In this document: positions 1 to 18,241 of the stretch, piece after piece
Layout of the letters: each line of letters begins with the position of its first letter
Position numbering within the stretch: position 1 is the stretch's first letter
Source of the DNA: a virus
Length of the DNA: 18,241 nucleotides
Virus record (IMG/VR): IMGVR_UViG_3300045988_125687
Location: 1 to 18,241 of that record
Reading direction: 5' to 3' (one strand)
Notes under the pieces: model-generated
What the model was told of the DNA's origin: nothing
What the model saw: only the letters and a program-made list of their open reading frames with translations
The model's database searches: none
Position numbers and translations under genes: made by a program

Positions 1-107
1 GCGCGTCCGTCAAGCTCGAAGCCGACACCTATACGGTCAGCGTGTTCGTCGCCAAAGGGAAGACCGTGGACATCGACCTGACCCCGCGCATCCACCGGCT
101 CGACTGA
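1..107 (+). CDS. Duplicate copy of the 3' end of gene 17366..18229 (partial, artefact of the overlap)
   Basis: Identical to 18123..18229, including the TGA stop at 105-107. Confidence 0.9.
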   Translation, partial: ASVKLEADTYTVSVFVAKGKTVDIDLTPRIHRLD

Positions 108-119
108 CCCTGACCCCAC
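1..119. repeat. Terminal overlap, identical to 18123..18241 (circular-assembly redundancy)
   Basis: Base-by-base comparison of the two ends shows 119/119 identity. The repeat starts inside the coding sequence of gene 17366..18229. Confidence 0.95.
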
Positions 120-154
120 ACCATCCATAGCAACCATCACGAAAGGAGTCAGCC

Positions 155-484
155 TTGGTGGACTGGCAAAAATACGAAGCGTCGGTGCGTGACGAAATCG
201 GAGTCCCGGCCGGCGACACCAACCGAGTGCAACGCGCCATCACCAGCGCCATCAGCTATGTGGACGGCGCGATAGACGGTTACAGCGTGCCGGACCCCGT
301 GAAAACGGATTGTGTGACCGCCTGCGCGGCCGACCTGTACAACTCACGTGACGCCCGGTTGGGCGTGATGAACGTCGGCGACGGCACGCTTGAGCCGTTC
401 CGTGTCAGCAGCGACCCGTTGCGCAGCGTGTGGCCGAAGCTCAACGCGGCGGGCGTGCCGACAGGCGGGCTGGTGATCGCGTGA
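155..484 (+). CDS. Head-tail connector/adaptor protein (gp6-like)
   Basis: 109-aa ORF with SD GAAAGGAG at 141-148 and a TTG (155) or GTG (158) start. Size, position after the head genes and sequence style fit the gp6-like connector family. Confidence 0.6.
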   Translation: MVDWQKYEASVRDEIGVPAGDTNRVQRAITSAISYVDGAIDGYSVPDPVKTDCVTACAADLYNSRDARLGVMNVGDGTLEPFRVSSDPLRSVWPKLNAAGVPTGGLVIA

Positions 485-858
485 GTGACAGCCAGATAAT
501 CACCGAGCGCGAAACGCTTATGGACATGCTTACCGACATGCTGGGCGCTCTTGTCACCGTCGTGACCATCGACGCGCAAGAGGCCCGGCCGCTGCCGGGC
601 AAGGTGGCCGTGCTTATCGACCCGCCCGAAATCACCTATGAGGGCTGGCAGTTCGTAAGCACCGCGTGGACGGTTAACCTGATCGCGGGCACGATGGCGA
701 CACAGACCGAAAGCCTCGACTTGCTCATTCCGGTGTTGGAACGCTTACACGAACGGCGTTTGAACATGAAGACCGCTAAACCCGTCACCTACAGTCTTGC
801 GGGCGTCGGCAATCTCGCGGCCTACGAAATCACCCTTAATCCCCTTGAAATCAACTGA
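481..858 (+). CDS. Head-tail joining / neck or tail-terminator-like protein (family not assigned)
   Basis: The frame is open from 430, but GTG at 481 overlaps the upstream TGA (GTGA coupling), giving 125 aa. Assignment is by position between the adaptor and the major tail gene. Confidence 0.5.
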   Translation: MSDSQIITERETLMDMLTDMLGALVTVVTIDAQEARPLPGKVAVLIDPPEITYEGWQFVSTAWTVNLIAGTMATQTESLDLLIPVLERLHERRLNMKTAKPVTYSLAGVGNLAAYEITLNPLEIN

Positions 859-871
859 AAGGAACACAATC

Positions 872-1291
872 ATGGCAAAGACACGCACGCTTGGCCCGGG
901 CAGTCTGAAAATCGGCGCGTCGGACAGCGAACAGGACTTCAGCGCGGACGTCATCAACACCGCTTTGGAACCATCCACCGACACCGAGGACGACGACAAC
1001 TTCTTGGACGGGCACACCGAAGGCGGTTTGCAGACCGAGACGTGGGCGCTCACCGGCAGCATCAAAGAGGACTTCAGCATGGATGGCCTCCAGGTCTGGT
1101 GTCTGAAGCACAGCGGCGAGACGCTGCCGTTCGAATGGGTGCCGAACCTTGAGGGCACCATGAAGCTCACCGGCGACGTGACGATCGCGAGCATCCAGTT
1201 CGGCGGCGACGTCAAGACCAAGAACAGCAACGATTTCAGCTTCAACGCATCCAACGTGAAAGCAGTGGCCTACCCAAACCCAAAAGCATGA
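872..1291 (+). CDS. Major tail (tube) protein
   Basis: ATG at 872 follows SD GAAAGGA (857-863); 139 aa. The N-terminal LGPGSLKIG and the later GDVTI...FGGDV pattern are typical of actinophage major tail proteins. It carries a -1 frameshift Ig-like extension, as many tail tube proteins do. Confidence 0.65.
   Translation: MAKTRTLGPGSLKIGASDSEQDFSADVINTALEPSTDTEDDDNFLDGHTEGGLQTETWALTGSIKEDFSMDGLQVWCLKHSGETLPFEWVPNLEGTMKLTGDVTIASIQFGGDVKTKNSNDFSFNASNVKAVAYPNPKA
1279..1285 (+). promoter_or_regulatory. Candidate -1 programmed frameshift heptamer C CCA AAA (major tail gene)
   Basis: Zero-frame reading is aaC CCA AAA gca TGA, a correct X XXY YYZ phase. The -1 frame is open from far upstream through 1431. 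A stem (1291-1298 ACCGTTGC with 1327-1334 GCAACGGT) starts 5 nt downstream. Confidence 0.6.
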
Positions 1292-1431
1292 CCGTTGCCC
1301 CAACATCAATCCGAATGAGGGCCGGTGCAACGGTACCAGTAAACGTGTTCCTACTGCCGGAATCGGCCGACCAGTCCGTGACCGCGACCATCCGTGACAG
1401 TGCCATCGCCGCCGCGCAGGTCACGATATGA
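1288..1431 (+). CDS. Ig-like (Big_2-like, N-terminal half) segment in the -1 frame of the major tail gene; either a frameshift extension or a coupled 47-aa ORF
   Basis: Sequence MTVAPTSIRMRAGATVPVNVFLLPESADQSVTATIRDSAIAAAQVTI resembles the first half of a bacterial Ig-like group 2 domain. ATGA overlaps occur at both ends. The ORF is too short to appear in the track. Confidence 0.55.
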   Translation: MTVAPTSIRMRAGATVPVNVFLLPESADQSVTATIRDSAIAAAQVTI

Positions 1432-1844
1432 CCGGCAACATCGCAGCCGGCGGCAACGCCACCGTGCAGCTCAAGGGCGCCGGCCAACTCGCCAAAAGCC
1501 TGAAAAAGGCCGGCGCCGACATGAAGGATCTACGCGACCTCAACAAGCAGGCCGCGCAGATCGTCGCCCCCGAGGCCAAGACGCTGGCACCGAAGAAGAC
1601 CGGCCGCCTGGCGAAAAGCGTGCGCGCCGGCGCGACCCAGAAAGCCGGTGTCGTGCGCGCCGGCAACAACGGCAAGGTGAAATACGCGGGCGTCATCAAC
1701 TACGGGTGGCCCAAGCACAGCATCAAAGCCACCCTGTTTGCCAACAAGGCCGCGAAGAACACCGAACCGCAGTGGACGCAGGTTTACGCGGACGCGGTGC
1801 AGAAGATTATCAACCGAATCACGACAGGAGATTTATCGAAATGA
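1428..1844 (+). CDS. HK97 gp10-like head-tail joining / tail completion protein
   Basis: 138 aa. The pattern APKKTGRLAKSVRAG...KVKYAGVINYGW...ATLF matches the gp10-family consensus (AP..TG.L..S...YA..v.yG). Confidence 0.7.
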   Translation: MTGNIAAGGNATVQLKGAGQLAKSLKKAGADMKDLRDLNKQAAQIVAPEAKTLAPKKTGRLAKSVRAGATQKAGVVRAGNNGKVKYAGVINYGWPKHSIKATLFANKAAKNTEPQWTQVYADAVQKIINRITTGDLSK

Positions 1845-2218
1845 GCAACGAGACCAAGACCCCGAACACCCGTATCACCTACTTGGACGGGCACACGGAC
1901 GAAGTATGCGTGACCATGTGGCAGCGCTGCCAGGCTGAGACCCACGCCAAGGCGAAGGGCTGGGGCAGCGCCCTTGACGCTGTGGTGAAGCTCAACGCCT
2001 ACGCCGCCTATGTGCGCTGCCGCCAGCTCGGTTCTACCACGCTGCCGTTCGAGCAGTGGGCCGACACCGTGGTTTCCGTGGTGGACATGAACAACGACGC
2101 CGACCACGCTGAAACCGCCGAGACCTACAGCGGCGACGTGCTTCAGTACACGGCCACGTCAGGTGACGACGCGCCGGATTTTTTGACCAATGGGACTCAG
2201 GCAGCTTCGGCGAACTGA
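1841..2218 (+). CDS. Tail assembly chaperone (gpG-like)
   Basis: ATGA-coupled start at 1841; 125 aa, acidic C-terminus. It sits directly upstream of the tape measure gene and contains a slippery site near its 3' end. The N-terminal 149 codons of track ORF 1394..2218 are an Arg-rich off-frame read of the gp10-like gene. Confidence 0.7.
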   Translation: MSNETKTPNTRITYLDGHTDEVCVTMWQRCQAETHAKAKGWGSALDAVVKLNAYAAYVRCRQLGSTTLPFEQWADTVVSVVDMNNDADHAETAETYSGDVLQYTATSGDDAPDFLTNGTQAASAN

Positions 2219-2364
2219 GTTGCATATTAGCCGCCCGCTTCGGCGGCACGCCGTGGCAGTGGCGGCGTGAGCAGGTGCCCCAAGAAGCCGATTGGGGCAC
2301 CTGTACGGCCTTGTTGCAGGCCGAAGCCGAAGAGACCGAGAACGCAAGACGCAAAGCAAGGTGA
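2179..2364 (+). CDS. gpT-like -1 frameshift extension of the tail assembly chaperone (G-T fusion)
   Basis: Heptamer T TTT TTG (2179-2185) is in the correct zero-frame phase (gaT TTT TTG). The -1 frame has no ATG, is open only from 2167, and runs 59 codons to TGA 2362-2364, 10 nt before the TMP start. A stem (ACTCAG 2195-2200 with CTGAGT 2215-2220) lies 9 nt downstream of the heptamer. Confidence 0.75.
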   Translation, partial: FFDQWDSGSFGELSCILAARFGGTPWQWRREQVPQEADWGTCTALLQAEAEETENARRKAR

Positions 2365-2373
2365 GGTGATCAC

Positions 2374-3945
2374 ATGAAGTCCGCAGTGCTGGCCATCCGC
2401 ATCATCGGTGACGCCACAAGCGCCGTGGCCGCGATGGACAAGGCCGAACGCGCGTCTATGACGTTCAAAGACAAGTTGAACAAGGCTTCGGTTGCCGCCG
2501 CCGCGTCTCTCGCTGCCATCGGCGCTGGCGCTGCAACGTGCGCGAAAAGCGCCGCCGACCTACAGCAGTCGGTGGGCGGCGTCGAAACCGTGTTCGGCAA
2601 CAGCTCAAGCAAGATGCTGGAATGGTCGAACAACGCGGCTCAGGCCGTGGGCCTGTCCAAGAACGAATACAACGAGTTCGCCACCTTGGTCGGCAGTCAG
2701 TTGCAGAACTTCGGTATGTCGGTGGAAGACTCGGCCACCAAGACCAACGACCTTATCGGCCTTGGCGCCGACCTGTCTTCGATGTTCGGCGGCACCACCG
2801 CCGACGCTGTTGATGCCCTGTCTTCGGCACTCAAAGGCGAAATGGACCCTATCGAGAAATACGGCATCTCGCTTAACGACGCGACCCTACAGGCACAGGC
2901 GGCGTCTATGGGCCTTGGCGACTTGTACAAGTCGGGCGACCGCAACGCGAAGATGCAAGCCACTCTAGCGGCCATCACCGCGCAGAGCGGCAAGGCCGTG
3001 GGCAACTTCGCGCGTGAGGCCGACACCGCACAGGGACAACAGCAGCGCATGACCGCTAGCTTTGAAAACGCCAAGGCCGCATTGGGCGAAGCCCTGTTGC
3101 CGGCCCTCACCGCCGCCGCTAGCAAGTTGGCAGAGTTCGCCACATGGGTCCAGGCGAACAGTTCGTGGCTCGTGCCGCTTATCGGCGTCATCGGCGCCGT
3201 CGCCGCCATCATCGTCACTTTGAACGCGGCCATGACAGCCTACAGCGTCGTCGCCGGTATCGTTGCCGTCGCGCAGGGTTCCATGAATCTCGCCTTCCTT
3301 CCGGTCATCGCCGTTATCGTGGCCGTGATCGCGGTTATCGCGTTGTTGGCGATGAATTGGGACAGTGTGAAGCAGGCCGGTGCCGCTGCCGCCCAGTGGA
3401 TTAGCGACAAGTGGAACGCCTTCGTGTCATGGCTTTCCGGCATTGGCGCAAGCATTAAGCAGTGGGGTAGCGATACGTGGGACGGCATCAAGAACACCGC
3501 CAAGGGCGCAGTGGACGGCATCGCCAACTTCTTCGGCGGGCTGAAAGACAAGGTGCTGGGCGTGTTCGACAGCATAATCGGCGGCATCAAGAAGGCGTTT
3601 AACTGGGTATCCGATCTATGGGGCAAGATCACGGGCGCTAGCAGCGCGGCAAGCGGCTTGAGCGCGCAGAGCTACAGCGCGCAAGCCTACGCGCTGCCTG
3701 TTCGGCAGTATGCCATGGCGCGCAGCATAACGCCGCTGGCGGCGACCGCCTACGCGACGCCGAACCTCACCCGCGCGGTACTGGCCGCCCCGCTCAGCCG
3801 CACCGATACGTCACGGCCCACATCGCTCACCGTCAACATCAACGTGGACGCTCACGGAAATCTCGACAACGACAAGGTGGCCGGCGAAATCGTCAGCAGC
3901 CTCGACCGTTGGGCGCGCGTCAGGGGAAAGGAATTGGCACTATGA
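2374..3945 (+). CDS. Tape measure protein
   Basis: 523 aa, Ala/Gly-rich and helical, with a central cluster of hydrophobic segments (WLVPLIGVIGAVAAIIV...VIAVIALLAMNW). Position follows G/GT; SD AAGGTGAGG lies upstream. Confidence 0.85.
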   Translation: MKSAVLAIRIIGDATSAVAAMDKAERASMTFKDKLNKASVAAAASLAAIGAGAATCAKSAADLQQSVGGVETVFGNSSSKMLEWSNNAAQAVGLSKNEYNEFATLVGSQLQNFGMSVEDSATKTNDLIGLGADLSSMFGGTTADAVDALSSALKGEMDPIEKYGISLNDATLQAQAASMGLGDLYKSGDRNAKMQATLAAITAQSGKAVGNFAREADTAQGQQQRMTASFENAKAALGEALLPALTAAASKLAEFATWVQANSSWLVPLIGVIGAVAAIIVTLNAAMTAYSVVAGIVAVAQGSMNLAFLPVIAVIVAVIAVIALLAMNWDSVKQAGAAAAQWISDKWNAFVSWLSGIGASIKQWGSDTWDGIKNTAKGAVDGIANFFGGLKDKVLGVFDSIIGGIKKAFNWVSDLWGKITGASSAASGLSAQSYSAQAYALPVRQYAMARSITPLAATAYATPNLTRAVLAAPLSRTDTSRPTSLTVNINVDAHGNLDNDKVAGEIVSSLDRWARVRGKELAL

Positions 3946-5369
3946 GCACCGCAACCCGCCTTCCCGAAAAATGCCGCGTGTACCTGGACAACACGCTTTT
4001 GCCCGAACGCGCGGACGGCACCGGCCTTCCCGTGCCACTCTCCCCCTTCACCATCGAGTGGGGCGTGAGCGCGCCATGGGACGCTGCCGTGCCCGCCGTG
4101 CTCAAGATCGTGTTCATCGACCCGGACGGCGATTACAGCCGTGTCTACACGACGCTCGCCGGGCACCGTATAACCATCGCGCCGGACTGGACCGAAAACG
4201 GCATCGACAACGGCCCCAACCCGGTGAGATACTGCATGTTCGACGGCATCATAACCGACGTGCAGATACTCGCCGCCGACGCCGGACATGACCGGTTGAG
4301 CATCACCGCGTCGGATCGCGTTTGTGTGCTGCGAAATGACTGCCGCAAGGGCCCCAACTGGAATCAGAACGAGGAAATGGTGCGGGGCTTCCAATGGTGG
4401 CCGAAGGGCAACATCGGCCCGCAATTCAAGGCGTGGCTGGCCAACGACGGCATTAATAACTATTGGTTCCCTTGGAGCACTTTCCTTGCCGGCATCAAGG
4501 CAGACCAGAAATCAAGTCTCCTGGACTGGTTGGAATCATTGAAGACCAGACAGATCAACGGCACATACACCCTTGAGATAAATCGTTCTGTCTTCATGTC
4601 ATACAAGGGTCAGCCGTCCATGGTGCCATCGCTTGAAGCCGTGTATCTCAATTGGGACGTGGAAACCGTCCTTGCCGGCGCGAGAATCATCACCGGCGAC
4701 GACGGTACCGACATCACTCGTGATCATCGTTACGCTGACGCGGAAAACGTGCTGATCGACGAAAACCCGACCCTGACGGCACCGGACAGCTACTACACTC
4801 AGCTCGAACTGCGCTACTCCCATCTCAAACTCGCTTCGTCATCGTCAGGCCAGCTCTACGAGGTCTCCCAGGACGGCAGCCTCGTCAAACAGATTGAAAC
4901 AGCGACGTATGAGGGGGAGAACTGCCTGAGCGTGACAGTCAACTGGGCCGATTCCGGCGCCGCGCAGAACAACATCAACGTCCTGGACACCACGCGCGCC
5001 GAAAACTACCTGAAAACCCAGAATCAGCGCGTCCGACTCCCCCAGATCACCTTCCGTGGCGACCTGTTCTCGCAGATGTTCCTCTACTGCAACCCCCGCG
5101 TCATCACCATAATCGGATCGCGCTTCGAGCGTACCGTGCCGGCCACCCATGGCCCCTGGGCCGTCATCGGCGGCACGCTCACCTACGACGCGACCAACAA
5201 ACGCAGCCGTTGGGCGCACAAGGTCAGACTCTTCCCCGCGCAGGACACCACTAGCCAGGGCAAACCGACCTGCGCGGAACTGAAAAAACTGACGGCAGCC
5301 ACGTTCGGCCAATGCAACTGGAAACTCGGCGCGCTGCGCTACGTCACGAAAATCAAGGAGACCACATGA
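3942..5369 (+). CDS. Minor tail protein (distal tail/Dit-like, extended)
   Basis: ATGA-coupled start at 3942; 475 aa. It lies immediately after the TMP. The N-terminal motif PFTIEWG...VLKIVFIDPDGD resembles actinophage post-TMP tail proteins. Confidence 0.6.
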   Translation: MSTATRLPEKCRVYLDNTLLPERADGTGLPVPLSPFTIEWGVSAPWDAAVPAVLKIVFIDPDGDYSRVYTTLAGHRITIAPDWTENGIDNGPNPVRYCMFDGIITDVQILAADAGHDRLSITASDRVCVLRNDCRKGPNWNQNEEMVRGFQWWPKGNIGPQFKAWLANDGINNYWFPWSTFLAGIKADQKSSLLDWLESLKTRQINGTYTLEINRSVFMSYKGQPSMVPSLEAVYLNWDVETVLAGARIITGDDGTDITRDHRYADAENVLIDENPTLTAPDSYYTQLELRYSHLKLASSSSGQLYEVSQDGSLVKQIETATYEGENCLSVTVNWADSGAAQNNINVLDTTRAENYLKTQNQRVRLPQITFRGDLFSQMFLYCNPRVITIIGSRFERTVPATHGPWAVIGGTLTYDATNKRSRWAHKVRLFPAQDTTSQGKPTCAELKKLTAATFGQCNWKLGALRYVTKIKETT

Positions 5370-5920
5370 CCGTAACCACCACACCCACATTCGGACTCCC
5401 CTACCCGGAAGACAACGAACCCATCGCACACCTACCCGATATCCTCCAACAGCAGGCCGAGGGCATCGAAAAAGCCCTGACACGCTTCGACTTCAACGGC
5501 ACCGACGCCAACCGGTACGCCGCACGCCTCGCCGCCATCGAAAGCATCCTTGCAGGCTACAGTCCGCTGCTCGACGCGCTCGGCACCGTCCGAATCGGCA
5601 AACCGACATACGACCCGGCGAAAATCACCCTCAACGATGCCCTGCTGGTCAGATTCAACAACCTCGTCATCGCATCAATGCGATTCGCCTACAACGCCGG
5701 CGTCATCACCCAGGAAAACGCCTCATACAGCCCGTTCACCGTGCCGCAGGGCTTCGGCAAGGCCGGCTCGACCCGCAACCGAATCAGCATCACCCACAGC
5801 CTGATAGCCCCCGGCGTCGACGACGCGTGCATCTCCGGCCACACGATAACCCAATGGTCGATAACCAATTCCACCAGCAAGTTCTCGCTGATGGGCATCT
5901 GGACCACTGACGACGAATAA
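5366..5920 (+). CDS. Minor tail / tail fibre-like protein (candidate receptor-binding)
   Basis: ATGA-coupled start at 5366 after AAGGAG; 184 aa. The N-terminal FGLPYPEDNEPIA.LPDILQQQAEGIEKAL is a motif I associate with actinophage minor tail/fibre proteins. Confidence 0.5.
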   Translation: MTVTTTPTFGLPYPEDNEPIAHLPDILQQQAEGIEKALTRFDFNGTDANRYAARLAAIESILAGYSPLLDALGTVRIGKPTYDPAKITLNDALLVRFNNLVIASMRFAYNAGVITQENASYSPFTVPQGFGKAGSTRNRISITHSLIAPGVDDACISGHTITQWSITNSTSKFSLMGIWTTDDE

Positions 5921-5942
5921 ACCCCAGCAGAAAGGACAACCA

Positions 5943-6317
5943 ATGGAAGACACCGAACTGGCCGCACTCATCATAGTGGTCATCTTCATCGGCATCGACT
6001 ACATCACCGGCCTCATGAAGGCCGCCATGCAGCACGACATCAGCAGCGAGAAAATGCGGCTCGGGCTCTGGCACAAAAGCGGCCTGATCCTCGTGATGCT
6101 GCTCGCCGAAATCGTGGAACGCGGCCAAGCCTATCTGGACATCGGCTACAACATGCCCCTCATCGTGCCCTCCGCCGTCTACATCAGCATCACCGAAATC
6201 AGCTCCATCCTGGAGAACCTCGGCGAGATCAACCCCGAAATAGCGAACAGCCCCCTGTTGCAATTGTTCCGCAGCGCCAAGAACACGAACGATAACGATG
6301 AAGACGGCAAGTCATGA
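5943..6317 (+). CDS. Holin (LL-H / phage_holin_4-like)
   Basis: 124 aa. It has the IDYITGLMKA motif, three or more hydrophobic helices and a charged C-terminal tail, and sits directly upstream of the endolysin. Confidence 0.8.
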   Translation: MEDTELAALIIVVIFIGIDYITGLMKAAMQHDISSEKMRLGLWHKSGLILVMLLAEIVERGQAYLDIGYNMPLIVPSAVYISITEISSILENLGEINPEIANSPLLQLFRSAKNTNDNDEDGKS

Positions 6318-6397
6318 TCCTCGCCATCGCAATGCTGTGGATCGTCGGCGCAACGGTCGTCATGCTGTTCATACATGGCAGCGACCCTCGCCGTTGA
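6314..6397 (+). CDS. Tiny single-pass membrane peptide (27 aa) in the lysis cassette
   Basis: ATGA overlap with the holin stop. Sequence MILAIAMLWIVGATVVMLFIHGSDPRR. Not in the track because it is under 60 aa. Confidence 0.4.
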   Translation: MILAIAMLWIVGATVVMLFIHGSDPRR

Positions 6398-6504
6398 GCA
6401 CCGCCGCCGACTGGCTGCTCGCCATCGGCGCGATCCTCTTCATCACCATCGTGGCCGTCGTATTCGGTATGGCCATCGCACTGTTCCTGCTCACGCTCAT
6501 CTGA
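6394..6504 (+). CDS. Tiny membrane peptide (36 aa) in the lysis cassette
   Basis: TTGA overlap with the previous stop. The hydrophobic core LLAIGAILFITIVAVVFGMAIALFLLTLI is the C-terminal part of track ORF 6298..6504. Confidence 0.4.
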   Translation: MSTAADWLLAIGAILFITIVAVVFGMAIALFLLTLI

Positions 6505-6517
6505 AAGGAAAACAACC

Positions 6518-7183
6518 ATGACAATGACAATCGACCAATTCATCCAGACCTACAACGGCAGCACCGTTGACGTCGATGGGTTCTATGGCGGCCAGTGCTG
6601 GGATCTATGGAGCCGGTACGCGCAGGACGTTGCCGGCGTACCGCAGTCGGCGACCAACACCGTCAACAATCTCGCCGGCAGCGTCTACACCAGCACATGG
6701 GACCAGCAGCCCGCATTGCGCGACAAGTTCGACCGGCTCCCCGCCGGCACCGTGCCACGCAAGGGCGATGTGGCGTTCTGGGGCAACGCCCCCGCCACCC
6801 CGGACACGCACGTGGCCATCGTCATCGCCGACCAGGGCGGCAGCCTGCTGTGCCTGACGCAGAACCCCGGAGCCACGCATCAGGCCAGCATCACCAAGGA
6901 CGGCCTGCTCGGCTACCTGCGACCCAAGACCGCCGCCCCGGCCGCGCCGAGCGGCATCGCCGGCGCGTGGCGCGTCAACGTGGCCAAGCTCAACGTGCGC
7001 GCGCAGCCGAGCACCGGCGCCCAGATCGTGGCCCAGTATTCGGCCGGCCAGACCGTCAACCTCGACGGCTGGACCGGCCGCGCGGACGGCTACGACTGGG
7101 GCCGCTACATCGGAGCCGCCAGCGGACAACACCGCTACATCGCACTGGGCCCGGCCGGCACCACCGACTATCTGACGCGCTGA
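6518..7183 (+). CDS. Endolysin: N-terminal CHAP amidase/peptidase plus C-terminal SH3b-like wall-binding domain
   Basis: 221 aa. GGQCWDLW carries the catalytic Cys and DTHVAIV the His. The C-terminus LNVRAQPSTGAQIVAQYSAGQTVNLDGW...GYDWGRY is SH3_3-like. Confidence 0.85.
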   Translation: MTMTIDQFIQTYNGSTVDVDGFYGGQCWDLWSRYAQDVAGVPQSATNTVNNLAGSVYTSTWDQQPALRDKFDRLPAGTVPRKGDVAFWGNAPATPDTHVAIVIADQGGSLLCLTQNPGATHQASITKDGLLGYLRPKTAAPAAPSGIAGAWRVNVAKLNVRAQPSTGAQIVAQYSAGQTVNLDGWTGRADGYDWGRYIGAASGQHRYIALGPAGTTDYLTR

Positions 7184-7198
7184 ACCACAGACCACGGG

Positions 7199-8029
7199 TT
7201 ACACGGCCAGTCTGACGGCATCCAACGCGCTGCGTAGCCTGCTGTCGGGCATGGCCACGTAAATCTGCGTAGTCTCCACCGACGAATGCCCGAGCAGACG
7301 TGCGACCAGGAACAGGTCGTGTGTCTGCTCGTAGGTCTTCGTCGCGTACCGGTGCCGCAGGCTGTGACAGCCCCACCCGTCCGGCAGCAACCGCGAGATA
7401 TGCCGGTTGACATAGCTTTGCTCGACATGGCCGCCCCATCGGCCGGGCAGCAGCCATCCGCCGCAATGCTCGATGTAATCGGCCAGATCGTCCGGCAGCG
7501 GCACTATGCGCTGCTTGTCGCCCTTGCCGGTGATTATCAGCGATTTGCCTAAAAGGTCGTCCATCACGTCGCGGCTGTGCACCTTCGCTATCTCGCCGCG
7601 CCTCAATCCGCACTCCGCCGCCAGTCTGACCATGACCCGCTCACGCTCGGTGGCCTTGTGCAGAGCGGCGATGATGTACTTGTCTGGGCATGGCCTCGGC
7701 TTGGGCTTGGGACGCTTGATTTTGGGGAGTTCGTCACTCGGATCGTCGCCGCGCCGGCCGGTGGTATACAGCCATCCGTAGAAGCTGCTCAGCGTGTTGC
7801 GGTATCCCTTGCGGCTTTCCGGTTTCCATTTCTGCGCCGCCATCCAATGCACCATGTCTTCAGCCGTGACTTCCAAAGGCGTCTTTGCCAGATCACGTGC
7901 GGCCTTGGTTATCTTGCAGCGCCGGCACCGCACCGTTTCGTCACTGAGACCGGCCGCCTTCAGAGATTCAAGCCAATCATTGATGTCTTCCGCCCATGAC
8001 GCCGGCGGTGGCGTTCGTTTCATGCTCAT
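7199..8029 (-). CDS. int: Tyrosine integrase (short, XerC/D-like, 276 aa)
   Basis: The C-terminal catalytic signature is present: RRGE...HSLRHRYAT...LLGHSSVETTQIYV (R, H-x-x-R, Y). It is adjacent to the attP-like tRNA fragment. The C-terminus ends in RLAV. Confidence 0.9.
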   Translation of the reverse strand: MSMKRTPPPASWAEDINDWLESLKAAGLSDETVRCRRCKITKAARDLAKTPLEVTAEDMVHWMAAQKWKPESRKGYRNTLSSFYGWLYTTGRRGDDPSDELPKIKRPKPKPRPCPDKYIIAALHKATERERVMVRLAAECGLRRGEIAKVHSRDVMDDLLGKSLIITGKGDKQRIVPLPDDLADYIEHCGGWLLPGRWGGHVEQSYVNRHISRLLPDGWGCHSLRHRYATKTYEQTHDLFLVARLLGHSSVETTQIYVAMPDSRLRSALDAVRLAV

Positions 8030-8054
8030 GGTTCACCATCACACCACCAGCACG

Positions 8055-8519
8055 CTACGCCGCTAGAATATAAGCCGATAATCGGCCGTCATGGATTTGG
8101 ACCATGTTCCTCTGGCACACCATGTTGCCAGAGGTCCATGGTTCAAATCCATGCCCCGCTACGAACGAGGATCGATAAAGATCCTTGATGAACAACCTCG
8201 GAGTGGTTAATCCACCCCGAGGTTTTTTGTTGTCTCCACGGAGTTCTGCGGACGATAAATCAGGGTTAAGCAACGTAGCCACATCCGTATTCAAGAAGTC
8301 GGCTGCAGCCTGTGTCTCGTTGATTGTCCACGTGATTTCGCTGCGCAGCTTACGCGCAATCGTTTGAGGGGCAAGACCCAGCGCATTGGCTAAGTCTTTC
8401 TTTTGAAGGTGTCGCGCCGTGATCATCAGATTCACGTTGGCGGCGACAATATCTTGTGCATTTATCTTTGCCTGCGGCATGCTCATTGTTGCTGTCATAG
8501 TTACATAATACAACGTCAT
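8055..8519 (-). CDS. XRE-family HTH immunity repressor with a long C-terminal extension ending in -LAA (virally encoded form)
   Basis: The HTH is LQKKDLANALGLAPQTIARKL. The gene is divergent from a Cro-like gene. The ORF stays open antisense through the terminator hairpin and tRNA fragment and ends SAYILAA-stop. The start is ambiguous (ATG at 8519, 8498, 8486 or 8480). Confidence 0.75.
   Translation of the reverse strand: MTLYYVTMTATMSMPQAKINAQDIVAANVNLMITARHLQKKDLANALGLAPQTIARKLRSEITWTINETQAAADFLNTDVATLLNPDLSSAELRGDNKKPRGGLTTPRLFIKDLYRSSFVAGHGFEPWTSGNMVCQRNMVQIHDGRLSAYILAA
8090..8153. repeat. 64-bp near-perfect palindrome centred on an 8-bp spacer (CACCATGT, 8118-8125); candidate attP core
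   Basis: Arms 8090-8117 and 8126-8153 match at 25/28 positions. Matching blocks are CATGGATTTG/CAAATCCATG, an ACCATG block, and CCTCTGGCA/TGCCAGAGG. Confidence 0.7.
8127..8164 (+). other. 3' portion of a tRNA gene (no 5' half): attP homology segment
   Basis: Components are GCCAG (anticodon-stem 3' strand), AGGTC (variable loop), the T-arm CATGG-TTCAAAT-CCATG, and CCCCGCT+A (acceptor 3' strand plus discriminator). No complementary 5' acceptor strand lies upstream, and the anticodon-loop geometry is non-canonical. A CAT triplet is present, but the isotype cannot be assigned. Confidence 0.6.
8196..8228 (+). terminator. Rho-independent terminator following the tRNA fragment
   Basis: CCTCGG-A-GTGG TTAAT CCAC-C-CCGAGG followed by TTTTTT (8223-8228). 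It is plus-strand oriented, as expected downstream of a tRNA gene, and lies inside the minus-strand repressor ORF. Confidence 0.65.
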
Positions 8520-8580
8520 TTTACTTTTATACGGCGTGTCTTATTTGAGACAACAGTATTTTGGCTGTAGAAAGTAACAC
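8520..8580. promoter_or_regulatory. Divergent repressor/Cro switch region
   Basis: This 61-bp AT-rich intergenic region has a mirrored motif just upstream of both start codons (minus strand TATAAAAGTAA-ATG; plus strand TGTAGAAAGTAACAC-ATG). An imperfect palindrome GTCTTATTTGAGAC lies at 8537-8550. No strong SD is present on either side, so the mRNAs may be leaderless. Confidence 0.5.
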
Positions 8581-8829
8581 ATGGTTTTAGTCTGTACGTC
8601 TGATGTCATATCGGACAGATTGAGAGAGCTAATGAGGCAACAGCACATTACCCAGCGTTCCCTTGCCTCAGAAATCGGACTGTCGTTTCAGCTTCTTAAC
8701 GCAAAGCTCCATGGCCGCGCTAATTACACTTCGCGTGACCTTGTTCGTATTGCTGATTTCTTCGATGTGAGTCTCGACTACCTGACTGGCCGTTCCGATT
8801 ACACGAAACCTTTGGAGGTTGTGTCTTGA
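8581..8829 (+). CDS. Cro-like XRE-family HTH regulator
   Basis: 82 aa. The HTH is ITQRSLASEIGLSFQLLNAKL and a DYLTG motif is present. The gene is divergent from the repressor. Confidence 0.75.
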   Translation: MVLVCTSDVISDRLRELMRQQHITQRSLASEIGLSFQLLNAKLHGRANYTSRDLVRIADFFDVSLDYLTGRSDYTKPLEVVS

Positions 8830-9023
8830 GCAGTGAGAAAGTGCCCGTGCAGGTGTCCGCGCGCGAGGGCTACAAGGTGAAGAAGTCCCGTACCGGCAAG
8901 GCCGTCATGGTATTCGGCTTCCCGATGTCGTTGGAGGAGATGGACACGGTGCGGGCTGAGTTCGAGTCCCAGCTGGCCTATCAATCGCGCATCATGCGCG
9001 AGGATCGCATGATGAGGTTCTGA
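8826..9023 (+). CDS. Hypothetical early protein (65 aa)
   Basis: The TTG start overlaps the Cro stop (TTGA). No recognisable motif. Confidence 0.45.
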   Translation: MSSEKVPVQVSAREGYKVKKSRTGKAVMVFGFPMSLEEMDTVRAEFESQLAYQSRIMREDRMMRF

Positions 9024-9028
9024 TGGTC

Positions 9029-9853
9029 TCACAGGTCCCGTTGTTCCTTGTAATCGCTGAATCGTTGTTGGCTTTCCAGGCTTCGTCTTACCCCGAGCTC
9101 GCTGGTCCAGACGATGCCGATACGGAGATCAGCGCCGGGGATGTCGACAAGATTGGCTCTTCTGCCAGCCTCGCCTTCTTCGACGATCTCTTGTCGTATG
9201 AGCGTGCCGTCGAGGATGATCTGGCCTATAGGCGGCAGACTGTCGGCGTGCCCTTCGGCTATGACCTGATCCTTGAGTCTGACGAGTACATGAACGTCGT
9301 TTGCCGTGAGGCCGCACTGATTGCGGATCGTAAGAGCGGGCATGTGGGCATCGTACTCGGCCGTCCATTCGTAGACAGTCTGGTCGCGGCTGGCACTCAA
9401 CGCTCGTTGGCTGATCAGGTTCGCGTTTTCACTTATCTGGTTCGCATTTCCTGCAAGCTCGTTGGCTCTCGTGGCGGCGTCACGGGATTCGGCGGCGATG
9501 CGGTTTGCTTCTTCCGCATGATTGTTGGCATCCTTCGCCGCCTCGTTCGCATTGTGCGTCTGGAAATACGCGACGAAGCCGACGACTACCGAAACGAGAA
9601 GCGCCAGTGCTGAAAGGATGTTATCGGCGTCAATACCGGCAATGATTTGGCCCCAGTTCACGATTCTTCCTTCCTCCGTCATCTGCGACGGTTGGTTTTT
9701 GTGCGATTCCCAGCTTACGCAGCCGGGGGAAGGAACCCTTTTCAACCATTCGACCGATGGAGGTTTGCCGTGGTTAGTCACATTCAGGTCACTCGCGAAT
9801 CTGCCGAGTATTTCTGTGTTCGCCTGTTGGATCTCTATGGGCCGCGCGCTCAT
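9029..9853 (-). CDS. Membrane-anchored coiled-coil protein (274 aa), reverse-oriented moron; candidate superinfection exclusion/defence function
   Basis: One TM helix (ILSALALLVSVVVGFVAYF) is followed by Asn/Ala heptad-like repeats (ANEAAKDAN..AEEAN..TRAN..AGNANQISENANLISQRA). The ORF is continuous across the stop of the competing plus-strand ORF. First-codon positions are purine-rich. Local GC is lower than in the structural genes. Confidence 0.55.
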   Translation of the reverse strand: MSARPIEIQQANTEILGRFASDLNVTNHGKPPSVEWLKRVPSPGCVSWESHKNQPSQMTEEGRIVNWGQIIAGIDADNILSALALLVSVVVGFVAYFQTHNANEAAKDANNHAEEANRIAAESRDAATRANELAGNANQISENANLISQRALSASRDQTVYEWTAEYDAHMPALTIRNQCGLTANDVHVLVRLKDQVIAEGHADSLPPIGQIILDGTLIRQEIVEEGEAGRRANLVDIPGADLRIGIVWTSELGVRRSLESQQRFSDYKEQRDL

Positions 9854-9929
9854 TTGGACGTAATCATCAGCGCCGATGACTTGAGTCAGTGGCGCGACCG
9901 GATCAATGAGGCTCTACAGGAGGTGGACA

Positions 9930-10142
9930 ATGTCGGTGTTTGACCCTGAGTCCAGCAGCAACCGTTTCAGTGCGGAGTTCAAGCTGACCGGCGATGCGGG
10001 GAGCCCGTATGAGTTCGGTATCCGGTTCCGCGTGGATGGTGATTATTTCGCGGTTGATGGCCTGTCGATGGGTGACATGGTTCGTATCAATCGTGAGTTC
10101 GCCAGGGTTATCAGGGAGGCGAAGCATGCACGGGTTGTATAA
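9930..10142 (+). CDS. Hypothetical early protein (70 aa)
   Basis: ATG at 9930 follows SD AGGAGG (9918-9923); this is the internal Met of track ORF 9906..10142. Confidence 0.5.
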   Translation: MSVFDPESSSNRFSAEFKLTGDAGSPYEFGIRFRVDGDYFAVDGLSMGDMVRINREFARVIREAKHARVV

Positions 10143-10290
10143 ATGCGTTCTCACGTTCTGTGCGGTGTTCGTGGGTTTGATTCTGGCCGTCATGGGTCTG
10201 TGGGCATTGGTCGGCGTCACCTGCCTGTGTGCGGGCATGGTGCTGGCGGATGTTCCCGAGCGTATCGGCGGGAGGTATGGCCATGAGTAG
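10126..10290 (+). CDS. Small two-helix membrane protein (54 aa)
   Basis: ATG at 10126 follows GGGAGGCGAAGC. Sequence MHGLYKCVLTFCAVFVGLILAVMGLWALVGVTCLCAGMVLA. Confidence 0.45.
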   Translation: MHGLYKCVLTFCAVFVGLILAVMGLWALVGVTCLCAGMVLADVPERIGGRYGHE

Positions 10291-10471
10291 GGGTGCTCCG
10301 AAGTCGATGGGTTACCGGTTCCAGTCGGTGCGCACCCGTGATGGCGTGATGCTGGTGGTCACGCCGTACACGGAGCGCGGCGACTGCATGGCGAAACTGT
10401 ATGCGTTCACGCGCGAGGAGACGCGGGCGCTGATCTCGTGTCTGGATATCCTGCCGGACGGCCCCGAGTAG
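10277..10471 (+). CDS. Hypothetical early protein (64 aa)
   Basis: ATG at 10277 (or 10283) follows GGGAGG; this is the C-terminal part of track ORF 10229..10471. Confidence 0.45.
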   Translation: MAMSRGAPKSMGYRFQSVRTRDGVMLVVTPYTERGDCMAKLYAFTREETRALISCLDILPDGPE

Positions 10472-10928
10472 CCGTTTATTTGATATTCGGCGATGTATTC
10501 GCGTGTATTTTCTCGTATTTCCGCGTGCCCGACGCTATTCGGGTCACTTGAGAATGTAATGGCTGTGATGGCGCGTATGGCTACGCCTAGCCCTACCTAT
10601 GCCCGCTGTGGTGGCGGGAAGCCGGCCGCATTGCAACTGCGGTACTTGCGAGACTAAGAGGTTGCCACCGACCCTATCCAGCCGCTGGTAAAGGCGGAAT
10701 CGGGCAGCACTACCACGCGATTGTGTGGGGCTGGATTTGGGGACCATTCCCGGCAGGCTTCGGCCTGCTCTTGCAATCGACGGCCGACCGACCGAAAGCG
10801 AGACCCACTTGAGGATTCTCGGCCGAGATTTCGCGTTGCGCGTCTCGGCCGAGAATCTTCGGGTCTTGACCTCTCCAGCACTCCCTCCCAAAAGGGACAT
10901 GAGAAACCAAGCAAGGAGATTACGGATT
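10472..10928. other. About 457-bp non-coding region dense in short repeats and hairpins (candidate origin or regulatory hub, possibly a structured RNA)
   Basis: No convincing ORF. GTATT(C/T) repeats occur at 10482-10520. Multiple stable hairpins are present, including GCAGGC-TTCG-GCCTGC at 10753-10768. ACTTGAG motifs occur three times. A twin 12-bp palindrome lies at 10817-10854. Confidence 0.5.
10811..10860. repeat. Two copies of the perfect 12-bp palindrome TCTCGGCCGAGA within a 15-bp perfect inverted repeat
   Basis: GATTCTCGGCCGAGA (10814-10828), a 14-nt spacer, then TCTCGGCCGAGAATC (10843-10857). The palindrome centres are 26 bp apart, about 70 bp upstream of the HTH gene at 10929. Confidence 0.8.
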
Positions 10929-11237
10929 ATGAGCAAGGCAACGTTCGAGCACACACTCAAGGACGCGGGAATCAGACTGCTTCCGAAGCTGAACGAGTTC
11001 GTCCGGGCGAGGAAGACCACCGAGAGCTTTCTGGTGACCATCGAGCAGATCGCGCGCTGGGCCGGACTGACCAGACGCAACGGCCGCATCGATGATAACC
11101 AGGCGTACAGGATGATGATGTTGGCCGAATGCCCGGCCTCCAAGGTGCGCCGTTACGGCATGAGATGCTGGGACGCGCGCGAGGCCATGCAGGCTTTGGC
11201 GAAGTGGACCGGCGCGTGGGCTTGGGTGGTGGACTGA
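10929..11237 (+). CDS. Hypothetical protein with a possible HTH (102 aa)
   Basis: ATG at 10929 follows SD AAGGAG (10912-10917). The segment VTIEQIARWAGLTRRN looks HTH-like. The upstream part of track ORF 10725..11237 is non-coding. Confidence 0.5.
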   Translation: MSKATFEHTLKDAGIRLLPKLNEFVRARKTTESFLVTIEQIARWAGLTRRNGRIDDNQAYRMMMLAECPASKVRRYGMRCWDAREAMQALAKWTGAWAWVVD

Positions 11238-11605
11238 TGGCGCGCACGAAACCGAGCCTTGCCGAGGCGTTGAGCCCCTGGTCCGCTCCGCATGACGCGG
11301 CCGACCTGTTGGAGGGCTTCAGACTCGCCATCAACGCACTGGCCGAGAAACAGCATACGGGGTTGCCCGATTCGATGCGCGTGTTGAAGGTCCTGCACCT
11401 GCGCAAGGGTACCGAACTGGCAGCTCTCGGCGGCGACTGGCCGGCCATGGGAGTGCGGCGTATCTGCGGCGCGTGGACGTTGGACGCACGCCAGTTCAAC
11501 CTGTGGGCGCAGGGGCGGATATCGGTGTTCCGGCGCAAGGCCGCGCAGTCTGGCCAGACGGCCCCATCGCAGGCATCGATGCAATCGAAGTTGAATCTGT
11601 TCTAG
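11237..11605 (+). CDS. Hypothetical protein (122 aa)
   Basis: The start is TGATG-coupled at 11237. No recognisable motif. Confidence 0.45.
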   Translation: MARTKPSLAEALSPWSAPHDAADLLEGFRLAINALAEKQHTGLPDSMRVLKVLHLRKGTELAALGGDWPAMGVRRICGAWTLDARQFNLWAQGRISVFRRKAAQSGQTAPSQASMQSKLNLF

Positions 11606-11614
11606 GGGGGTTGG

Positions 11615-11812
11615 ATGAATCCGAGGGCGAAGCTCACTACCGCGCAGGCGGCCACATATCTGCACAAATCGCAGCGTCAGATGGAGCGCATGAGGTCGAA
11701 TGGCACTGGTCCGGAGTGGTTCAAGGCGGGTGATGCCATCAACTCGCCGTGCCTGTACGAGCTGGCCGATCTGGATATGTGGGTGAAAACGCAGAAGGGG
11801 AAGGTGGAGTGA
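11615..11812 (+). CDS. xis: Excisionase-family / MerR-like HTH protein (HTH_17-like), candidate Xis/RDF
   Basis: 65 aa. LTTAQAATYLHKSQRQMERMRSNGTGPEWFKAG...LYELADLDMW fits the small excisionase/AlpA-type pattern. Confidence 0.6.
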   Translation: MNPRAKLTTAQAATYLHKSQRQMERMRSNGTGPEWFKAGDAINSPCLYELADLDMWVKTQKGKVE

Positions 11813-12549
11813 TGGCGAGGCGTCAGGTTGTCGGTGCGCGCGTAAGGCAGACCGTCATCGATTTGTGGGGCAATGAATGCTGGCTGAATCTGCCCGGCTG
11901 CACCAAGGTCGGTGAAGAGGATGACCATATCATTCCGTTCAAGGCCGGTGGCCAGGGCACGGTTGCGAACATCCGGCGTGCCTGCAAGCATTGCAACATC
12001 AGCCGAAGCAATCGCGTGCTGTCGGGCTATGGGGCCACGTTGCATGTGGTCATGGGGCCTCCGTGCGCGGGCAAGAGCTCGTATGTGGCCGAACATGCCG
12101 GCAACGGCGCGCTTATCCTGGACTTCGACCGTTTGGCCGAAGCGTTGATGCTTGACGTGGATGTGAAGCACGAGGCCACTGGCCCGCTCGTGGCCACGGC
12201 GCAAGGGGCTTGGCAGGGTGCCTATAACAAGCTCGCCAGAATGAACGCGCCGGTCGAGGTGTGGCTTATCAAGTCATTGCCGTCCACTCGCGCGCACCCG
12301 CGCCTGTTGGATGAATGGCTGGCCCTTGACTACGAGCTGCATGTGGTGGACCCCGGCGCATCCATGGTGTTCGACCGGCTCACTGCCGAGCATCGCAACG
12401 AGGGTGCGAAGCTCACGGCAAGGCAATGGTATTCGCTCCATCTCACGCAGGAATTGCTGGACGCGAGGCAGCGTGCGCGACGCGCCAGACTCGCGGCGCT
12501 CGGTTTGCGCGATCAATGCGAACGAATCGACGCGCGGCCGCAATGGTAG
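11812..12549 (+). CDS. HNH endonuclease domain fused to a P-loop NTPase/kinase-like domain
   Basis: The start is TGATG-coupled at 11812; 245 aa. The N-terminus is CWLNLPGC...DHIIP...N...CKHCN (HNH). This is followed by GPPCAGKSS (Walker A) and ALILDFD (Walker B-like). It lies immediately upstream of the terminase genes. Confidence 0.7.
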   Translation: MARRQVVGARVRQTVIDLWGNECWLNLPGCTKVGEEDDHIIPFKAGGQGTVANIRRACKHCNISRSNRVLSGYGATLHVVMGPPCAGKSSYVAEHAGNGALILDFDRLAEALMLDVDVKHEATGPLVATAQGAWQGAYNKLARMNAPVEVWLIKSLPSTRAHPRLLDEWLALDYELHVVDPGASMVFDRLTAEHRNEGAKLTARQWYSLHLTQELLDARQRARRARLAALGLRDQCERIDARPQW

Positions 12550-12672
12550 TCGCTTTTTTTAAACGACCGGCCAGCCAAAAGACCCCGCGCCAAGTTTTTT
12601 TCTCTCTCGAAACGAGCAAAAAAAAACTTGAAAACGGCGGAATAACAACGAAAACAGGAGATTGAAAAAATA
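12550..12672. promoter_or_regulatory. AT-rich homopolymer-tract intergenic region upstream of the packaging genes (candidate cos/pac or late promoter region)
   Basis: Tracts are T7 (12554-12560), T7 (12595-12601), A9 (12618-12626) and A6 (12665-12670). An imperfect long inverted repeat AAGTTTTTTT...CTCG-AAA-CGAG...AAAAAAAAACTT is present. The composition contrasts sharply with the flanking GC-rich DNA. Confidence 0.4.
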
Positions 12673-12981
12673 ATGAGTCAGGAAACCTTGCCAGGCTTCG
12701 AGGCCTACGACAACATCATGGCGGGGCTTCAGGAAAAAGCGACGACGGAACTGATACAGGACTTCGTGTGTGGCCGCAATCTTAATTCACGCGCCGTGTT
12801 CATTTGCAAGACGATGGTGAACATCGCGCGCAATTTCGACGTATTGAACGCCAAGGGACGTGATACCAGCCGTGTCATGGGTCAGTTGCTCTTGTGGTTC
12901 CAGGAGCTCAACGAGATGTTTCCGGCAGAGAAGGAAGTCAACCCCGCCCTTGCCGGACTGCTGCAGAAGGCGAAAGCATGA
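12673..12981 (+). CDS. Putative small terminase subunit (by position)
   Basis: 102 aa. SD AGGAG lies upstream and the gene is ATGA-coupled to TerL. No motif is recognised. Confidence 0.45.
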   Translation: MSQETLPGFEAYDNIMAGLQEKATTELIQDFVCGRNLNSRAVFICKTMVNIARNFDVLNAKGRDTSRVMGQLLLWFQELNEMFPAEKEVNPALAGLLQKAKA

Positions 12982-14423
12982 CGCCGGTACGCGGCGGAAC
13001 GCAGCGAAACTCGGAACGGCGGACGGACGGGCCCATAGTTGCCGAGTTCGCCAAGCTGCTCGGCACCCCATTGCTGCCCTGGCAGCAGCTTGTGGCGGAC
13101 GTGGCCGGTGAAATCGACCCCGTAACCGGAACCTACTATTACGACACTGTGATTCTCTCGACGCCACGCCAGTGCGGTAAATCGACGCTCGTGGACGCGG
13201 TGGACACCCGCAACTCGCAATGGGGGCCGGATAGGTATATCTATTACCTCGCTCAGACAGGCAAGGACGCGGGCGACCATTTCAAGAAATATCTAAAGAC
13301 CATTCAGGCGTCACCACTCGCCGATATCACCGCACGCCCCTACATGGGTGCCGGCGACCTCCGACAACCATTCGTCAACGGCAGCGTGATAATGCCGAAA
13401 TCAGTGACGAAGGTGGCCGGCCACGGTGTCCAGGGCGACAAGATCACACTCGATGAGGCGTTTTCATTGTCCGAAGAGACCGGCAACACGATTCTCGACG
13501 GCTTCATGCCGACCATGGCCACACGATTGAAGGCCACCGGCGTGCAACCCCAGCTGTGGATAACCTCGACCGAAGGTACCGCAGACTCGACCTTCTTCAA
13601 CAGGAAACTCGATGAGTGCCGCGCCGGCGAACAATCACGCCGCACCTGCTGGTTCGACTTCGGACTCCCCTCAGGCGAAGACCCTGAAGACCTCGGCGTC
13701 ATCATGCGCTACCACCCGGCAGCGGGACTGCTTTGGGACAAATCACAGCTCAGGGACTTTCGCGAGCAGTTCAAGGGCAACCCGGCAGGCTGGGCGAGAG
13801 CGTTCGGCAACCGGAGAGACGACGGCATCACCGACCGCGCCATCGACGAAACAACATGGAATGCCACAGCCACCATGCCGGTGACACCGGCCGAACTCGG
13901 GGACCGCCCGGTGGTGTTCGGCATCGCCGTGGACGTGGATGCCACCCACACCAGCATCAGCGCCGGCATCGTCAACGACGATGGCACCATAACCACGCAA
14001 TTGCTGAGGATTCTCGACGGCACCGGATACGCGCCCGCCGAAATCACGAGATTGTGCGAAACTTACCATGCGCCCGCCGTCATCGATGAACGCGGCACCG
14101 CCGCCGACCTCTCCGACCGGCTGCATAATCTCACCGACCGGAACGGTGACCCCGTCATCGAGTTCGTGGACATGGACGCGGCCGACTTCCTGACCACCGG
14201 GCAAAGCTATGTGAGCGGGCTGAACAACGGCACCATCAAACATGCCGCCGACCCCGACCTTGACGCCAGCGCCGCCAACTCGGCACGCAAATGGGCCGGC
14301 GACGCATGGCGATTGAGCCGGCGAGGCAGCACAGGCCTCACCTCGCCGCTCGAAAGCTGCATGTTGGCCGCATGGGGAGCCGTGCACCGTCCCGAAGACT
14401 CCGGACCCCTGCAAATCTACTGA
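12978..14423 (+). CDS. terL: Terminase large subunit
   Basis: ATGA-coupled start at 12978; 481 aa. Walker A is STPRQCGKST, with downstream ATPase and nuclease-type acidic motifs. It sits before the portal gene. Confidence 0.85.
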   Translation: MTPVRGGTQRNSERRTDGPIVAEFAKLLGTPLLPWQQLVADVAGEIDPVTGTYYYDTVILSTPRQCGKSTLVDAVDTRNSQWGPDRYIYYLAQTGKDAGDHFKKYLKTIQASPLADITARPYMGAGDLRQPFVNGSVIMPKSVTKVAGHGVQGDKITLDEAFSLSEETGNTILDGFMPTMATRLKATGVQPQLWITSTEGTADSTFFNRKLDECRAGEQSRRTCWFDFGLPSGEDPEDLGVIMRYHPAAGLLWDKSQLRDFREQFKGNPAGWARAFGNRRDDGITDRAIDETTWNATATMPVTPAELGDRPVVFGIAVDVDATHTSISAGIVNDDGTITTQLLRILDGTGYAPAEITRLCETYHAPAVIDERGTAADLSDRLHNLTDRNGDPVIEFVDMDAADFLTTGQSYVSGLNNGTIKHAADPDLDASAANSARKWAGDAWRLSRRGSTGLTSPLESCMLAAWGAVHRPEDSGPLQIY

Positions 14424-14427
14424 CCGT

Positions 14428-14467
14428 TTGGCGGTACTTGGCGGCACTTGGCGGCACTTGGCGGCAC
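14428..14467. repeat. Four tandem copies of a 10-bp unit TTGGCGG(T/C)AC
   Basis: The sequence reads ttggcggtac ttggcggcac ttggcggcac ttggcggcac. It starts 5 nt after the TerL stop and lies 43 nt before the portal ATG. Confidence 0.9.
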
Positions 14468-14509
14468 GGTGGTGGACGGAAACCGAACCAGACTCGCATA
14501 ATCGGCGGC

Positions 14510-15631
14510 ATGAACAACCTGAGTCTCTGGGATCGTATGAAGCTCGCCGGGCGTATCCTGACCCGCAGTGATGCGGATGATATGCCCGAGGGCATCAGGC
14601 CGCCCAGCCGCGAGCCGGTGTGCGACCCGTTGAGCCTGTCCACCGTGTTTCGTGGAGTCCAGGTGCTGCAGACCGCGATAACCGGTCTGCCGATCCACGA
14701 GATGCGCGGCGGGTTGAAGCTCGACACCGTGAGCTCACTGATCCTCCAACCCGACGTGCACCGAAGCCGCCGCGACTTCCTCGCCGACATGGTGGCCAGC
14801 ATGGTATTGGACGGCAACGCTTTCGTTCGACTCGTGCGATACGCCGGCGAAGTCGTGACCTGCGAGGTGCTGCCGCCCTCGCTCGTGACTGTCTCGGACG
14901 ACGGCAAGGACCCAGCGGCGCCGAAGCTCCGTTACTCGTATCTCGGTGTGGACTACACGGCCGACCAGATCGTGCACTGCAAGTTTTTGAACGTGCCCGG
15001 TCGACTGCGAGGCCTCGGCCCCATCGGCGCGGCACGCGAGGAAGTCGAAAGCGCGCAGCAGGCGCGGGATTACAAGGCCCGCTTCTACACCGATTCCAGC
15101 AACCTCAAGGGCTACCTGTCCTCCGAGGACAAGGTGACGCCCGACATCGCCAGGAACGCGAAAGAGGCATGGAAGGCCACCGGAACCGCAGGCGACATCA
15201 AGGTGCTGGGCAGCAAGCTGAAATACGTGCCGCTGGACATGAAGCCGGCCGACTTGCAGTTTTTGGAAACCCAGAAGTTCGACACCACGCAGATCGCGCG
15301 ACTGTTGGGCATTCCCGCGTCCATCATGCTCGCCGCAGTCGATGGCAGCAATCTCACCTATTCGAACATCGAGCAAAGCTGGATTGAGTTCGCCGACTAC
15401 ACGCTGGCCGCCTACGCGGGCGAGATAGAGGAACTGTTCAACAGACTGCTGCCACGAGGCCGCACCGCCGCGTTCGACTGGGATTCAAGTCGCCGCGCCG
15501 ACATGAGCGACCGTTTCAACGCCTACAAGACCGCCCTCGAATCAGGATGGATGGAAATTAACGAGGTGCGCGCACGCGAGGCCCTGCCCCCGCTCATCAA
15601 CGCGCCGCAACCGGAAGAGGTGAACCAGTGA
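14510..15631 (+). CDS. Portal protein (HK97 family)
   Basis: 373 aa from ATG 14510 (MNNLSLWDRMK...). Size, position and sequence style fit HK97-type portals. The track start at 14291 would overlap TerL by 133 nt and read through the tandem repeat. Confidence 0.8.
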   Translation: MNNLSLWDRMKLAGRILTRSDADDMPEGIRPPSREPVCDPLSLSTVFRGVQVLQTAITGLPIHEMRGGLKLDTVSSLILQPDVHRSRRDFLADMVASMVLDGNAFVRLVRYAGEVVTCEVLPPSLVTVSDDGKDPAAPKLRYSYLGVDYTADQIVHCKFLNVPGRLRGLGPIGAAREEVESAQQARDYKARFYTDSSNLKGYLSSEDKVTPDIARNAKEAWKATGTAGDIKVLGSKLKYVPLDMKPADLQFLETQKFDTTQIARLLGIPASIMLAAVDGSNLTYSNIEQSWIEFADYTLAAYAGEIEELFNRLLPRGRTAAFDWDSSRRADMSDRFNAYKTALESGWMEINEVRAREALPPLINAPQPEEVNQ

Positions 15632-17214
15632 ACCGTCATGAAATCGGATTCAAAGGCATATGCCTACGCGCTGCTGAGGAAGGCGACGGCCGCACATTGG
15701 AAGGCATCGCCGTACCCTTCGGTAGCATCATCGACACCTGGAAGGGAGCCGAGACCTTCGACCCCGACTGCCGTTTCGACGACGTTGACAACGCCAAGCT
15801 CTGCTACCAGCACGGCGAACTCATCGGCCGCATCACGGGAGCGGAAAGTCGTAACGACGGTCTGCACATCACCGCCAGAATCTCGGACACGCAGCGAGGC
15901 CGCGACGTGGTGGCCCTCCTGCGAGACGGCGCTCTCGACTCCCTGTCTGTCGGCTTCATCCCAGTGCAGGACGAAACCGACAAGCAGGGTATAACCCACC
16001 GCAAGCGTGTCCGCCTGCTGGAAACAAGCGTGGTCAGCTGGCCCGCCTATGAGGCGGCGAAAATCACCGGCCAACGCAGCGCCGCCGAAACGAACACCCA
16101 GGAAATCGAAAAACACGATCCATCGAAGGAAAGCGAGGAAACCCGAATGGACAAGGAACTCATGGAGATGCTGGACGGCATCAAGGACGAACAGCGCAGC
16201 CTCAAGGCTGCATTGGCACACGCCGGAAGCCCGGACAAGCCGAAGCCGCTGGGCGCGGAATACCGTACCGCAGGCGACTACCTCCAGTCCCTCTACCGAG
16301 GTGAGGAAGCCGCCGTGAACCTGATGCACGAATGCCGTGACCTCATCGCCACCGGTGACACCGGCAACACCACCACCTGGATCGCGGACGACCTGCGACT
16401 AATTCAGATGCGCCGCAAGGTCACCAACCTGTTGACCCACGACACGCTGCCGGCCAAGGGCATGACCATGGAATACAACGTGGTGGCCACCGACACCACG
16501 ACCACCGGCAAGCAGACTGCCGAAGGTGCCGCGCTGCCGTTCGGCAAGGTCACGTTCGGTACCAAGAGCGTCGGTATCGACACCTACGGCGGCTACACCA
16601 CGCTGTCGCGTCAGGTGATCGAACGCAGCACCACGCCGATGCTGAACACGGCATTGGCCGCGCTTCGCAACAGCTACGCGAAAGCGACCGAAACCGCCGT
16701 GCGCAACTACCTGTATTCCACCATCGCCGTGCAGAGAGACGCGGAAACCGACCCCAACCGCATCGTCGCGCCCGCCGCGCTCACCGCCATGACCATCGAC
16801 CAGTGGGCGGGCCTGATCATGGACGCCGCCGAACTTGCCGACGACCGTAACGTGTCCCTCACCCGATTGGGCGTTTCCAAGGACGTCATGGCCGCGCTCA
16901 TCAAGCTCAAGGACACCGGAAGCCGATTCTTCGACCTGTCCGGCGACGGCTCGGACACCATCGGCGACTTCGACCTCACCGGCATCGCCGGCCGATTCCT
17001 CCGCGTCCCCGTCCAGCTCCTCCCAAGCGCCCCCACCGGCACGGCGTGCTTCATCGACCCCGAAGCGGTAACGGTCTGGGAAAGCGGCGGACCGACGCAG
17101 CTCAGCGACGGCGACCCCACCAAGCTCACCGAAAATTACAGCGTCTACGGCTACCTGGCCGTCGCCGCCACGCAGCCGTTGGGCCTTATCCCCGTCAAGT
17201 TCCCAAAAGCGTGA
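15628..17214 (+). CDS. Prohead protease (HK97/S78-type) fused to an HK97-fold major capsid protein
   Basis: GTGA-coupled start; 528 aa. The first ~150 aa (LEGIAVPFGSIID...LCYQHG...DSLSVGF...LLETSVVSWPAYEAAKI) match the prohead protease pattern. An acidic coiled linker follows, then a capsid-like region of about 330 aa. Confidence 0.8.
   Translation: MNRHEIGFKGICLRAAEEGDGRTLEGIAVPFGSIIDTWKGAETFDPDCRFDDVDNAKLCYQHGELIGRITGAESRNDGLHITARISDTQRGRDVVALLRDGALDSLSVGFIPVQDETDKQGITHRKRVRLLETSVVSWPAYEAAKITGQRSAAETNTQEIEKHDPSKESEETRMDKELMEMLDGIKDEQRSLKAALAHAGSPDKPKPLGAEYRTAGDYLQSLYRGEEAAVNLMHECRDLIATGDTGNTTTWIADDLRLIQMRRKVTNLLTHDTLPAKGMTMEYNVVATDTTTTGKQTAEGAALPFGKVTFGTKSVGIDTYGGYTTLSRQVIERSTTPMLNTALAALRNSYAKATETAVRNYLYSTIAVQRDAETDPNRIVAPAALTAMTIDQWAGLIMDAAELADDRNVSLTRLGVSKDVMAALIKLKDTGSRFFDLSGDGSDTIGDFDLTGIAGRFLRVPVQLLPSAPTGTACFIDPEAVTVWESGGPTQLSDGDPTKLTENYSVYGYLAVAATQPLGLIPVKFPKA
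17202..17208 (+). promoter_or_regulatory. Candidate -1 programmed frameshift heptamer C CCA AAA (capsid gene)
   Basis: Zero-frame reading is ttC CCA AAA gcg TGA. The -1 frame is open from 17046 to 17369. The context CCCAAAAGC(R)TGAC is the same as at the major tail gene. Confidence 0.6.
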
Positions 17215-17369
17215 CGCCCGTCTCGCTCGTCGCCACGCCGGCAAGCTTGATCGTTACCACGGGCGAAACCGCCAGAATCAAAGCCACAATCACGCCAGAC
17301 ACGGCATCACAGACAGTAACCGCCACCACTGCCGGCACCGACCTTATCGACATCGAGGTGAGCCAATGA
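17211..17369 (+). CDS. Ig-like (Big_2-like, N-terminal half) segment in the -1 frame of the capsid gene; either a frameshift extension or a GTGA-coupled 52-aa ORF
   Basis: Sequence TPVSLVATPASLIVTTGETARIKATITPDTASQTVTATTAGTDLIDIEVSQ is paralogous to the tail-gene extension. Confidence 0.55.
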   Translation: MTPVSLVATPASLIVTTGETARIKATITPDTASQTVTATTAGTDLIDIEVSQ

Positions 17370-18229
17370 CCACCATCAGCATCACCGGGAAACAACCGGG
17401 GAAAACCGCCGTGACGATATCCAGCACCGTCAACCCAGCGGTAAAAACCGTCGTGCCGGTCACGGTGCTCTCACGTAACCTGCTCTCCTACGGTCCAGCG
17501 TCGGGCGACGGGCTGACCGCCACCATCAACGGCGACGGCTCGCTGCACATCAAGGGCACGCCGACAAGACAGTGGACTGGCCTGTCGTGGAAGTTCCCAT
17601 GCCCAGTGCATGGCATCGTGACATTCGGCGGCACCACCATCAGTGGTTTGGGCGGCGTCATCAAATGCCTCGACGGTGACGGACGGCAGCTGGGCAGCCA
17701 GATCACCGTGGGCAGCAATGGCGTCGCAATCCCCGATGGCACCGTCAGCCTGCAACTCAACATCCTGGCCACCGAGACCACGCCCACCATGAAGGACGGC
17801 GACATCCGAATCCAACTCGAATCCGGGGACACCGTGCACGAGTGGATGAAACCGGACGACACAAGCCTTGAGGGGGGGGGCTATGAGCTAGCGAACCTTG
17901 TGCCCTCGTTCACCTCCATATTGCCCAAGACCGTGGAGGGCGTCACGTTCACCAGCACGGACGGGCACACCATCCACGCGAAGGGCACGGCGACCGCGTG
18001 GGCGCACGTCGGCGTATCCGTGCGACTGGACGCGGGCACCTACATGCTCACGTGCGACAACAGCAACGGCTGGAATTACGGATGTCAGTTCCTCGGCGGC
18101 AATAACAACGCGCAGCTGGGCGGCGCGTCCGTCAAGCTCGAAGCCGACACCTATACGGTCAGCGTGTTCGTCGCCAAAGGGAAGACCGTGGACATCGACC
18201 TGACCCCGCGCATCCACCGGCTCGACTGA
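17366..18229 (+). CDS. Surface/decoration or adhesin-like protein: Ig-like C-terminal half followed by two tandem jelly-roll/CBM-like domains
   Basis: 287 aa. The N-terminus ISITGKQPGKTAVTISSTVNPAVKTVVPVTVL resembles the second half of a Big_2 domain. An internal duplication follows (GLTATINGDGSLHIKGTPT... versus GVTFTSTDGHTIHAKGTAT...). Confidence 0.6.
   Translation: MTTISITGKQPGKTAVTISSTVNPAVKTVVPVTVLSRNLLSYGPASGDGLTATINGDGSLHIKGTPTRQWTGLSWKFPCPVHGIVTFGGTTISGLGGVIKCLDGDGRQLGSQITVGSNGVAIPDGTVSLQLNILATETTPTMKDGDIRIQLESGDTVHEWMKPDDTSLEGGGYELANLVPSFTSILPKTVEGVTFTSTDGHTIHAKGTATAWAHVGVSVRLDAGTYMLTCDNSNGWNYGCQFLGGNNNAQLGGASVKLEADTYTVSVFVAKGKTVDIDLTPRIHRLD
17872..17880 (+). repeat. G9 homopolymer inside gene 17366..18229
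   Basis: Nine consecutive G bases encode the GGG linker (LEGGGY) between the two repeated domains. Confidence 0.95.
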
Positions 18230-18241
18230 CCCTGACCCCAC
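18123..18241. repeat. Terminal overlap, identical to 1..119
   Basis: Same as the 1..119 entry. Confidence 0.95.

Follow-up and report, generated by a model that had tools for sequence, protein, structure and literature searches.

Does the major tail gene of this phage end at its own stop codon, or do some ribosomes shift into the -1 frame there and append part of an Ig-like domain to the tail tube protein, and if so, what completes that domain? The features that bear on the question in the window (the whole 18,241-nt stretch of DNA analysed) are listed in Table 1. By comparison with related and unrelated phages, this Bifidobacterium phage very probably slips -1 at the end of its tail gene, at a signal of the type used by Lactobacillus phage A2. 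The arrangement of the neighboring genes further suggests, in the absence of any binding data, that the extension and a separate protein of about 290 aa dock in trans to form a split Big_2 domain. Frameshifting and docking taken together are the explanation towards which we lean, with only modest confidence, as the frameshift rests on comparison, the docking is inferred and there are no protein data for either.

Table 1. Features of the window that bear on recoding and on the split Big_2 domain
Feature	Position	Strand	Description
Major tail (tube) protein gene	872..1291	+	139 aa, 0 frame; C-terminus ...AYPNPKA, then stop
Slippery heptamer C CCA AAA (X XXY YYZ)	1279..1285	+	In 0-frame phase, one codon ahead of the stop
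0-frame stop TGA, then C	1289..1291	+	Overlapped by ATG 1288-1290
Predicted -1 frame extension	1285..1431	+	48 codons and stop (SMTVAPTSIRMRAGATVPVNVFLLPESADQSVTATIRDSAIAAAQVTI, then stop); N-terminal ~60% of a Big_2 Ig-like domain (N-half)
Candidate stimulatory stem-loop	1291..1334	+	8-bp stem, 28-nt loop, 5 nt past the heptamer
HK97 gp10-like tail completion gene	1428..1844	+	ATG overlaps the extension stop (ATGA); PF04883 E 8e-6, phrog_5
Prohead protease-major capsid fusion gene	15628..17214	+	Peptidase_S78 and Phage_capsid_4; C-terminus ...VKFPKA, then stop
Second heptamer copy C CCA AAA	17202..17208	+	End of the capsid gene
Predicted capsid -1 extension	17208..17369	+	Big_2 N-half, ends ...DIEVSQ, then stop; Pfam Big_2 HMM 2-44 of 79, E 0.004
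287-aa protein	17366..18229	+	Residues 1 to ~35 match the C-terminal ~40% of Big_2 (C-half), then two jelly-roll (CBM-like) domains

The tail gene product matches phrog_4574, 'major tail protein' (E 1e-27), and is 36-37% identical to annotated major tail proteins of small siphophages of Arthrobacter and Gordonia, in which the gene order is the same. Its last 0-frame codons are AAC (1277-1279), CCA (1280-1282), AAA (1283-1285), GCA (1286-1288) and TGA (1289-1291). The preliminary description had pointed to this ending, aaC CCA AAA gca TGA, as a 14-nt context held in common with the capsid gene, and had argued that chance was unlikely to place one signal at both head and tail genes. Both points are borne out: the 14-mer CCCAAAAGCRTGAC occurs exactly twice in the window, at 1279-1292 and, at the end of the protease-capsid fusion gene, at 17202-17215, with 0.03 matches expected from shuffles and none of 200 shuffles containing at least two copies. 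The bare heptamer is not rare (4 matches vs 1.8 expected). The G/GT site that had been counted as a further candidate for -1 recoding is also there, as T TTT TTG in phase at 2179-2185.

In the phage A2 genome sequence, from which we took the sites, C CCA AAA GCG followed by a stop lies one codon from the end of both the head and the tail genes. The -1 frameshifts of the A2 major head (gp5A/5B) and major tail genes were reportedly described by Garcia et al. 2004 and Rodriguez et al. 2005, both cited in PMC5009743, which gives the A2 head (gp5A/5B) and tail extensions as -1 frameshift products established by experiment. The parallel with these two cases that had been drawn at the outset therefore stands, with the same C CCA AAA GCG-stop found letter for letter at the A2 head and tail genes. 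Beyond the identical site, -1 frameshifting in A2 yields a Big_2 module that starts with PKSVTP..., and a stem-loop follows downstream. The two systems differ in that A2 adds its Big_2 domain (~87 aa) whole, whereas the window extension ends at ~60% with the rest on another protein; the A2 stem begins 9 nt past the heptamer rather than 5-6 nt; and the hosts belong to different phyla, as do the capsid and tail proteins to different families. The signal also recurs in Bifidobacterium itself, at the ends of an unrelated capsid gene (PF05065) and an unrelated tail tube gene (PF25681) in B. longum prophages; one such unrelated prophage, L076, has it at both its capsid and its tail gene.

What would the shifted ribosomes translate? 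The ORF at 1288-1431 (47 aa) matches Pfam Big_2 (PF02368) with E 9.6e-4 and 19.5 bits over HMM positions 5-48 of 79, which is below the gathering score of 22.8 bits. Its orthologues in Bifidobacterium reuteri and B. saguini score above it, with 25.5 and 29.8 bits, respectively, over positions 5-52 of 79. In neither case is a complete Big_2 domain encoded in the -1 frame before the stop, so that the half domain in the -1 frame, proposed earlier as a Big_2-like paralog, is upheld. The extension also matches phrog_215, 'structural protein with Ig domain', and an N-half profile made for this analysis finds exactly two copies in the window, which thus holds two N-halves and one C-half. The trans-frame tail product is predicted to be 186 aa long, with the junction peptide SMTVAPTSIR after ...AYPNPK in the window and SLTVSPTAATLK after ...AYPDPK in B. 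reuteri. Such tail extensions are rare: scans of IMG/VR, JGI metagenomes, GTDB genomes, and one search of a set of 5.8 billion proteins, yielded three lineages, namely the window group and the prophages of B. reuteri DSM 23975 and B. saguini DSM 23967.

The existence of these lineages bears on the possibility that nothing is expressed from the -1 frame and that it is open by chance or through a homopolymer error in AAAA. An A5 run would indeed bring the extension in frame, and a 50-codon open frame has a chance of ~0.2 at the window composition, as estimated from base frequencies. Nevertheless, the same A4 and the same frame relation are present in assemblies made independently (IMG/VR, ENA, Logan and two RefSeq isolate genomes), on which ground sequencing error was rejected, the orthologous extensions match Big_2 above the gathering score, and phage A2 has the same arrangement with an experimentally established frameshift. 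We consider an artefact or a chance frame extremely improbable. Transcriptional slippage on the A4 run was also rejected, the run being too short on general knowledge.

The same comparison addresses the idea that there is no frameshift and that the 47-aa ORF is a small gene, translated by termination-reinitiation at ATG 1288 to give a free peptide. Its ATG overlaps the TGA in the window group, other genes of this phage are genuinely coupled through ATGA overlaps (at 1428 and 1841), and both gene callers and NCBI annotate small separate ORFs at the tail extension. In the B. reuteri and B. saguini prophages, however, the overlapping ATG has become CTG, so it is not a conserved start, yet the part of the ORF upstream of it is conserved; in the B. 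reuteri extension the first canonical in-frame start comes at about codon 31 of 51. There is no Shine-Dalgarno (SD) sequence ahead of 1288 in the window either, and the features of ATGA coupling, a conserved start usually preceded by an SD sequence, are thus absent at this position, although the junction ahead of the C-half ORF does show them. Moreover, the module starts before the ATG, its initial PKS coming from the heptamer: the heptamer and the bases after it encode PKS-x-T... in the -1 frame and the end of the host gene, PK-x-stop, in the 0 frame. Among the three lineages with the tail extension the heptamer never varies and is always in phase, and it lies equally far from the stop in six unrelated host genes, for two of which frameshifting has been shown experimentally. 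Since it remains in phase where the overlapping start has been lost, translational coupling does not explain its presence, as the preliminary description had suspected. That description had also named what would count against a frameshift, including related genomes in which the small ORF persists although the heptamer is missing or has lost its phase. None of its computational criteria for rejection is fulfilled: no relative shows this pattern, and the B. reuteri and B. saguini prophages keep heptamer and extension together. The comparative data therefore support a programmed -1 frameshift over a separate small gene, which we regard as improbable, although neither protein nor ribosome data have been brought to bear on the choice.

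The stem that had been placed 5 nt after the heptamer is a perfect one of 8 bp, as described: every base of 1291-1298 (ACCGTTGC) pairs with its complement in 1327-1334 (GCAACGGT), and the pairing lies within the minimum-free-energy fold. Perfect stems of at least 8 bp in an equivalent placement are found at 2% of window positions, and the folding z-score of the tail stem is an unremarkable -1.0 (range -1.0 to -1.6), so that taken alone the stem is weak evidence. The B. reuteri stem (ACCGTCTC/GAGACGGT) has two compensatory pair changes relative to the window; the B. saguini minimum-free-energy fold does not use the stem, and a Logan variant (L075) breaks one of its pairs. Stems of 7-9 bp, 5-7 nt downstream, are found at independent sites (chance 2-5% per site), and it is this recurrence, together with the covariation in relatives, that gives meaning to the tail stem, which stays a candidate stimulator. 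We envisage that a minority of the ribosomes on the tail gene would slip one base back at C CCA AAA, with tRNA-Pro moving from CCA to CCC and tRNA-Lys from AAA to AAA, and that the slip would be aided by the adjacent stop codon and the stem-loop. The slipped ribosomes would add 48 residues and stop at 1431, giving the 186-aa variant of the tail tube protein.

At the capsid gene the heptamer is invariant in 15 distinct site sequences (14 relatives and the window). The codon after it varies (GCG, GTC, GGC, GGG or GGA), so that the -1 'start' there would be GTG, CTG or ATG. A candidate stem, 17215-17221 with 17259-17265, lies downstream of this site; its covariation is not significant.

The remainder of the Big_2 domain appears to be encoded by the gene of the 287-aa protein, which has its own SD sequence (GAGGTGA) and ATG. 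A chimera of the tail N-half and the N-terminus of the 287-aa protein matches Big_2 over positions 4-76 of 79 with 28.1 bits, above the gathering score; N-halves in general span about HMM positions 2-52. The C-half is found at the start of 19 of 19 aligned homologs (the search found 1,523), and in relatives the C-half ORFs always have an ATG and an SD sequence (GAGGTGA, AAGGAGA or AAAGGAG). The AF2 model of the 287-aa protein has an N-terminal beta-hairpin followed by two beta-sandwiches. Foldseek gives this model only weak, generic matches to jelly-roll, CBM and collagen-binding structures (best E 7e-4, TM <0.3 for the whole protein), so 'carbohydrate-binding' is an inference. A single-sequence AF2 model of the N-half and C-half chimera, made without an alignment, has a pLDDT of 46 and is uninformative.

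Among some 65 related loci that we tabulated, every locus with a C-half also has an N-half, and every N-half locus whose capsid region is covered has a C-half. This co-occurrence mostly reflects physical linkage; the informative cases, in which the halves are not adjacent, are confined to the L004 group, L041/L077 and L076. Genomes of the L003/L004 group carry a single N-half, that of the tail extension, at a distance of ~1.6 kb from the C-half ORF, which follows the capsid gene. The B. longum prophage L076 mirrors the window, with an orphan N-half on its capsid and an N-half with an adjacent C-half ORF at its tail gene, and in L077 a tandem pair of N-halves precedes two C-half ORFs. In L020 the capsid is fused directly to jelly-roll domains by the same frameshift, and neither half is present.

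Could the two halves be joined in one chain? A second programmed frameshift from N-half to C-half was ruled out: there is no slippery sequence, the ATG and SD sequence are conserved, and the frame relation between N-half and C-half ORF varies (-1, +1 or a 12-nt gap), so no single recoding rule could fuse them. At the tail gene it is excluded also, because the extension would be fused to the gp10-like protein. Nor is the N-terminus of the gp10-like protein (TGNIAAGGNATVQLKG) the missing half of the domain, as it is the same in relatives that lack the extension. In such relatives the gp10-like ATG overlaps the tail gene stop directly, as GCATGACCGGCAA; they have GCATGACCGGCAA where the window has GCATGACCG...ATATGACCGGCAA, which gives the module the appearance of an insertion at ATGACCG microhomology.

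This appearance leaves room for a reading that we think unlikely though well short of negligible, namely that the frameshift is real and the 287-aa protein does not complete the half domain. The module could be left over from an illegitimate recombination event in which the capsid mini-ORF was copied between two RTGACC junctions, or the half domain by itself could serve as a flexible tag, pair with that of a neighboring subunit, or only lower translation of the gp10-like gene. Apart from the microhomology, such a reading can draw on the limited distribution of the extension (three lineages only) and on its fast evolution. Between lineages its amino acid identity is ~48% vs 83-86% for the tail protein, and differences at codon positions 1, 2 and 3 number 21, 16 and 23 and do not clearly point to purifying selection. 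Within the window, tail N-half and C-half also differ in ancestry, the window being a mosaic with a tail N-half from an L004-type phage; the L004 C-half is clearly unlike that of the window in sequence, and the window pair may accordingly be mismatched. Against it, length, frame and the Big_2 signature residues (P.SADQ.VTA...D..IAAA) have been retained across lineages that are ~50% diverged. Unrelated B. longum prophages independently show an orphan N-half on their capsid, and the L004 group has a C-half ORF for which the tail N-half is the only possible partner. Finally, independent folding is not to be expected of ~60% of an Ig sandwich.

On the docking reading, which we prefer, the tail N-half and the C-half of the 287-aa protein would assemble in trans into one Big_2 sandwich. 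Frameshifted capsid and tail tube subunits would then be docking sites for a probable glycan- or surface-binding protein, and the number of sites per virion would be set by the frameshift rate; all of this is inferred. Split Ig-like folds have analogies in the donor-strand complementation of chaperone-usher pili and in the SpyTag/SpyCatcher pair derived from CnaB2. There an incomplete Ig-like sandwich is completed by strands of another polypeptide, which gives a very stable attachment, non-covalent in general and covalent in the Spy case. The present case would differ in that the piece supplied is about three strands (~35 aa) rather than one, the system is viral, the acceptor is made through ribosomal frameshifting, and there are neither structural nor binding data.

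Among phages, SPP1 produces gp17.1 and gp17.1*, the latter with a frameshift FN3 extension, at a 3:1 ratio, and lambda gpV and T5 pb6 have a C-terminal Big_2 domain (PMC8718954). These resemble the window in placing an Ig-like domain outside a siphophage tail tube, in SPP1 on a subset of the subunits and by recoding. They differ in that the whole domain is present and belongs covalently to the tube protein; the lambda and T5 domains are in frame, and SPP1 uses another shift site. The capsid proteins 10A/10B of T7, T3 and K1F (PMC5009743, PMC13370021) likewise include a minor species with a C-terminal extension made by -1 frameshift, so that a subset of subunits displays a module; the slip site is another one and the extension is complete, not split. 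No GenBank phage was matched by megablast with 8 kb of sequence, and thus there is no annotated close relative. A tblastn search with the joined Big_2 domain gave no match among phages, no Rfam family was found in the window, and we found nothing specific in the literature on a split Ig domain or on frameshifting in a Bifidobacterium phage.

Even if only the frameshift is correct, it would extend a mechanism proven in phage A2, with an identical nucleotide signal, to phages of Actinobacteria that are common in the human and primate gut. The slip site would travel with the Ig module, since the heptamer supplies the codons with which the module begins. Chance origin of a slip site after an out-of-frame insertion is a view quoted in a recoding review (PMC5009743); here the site does not seem to have arisen in that way.

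More tentatively, and with the evidence falling somewhat short of carrying it, Bifidobacterium phages may possess a portable recoding and docking cassette, consisting of C CCA AAA GNN-stop, a stem and a Big_2 N-half, that can be placed at the end of any capsid or tail tube gene and into which proteins with a ~35-aa C-half plug in trans. Frameshifting would turn a fixed fraction of the subunits into sockets, and the plug-in proteins, which carry CBM-like jelly-roll domains, would in turn be switched by a poly-G tract. Head and tail could then be decorated by one adhesin, and a swap of adhesins would leave the structural genes unaltered.

If docking is true, it would be a new way for a virus to attach an accessory protein, a natural case of Ig-fold fragment complementation with the stoichiometry set by recoding, and possibly a natural tag-and-catcher pair for phage display. 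It could be tested directly in culturable lysogens (B. reuteri DSM 23975, B. saguini DSM 23967 and B. longum). Hundreds of Bifidobacterium prophage annotations now list the pieces as unrelated hypothetical ORFs of 40-55 aa, and docking would have implications for the display of glycan- or mucus-binding modules by gut phages.

The major tail gene ends AAC CCA AAA GCA TGA, with the heptamer C CCA AAA (1279–1285) in phase and the stop one codon on, just as the preliminary description had it. The bare heptamer is not unusual in the window (4 found, 1.8 expected). The 14-nt context said to be common to the tail and capsid genes, CCCAAAAGCRTGAC, is present at only two places, 1279 in the tail gene and 17202 at the end of the capsid gene, with 0.03 matches expected from shuffles. 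No Shine-Dalgarno sequence lies upstream of 1288. The earlier reading of the site as a -1 frameshift is supported by what follows, within the limits of sequence comparison, and in the absence of protein data we consider it quite likely to be functional.

Features of the window and of related loci
Feature	Position	Remarks
Protease-capsid fusion gene	15628–17214	First in gene order around the site
52-aa ORF		After the fusion gene, before the 287-aa ORF
287-aa ORF	17366–18229	After the 52-aa ORF
Two head-tail connector genes		Between the 287-aa ORF and the major tail gene
Major tail protein gene	872–1291	phrog_4574 match
47-aa ORF	1288–1431	After the major tail gene
HK97 gp10-like tail completion gene	1428–1844	After the 47-aa ORF
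Chaperone gene, then tape measure gene		Downstream of the gp10-like gene
L014 = L068		B. reuteri DSM 23975 prophage
L016 = L069		B. saguini DSM 23967 prophage
L076	2257–2430 and 4541–5879	B. longum GCA_028315545, capsid and tail-tube sites

The window is a single small phage genome with a unit of 18,122 bp. Its ends form a perfect 119-nt direct repeat (1–119 = 18123–18241), into which the 287-aa ORF extends; the assembly is therefore circularly closed or terminally redundant. The phage is related to prophages of Bifidobacterium reuteri, B. saguini, B. vansinderenii and B. biavatii and to many human-gut metagenome contigs. Homologues of the tail protein are also annotated as major tail proteins in 15–16 kb Arthrobacter and Gordonia phages, which have the same gene order but lack both small ORFs. 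The tail assembly chaperone gene (1841–2218) carries an in-phase T TTT TTG at 2179–2185, its -1 frame has no stop for about 60 codons, until 2364, and the tape measure ATG soon follows at 2374; this is the classical G/GT arrangement.

In 60 related loci fetched with the tail protein as query, the tail extension (the -1 frame ORF) is missing from most, and there the tail stop overlaps the gp10 start directly (e.g., GCATGACCGGCAA). It is found in three lineages: the window group, with copies in IMG/VR, ENA and Logan that are identical or nearly so, and the B. reuteri and B. saguini prophages. In these two prophages the identity to the window is 86% and 83% for the tail protein but only about 48% for the extension. 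Both isolate prophages keep CCCAAAA unchanged and in phase with the stop still one codon on, and the overlap codon, ATG in the window, is CTG. The first canonical in-frame start of the B. reuteri extension lies about two-thirds into the ORF, so its conserved N-terminal part could be made only by frameshifting. The extension is rare, evolves fast and shows no clear mark of purifying selection, and since the module appears to have been inserted at an ATGACCG microhomology, the possibility that it is a relic cannot be excluded.

The same signal occurs elsewhere. Read directly from the genome of Lactobacillus phage A2, the head gene ends ACC CCA AAA GCG TAA C and the tail gene GCC CCA AAA GCG TAG, ten identical bases and then a stop, and the A2 head extension starts PKSVTP, exactly as does the window's capsid extension. 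Frameshifting at both A2 genes has been established by experiment, according to PMC5009743 (its refs B145 and B146). In B. longum prophages the genes for a capsid (PF05065) and a tail tube (PF25681), both of unrelated families, end GCC CCA AAA GTG TGA C and ATC CCA AAA GGC TGA C, so that six unrelated host genes have the signal equally far from their stop. The heptamer encodes PK-S/R, the first residues of the module, and also PK-x-stop, with which the host protein ends, so the slip site seems to travel together with the Ig module.

The capsid site provides a larger sample: 14 further distinct sequences all keep TTC/xCC CCA AAA, and the codon after the heptamer varies (GCG, GTC, GGC, GGG, GGA), so that the would-be -1 start is GTG, CTG or ATG. 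The predicted stem beyond the tail heptamer is as previously claimed, with 1291–1298 the perfect reverse complement of 1327–1334 beginning 5 nt downstream, and the minimum-free-energy fold includes it. Its energetics are ordinary: the folding z-score is only -1.0, and 2% of window positions have an equally good stem in the same position. In B. reuteri two pairs are changed on both sides (ACCGTCTC/GAGACGGT vs. ACCGTTGC/GCAACGGT in the window), and one variant sequence breaks a pair. The capsid site has a stem 6 nt downstream in which 80% of cells are paired (32–44% in slid controls); significant covariation was not found there among so few differences.

The Big_2-like half domain recognized earlier in the -1 frame is a weak match to Pfam Big_2 (19.5 bits; gathering score 22.8) over HMM positions 5–48 of 79 only, and the B. 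reuteri and B. saguini extensions both exceed the gathering score. The capsid extension ends in mid-domain at a turn (...DIEVSQ-stop). The next ORF has an overlapping ATG, starts MTTISITGKQPGKTAVTISSTVNPAVKTVVPVTV and gives a gap-free alignment with the second half of the complete domain in A2; joined to this N-terminus, the tail extension gives a full-length Big_2 match (positions 4–76 of 79, 28.1 bits). We call the two parts the N-half and C-half. A second frameshift joining them is unlikely, since the C-half ATG is always retained, its Shine-Dalgarno (GAGGTGA, AAGGAGA, AAAGGAG) is kept although the encoded amino acids change, and the frame relation varies (-1 in the window, +1 in L076, a 12-nt gap in another locus, L041). 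By this comparison the break is a real, conserved stop and start.

RTGAC(C) is found at all four junctions flanking the half domains (1289–1293, 1429–1433, 17212–17216, 17367–17371); in E. coli no termination context is weaker than UGA-C. In one group of relatives (L003/L004) the capsid TGA is followed by the in-frame CCC ATG of the C-half ORF, so that read-through, too, would fuse the capsid and that ORF. Around 1340–1370 in three contigs (L015, L017, L019) an indel in the C-half coding region (GGGAAAAACCGGGAAAAACC vs. GGGAAACAACCGGGGAAAACC) breaks the frame; it is common to contigs of different metagenomes. Possible explanations are a pseudogene, an assembly error that these contigs share, or another site of slippage.

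Among the approximately 65 related loci tabulated, the two halves always occur together where both regions are covered. The window has two N-halves and one C-half, and the informative cases are L003/L004, L076/L078, L041, L077, L030 and L020/L070. In the L003/L004 group the capsid gene, followed by the C-half ORF, has neither heptamer nor N-half; the sole N-half of these genomes belongs to the tail extension, some 1.6 kb from that ORF. L076/L078 are the mirror image of the window, with an orphan N-half as capsid extension and a tail extension ending in an N-half before the C-half ORF; the L076 prophage is larger and unrelated, its capsid and tail tube are different ones, both of their genes carry the same heptamer-stop signal, and one extra domain precedes the N-half in its tail extension. 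In L041 a 183-aa protein ends in an in-frame N-half, and two C-half ORFs come next. One ORF of L077 ends in two tandem N-halves with no C-half between, and two different ORFs, each starting with a C-half, follow (1587–1904, 1943–2377, 2420–3280). In L030 the C-half persists as a mini-ORF despite deletion of the jelly-roll domains. The capsid gene of L020 (= L070, B. vansinderenii; 1464–2262) ends CCC AAA AGC G TAA before a C9 run, and its -1 frame continues for 266 aa straight into jelly-roll domains via the same frameshift, without either half; this appears to be a covalent version of the same display.

The C-half comes first in 19 of 19 aligned homologues (three sequence types) of the 1,523 found for the 287-aa protein. 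Its AF2 model (mean pLDDT 71) has an N-terminal beta-hairpin and two beta-sandwich domains with a disordered linker between them; the only resemblance found by Foldseek, to CBM and collagen-binding jelly rolls, is weak. A G9 run (17872–17880) lies in the linker; relatives with another G count have the ORF split there into 175–187 aa and about 110 aa, and PHROGs places the two parts in separate families. This run is a candidate site of slippage or phase variation and recalls the B. breve pilus genes that are interrupted by G tracts.

On the simplest reading, which is inferred without binding data, the N-half would be a socket and the C-half its plug, so that frameshifted subunits of capsid and tail would display the 287-aa protein. 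The genome is mosaic: the tail protein and its extension (within 872–1431) are 99% identical to those of L003/L004, and the last 150 aa of the capsid (within 15628–17369) match L028/L029 at 99% identity and L003/L004 at only 86%. Given this mixed ancestry, the window's tail N-half may face a non-cognate C-half. We suggest only tentatively, having neither binding nor protein data, that the split Big_2 arrangement is a previously undescribed attachment mechanism. The putative frameshift itself is of the A2 kind, and it is the split arrangement that would set the tail site apart from other frameshifts of that kind.

Follow-up and report, generated by a model that had tools for sequence, protein, structure and literature searches.

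A candidate integration-dependent immunity switch in a naturally excised 18.1-kb Bifidobacterium phage with a palindromic attP

Background

No simpler lysis/lysogeny switch is known than integration-dependent immunity, and to our knowledge it has been experimentally proven in mycobacteriophages only. It is found in the mycobacteriophages BPs, Brujita and Charlie, and in members of Clusters G, I, N and P (PMC3694055, PMC4557955). Repressor proteolysis, the effects of tag mutants and the dependence on integrase have all been proven experimentally in the mycobacterial systems, and the features used here to recognise such a switch, namely an attP within the repressor gene, a shorter prophage repressor and an ssrA-like tag, were taken from the same work (PMC3694055, PMC4557955). 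In the genus Bifidobacterium, a switch of this type was predicted by Mavrich et al. (2018, Sci Rep 8:12772; PMC6109161) for the ca. 18-kb tRNA-Met prophages Bb423phi2 and 689b-1, whose viral repressor, reconstructed in silico, has extra C-terminal residues with an ssrA-like tag. Neither excision nor induction of Bb423phi2 was seen (Mavrich et al. 2018, PMC6109161), and these small Bifidobacterium prophages had been called 'cryptic', with no excision observed. Searching the text of that paper for an attP palindrome gave no match.

Results and discussion

Genome organization and host group

The stretch of DNA analysed (the window, 18,241 nt) represents a whole excised genome, a circle of 18,122 bp; the remaining 119 nt are an assembly overlap. 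The virus is a small temperate Bifidobacterium siphophage, circular and naturally excised. Pfam searches detected a fusion of Peptidase_S78 and Phage_capsid_4, a portal and an HNH protein, and the capsid is 83-94 % identical to those of prophages in five Bifidobacterium species. Megablast of positions 6500-9100 against GenBank phages gave no match, indicating that there is no close isolated relative. Two copies of the 8-bp inversion site reported for this phage group (CAGGGTTA) are present in the window; they point the same way, and neither falls within a structural gene.

A holin gene (5943-6317, + strand) and an endolysin gene (6518-7183, +) are followed by a tyrosine integrase gene, int (7199-8029, -), the immunity repressor gene in its viral, unintegrated form (8055-8519, -) and a cro-like HTH_3 gene (8581-8829, +), which is the first gene of the rightward (lytic) transcript. 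The result is a compact cassette in which rep and int are co-directional and cro diverges across a short control region (8520-8580, or longer if the repressor starts at 8486). A simple scan found no sigma-70 consensus promoter in 8520-8580, and 7100-8900 was also blank. Gene coordinates and domain matches agree with the order int(-), attP, repressor(-), cro-like(+) read in the first-pass annotation.

The repressor and its viral C-terminus

Counted from the first ATG the repressor ORF encodes 154 aa, and the starts assigned by gene callers to its homologues (8486 or 8480) give a repressor of 143 or 141 aa. Its identification rests on homologues, on matches of residues 21-90 to HTH/repressor families (PHROG 4583; Pfam HTH_26/BetR) and on an AF2 model, in which pLDDT is ca. 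78 for residues 19-96, the HTH domain, and below 50 for residues 97-154. This tail is probably disordered, as expected of an accessible degron. Past the HTH domain the ORF runs antisense through a terminator hairpin and then through a 35-bp copy of the initiator tRNA-Met, staying open as the first-pass annotation had noted, and it ends in ...GRLSAYILAA (codons CTA GCG GCG TAG, minus strand 8066-8055), the ssrA-like L-A-A being encoded by the last three codons (8058-8066). The long repressor is thus laid out as the HTH domain, a linker, the antisense-tRNA codons (VAGHGFEPWTSG) and a 23-residue tail ending in -ILAA; this virus-only C-terminal extension (NMVCQRNMVQIHDGRLSAYILAA), delimited by homologues and prophage junctions, occupies 8055-8126 (-) with its stop codon. 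The 65 codons past the HTH domain remain open in 4-12 % of shuffled or Markov sequences, so that, judged by itself, the open frame is no more than weakly improbable (p ca. 0.04-0.12) and its significance comes from the comparison with relatives.

The attP core, its palindrome and the terminator

Positions 8128-8162 (+; CCAGAGGTCCATGGTTCAAATCCATGCCCCGCTAC) match the host initiator tRNA-Met identically over 35 bp of its 3' part, covering the 3' strand of the anticodon stem, the variable loop, the T arm and the 3' strand of the acceptor stem. This segment, also identified from the published 39-bp att sites, is the attP/attB common core, and it falls close to the repressor ORF's 3' end, so that attP does lie inside the repressor gene, as had been proposed. 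No complete tRNA was detected in the window by ARAGORN, as expected of an attP fragment. A tRNA-derived segment had been assigned to 8090-8164; it is real, but narrower, being limited to the core. Positions 8090-8117 are not tRNA sequence in tRNA orientation; here the variable loop and T arm are copied in inverted form, as the 28-nt left arm of a palindrome, which pairs with 8126-8153 across a spacer at 8118-8125 and encodes the residues 'MVQIH' of the repressor extension.

Polymorphisms in the variable loop and T stem carry host bases at the tRNA-side junction and phage bases at the int-side junction. Judged from the attL/attR polymorphisms, strand exchange must take place within 8128-8162, 3' of 8135-8136, in the T arm or the acceptor stem. 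Two other positions were rejected: the anticodon loop, because of the same variable-loop/T-stem polymorphisms, and 8118-8125, near which the first-pass annotation had put the crossover, because this palindrome spacer is absent from attB and differs in length between lineages.

On the other side of the core, within the repressor ORF, a hairpin at 8191-8227 is followed by a T-run (8191-8233, +) and folds on the + strand with -22.8 kcal/mol (z = -4.7). It was missed by the terminator scan owing to one internal mismatch and was folded explicitly instead. Its folding and the lysogen junction suggest an intrinsic-terminator-like element placed to end the tRNA gene that is rebuilt upon integration.

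The attP palindrome of the window folds with -45.6 kcal/mol (z = -9.6). Nearly all LAA-type attPs contain such a palindrome (-45 to -52 kcal/mol, z = -7 to -10), whichever reading frame crosses it, and the spacer between its CCTCTGG/CCAGAGG motifs measures 5-14 nt across lineages. In phages with another tRNA target it is rebuilt from the cognate T arm, and phage-specific departures from the tRNA are mirrored in both arms. A further small terminator-like hairpin with a T-rich tract lies at 8087-8073, just ahead of the LAA codons. This stability, recurrence and re-formation, together with the hairpin, are what would be expected if the virus-specific 3' region acted mainly at the level of nucleic acid, with the 28-bp palindrome and the 8087-8073 hairpin being an integrase-binding architecture, or else an RNA hairpin, terminator or RNase target. 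An element of this kind could restrict read-through into int or give rise to a truncated (non-stop) repressor mRNA, and the repressor would then be lost via mRNA processing or tmRNA tagging and not through the encoded LAA. We regard this as quite unlikely as the main function, since it leaves unexplained both the conservation of the L-A-A-stop codons and the frame compensation described below; moreover, the switch architectures of BPs and of the Gordonia phage EricDab have no such palindrome, which indicates that it is not needed for a switch of this kind. A role as a protein tag and a role as nucleic acid are nevertheless not mutually exclusive.

Prophage junctions and paired repressor forms

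The comparison with integrated relatives bears directly on the reading of an integration-dependent switch. A protein 99 % identical to the window repressor (P0002), of 121 aa and ending in ...GFEPWTSGL*, was found in two samples (junctions L001 and L002) between phage genes and host genes, with cro, HNH, portal and capsid genes on the phage side and metA/HTS and the ATP-synthase operon on the host side. At these junctions the 3' end of the gene is overlapped by a tRNA-Met(CAT) in antisense, and the stop codon of the prophage repressor comes from the antisense anticodon loop. The 23-residue viral tail is replaced by one Leu and a stop, a net difference of 22 residues. Truncation of the repressor upon integration, with removal of some 23 codons including -LAA, had been anticipated, and translation across the junction, which had been suggested as a check on lysogens, returned the earlier stop and no -LAA in both samples.

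Such pairs of a short prophage and a long viral form are present in about a dozen repressor lineages. Short forms with the GFEPWTSGL end sit on NCBI Bifidobacterium genome contigs of 162-360 kb, and long forms on contigs of ca. 18-25 kb or on viral contigs, with int immediately downstream. In silico reconstruction of attP was also carried out for prophages of B. cebidarum (initiator tRNA), B. saguini and B. reuteri (both elongator tRNA-Met), and the viral repressors obtained ended in -FILAA, -FTLAA and -LILAA, endings that their prophage forms do not have.

The window derives from a metagenome-style assembly with a 119-nt terminal overlap, palindromes are error-prone, and rare frameshift variants with a single member do exist (P0040, P0059 and L069). 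The attP configuration could then be an artefact, produced by mis-joining of prophage ends or by a frameshift error that creates the long ORF, the latter having been named beforehand as a way in which the extension might not be translated. This is highly improbable, since a 74-member protein cluster and independent contigs from IMG/VR, ENA and Logan show the same junction and long-form extension, the equivalent junction is found in hundreds of member sequences of other lineages (for instance P0050, with 214 members), and in silico recombination of real attL and attR sequences yields the same viral structure.

Conservation of the terminal -LAA

The long forms diverge directly after ...TSG, and nearly all of them still end in L-A/T-A. 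In 24 viral-form sequences this end closes 10 distinct extensions belonging to roughly six unrelated families, which share DNA ancestry (YTAGCNGCN) and are not, for that reason, fully independent samples. The terminal codons differ synonymously (CTA/TTA; GCG/GCC/GCT/GCA; stops TAA/TAG/TGA), the sole nonsynonymous change being from Ala to Thr. The palindrome arm is translated in two frames across relatives, as VQIH or as RFKSM. One of these frames goes with distances from arm to LAA of 23 or 26 nt, the other with 18, 24, 27 or 30 nt, so that LAA is always in frame whichever of the two is used. These comparisons indicate that selection acts on the terminal -LAA at the protein level, in many lineages and with two tRNA targets, and the ssrA-like character that the first-pass annotation attributed to the end of the viral form is consistent with this conservation across diverged extensions.

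There are exceptions. In five viral-form contigs the integrase module is a different one, the end is -ALVD and there is no palindrome, and the reconstructed repressor of a B. vansinderenii relative ends in -LTLAD. Some LAA-type attP-int modules (L079, L052 and L124/L127) are not fused to a repressor ORF, and in L124/L127 a 360-aa HTH protein stops upstream of the core, which implies that the tail can persist untranslated for a time. These exceptions, the weak improbability of a single open frame, and the location of a conserved DNA motif (YTAGCGGCG) just upstream of int, where it could act at the DNA or RNA level, are compatible with the two repressor forms being equally stable and active, immunity being independent of integration and -LAA having no proteolytic role. 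We consider this unlikely, given that the codons and stops vary only synonymously, bar one Ala-to-Thr change, that both palindrome reading frames are restored to the LAA register, that the same ending occurs with a different tRNA target and with unrelated extensions, and that a homologous integrase and an identical gene order are found in systems in which tag-controlled repressor stability has been proven experimentally.

The integrase

The int gene begins 25 nt downstream of the repressor stop and encodes a small protein of 276 aa, matching PF00589 only and lacking an arm-binding domain. Integrases of Cluster G mycobacteriophages and of Gordonia Cluster CW phages, for which this switch is known or predicted, share 42-46 % identity with it (E 1e-53 to 1e-60). 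The hydrophobic RLAV end of this integrase had also been put forward as a possible tag, but it proved uninformative: the window protein ends in -VRLAV and its homologues in LGA, LSA, LAG, LVG, LQA, RLI or LDV, one of them carrying an unrelated 14-residue tail. No conserved ssrA-like motif was seen at the C-termini of the homologues compared, which are hydrophobic or small. None of the larger ORFs scanned (8826-12981) matched a Xis/excisionase-like Pfam family, a negative weakened by small unannotated ORFs.

Proposed switch and its implications

Taken together, we assign a probability of about 0.8 to the window phage using an integration-dependent immunity switch of the BPs/Brujita type. Sequence comparison shows that the free phage encodes the long repressor, in a gene that passes through attP and ends in -ILAA. 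The arm-less integrase recombines the 35-bp core with the initiator tRNA-Met gene beside metA, at the 3' end of that gene. The repressor gene then reads into the host half of the tRNA and stops at a TGA that is the antisense of U33-C34-A35 in the anticodon loop, the prophage repressor ending in ...TSGL without the tail. The phage provides the new 3' end of the tRNA and a terminator, and int is shifted to the other end of the prophage, away from the repressor promoter. By analogy with BPs, and given the conservation of the tag, the -LAA tail may send the viral repressor to ClpXP-type proteolysis, so that stable immunity would be established only after integration, and the supply of integrase may set both the frequency of lysogeny and the direction of recombination.

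More tentatively, the degron could travel with int, rather than being part of the repressor gene, in a portable cassette made up of the tag, the palindromic attP and int, with the antisense-tRNA core as the point at which any repressor can be spliced on in frame. Through recombination at this core, which integrase would probably mediate between co-resident or tandem prophages, any of about a dozen unrelated HTH repressors could be brought under integration-dependent control or freed from it. The conserved inverted second T-arm copy might represent a type of attP architecture that is new for arm-less integrases, or else act as RNA in the control of repressor-int expression. This copy changes along with the target tRNA, and the mycobacterial and Gordonia systems do not have it. 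Although we hold this wider proposal to be possible rather than probable as a whole, the sequence comparisons do suggest that repressor and tag-attP-int modules have been exchanged at the core, which would be new here.

The naturally excised 18.1-kb circular genome and the conserved palindromic attP are also new. The window and the many metagenomic long-form contigs show that the viral configuration, a prediction in 2018, does occur naturally, in the form of an excised circle. The phage group constitutes a good and very compact (18 kb) model of temperate phage biology in a key infant-gut genus, and it offers simple tRNA-targeting integrases and candidate degron-controlled repressors for Bifidobacterium genetics. 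The concept of integration-dependent immunity itself is left unchanged.

Comparison with known systems

The gene order of BPs is identical to that of the window: lysis cassette, int(-), rep(-) with an internal attP, and cro(+). Both repressors run antisense through a tRNA T arm (EGFEPP in BPs, GFEPW in the window), the prophage form is the shorter one in both (103 against 136 aa for BPs, 121 against 143 aa for the window), the integrases are homologous (42 % identity over 96 % of the length), and no Xis has been recognised in either the mycobacteriophage switch or the window. On the other hand, the host belongs to another branch of the phylum (Bifidobacteriales, from the gut), the genome is under half the size, the near-canonical -LAA replaces the non-canonical tag of BPs (...LDKAS), and the attP of BPs has no large palindrome. 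Among isolated phages, the integrases nearest to that of the window (44-46 % identity) are those of the Gordonia Cluster CW phages, which share with the window tiny genomes and adjacent, co-directional rep and int genes; their repressor contains antisense T-arm codons (RDSNPEP) and ends in -WAA, and their integrase ends in -AAAA. They differ in their hosts and target tRNA, in having no attP palindrome and in their distantly related structural genes, and EricDab, unlike the window, has a gene annotated as 'excise' beside the repressor.

The closest counterparts are Bb423phi2 and 689b-1, compared here through their published description. Their sizes (18,221 and 18,260 bp) are similar to the 18,122 bp of the window, their attB is the tRNA-Met gene beside metA, with 35 of the 39 published att bases identical, and int lies at attL and rep at attR, as in the window group. 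The gene content is also shared (capsid-protease fusion, portal, HNH, small lysis cassette, rep and int), and the published '18 extra residues' match a repressor family with the extension YPRGPR...LSLAA found here (131 vs 113 aa). The first-pass annotation, which was not aware of such a switch in phages of this kind, had in this respect been preceded by Mavrich et al. (2018); since the arrangement was predicted for the same phage group, the window adds a well-supported example to a kind of switch that was already known. It nevertheless belongs to a different lineage, its repressor being only 65-69 % identical to that of a B. breve prophage and having a linker insertion that holds the terminator hairpin and a different 23-residue tail (...ILAA). 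The tRNA 3' end supplied by the window phage has no encoded CCA, unlike that of Bb423phi2 and 689b-1, and, whereas the viral form of those prophages is an in silico reconstruction, that of the window is an observed excised circle.

Lysogeny region of the excised genome

The exact 119-nt direct repeat at the ends of the window (1-119 and 18123-18241) indicates a circular assembly with a genome of 18,122 bp, and the contig was caught in its excised (attP) state. Its genes include those for an HNH protein, a portal protein, a capsid-protease fusion, a holin and an endolysin, and prophages of five Bifidobacterium species carry capsids that share 83-94% identity with its own. Annotated homologues of the repressor are also carried by Bifidobacterium genomes, and no close relative of the window was found among GenBank phage records. 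A tyrosine integrase gene (7199-8029, minus strand) and an HTH repressor ORF (8055-8519, minus strand) are followed by a divergent cro-like HTH_3 gene (8581-8829, plus strand). Just after cro, a 274-aa ORF (9029-9853, minus strand) is inverted relative to the flanking rightward early genes; no Pfam family matches it and its PHROG hits are marginal, and ORFs of 198-217 aa, likewise inverted, are found at the homologous positions of assemblies L001 and L002.

As proposed in the first-pass annotation, attP lies inside the repressor ORF and the latter ends in -LAA (...GRLSAYILAA, followed by TAG). The ORF runs antisense to two DNA-level elements. One is a hairpin and T-run (8191-8233; -22.8 kcal/mol, z = -4.7, when folded on the plus strand), the other a 35-bp block (8128-8162) that matches the 3' portion of a host tRNA gene exactly. 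As 4-12% of sequences made by shuffling or from a Markov model likewise keep a frame open for 65 codons past the HTH domain, this feature is by itself only mildly unusual, and the case rests on the comparison with relatives. In an AlphaFold2 model of the repressor, the HTH domain (residues 19-96) is confident, with pLDDT about 78, and the tail (97-154) is of low confidence, which would fit an exposed degron. The tail-coding region also contains, just upstream of the LAA codons, a small hairpin (GGCCGA-TTA-TCGGCT, then TATATT; 8073-8087, minus strand) classed as terminator-like by the scan. If it terminated transcripts, it would produce a non-stop repressor mRNA and limit read-through into int.

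Truncation of the repressor upon integration

Repressor homologues retrieved by database search fall into two length classes. P0002, of the short class (121 aa, 99% identical to the window repressor), is encoded by a gene that marks the phage/host boundary in two independent assemblies, L001 and L002, where the host side carries an HTS-family gene (the metA of the literature) and then the ATP-synthase operon. A tRNA-Met(CAT) gene was detected by ARAGORN antisense over the 3' end of the P0002 gene; it shows a CGCGGGG start, a 1:72 mismatch and three G:C pairs in the anticodon stem, the hallmarks of an initiator tRNA. The junction repressor ends in ...ACC TCT GGG TTA TGA, i.e. ...TSGL, its TGA stop being the reverse complement of U33-C34-A35 in the anticodon loop. 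Since the window departs from the junction sequence directly to the left of 8128, integration swaps the 23-residue tail for one leucine. None of the three outcomes that would have refuted the first-pass proposal is thus observed: the exchange region lies within the ORF (8055-8519), the anticipated shortening of the protein is found at the junction, and a sequencing error does not explain the long form, which recurs in the 74-member protein cluster P0001 and in the IMG/VR contig L073.

Other junctions deserve mention. In lysogens of this phage type (L001, 10325-10399; L002, 9490-9564; window 8160-8166) the rebuilt initiator tRNA-Met gene ends in ...GCTACGAACG, the host-encoded CCA having been exchanged for the phage CGA, so that the tRNA would need 3' trimming and CCA addition; CCA is kept in the Bifidobacterium cebidarum prophage (L003) and in published att sites. 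Locus L008, comprising 78,759-91,031 of a 221,313-bp ENA metagenomic scaffold, contains a rep-attP-int junction in the viral configuration, which could represent a tandem lysogen or a scaffolding chimera. In P0054 and P0060, from ENA metagenomes, the repressor runs from ...GFEPWTSG straight into the C-terminal third of an integrase (YLFPGRFGGHVEESY...AAVRLI), which points to deletions from the att core to a site within int.

Site of exchange and attP palindrome

The crossover had been placed at 8118-8125. These positions form a spacer that is missing from attB and differs in length between lineages (5 to 14 nt from CCTCTGG to CCAGAGG), so that they cannot be the overlap region and were ruled out as such. 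Three sets of junction polymorphisms agree in showing host bases on the tRNA-side copy and phage bases on the int-side copy: GGTCCATGG versus GGAACATGG in L003, the prophage of B. cebidarum, a difference at T-loop base 2 in L004 and L006, the relatives at elongator tRNA, and a CCATGG versus CCTTGG difference in the published att sites of B. breve prophage Bb423phi2 (PMC6109161). The exchange is therefore placed 3' of the polymorphic positions, between the T loop and the acceptor stem, roughly at 8144-8162. This shift leaves unchanged the consequence proposed for the protein, loss of the tail with -LAA.

A tRNA origin had been ascribed to the whole of 8090-8164. The region is really a palindrome of 28-nt arms (8090-8117 and 8126-8153) separated by 8 nt, of which the right arm alone has the orientation of the tRNA. 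The left arm repeats the variable loop and T arm of the tRNA in inverted form, between the core and the LAA tail. Two occurrences of the T-arm-like 17-mer, and no more, were counted in the window, where 0 would be expected by chance. A near-perfect palindrome is present in every LAA-type attP examined, including L003 (20620-20700), L004 (~20690-20752), L008 (6168-6260) and L012 (592-670). Phages targeting elongator tRNA-Met have it rebuilt from the T arm of that tRNA, and phage-specific departures from the tRNA sequence are mirrored in both arms. No such palindrome was found in the attP of mycobacteriophage BPs or Gordonia phage EricDab, nor did one turn up when the text of Mavrich et al. (PMC6109161) was searched. 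It could provide accessory integrase sites, form an RNA hairpin or merely reflect homogenisation of both arms.

Conservation of the LAA terminus

At least 130 occurrences of the antisense tRNA 32-mer were counted in the IMG/VR scan matches listed, the other loci analysed and the window. At least 99 represent the prophage form ending in SGL and a stop, and at least 24 the viral configuration ending in L-A/T-A; at least five have an -ALVD end, with another integrase and no palindrome, at least one (L069) is frameshifted with an immediate stop, and at least one is cut by the contig end. The viral forms among the matches listed comprise at least 10 distinct extensions in about six families (NMV.QR..VQIH......ILAA, NVVAQRSTVQIHEARLFDFILAA, YPRGPRSKPMPRLILSLAA, DTRGPRFKSM...L.L[AT]A, FLDGPRGPRFTSMTTLKPNVILAA and ATPRPMVQIHAGLSRLSLILAA) with little or no mutual similarity. 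Among these forms the last codons differ by synonymous substitutions (CTA/TTA; GCG/GCC/GCT/GCA; TAA/TAG/TGA for the stop), with a single nonsynonymous change, Ala to Thr. The second palindrome arm is conserved as DNA, yet it is translated in two different frames, with 23 or 26 bases between arm and LAA in one and 18, 24, 27 or 30 in the other, and LAA stays in frame at every distance.

As an independent test, attL and attR of four genome-borne prophages were recombined in silico. The reconstructed viral forms end in -FILAA in B. cebidarum (L003, initiator tRNA-Met), and in -FTLAA, -LILAA and -LTLAD in B. saguini (L004), B. reuteri (L006) and B. vansinderenii (L005), respectively, all three at elongator tRNA-Met; the prophage forms lack these ends. 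The -VLTLAD end of L005 is an exception to the tag rule, and this tag may be inactivated. The second palindrome arm of the reconstructed L005 attP is a diverged T-arm-like sequence.

Modularity and exceptions

The nucleotide match of L001 to the window is confined to 8128-8819 (rep and cro, 96.5%), and that of L073 to 7213-8162 (int and palindrome, 98.4%) apart from a weaker 78% match within 14583-15496, so the breakpoints sit exactly at the att core (8128 and 8162). One repressor family pairs with several tail families, and one tail family with several repressors; these free combinations argue that the degron travels with the int-attP module.

The switch is not used by all relatives, as some LAA-type modules are preceded by an HTH protein of 360 aa whose end lies upstream of the core. 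LAA-type modules without a fused repressor are found in L124 (2858-4200), L127, L052 and L079. In L124 the 360-aa protein stops ~136 nt upstream of the core and a stop codon stands four codons before VAGHG; the LAA-coding tail is apparently untranslated there. The contig L124 additionally carries a gene for a plasmid-type replication protein (Rep_OBD). A different attP-int module, lacking the palindrome, occupies the identical tRNA core in the IMG/VR loci L028, L044, L046, L089 and L129; the frame through the core ends in -WALVD instead of -LAA and the 274-aa integrase in -TLQA, and no repressor ORF is fused upstream in L028 and L044. Such modules may follow another regulatory design or be exceptions to the tag rule.

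Relation to known immunity systems

The first-pass annotation regarded the switch as undescribed for such phages, which is incorrect: Mavrich et al. (2018; PMC6109161) predicted it for the same group, in the ~18-kb B. breve prophages Bb423phi2 (18,221 bp) and 689b-1 (18,260 bp), which have int at attL and rep at attR and whose in-silico viral reconstruction adds 18 C-terminal residues including an ssrA-like ClpX motif. That description fits the YPRGPR...LSLAA proteins of 131 aa from our analysis. The window represents a related but distinct lineage (repressor 65-69% identical) and was caught excised. No sign of excision or induction was reported for Bb423phi2 (PMC6109161), so that the many long-form contigs present in metagenomes offer modestly new evidence that small phages of this group are active.

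Integration-dependent immunity is defined by a compact int-rep-cro cassette in which attP lies within rep; the viral repressor carries a tag and is degraded, the prophage repressor is truncated and stable, the integrase is likewise tagged, and Xis is absent (PMC3694055, PMC4557955). Apart from an integrase tag, the sequence-level features are all found here, with no Xis-like Pfam match among the larger ORFs scanned across 8826-12981, and proteolysis of the viral form is predicted. The window integrase ends in -VRLAV, and no ssrA-like motif is conserved among the ends of its homologues. That the switch operates here is supported with high confidence at the sequence level; for its function, support comes from analogy and from the conservation of the tag. 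Systems of this kind are known, and one had already been predicted for the very same phage group. The layout equals that of BPs, whose repressor has the antisense T-arm codons EGFEPP and ends in ...LDKAS. Over 93-96% of its length, the window integrase shares 42-46% identity with the gene 32 integrases of Cluster G mycobacteriophages and with integrases of Gordonia Cluster CW phages, among which EricDab has a repressor ending in -WAA and an integrase ending in -AAAA.

Follow-up and report, generated by a model that had tools for sequence, protein, structure and literature searches.

The major capsid gene of this Bifidobacterium phage very probably ends in a programmed −1 frameshift of the type found in Lactobacillus phage A2, and the extension that it would add to some capsid subunits appears to be only half of an immunoglobulin-like (Ig) Big_2 domain; the other half begins the next gene product, a separate protein with two β-sandwich domains, X1 and X2. 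The window, by which we mean the whole 18,241-nt stretch of DNA analysed, carries a second such site at the end of its major tail gene. We tentatively propose that these parts make a split-Ig plug and socket, in which frameshifted capsid and tail-tube half-Igs would be completed in trans by the separate protein, anchoring tandem binding domains whose outermost member would be governed by a poly-G tract. Taken together, frameshift, half-Ig, separate initiation, docking and poly-G switch are likely the best explanation of the arrangement as a whole.

The elements at the capsid site are the following.

15628..17214, plus strand: prohead protease–major capsid protein fusion, 528 aa (Pfam, PHROG)
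17202..17208, plus strand: slippery heptamer C CCA AAA in X XXY YYZ phase (sequence, comparison)
17209..17218, plus strand: 3′ context of spacer GCG, stop TGA and then CGCC (conserved among sites)
17208..17369, plus strand: predicted −1 extension, 53 codons (SVTP...EVSQ) plus a stop at 17367-17369; N-terminal half of Big_2

The zero-frame capsid product matched Pfam Peptidase_S78 (5e-17) and Phage_capsid_4 (4e-11); at 528 aa it is assigned to a PHROG major head protein (3e-76), and it shares ~32% identity with Microbacterium phage proteins annotated as ‘major capsid and protease fusion protein’. A frameshift in Microbacterium phages is irrelevant as a parallel, since it concerns the terminase. 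The 3′ end of the capsid ORF reads GTC AAG TTC CCA AAA GCG TGA, and the heptamer is, as a first-pass annotation of this DNA had stated, in X XXY YYZ phase, the CCA at 17203 being in frame with the start at 15628; the capsid stop, TGA at 17212-17214, lies one codon past it. Counted from CCC, the −1 frame runs for 55 codons without a stop, giving 53 residues after the slip (SVTPVSLVATP...DIEVSQ) that include the predicted peptide SVTPVSLVATPASLIVTTGETAR, and translation bears out the junction ...FPK|SVTPVS that the annotation had predicted.

The heptamer as such is not over-represented in the window, with four copies against 1.8 expected (28 of 200 shuffles reach four). For a full signature we required that the CCA be in frame with a long ORF, that a stop follow three codons on and that the −1 frame stay open over 50-55 codons. 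Of the four copies, those at 17202 and 1279 alone show it, with the ORF open upstream of the CCA for 547 or 170 codons, and both lie where a gene for one of the two major virion proteins ends.

In the genome record of phage A2, the major head gene ends ACC CCA AAA GCG TAA CGCC and its −1 frame runs as SVTPDG... into a Big_2 domain; 17 nt (CCCAAAAGCGTRACGCC) are shared between this site and the capsid site of the window, and in the A2 tail gene, too, this heptamer precedes GCG and a stop codon. The annotation’s statement that a C CCA AAA lies near the end of the A2 major head gene is thereby right at the level of sequence. Both the A2 major head (gp5A/gp5B) and its major tail protein are reportedly extended by −1 frameshifts. 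The two phages are alike in having the heptamer with a stop one codon later on both head and tail genes, in the GCG spacer (at both A2 sites and the head site of the window), in the CGCC and PK|SVTP junction of the head sites and in a −1 frame that encodes Big_2. They differ in that each extension of A2 encodes a whole Big_2 domain in one frame, whereas the extensions of the window stop mid-domain and the remainder is found on another protein, which also has two β-sandwich domains; the window also differs in its protease–capsid fusion gene, carried by an 18-kb, high-GC Bifidobacterium phage.

Pfam Big_2 matched the 53-residue capsid extension over profile positions 2-44 of 79 only (E 0.004). 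The first-pass annotation had described a 55-residue Big_2-like sequence: the family stands, while the length after the slip is 53 residues and the match covers half a domain. Its further suggestion of a C-terminal Ig-like display module is not supported, as the stop falls mid-domain, leaving no complete Ig-like domain on the capsid polypeptide, and the second half is on a separate protein. We found that this extension, hereafter an N-half, aligns with intact Big_2 domains over their first half and that, when it is stitched to the start of the next product (the C-half), the two align with such domains end to end. Against P0192, an intact Big_2–X1 protein, the stitched halves gave one continuous alignment (E 6e-22) with a 1-residue gap at the junction, and a profile made from stitched sequences only matched solved Ig domains over positions 3-86, including a Hoc-like protein (1e-5) and lambda gpV (0.03). 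A Pfam search with the stitched 95-aa sequence returned no Big_2 match, though the N-half alone had matched; this miss is resolved by the matches obtained with P0192 and, in the profile search, with PDB structures. An AF2 model of the stitched halves from single sequence was of low confidence (pLDDT 52) and its Foldseek matches were meaningless. On these alignments, the capsid extension is very likely the N-terminal half of a Big_2 domain, with the other half formed by the first ~35 residues of the next product; one chain has an incomplete fold and the other has exactly the missing part.

That product is encoded immediately downstream.

17355..17361, plus strand: Shine-Dalgarno (SD) sequence GAGGTGA, 4 nt upstream of the ATG at 17366 (SD match)
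17366..18229, plus strand: C-half gene, 287 aa; residues 1-35 Big_2 C-half, X1 ~36-153, X2 ~178-287

The SD core before this ATG is the same as that of the capsid gene’s own start, and SD matches of at least 5 nt precede 85% of 92 homologous C-half starts compared with 6% of control positions. In the relative L004 an in-phase G GGA AAC occurs here, probably as part of the purine-rich SD. A protein search returned 1523 homologs, nearly all with the same starting point, among them a Bifidobacterium longum prophage. These start sites suggest that the C-half gene is in all likelihood translated from its own SD and ATG without a second frameshift. The X-gene frame is also open upstream of the ATG, from 17072 to 18229, which we attribute to chance, as it contains stops in L002 and L004. 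The AF2 model of the 287-aa protein (pLDDT 75.6) comprises a β-hairpin and two β-sandwiches; no specific ligand can be named, because Foldseek matched the model to generic double jelly-roll/CBM-like folds only. Constraint on the C-half (dN/dS 0.2-0.3) matches that on the remainder of the protein and is stronger than on the N-halves (~0.4-0.7).

The tail gene has the same organization at its 3′ end.

872..1291, plus strand: major tail protein gene, ending AAC CCA AAA GCA TGA (phrog_4574, 1.3e-27)
1279..1285, plus strand: second C CCA AAA heptamer, in phase with the tail gene and at its 3′ end (sequence)
1285..1431, plus strand: predicted second −1 extension, 48 codons (SMTVAPTS...AAAQVTI) plus a stop; N-half Big_2

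An N-half HMM matched the tail extension (E 1e-9), which has only 5 more residues between the match and its stop, and dN/dS of this extension was 0.41-0.71 against 1.2-2.0 in control frames; Big_2 homology is found attached to both major virion proteins, capsid and tail. The gene that follows the tail extension (1428-1844) is a Neck1/tail completion gene and not a C-half. Genomes of the window type have two N-halves, on head and tail, and one C-half protein, as does the unrelated B. longum prophage. L002, L004 and L129 keep the tail heptamer, and L001, L003 and L005 have tail genes without it; relatives that have no C-half protein also have no tail-gene heptamer site. In L003 and L005, which have no tail-gene site, X–X is fused directly to the capsid protein. 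Neither this twin site nor the poly-G tract described below had appeared in the first-pass annotation.

In the mechanism we propose, a fraction of ribosomes would slip back one base on the capsid C CCA AAA, the P-site tRNA-Pro re-pairing from CCA to CCC and the A-site tRNA-Lys from AAA to AAA; these ribosomes would bypass the TGA one codon on and add 53 residues, and the same slip would take place at 1279-1285 in the major tail gene. The next gene would be read from its own SD and ATG, giving the C-half followed by two β-sandwich (CBM-like) domains. Frameshifting would restrict the half-domains to a subset of head and tail subunits, where they would act as sockets, and the C-half ‘plug’ of the separate protein would complete the Ig fold in trans, tethering this binding protein to the virion at controlled copy number, with the poly-G tract between X1 and X2 presumably acting as an on/off switch for the outermost domain. 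That the C-half protein docks onto the half-Ig sockets, which we infer from sequence comparison, is plausible rather than probable.

The most serious alternative accepts the frameshift and regards the split Ig as a tolerated gene fission without reassembly: the N-half tails would be vestigial or mere spacers, and the C-half–X–X protein would act alone, attached to the virion by other contacts or unattached. Intact Big_2–X fusions exist (P0192, P0190), and the split is therefore derived; truncated N-halves also occur with no adjacent C-half, as in the L115 and L125 capsid genes, and the N-halves are only moderately constrained. If fission were merely tolerated, however, it would have to accommodate a split in the same loop across lineages at 75 loci, a C-half N-terminus that is kept in homologs down to 33% identity, and strong constraint on a C-half that is unable to form half a β-sandwich alone. 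A further 40 N-halves are in-frame C-termini of other structural proteins and are always cut at the same point. Because adjacent pairs of halves co-occur by descent from one fission, co-occurrence is informative only via the distant second N-halves; these come from few independent lineages, but they are found only in genomes with a C-half protein, and the tail heptamer is lost with them. We consider fission without reassembly rather unlikely on this evidence.

Separate translation of the two halves, as opposed to their fusion by further recoding, is borne out by how the split is kept among relatives. At loci with a C-half protein the N-half is terminated in 75 of 80, the other five being cut off upstream; sequencing error at the second frame break was rejected, as the break is common to L002, L004 and 75 further loci. 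The window halves meet at a stop/start overlap, ATGA at 17366-17369. Among relatives the frame relation at the split is −1 with the ATGA overlap (n = 17), −1 with a 12-nt gap (n = 12), +1 (n = 10) or the same frame with a 31-nt gap (n = 6). A second recoding event at 17366-17369, yielding a rare capsid–Big_2–X1–X2 fusion, would fit the single −1 shift between the window halves and the in-phase G GGA AAC one codon before the N-half stop in L004, and L003 and L005 indicate that a covalent capsid–X–X fusion is viable; yet neither the window nor L002 has a slippery heptamer at the split, the strong SD and ATG at the C-half start are conserved, and the frame relation varies, extending to halves in the same frame separated by a stop and a 31-nt gap, which argues that no second frameshift takes place. 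We rejected a second programmed frameshift as a general mechanism, and consider such an event in the window very unlikely.

The proposed capsid frameshift is marked by an invariant heptamer. Relatives L002-L005 have an identical heptamer and the extension, and L001 has neither; the heptamer is kept in relatives only where the extension follows. In an independent sample, all 37 frameshift-type N-half sites were CCCAAAA with a stop one codon later. Across sites the spacer codon is variable (GTC, GGC, GGG, GTG, GCG, GGA, ATC), while the stop position and CGCC are kept. Of 118 viral contigs with this cassette, 111 carry it in phase where a long ORF ends; at least 111 capsid genes thus terminate in it, those tested falling into three Pfam families (Phage_capsid, Phage_cap_E and Phage_capsid_4). 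The −1 frame of the capsid extension has a dN/dS of 0.38-0.54, compared with 0.64-0.97 in control frames.

That there is no frameshift, the 52-aa ORF being either made from GTG 17211 by stop-start coupling or unexpressed, is highly improbable: this GTG does overlap the capsid stop (GTGA), as ATG 1288 does at the tail site, and gene callers give the extensions as small separate ORFs, but GTG 17211 has no SD upstream (as the first-pass annotation had correctly remarked), its position is GTA in L003 with no start codon between −126 and +78, its tail-site counterpart is CTG in L002 and L004 while the heptamer is invariant, the independent sites all share the arrangement described above, and the window site is identical to that of A2. 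The first-pass reading of a programmed −1 frameshift at the capsid end is, on the strength of the A2 match and the start codon that has no SD, very probably correct.

A stimulatory RNA structure would be expected 5-9 nt downstream of the heptamer; in the window no significant 3′ structure was predicted (z −0.3), and no strong 3′ stem-loop or pseudoknot was found by folding the window and its close relatives. Across families, 35 de-duplicated 3′ flanks had a mean z of −0.85 against +0.15 for controls (p 0.001), a modest effect in a set retrieved mostly through a CGCC-containing pattern; the CGCC at +7 to +10 was paired in 70-90% of the predicted folds of these flanks. Both the CGCC and the stop one codon past the heptamer probably belong to the signal, and in these folding models the CGCC may form the 5′ side of a weak stem downstream of the heptamer, its predicted partner in the window being CGGGCG at 17260-17265.

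The last element of the proposed system lies within the C-half gene.

17872..17880, plus strand: G9 homopolymer in the X1-X2 linker, coding GGG (comparison)

Runs of 6-13 G at the X1-X2 linker are conserved in nearly all relatives, and at 27 of 61 loci X2 is not in frame with X1. Locus L129 is 99.6% identical to the window with a single gap, and has G8 and a broken frame where the window has G9; the homopolymer thus differs in length among near-identical genomes and switches the frame. Phase-variable poly-G tracts are found in Campylobacter phages and other contingency loci, and in interrupted pilus genes of Bifidobacterium breve (PMC5009743). Like these loci, the window has a long G run in a surface-protein gene, the length of which shifts the downstream frame; unlike them, the run separates two binding-type domains of a phage accessory protein.

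How does this arrangement compare with other Ig-decorated virions? Ig-like domains are reportedly appended to phage structural proteins either in frame or by frameshift. With the class of the lambda gpV C-terminal domain and T4 Hoc, the window shares a Big_2-type Ig at the C terminus of a major virion protein, and, as with Ig-appended phage proteins, the frameshift would limit the number of extended subunits. To our knowledge, the phage Ig-like cases are whole domains on one chain, whereas in the window a conserved loop marks where the fold is split over two gene products. In the donor-strand complementation of chaperone-usher pili, an incomplete Ig-type fold is completed by another polypeptide, and Ig-type domains have been split by engineering, as in SpyTag/SpyCatcher. 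Donor-strand complementation resembles our proposal in that an incomplete Ig-type fold could be completed by strands of another polypeptide, but a single strand is donated in those systems, compared with about half a sandwich here, and we offer it as an analogy and not as membership of that class; nor is any isopeptide chemistry of the SpyTag/SpyCatcher kind implied. In the literature searched, we found no prior description of the cassette, of Bifidobacterium capsid frameshifts or of strand-complemented decoration proteins.

Taken alone, the frameshift is one more, unremarkable case of the A2 type. Its 17-nt signal and linker nevertheless form a portable cassette, present in at least three capsid families and in phages of 36% to 64% GC, which gives annotators a simple rule for finding hidden frameshift products. 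The surprising part is that half an Ig would be frameshifted onto head and tail proteins, its complement being carried by a distinct protein of binding type, an attachment principle that we did not find for phage decoration proteins in the searchable literature. If the halves assemble, they would constitute a natural two-chain Ig fold that decorates a virus at controlled copy number, with possible use as a display scaffold. C-half homologs are numerous (1523) and include a B. longum prophage, and the system may therefore bear on the gut adhesion of these phages.

The window derives from a small Bifidobacterium phage with a GC content of 61%. Its first 119 nt (1-119) are identical to its last (18123-18241), which indicates that the assembly is circularly closed and represents an entire phage genome of ~18.1 kb; the nearest genomic relatives are prophages of B. 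cebidarum, B. saguini, B. vansinderenii, B. reuteri and B. callitrichidarum, with capsid identities of 83-94%. Microbacterium phages of roughly 17 kb are similar in genome size and have protease-capsid fusions resembling ORF 15628-17214. The following features recur below:

872-1291, major tail protein gene (phrog_4574, about 1e-27)
1279-1285, another in-phase C CCA AAA, where the major tail protein gene ends, followed by GCA TGA
1285-1431, second N-terminal half (N-half) of a Big_2 Ig-like domain, 48 residues in the -1 frame (HMM survey)
15628-17214, fusion of prohead protease and major capsid protein (Pfam S78 and Phage_capsid_4; PHROG)
17202-17208, slippery heptamer C CCA AAA in X XXY YYZ phase
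17872-17880, run of nine G encoding GGG in the linker between the X1 and X2 domains of ORF 17366-18229

The capsid gene ends TTC CCA AAA GCG TGA, and its -1 frame encodes 53 residues (SVTP...EVSQ) before a TGA at 17367-17369. The first-pass annotation, which had proposed a -1 frameshift here, described the site accurately in both heptamer phase and open -1 frame. Counted by itself, C CCA AAA shows no statistical excess in the window; the significance of the capsid heptamer comes from its phase, position and conservation. Four related loci (L002-L005) keep CCCAAAAGCGTRA, each with an extension, and a fifth, L001, has neither, its head-tail adaptor gene directly following the capsid gene. In a sample drawn independently of the 17-mer discussed below, all 37 of 37 frameshift-type sites consist of CCCAAAA, a variable spacer codon, a stop exactly one codon later and CGCC. 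RNA structure prediction downstream of the capsid site in the window gave nothing significant; over 35 de-duplicated flanks there was a modest excess of predicted structure, with the conserved CGCC at +7 to +10 mostly paired in the predicted folds. Read in the -1 frame, the extension evolves like a coding sequence (dN/dS 0.38-0.54 versus 0.64-0.97 in other frames). Independent initiation at GTG 17211 would require a start that has no SD, whereas genuine gene starts in the window do have one; in L003 the equivalent position is GTA, and the -1 frame there contains no start codon from -126 to +78. Frameshifting in the capsid gene is a prediction well supported by homology and comparison. In L003 (B. 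vansinderenii) a C10 run (5576-5585) directly follows the capsid stop and codes PPP in the -1 frame, so that homopolymer length sets the reading frame of the extension.

The genome record of Lactobacillus phage A2 bears out the first-pass annotation in placing this heptamer near the end of the A2 head gene: the major head gene ends ACC CCA AAA GCG TAA CGCC, with a -1 frame (SVTPDGVTL...) running through one complete Big_2 domain, and the major tail gene ends GCC CCA AAA GCG TAG, with an intact Big_2 after it in the -1 frame. According to a review, the A2 Ig-like extension arises by -1 frameshifting (PMC5009743). By sequence, the capsid site of the window corresponds to the A2 cassette. Scanning viral contigs for CCCAAAAGCGTRACGCC returned at least 118 matches; in 111 of the 118 listed, the cassette sits in phase where a long ORF terminates, and a -1 extension of 45 residues or more follows. 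These 111 form 39 classes by C-terminal sequence, on contigs of 36-64% GC. Host genes tested were Phage_capsid, Phage_cap_E and Phage_capsid_4, and in IMG/VR contigs L007-L124 the 17-nt CCCAAAAGCGTRACGCC stands at the ends of capsid genes from at least three Pfam families. Among the matches listed, the -1 modules are unrelated to each other, comprising Big_2, a second Ig-like module (..GGQTVNVSP..RY.IT..) and a small helical one (..TAWLDAHGIDHTGKT..), and the junction ...PKA* / SVTP... is constant whichever extension follows, indicating that signal and extension move together as a portable module.

The first-pass annotation had envisaged an Ig-like display module on the capsid C-terminus; by sequence, the extension is instead half a domain. 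It covers only positions 2-44 of 79 in Pfam Big_2, and the rest lies in ORF 17366-18229, which overlaps the N-half stop as ATGA, starts MTTISITGKQPGKTAVTISSTVNPAVKTVVPVTVLS and aligns to the C-terminal half (C-half) of intact Big_2 domains. Stitched together, the halves align continuously (E 6e-22, 1-residue gap at the junction) to P0192, a homolog in which an intact Big_2 runs in frame into the same domain downstream, and a profile of the stitched halves only matches solved Ig domains over positions 3-86, including a Hoc-like protein (1e-5) and lambda major tail protein V (0.03). The 287-aa C-half protein has 1523 homologs, almost all with an identical start point and one in B. longum, and its N-terminus is retained in representatives as low as 33% identity. 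An assembly error is ruled out by the same split in L002 and L004.

The C-half gene has its own SD, GAGGTGA, 4 nt 5' of ATG 17366, with the same core as at the capsid gene's start; of 92 homologous starts whose start codon was identified, 85% show an SD match of 5 nt or longer, versus 6% at control positions. The relation between N-half stop and C-half start varies: 17 loci are in -1 and overlap as ATGA, 12 are in -1 but separated by 12 nt, 10 are in +1 and overlap by 8 nt, and 6 keep one frame across a 31-nt gap. The strong SD and this varying frame relation indicate that the C-half protein is produced on its own; together with the ATG they argue against a second frameshift as the general means of joining the halves. 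In the B. reuteri prophage L004, a canonical slippery heptamer, G GGA AAC (~5720-5730), occurs in phase one codon before the N-half stop; it probably serves only as a purine-rich SD for the gene that follows. In the window the X-gene frame has no stop for 385 codons (17072-18229), back across the heptamer region; L002 and L004 have stops in that frame, so its openness is not conserved and is probably due to chance.

In structural terms the tail N-half ends just where the capsid extension does, and the gene after it is Neck1/tail completion, not a C-half. Its dN/dS is 0.41-0.71, versus 1.2-2.0 in control frames. The site is common to L002, L004 and L129, and the junction codon in L002 and L004 is CTG, which leaves that position with no start codon. 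L001, L003 and L005 have neither tail heptamer nor N-half; in L003 and L005, X-X is joined directly to the capsid protein via the frameshift, without Big_2 sequence. Between Neck1 and the tape measure gene, 1844-2374 presumably holds the tail assembly chaperone genes with their usual frameshift.

Split domains recur elsewhere. An unrelated B. longum prophage (L125, with the viral contigs L115 and L019) follows the same pattern: its capsid and tail tube genes both end in CCCAAAA with an N-half in the shifted frame, and there is one C-half-X-X gene in the genome. A terminated N-half accompanies the C-half protein in 75 of 80 further loci, the sequence in the other 5 being cut off just upstream of the gene. 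Forty further N-halves form the C-termini of larger proteins without any change of frame, all ending at the same loop. At locus L128 (1206-3280), a multi-Ig protein of 233 aa carries one in-frame N-half at its C-terminus, and two separate C-half proteins follow it, of 152 aa (one X domain, with its own G9 run near its start) and 286 aa (two).

In the AF2 model of the 287-aa protein (pLDDT 75.6), residues 12-34 form a beta-hairpin and a disordered linker joins two beta-sandwich domains, X1 and X2. Its fold matches are generic jelly-roll or CBM-like (tandem collagen-binding domain, Cry1Aa, bicupins), one relative has a weak CBM_4_9 match, and X domains of relatives lie downstream of collagen repeats or other Ig-like modules; a role in binding is plausible. 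Nearly all relatives carry a run of 6-13 G, and among the 61 loci in which X1 and X2 were both found, 27 have X2 out of frame. L129 is 99.6% identical to the window, and the one gap between them leaves G8 and breaks the frame. Many cluster representatives start or end at the poly-G point, and PHROGs divides the protein into two families at ~residue 185, just past it. The run behaves like a phase-variable or slippage-prone switch.

For the conserved split, the main alternative to assembly in trans is a functionless fission of the Big_2 domain. Half-Ig tails on two different virion proteins, a single constrained C-half protein and the loss of the tail-gene site wherever the C-half is absent together suggest assembly in trans, which explains the conserved split most simply; it is a tentative reading that we rate somewhat short of an even chance. 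The single C-half protein would supply the other half of the domain, and the assembly would tether a binding protein to the frameshift-made subunits.
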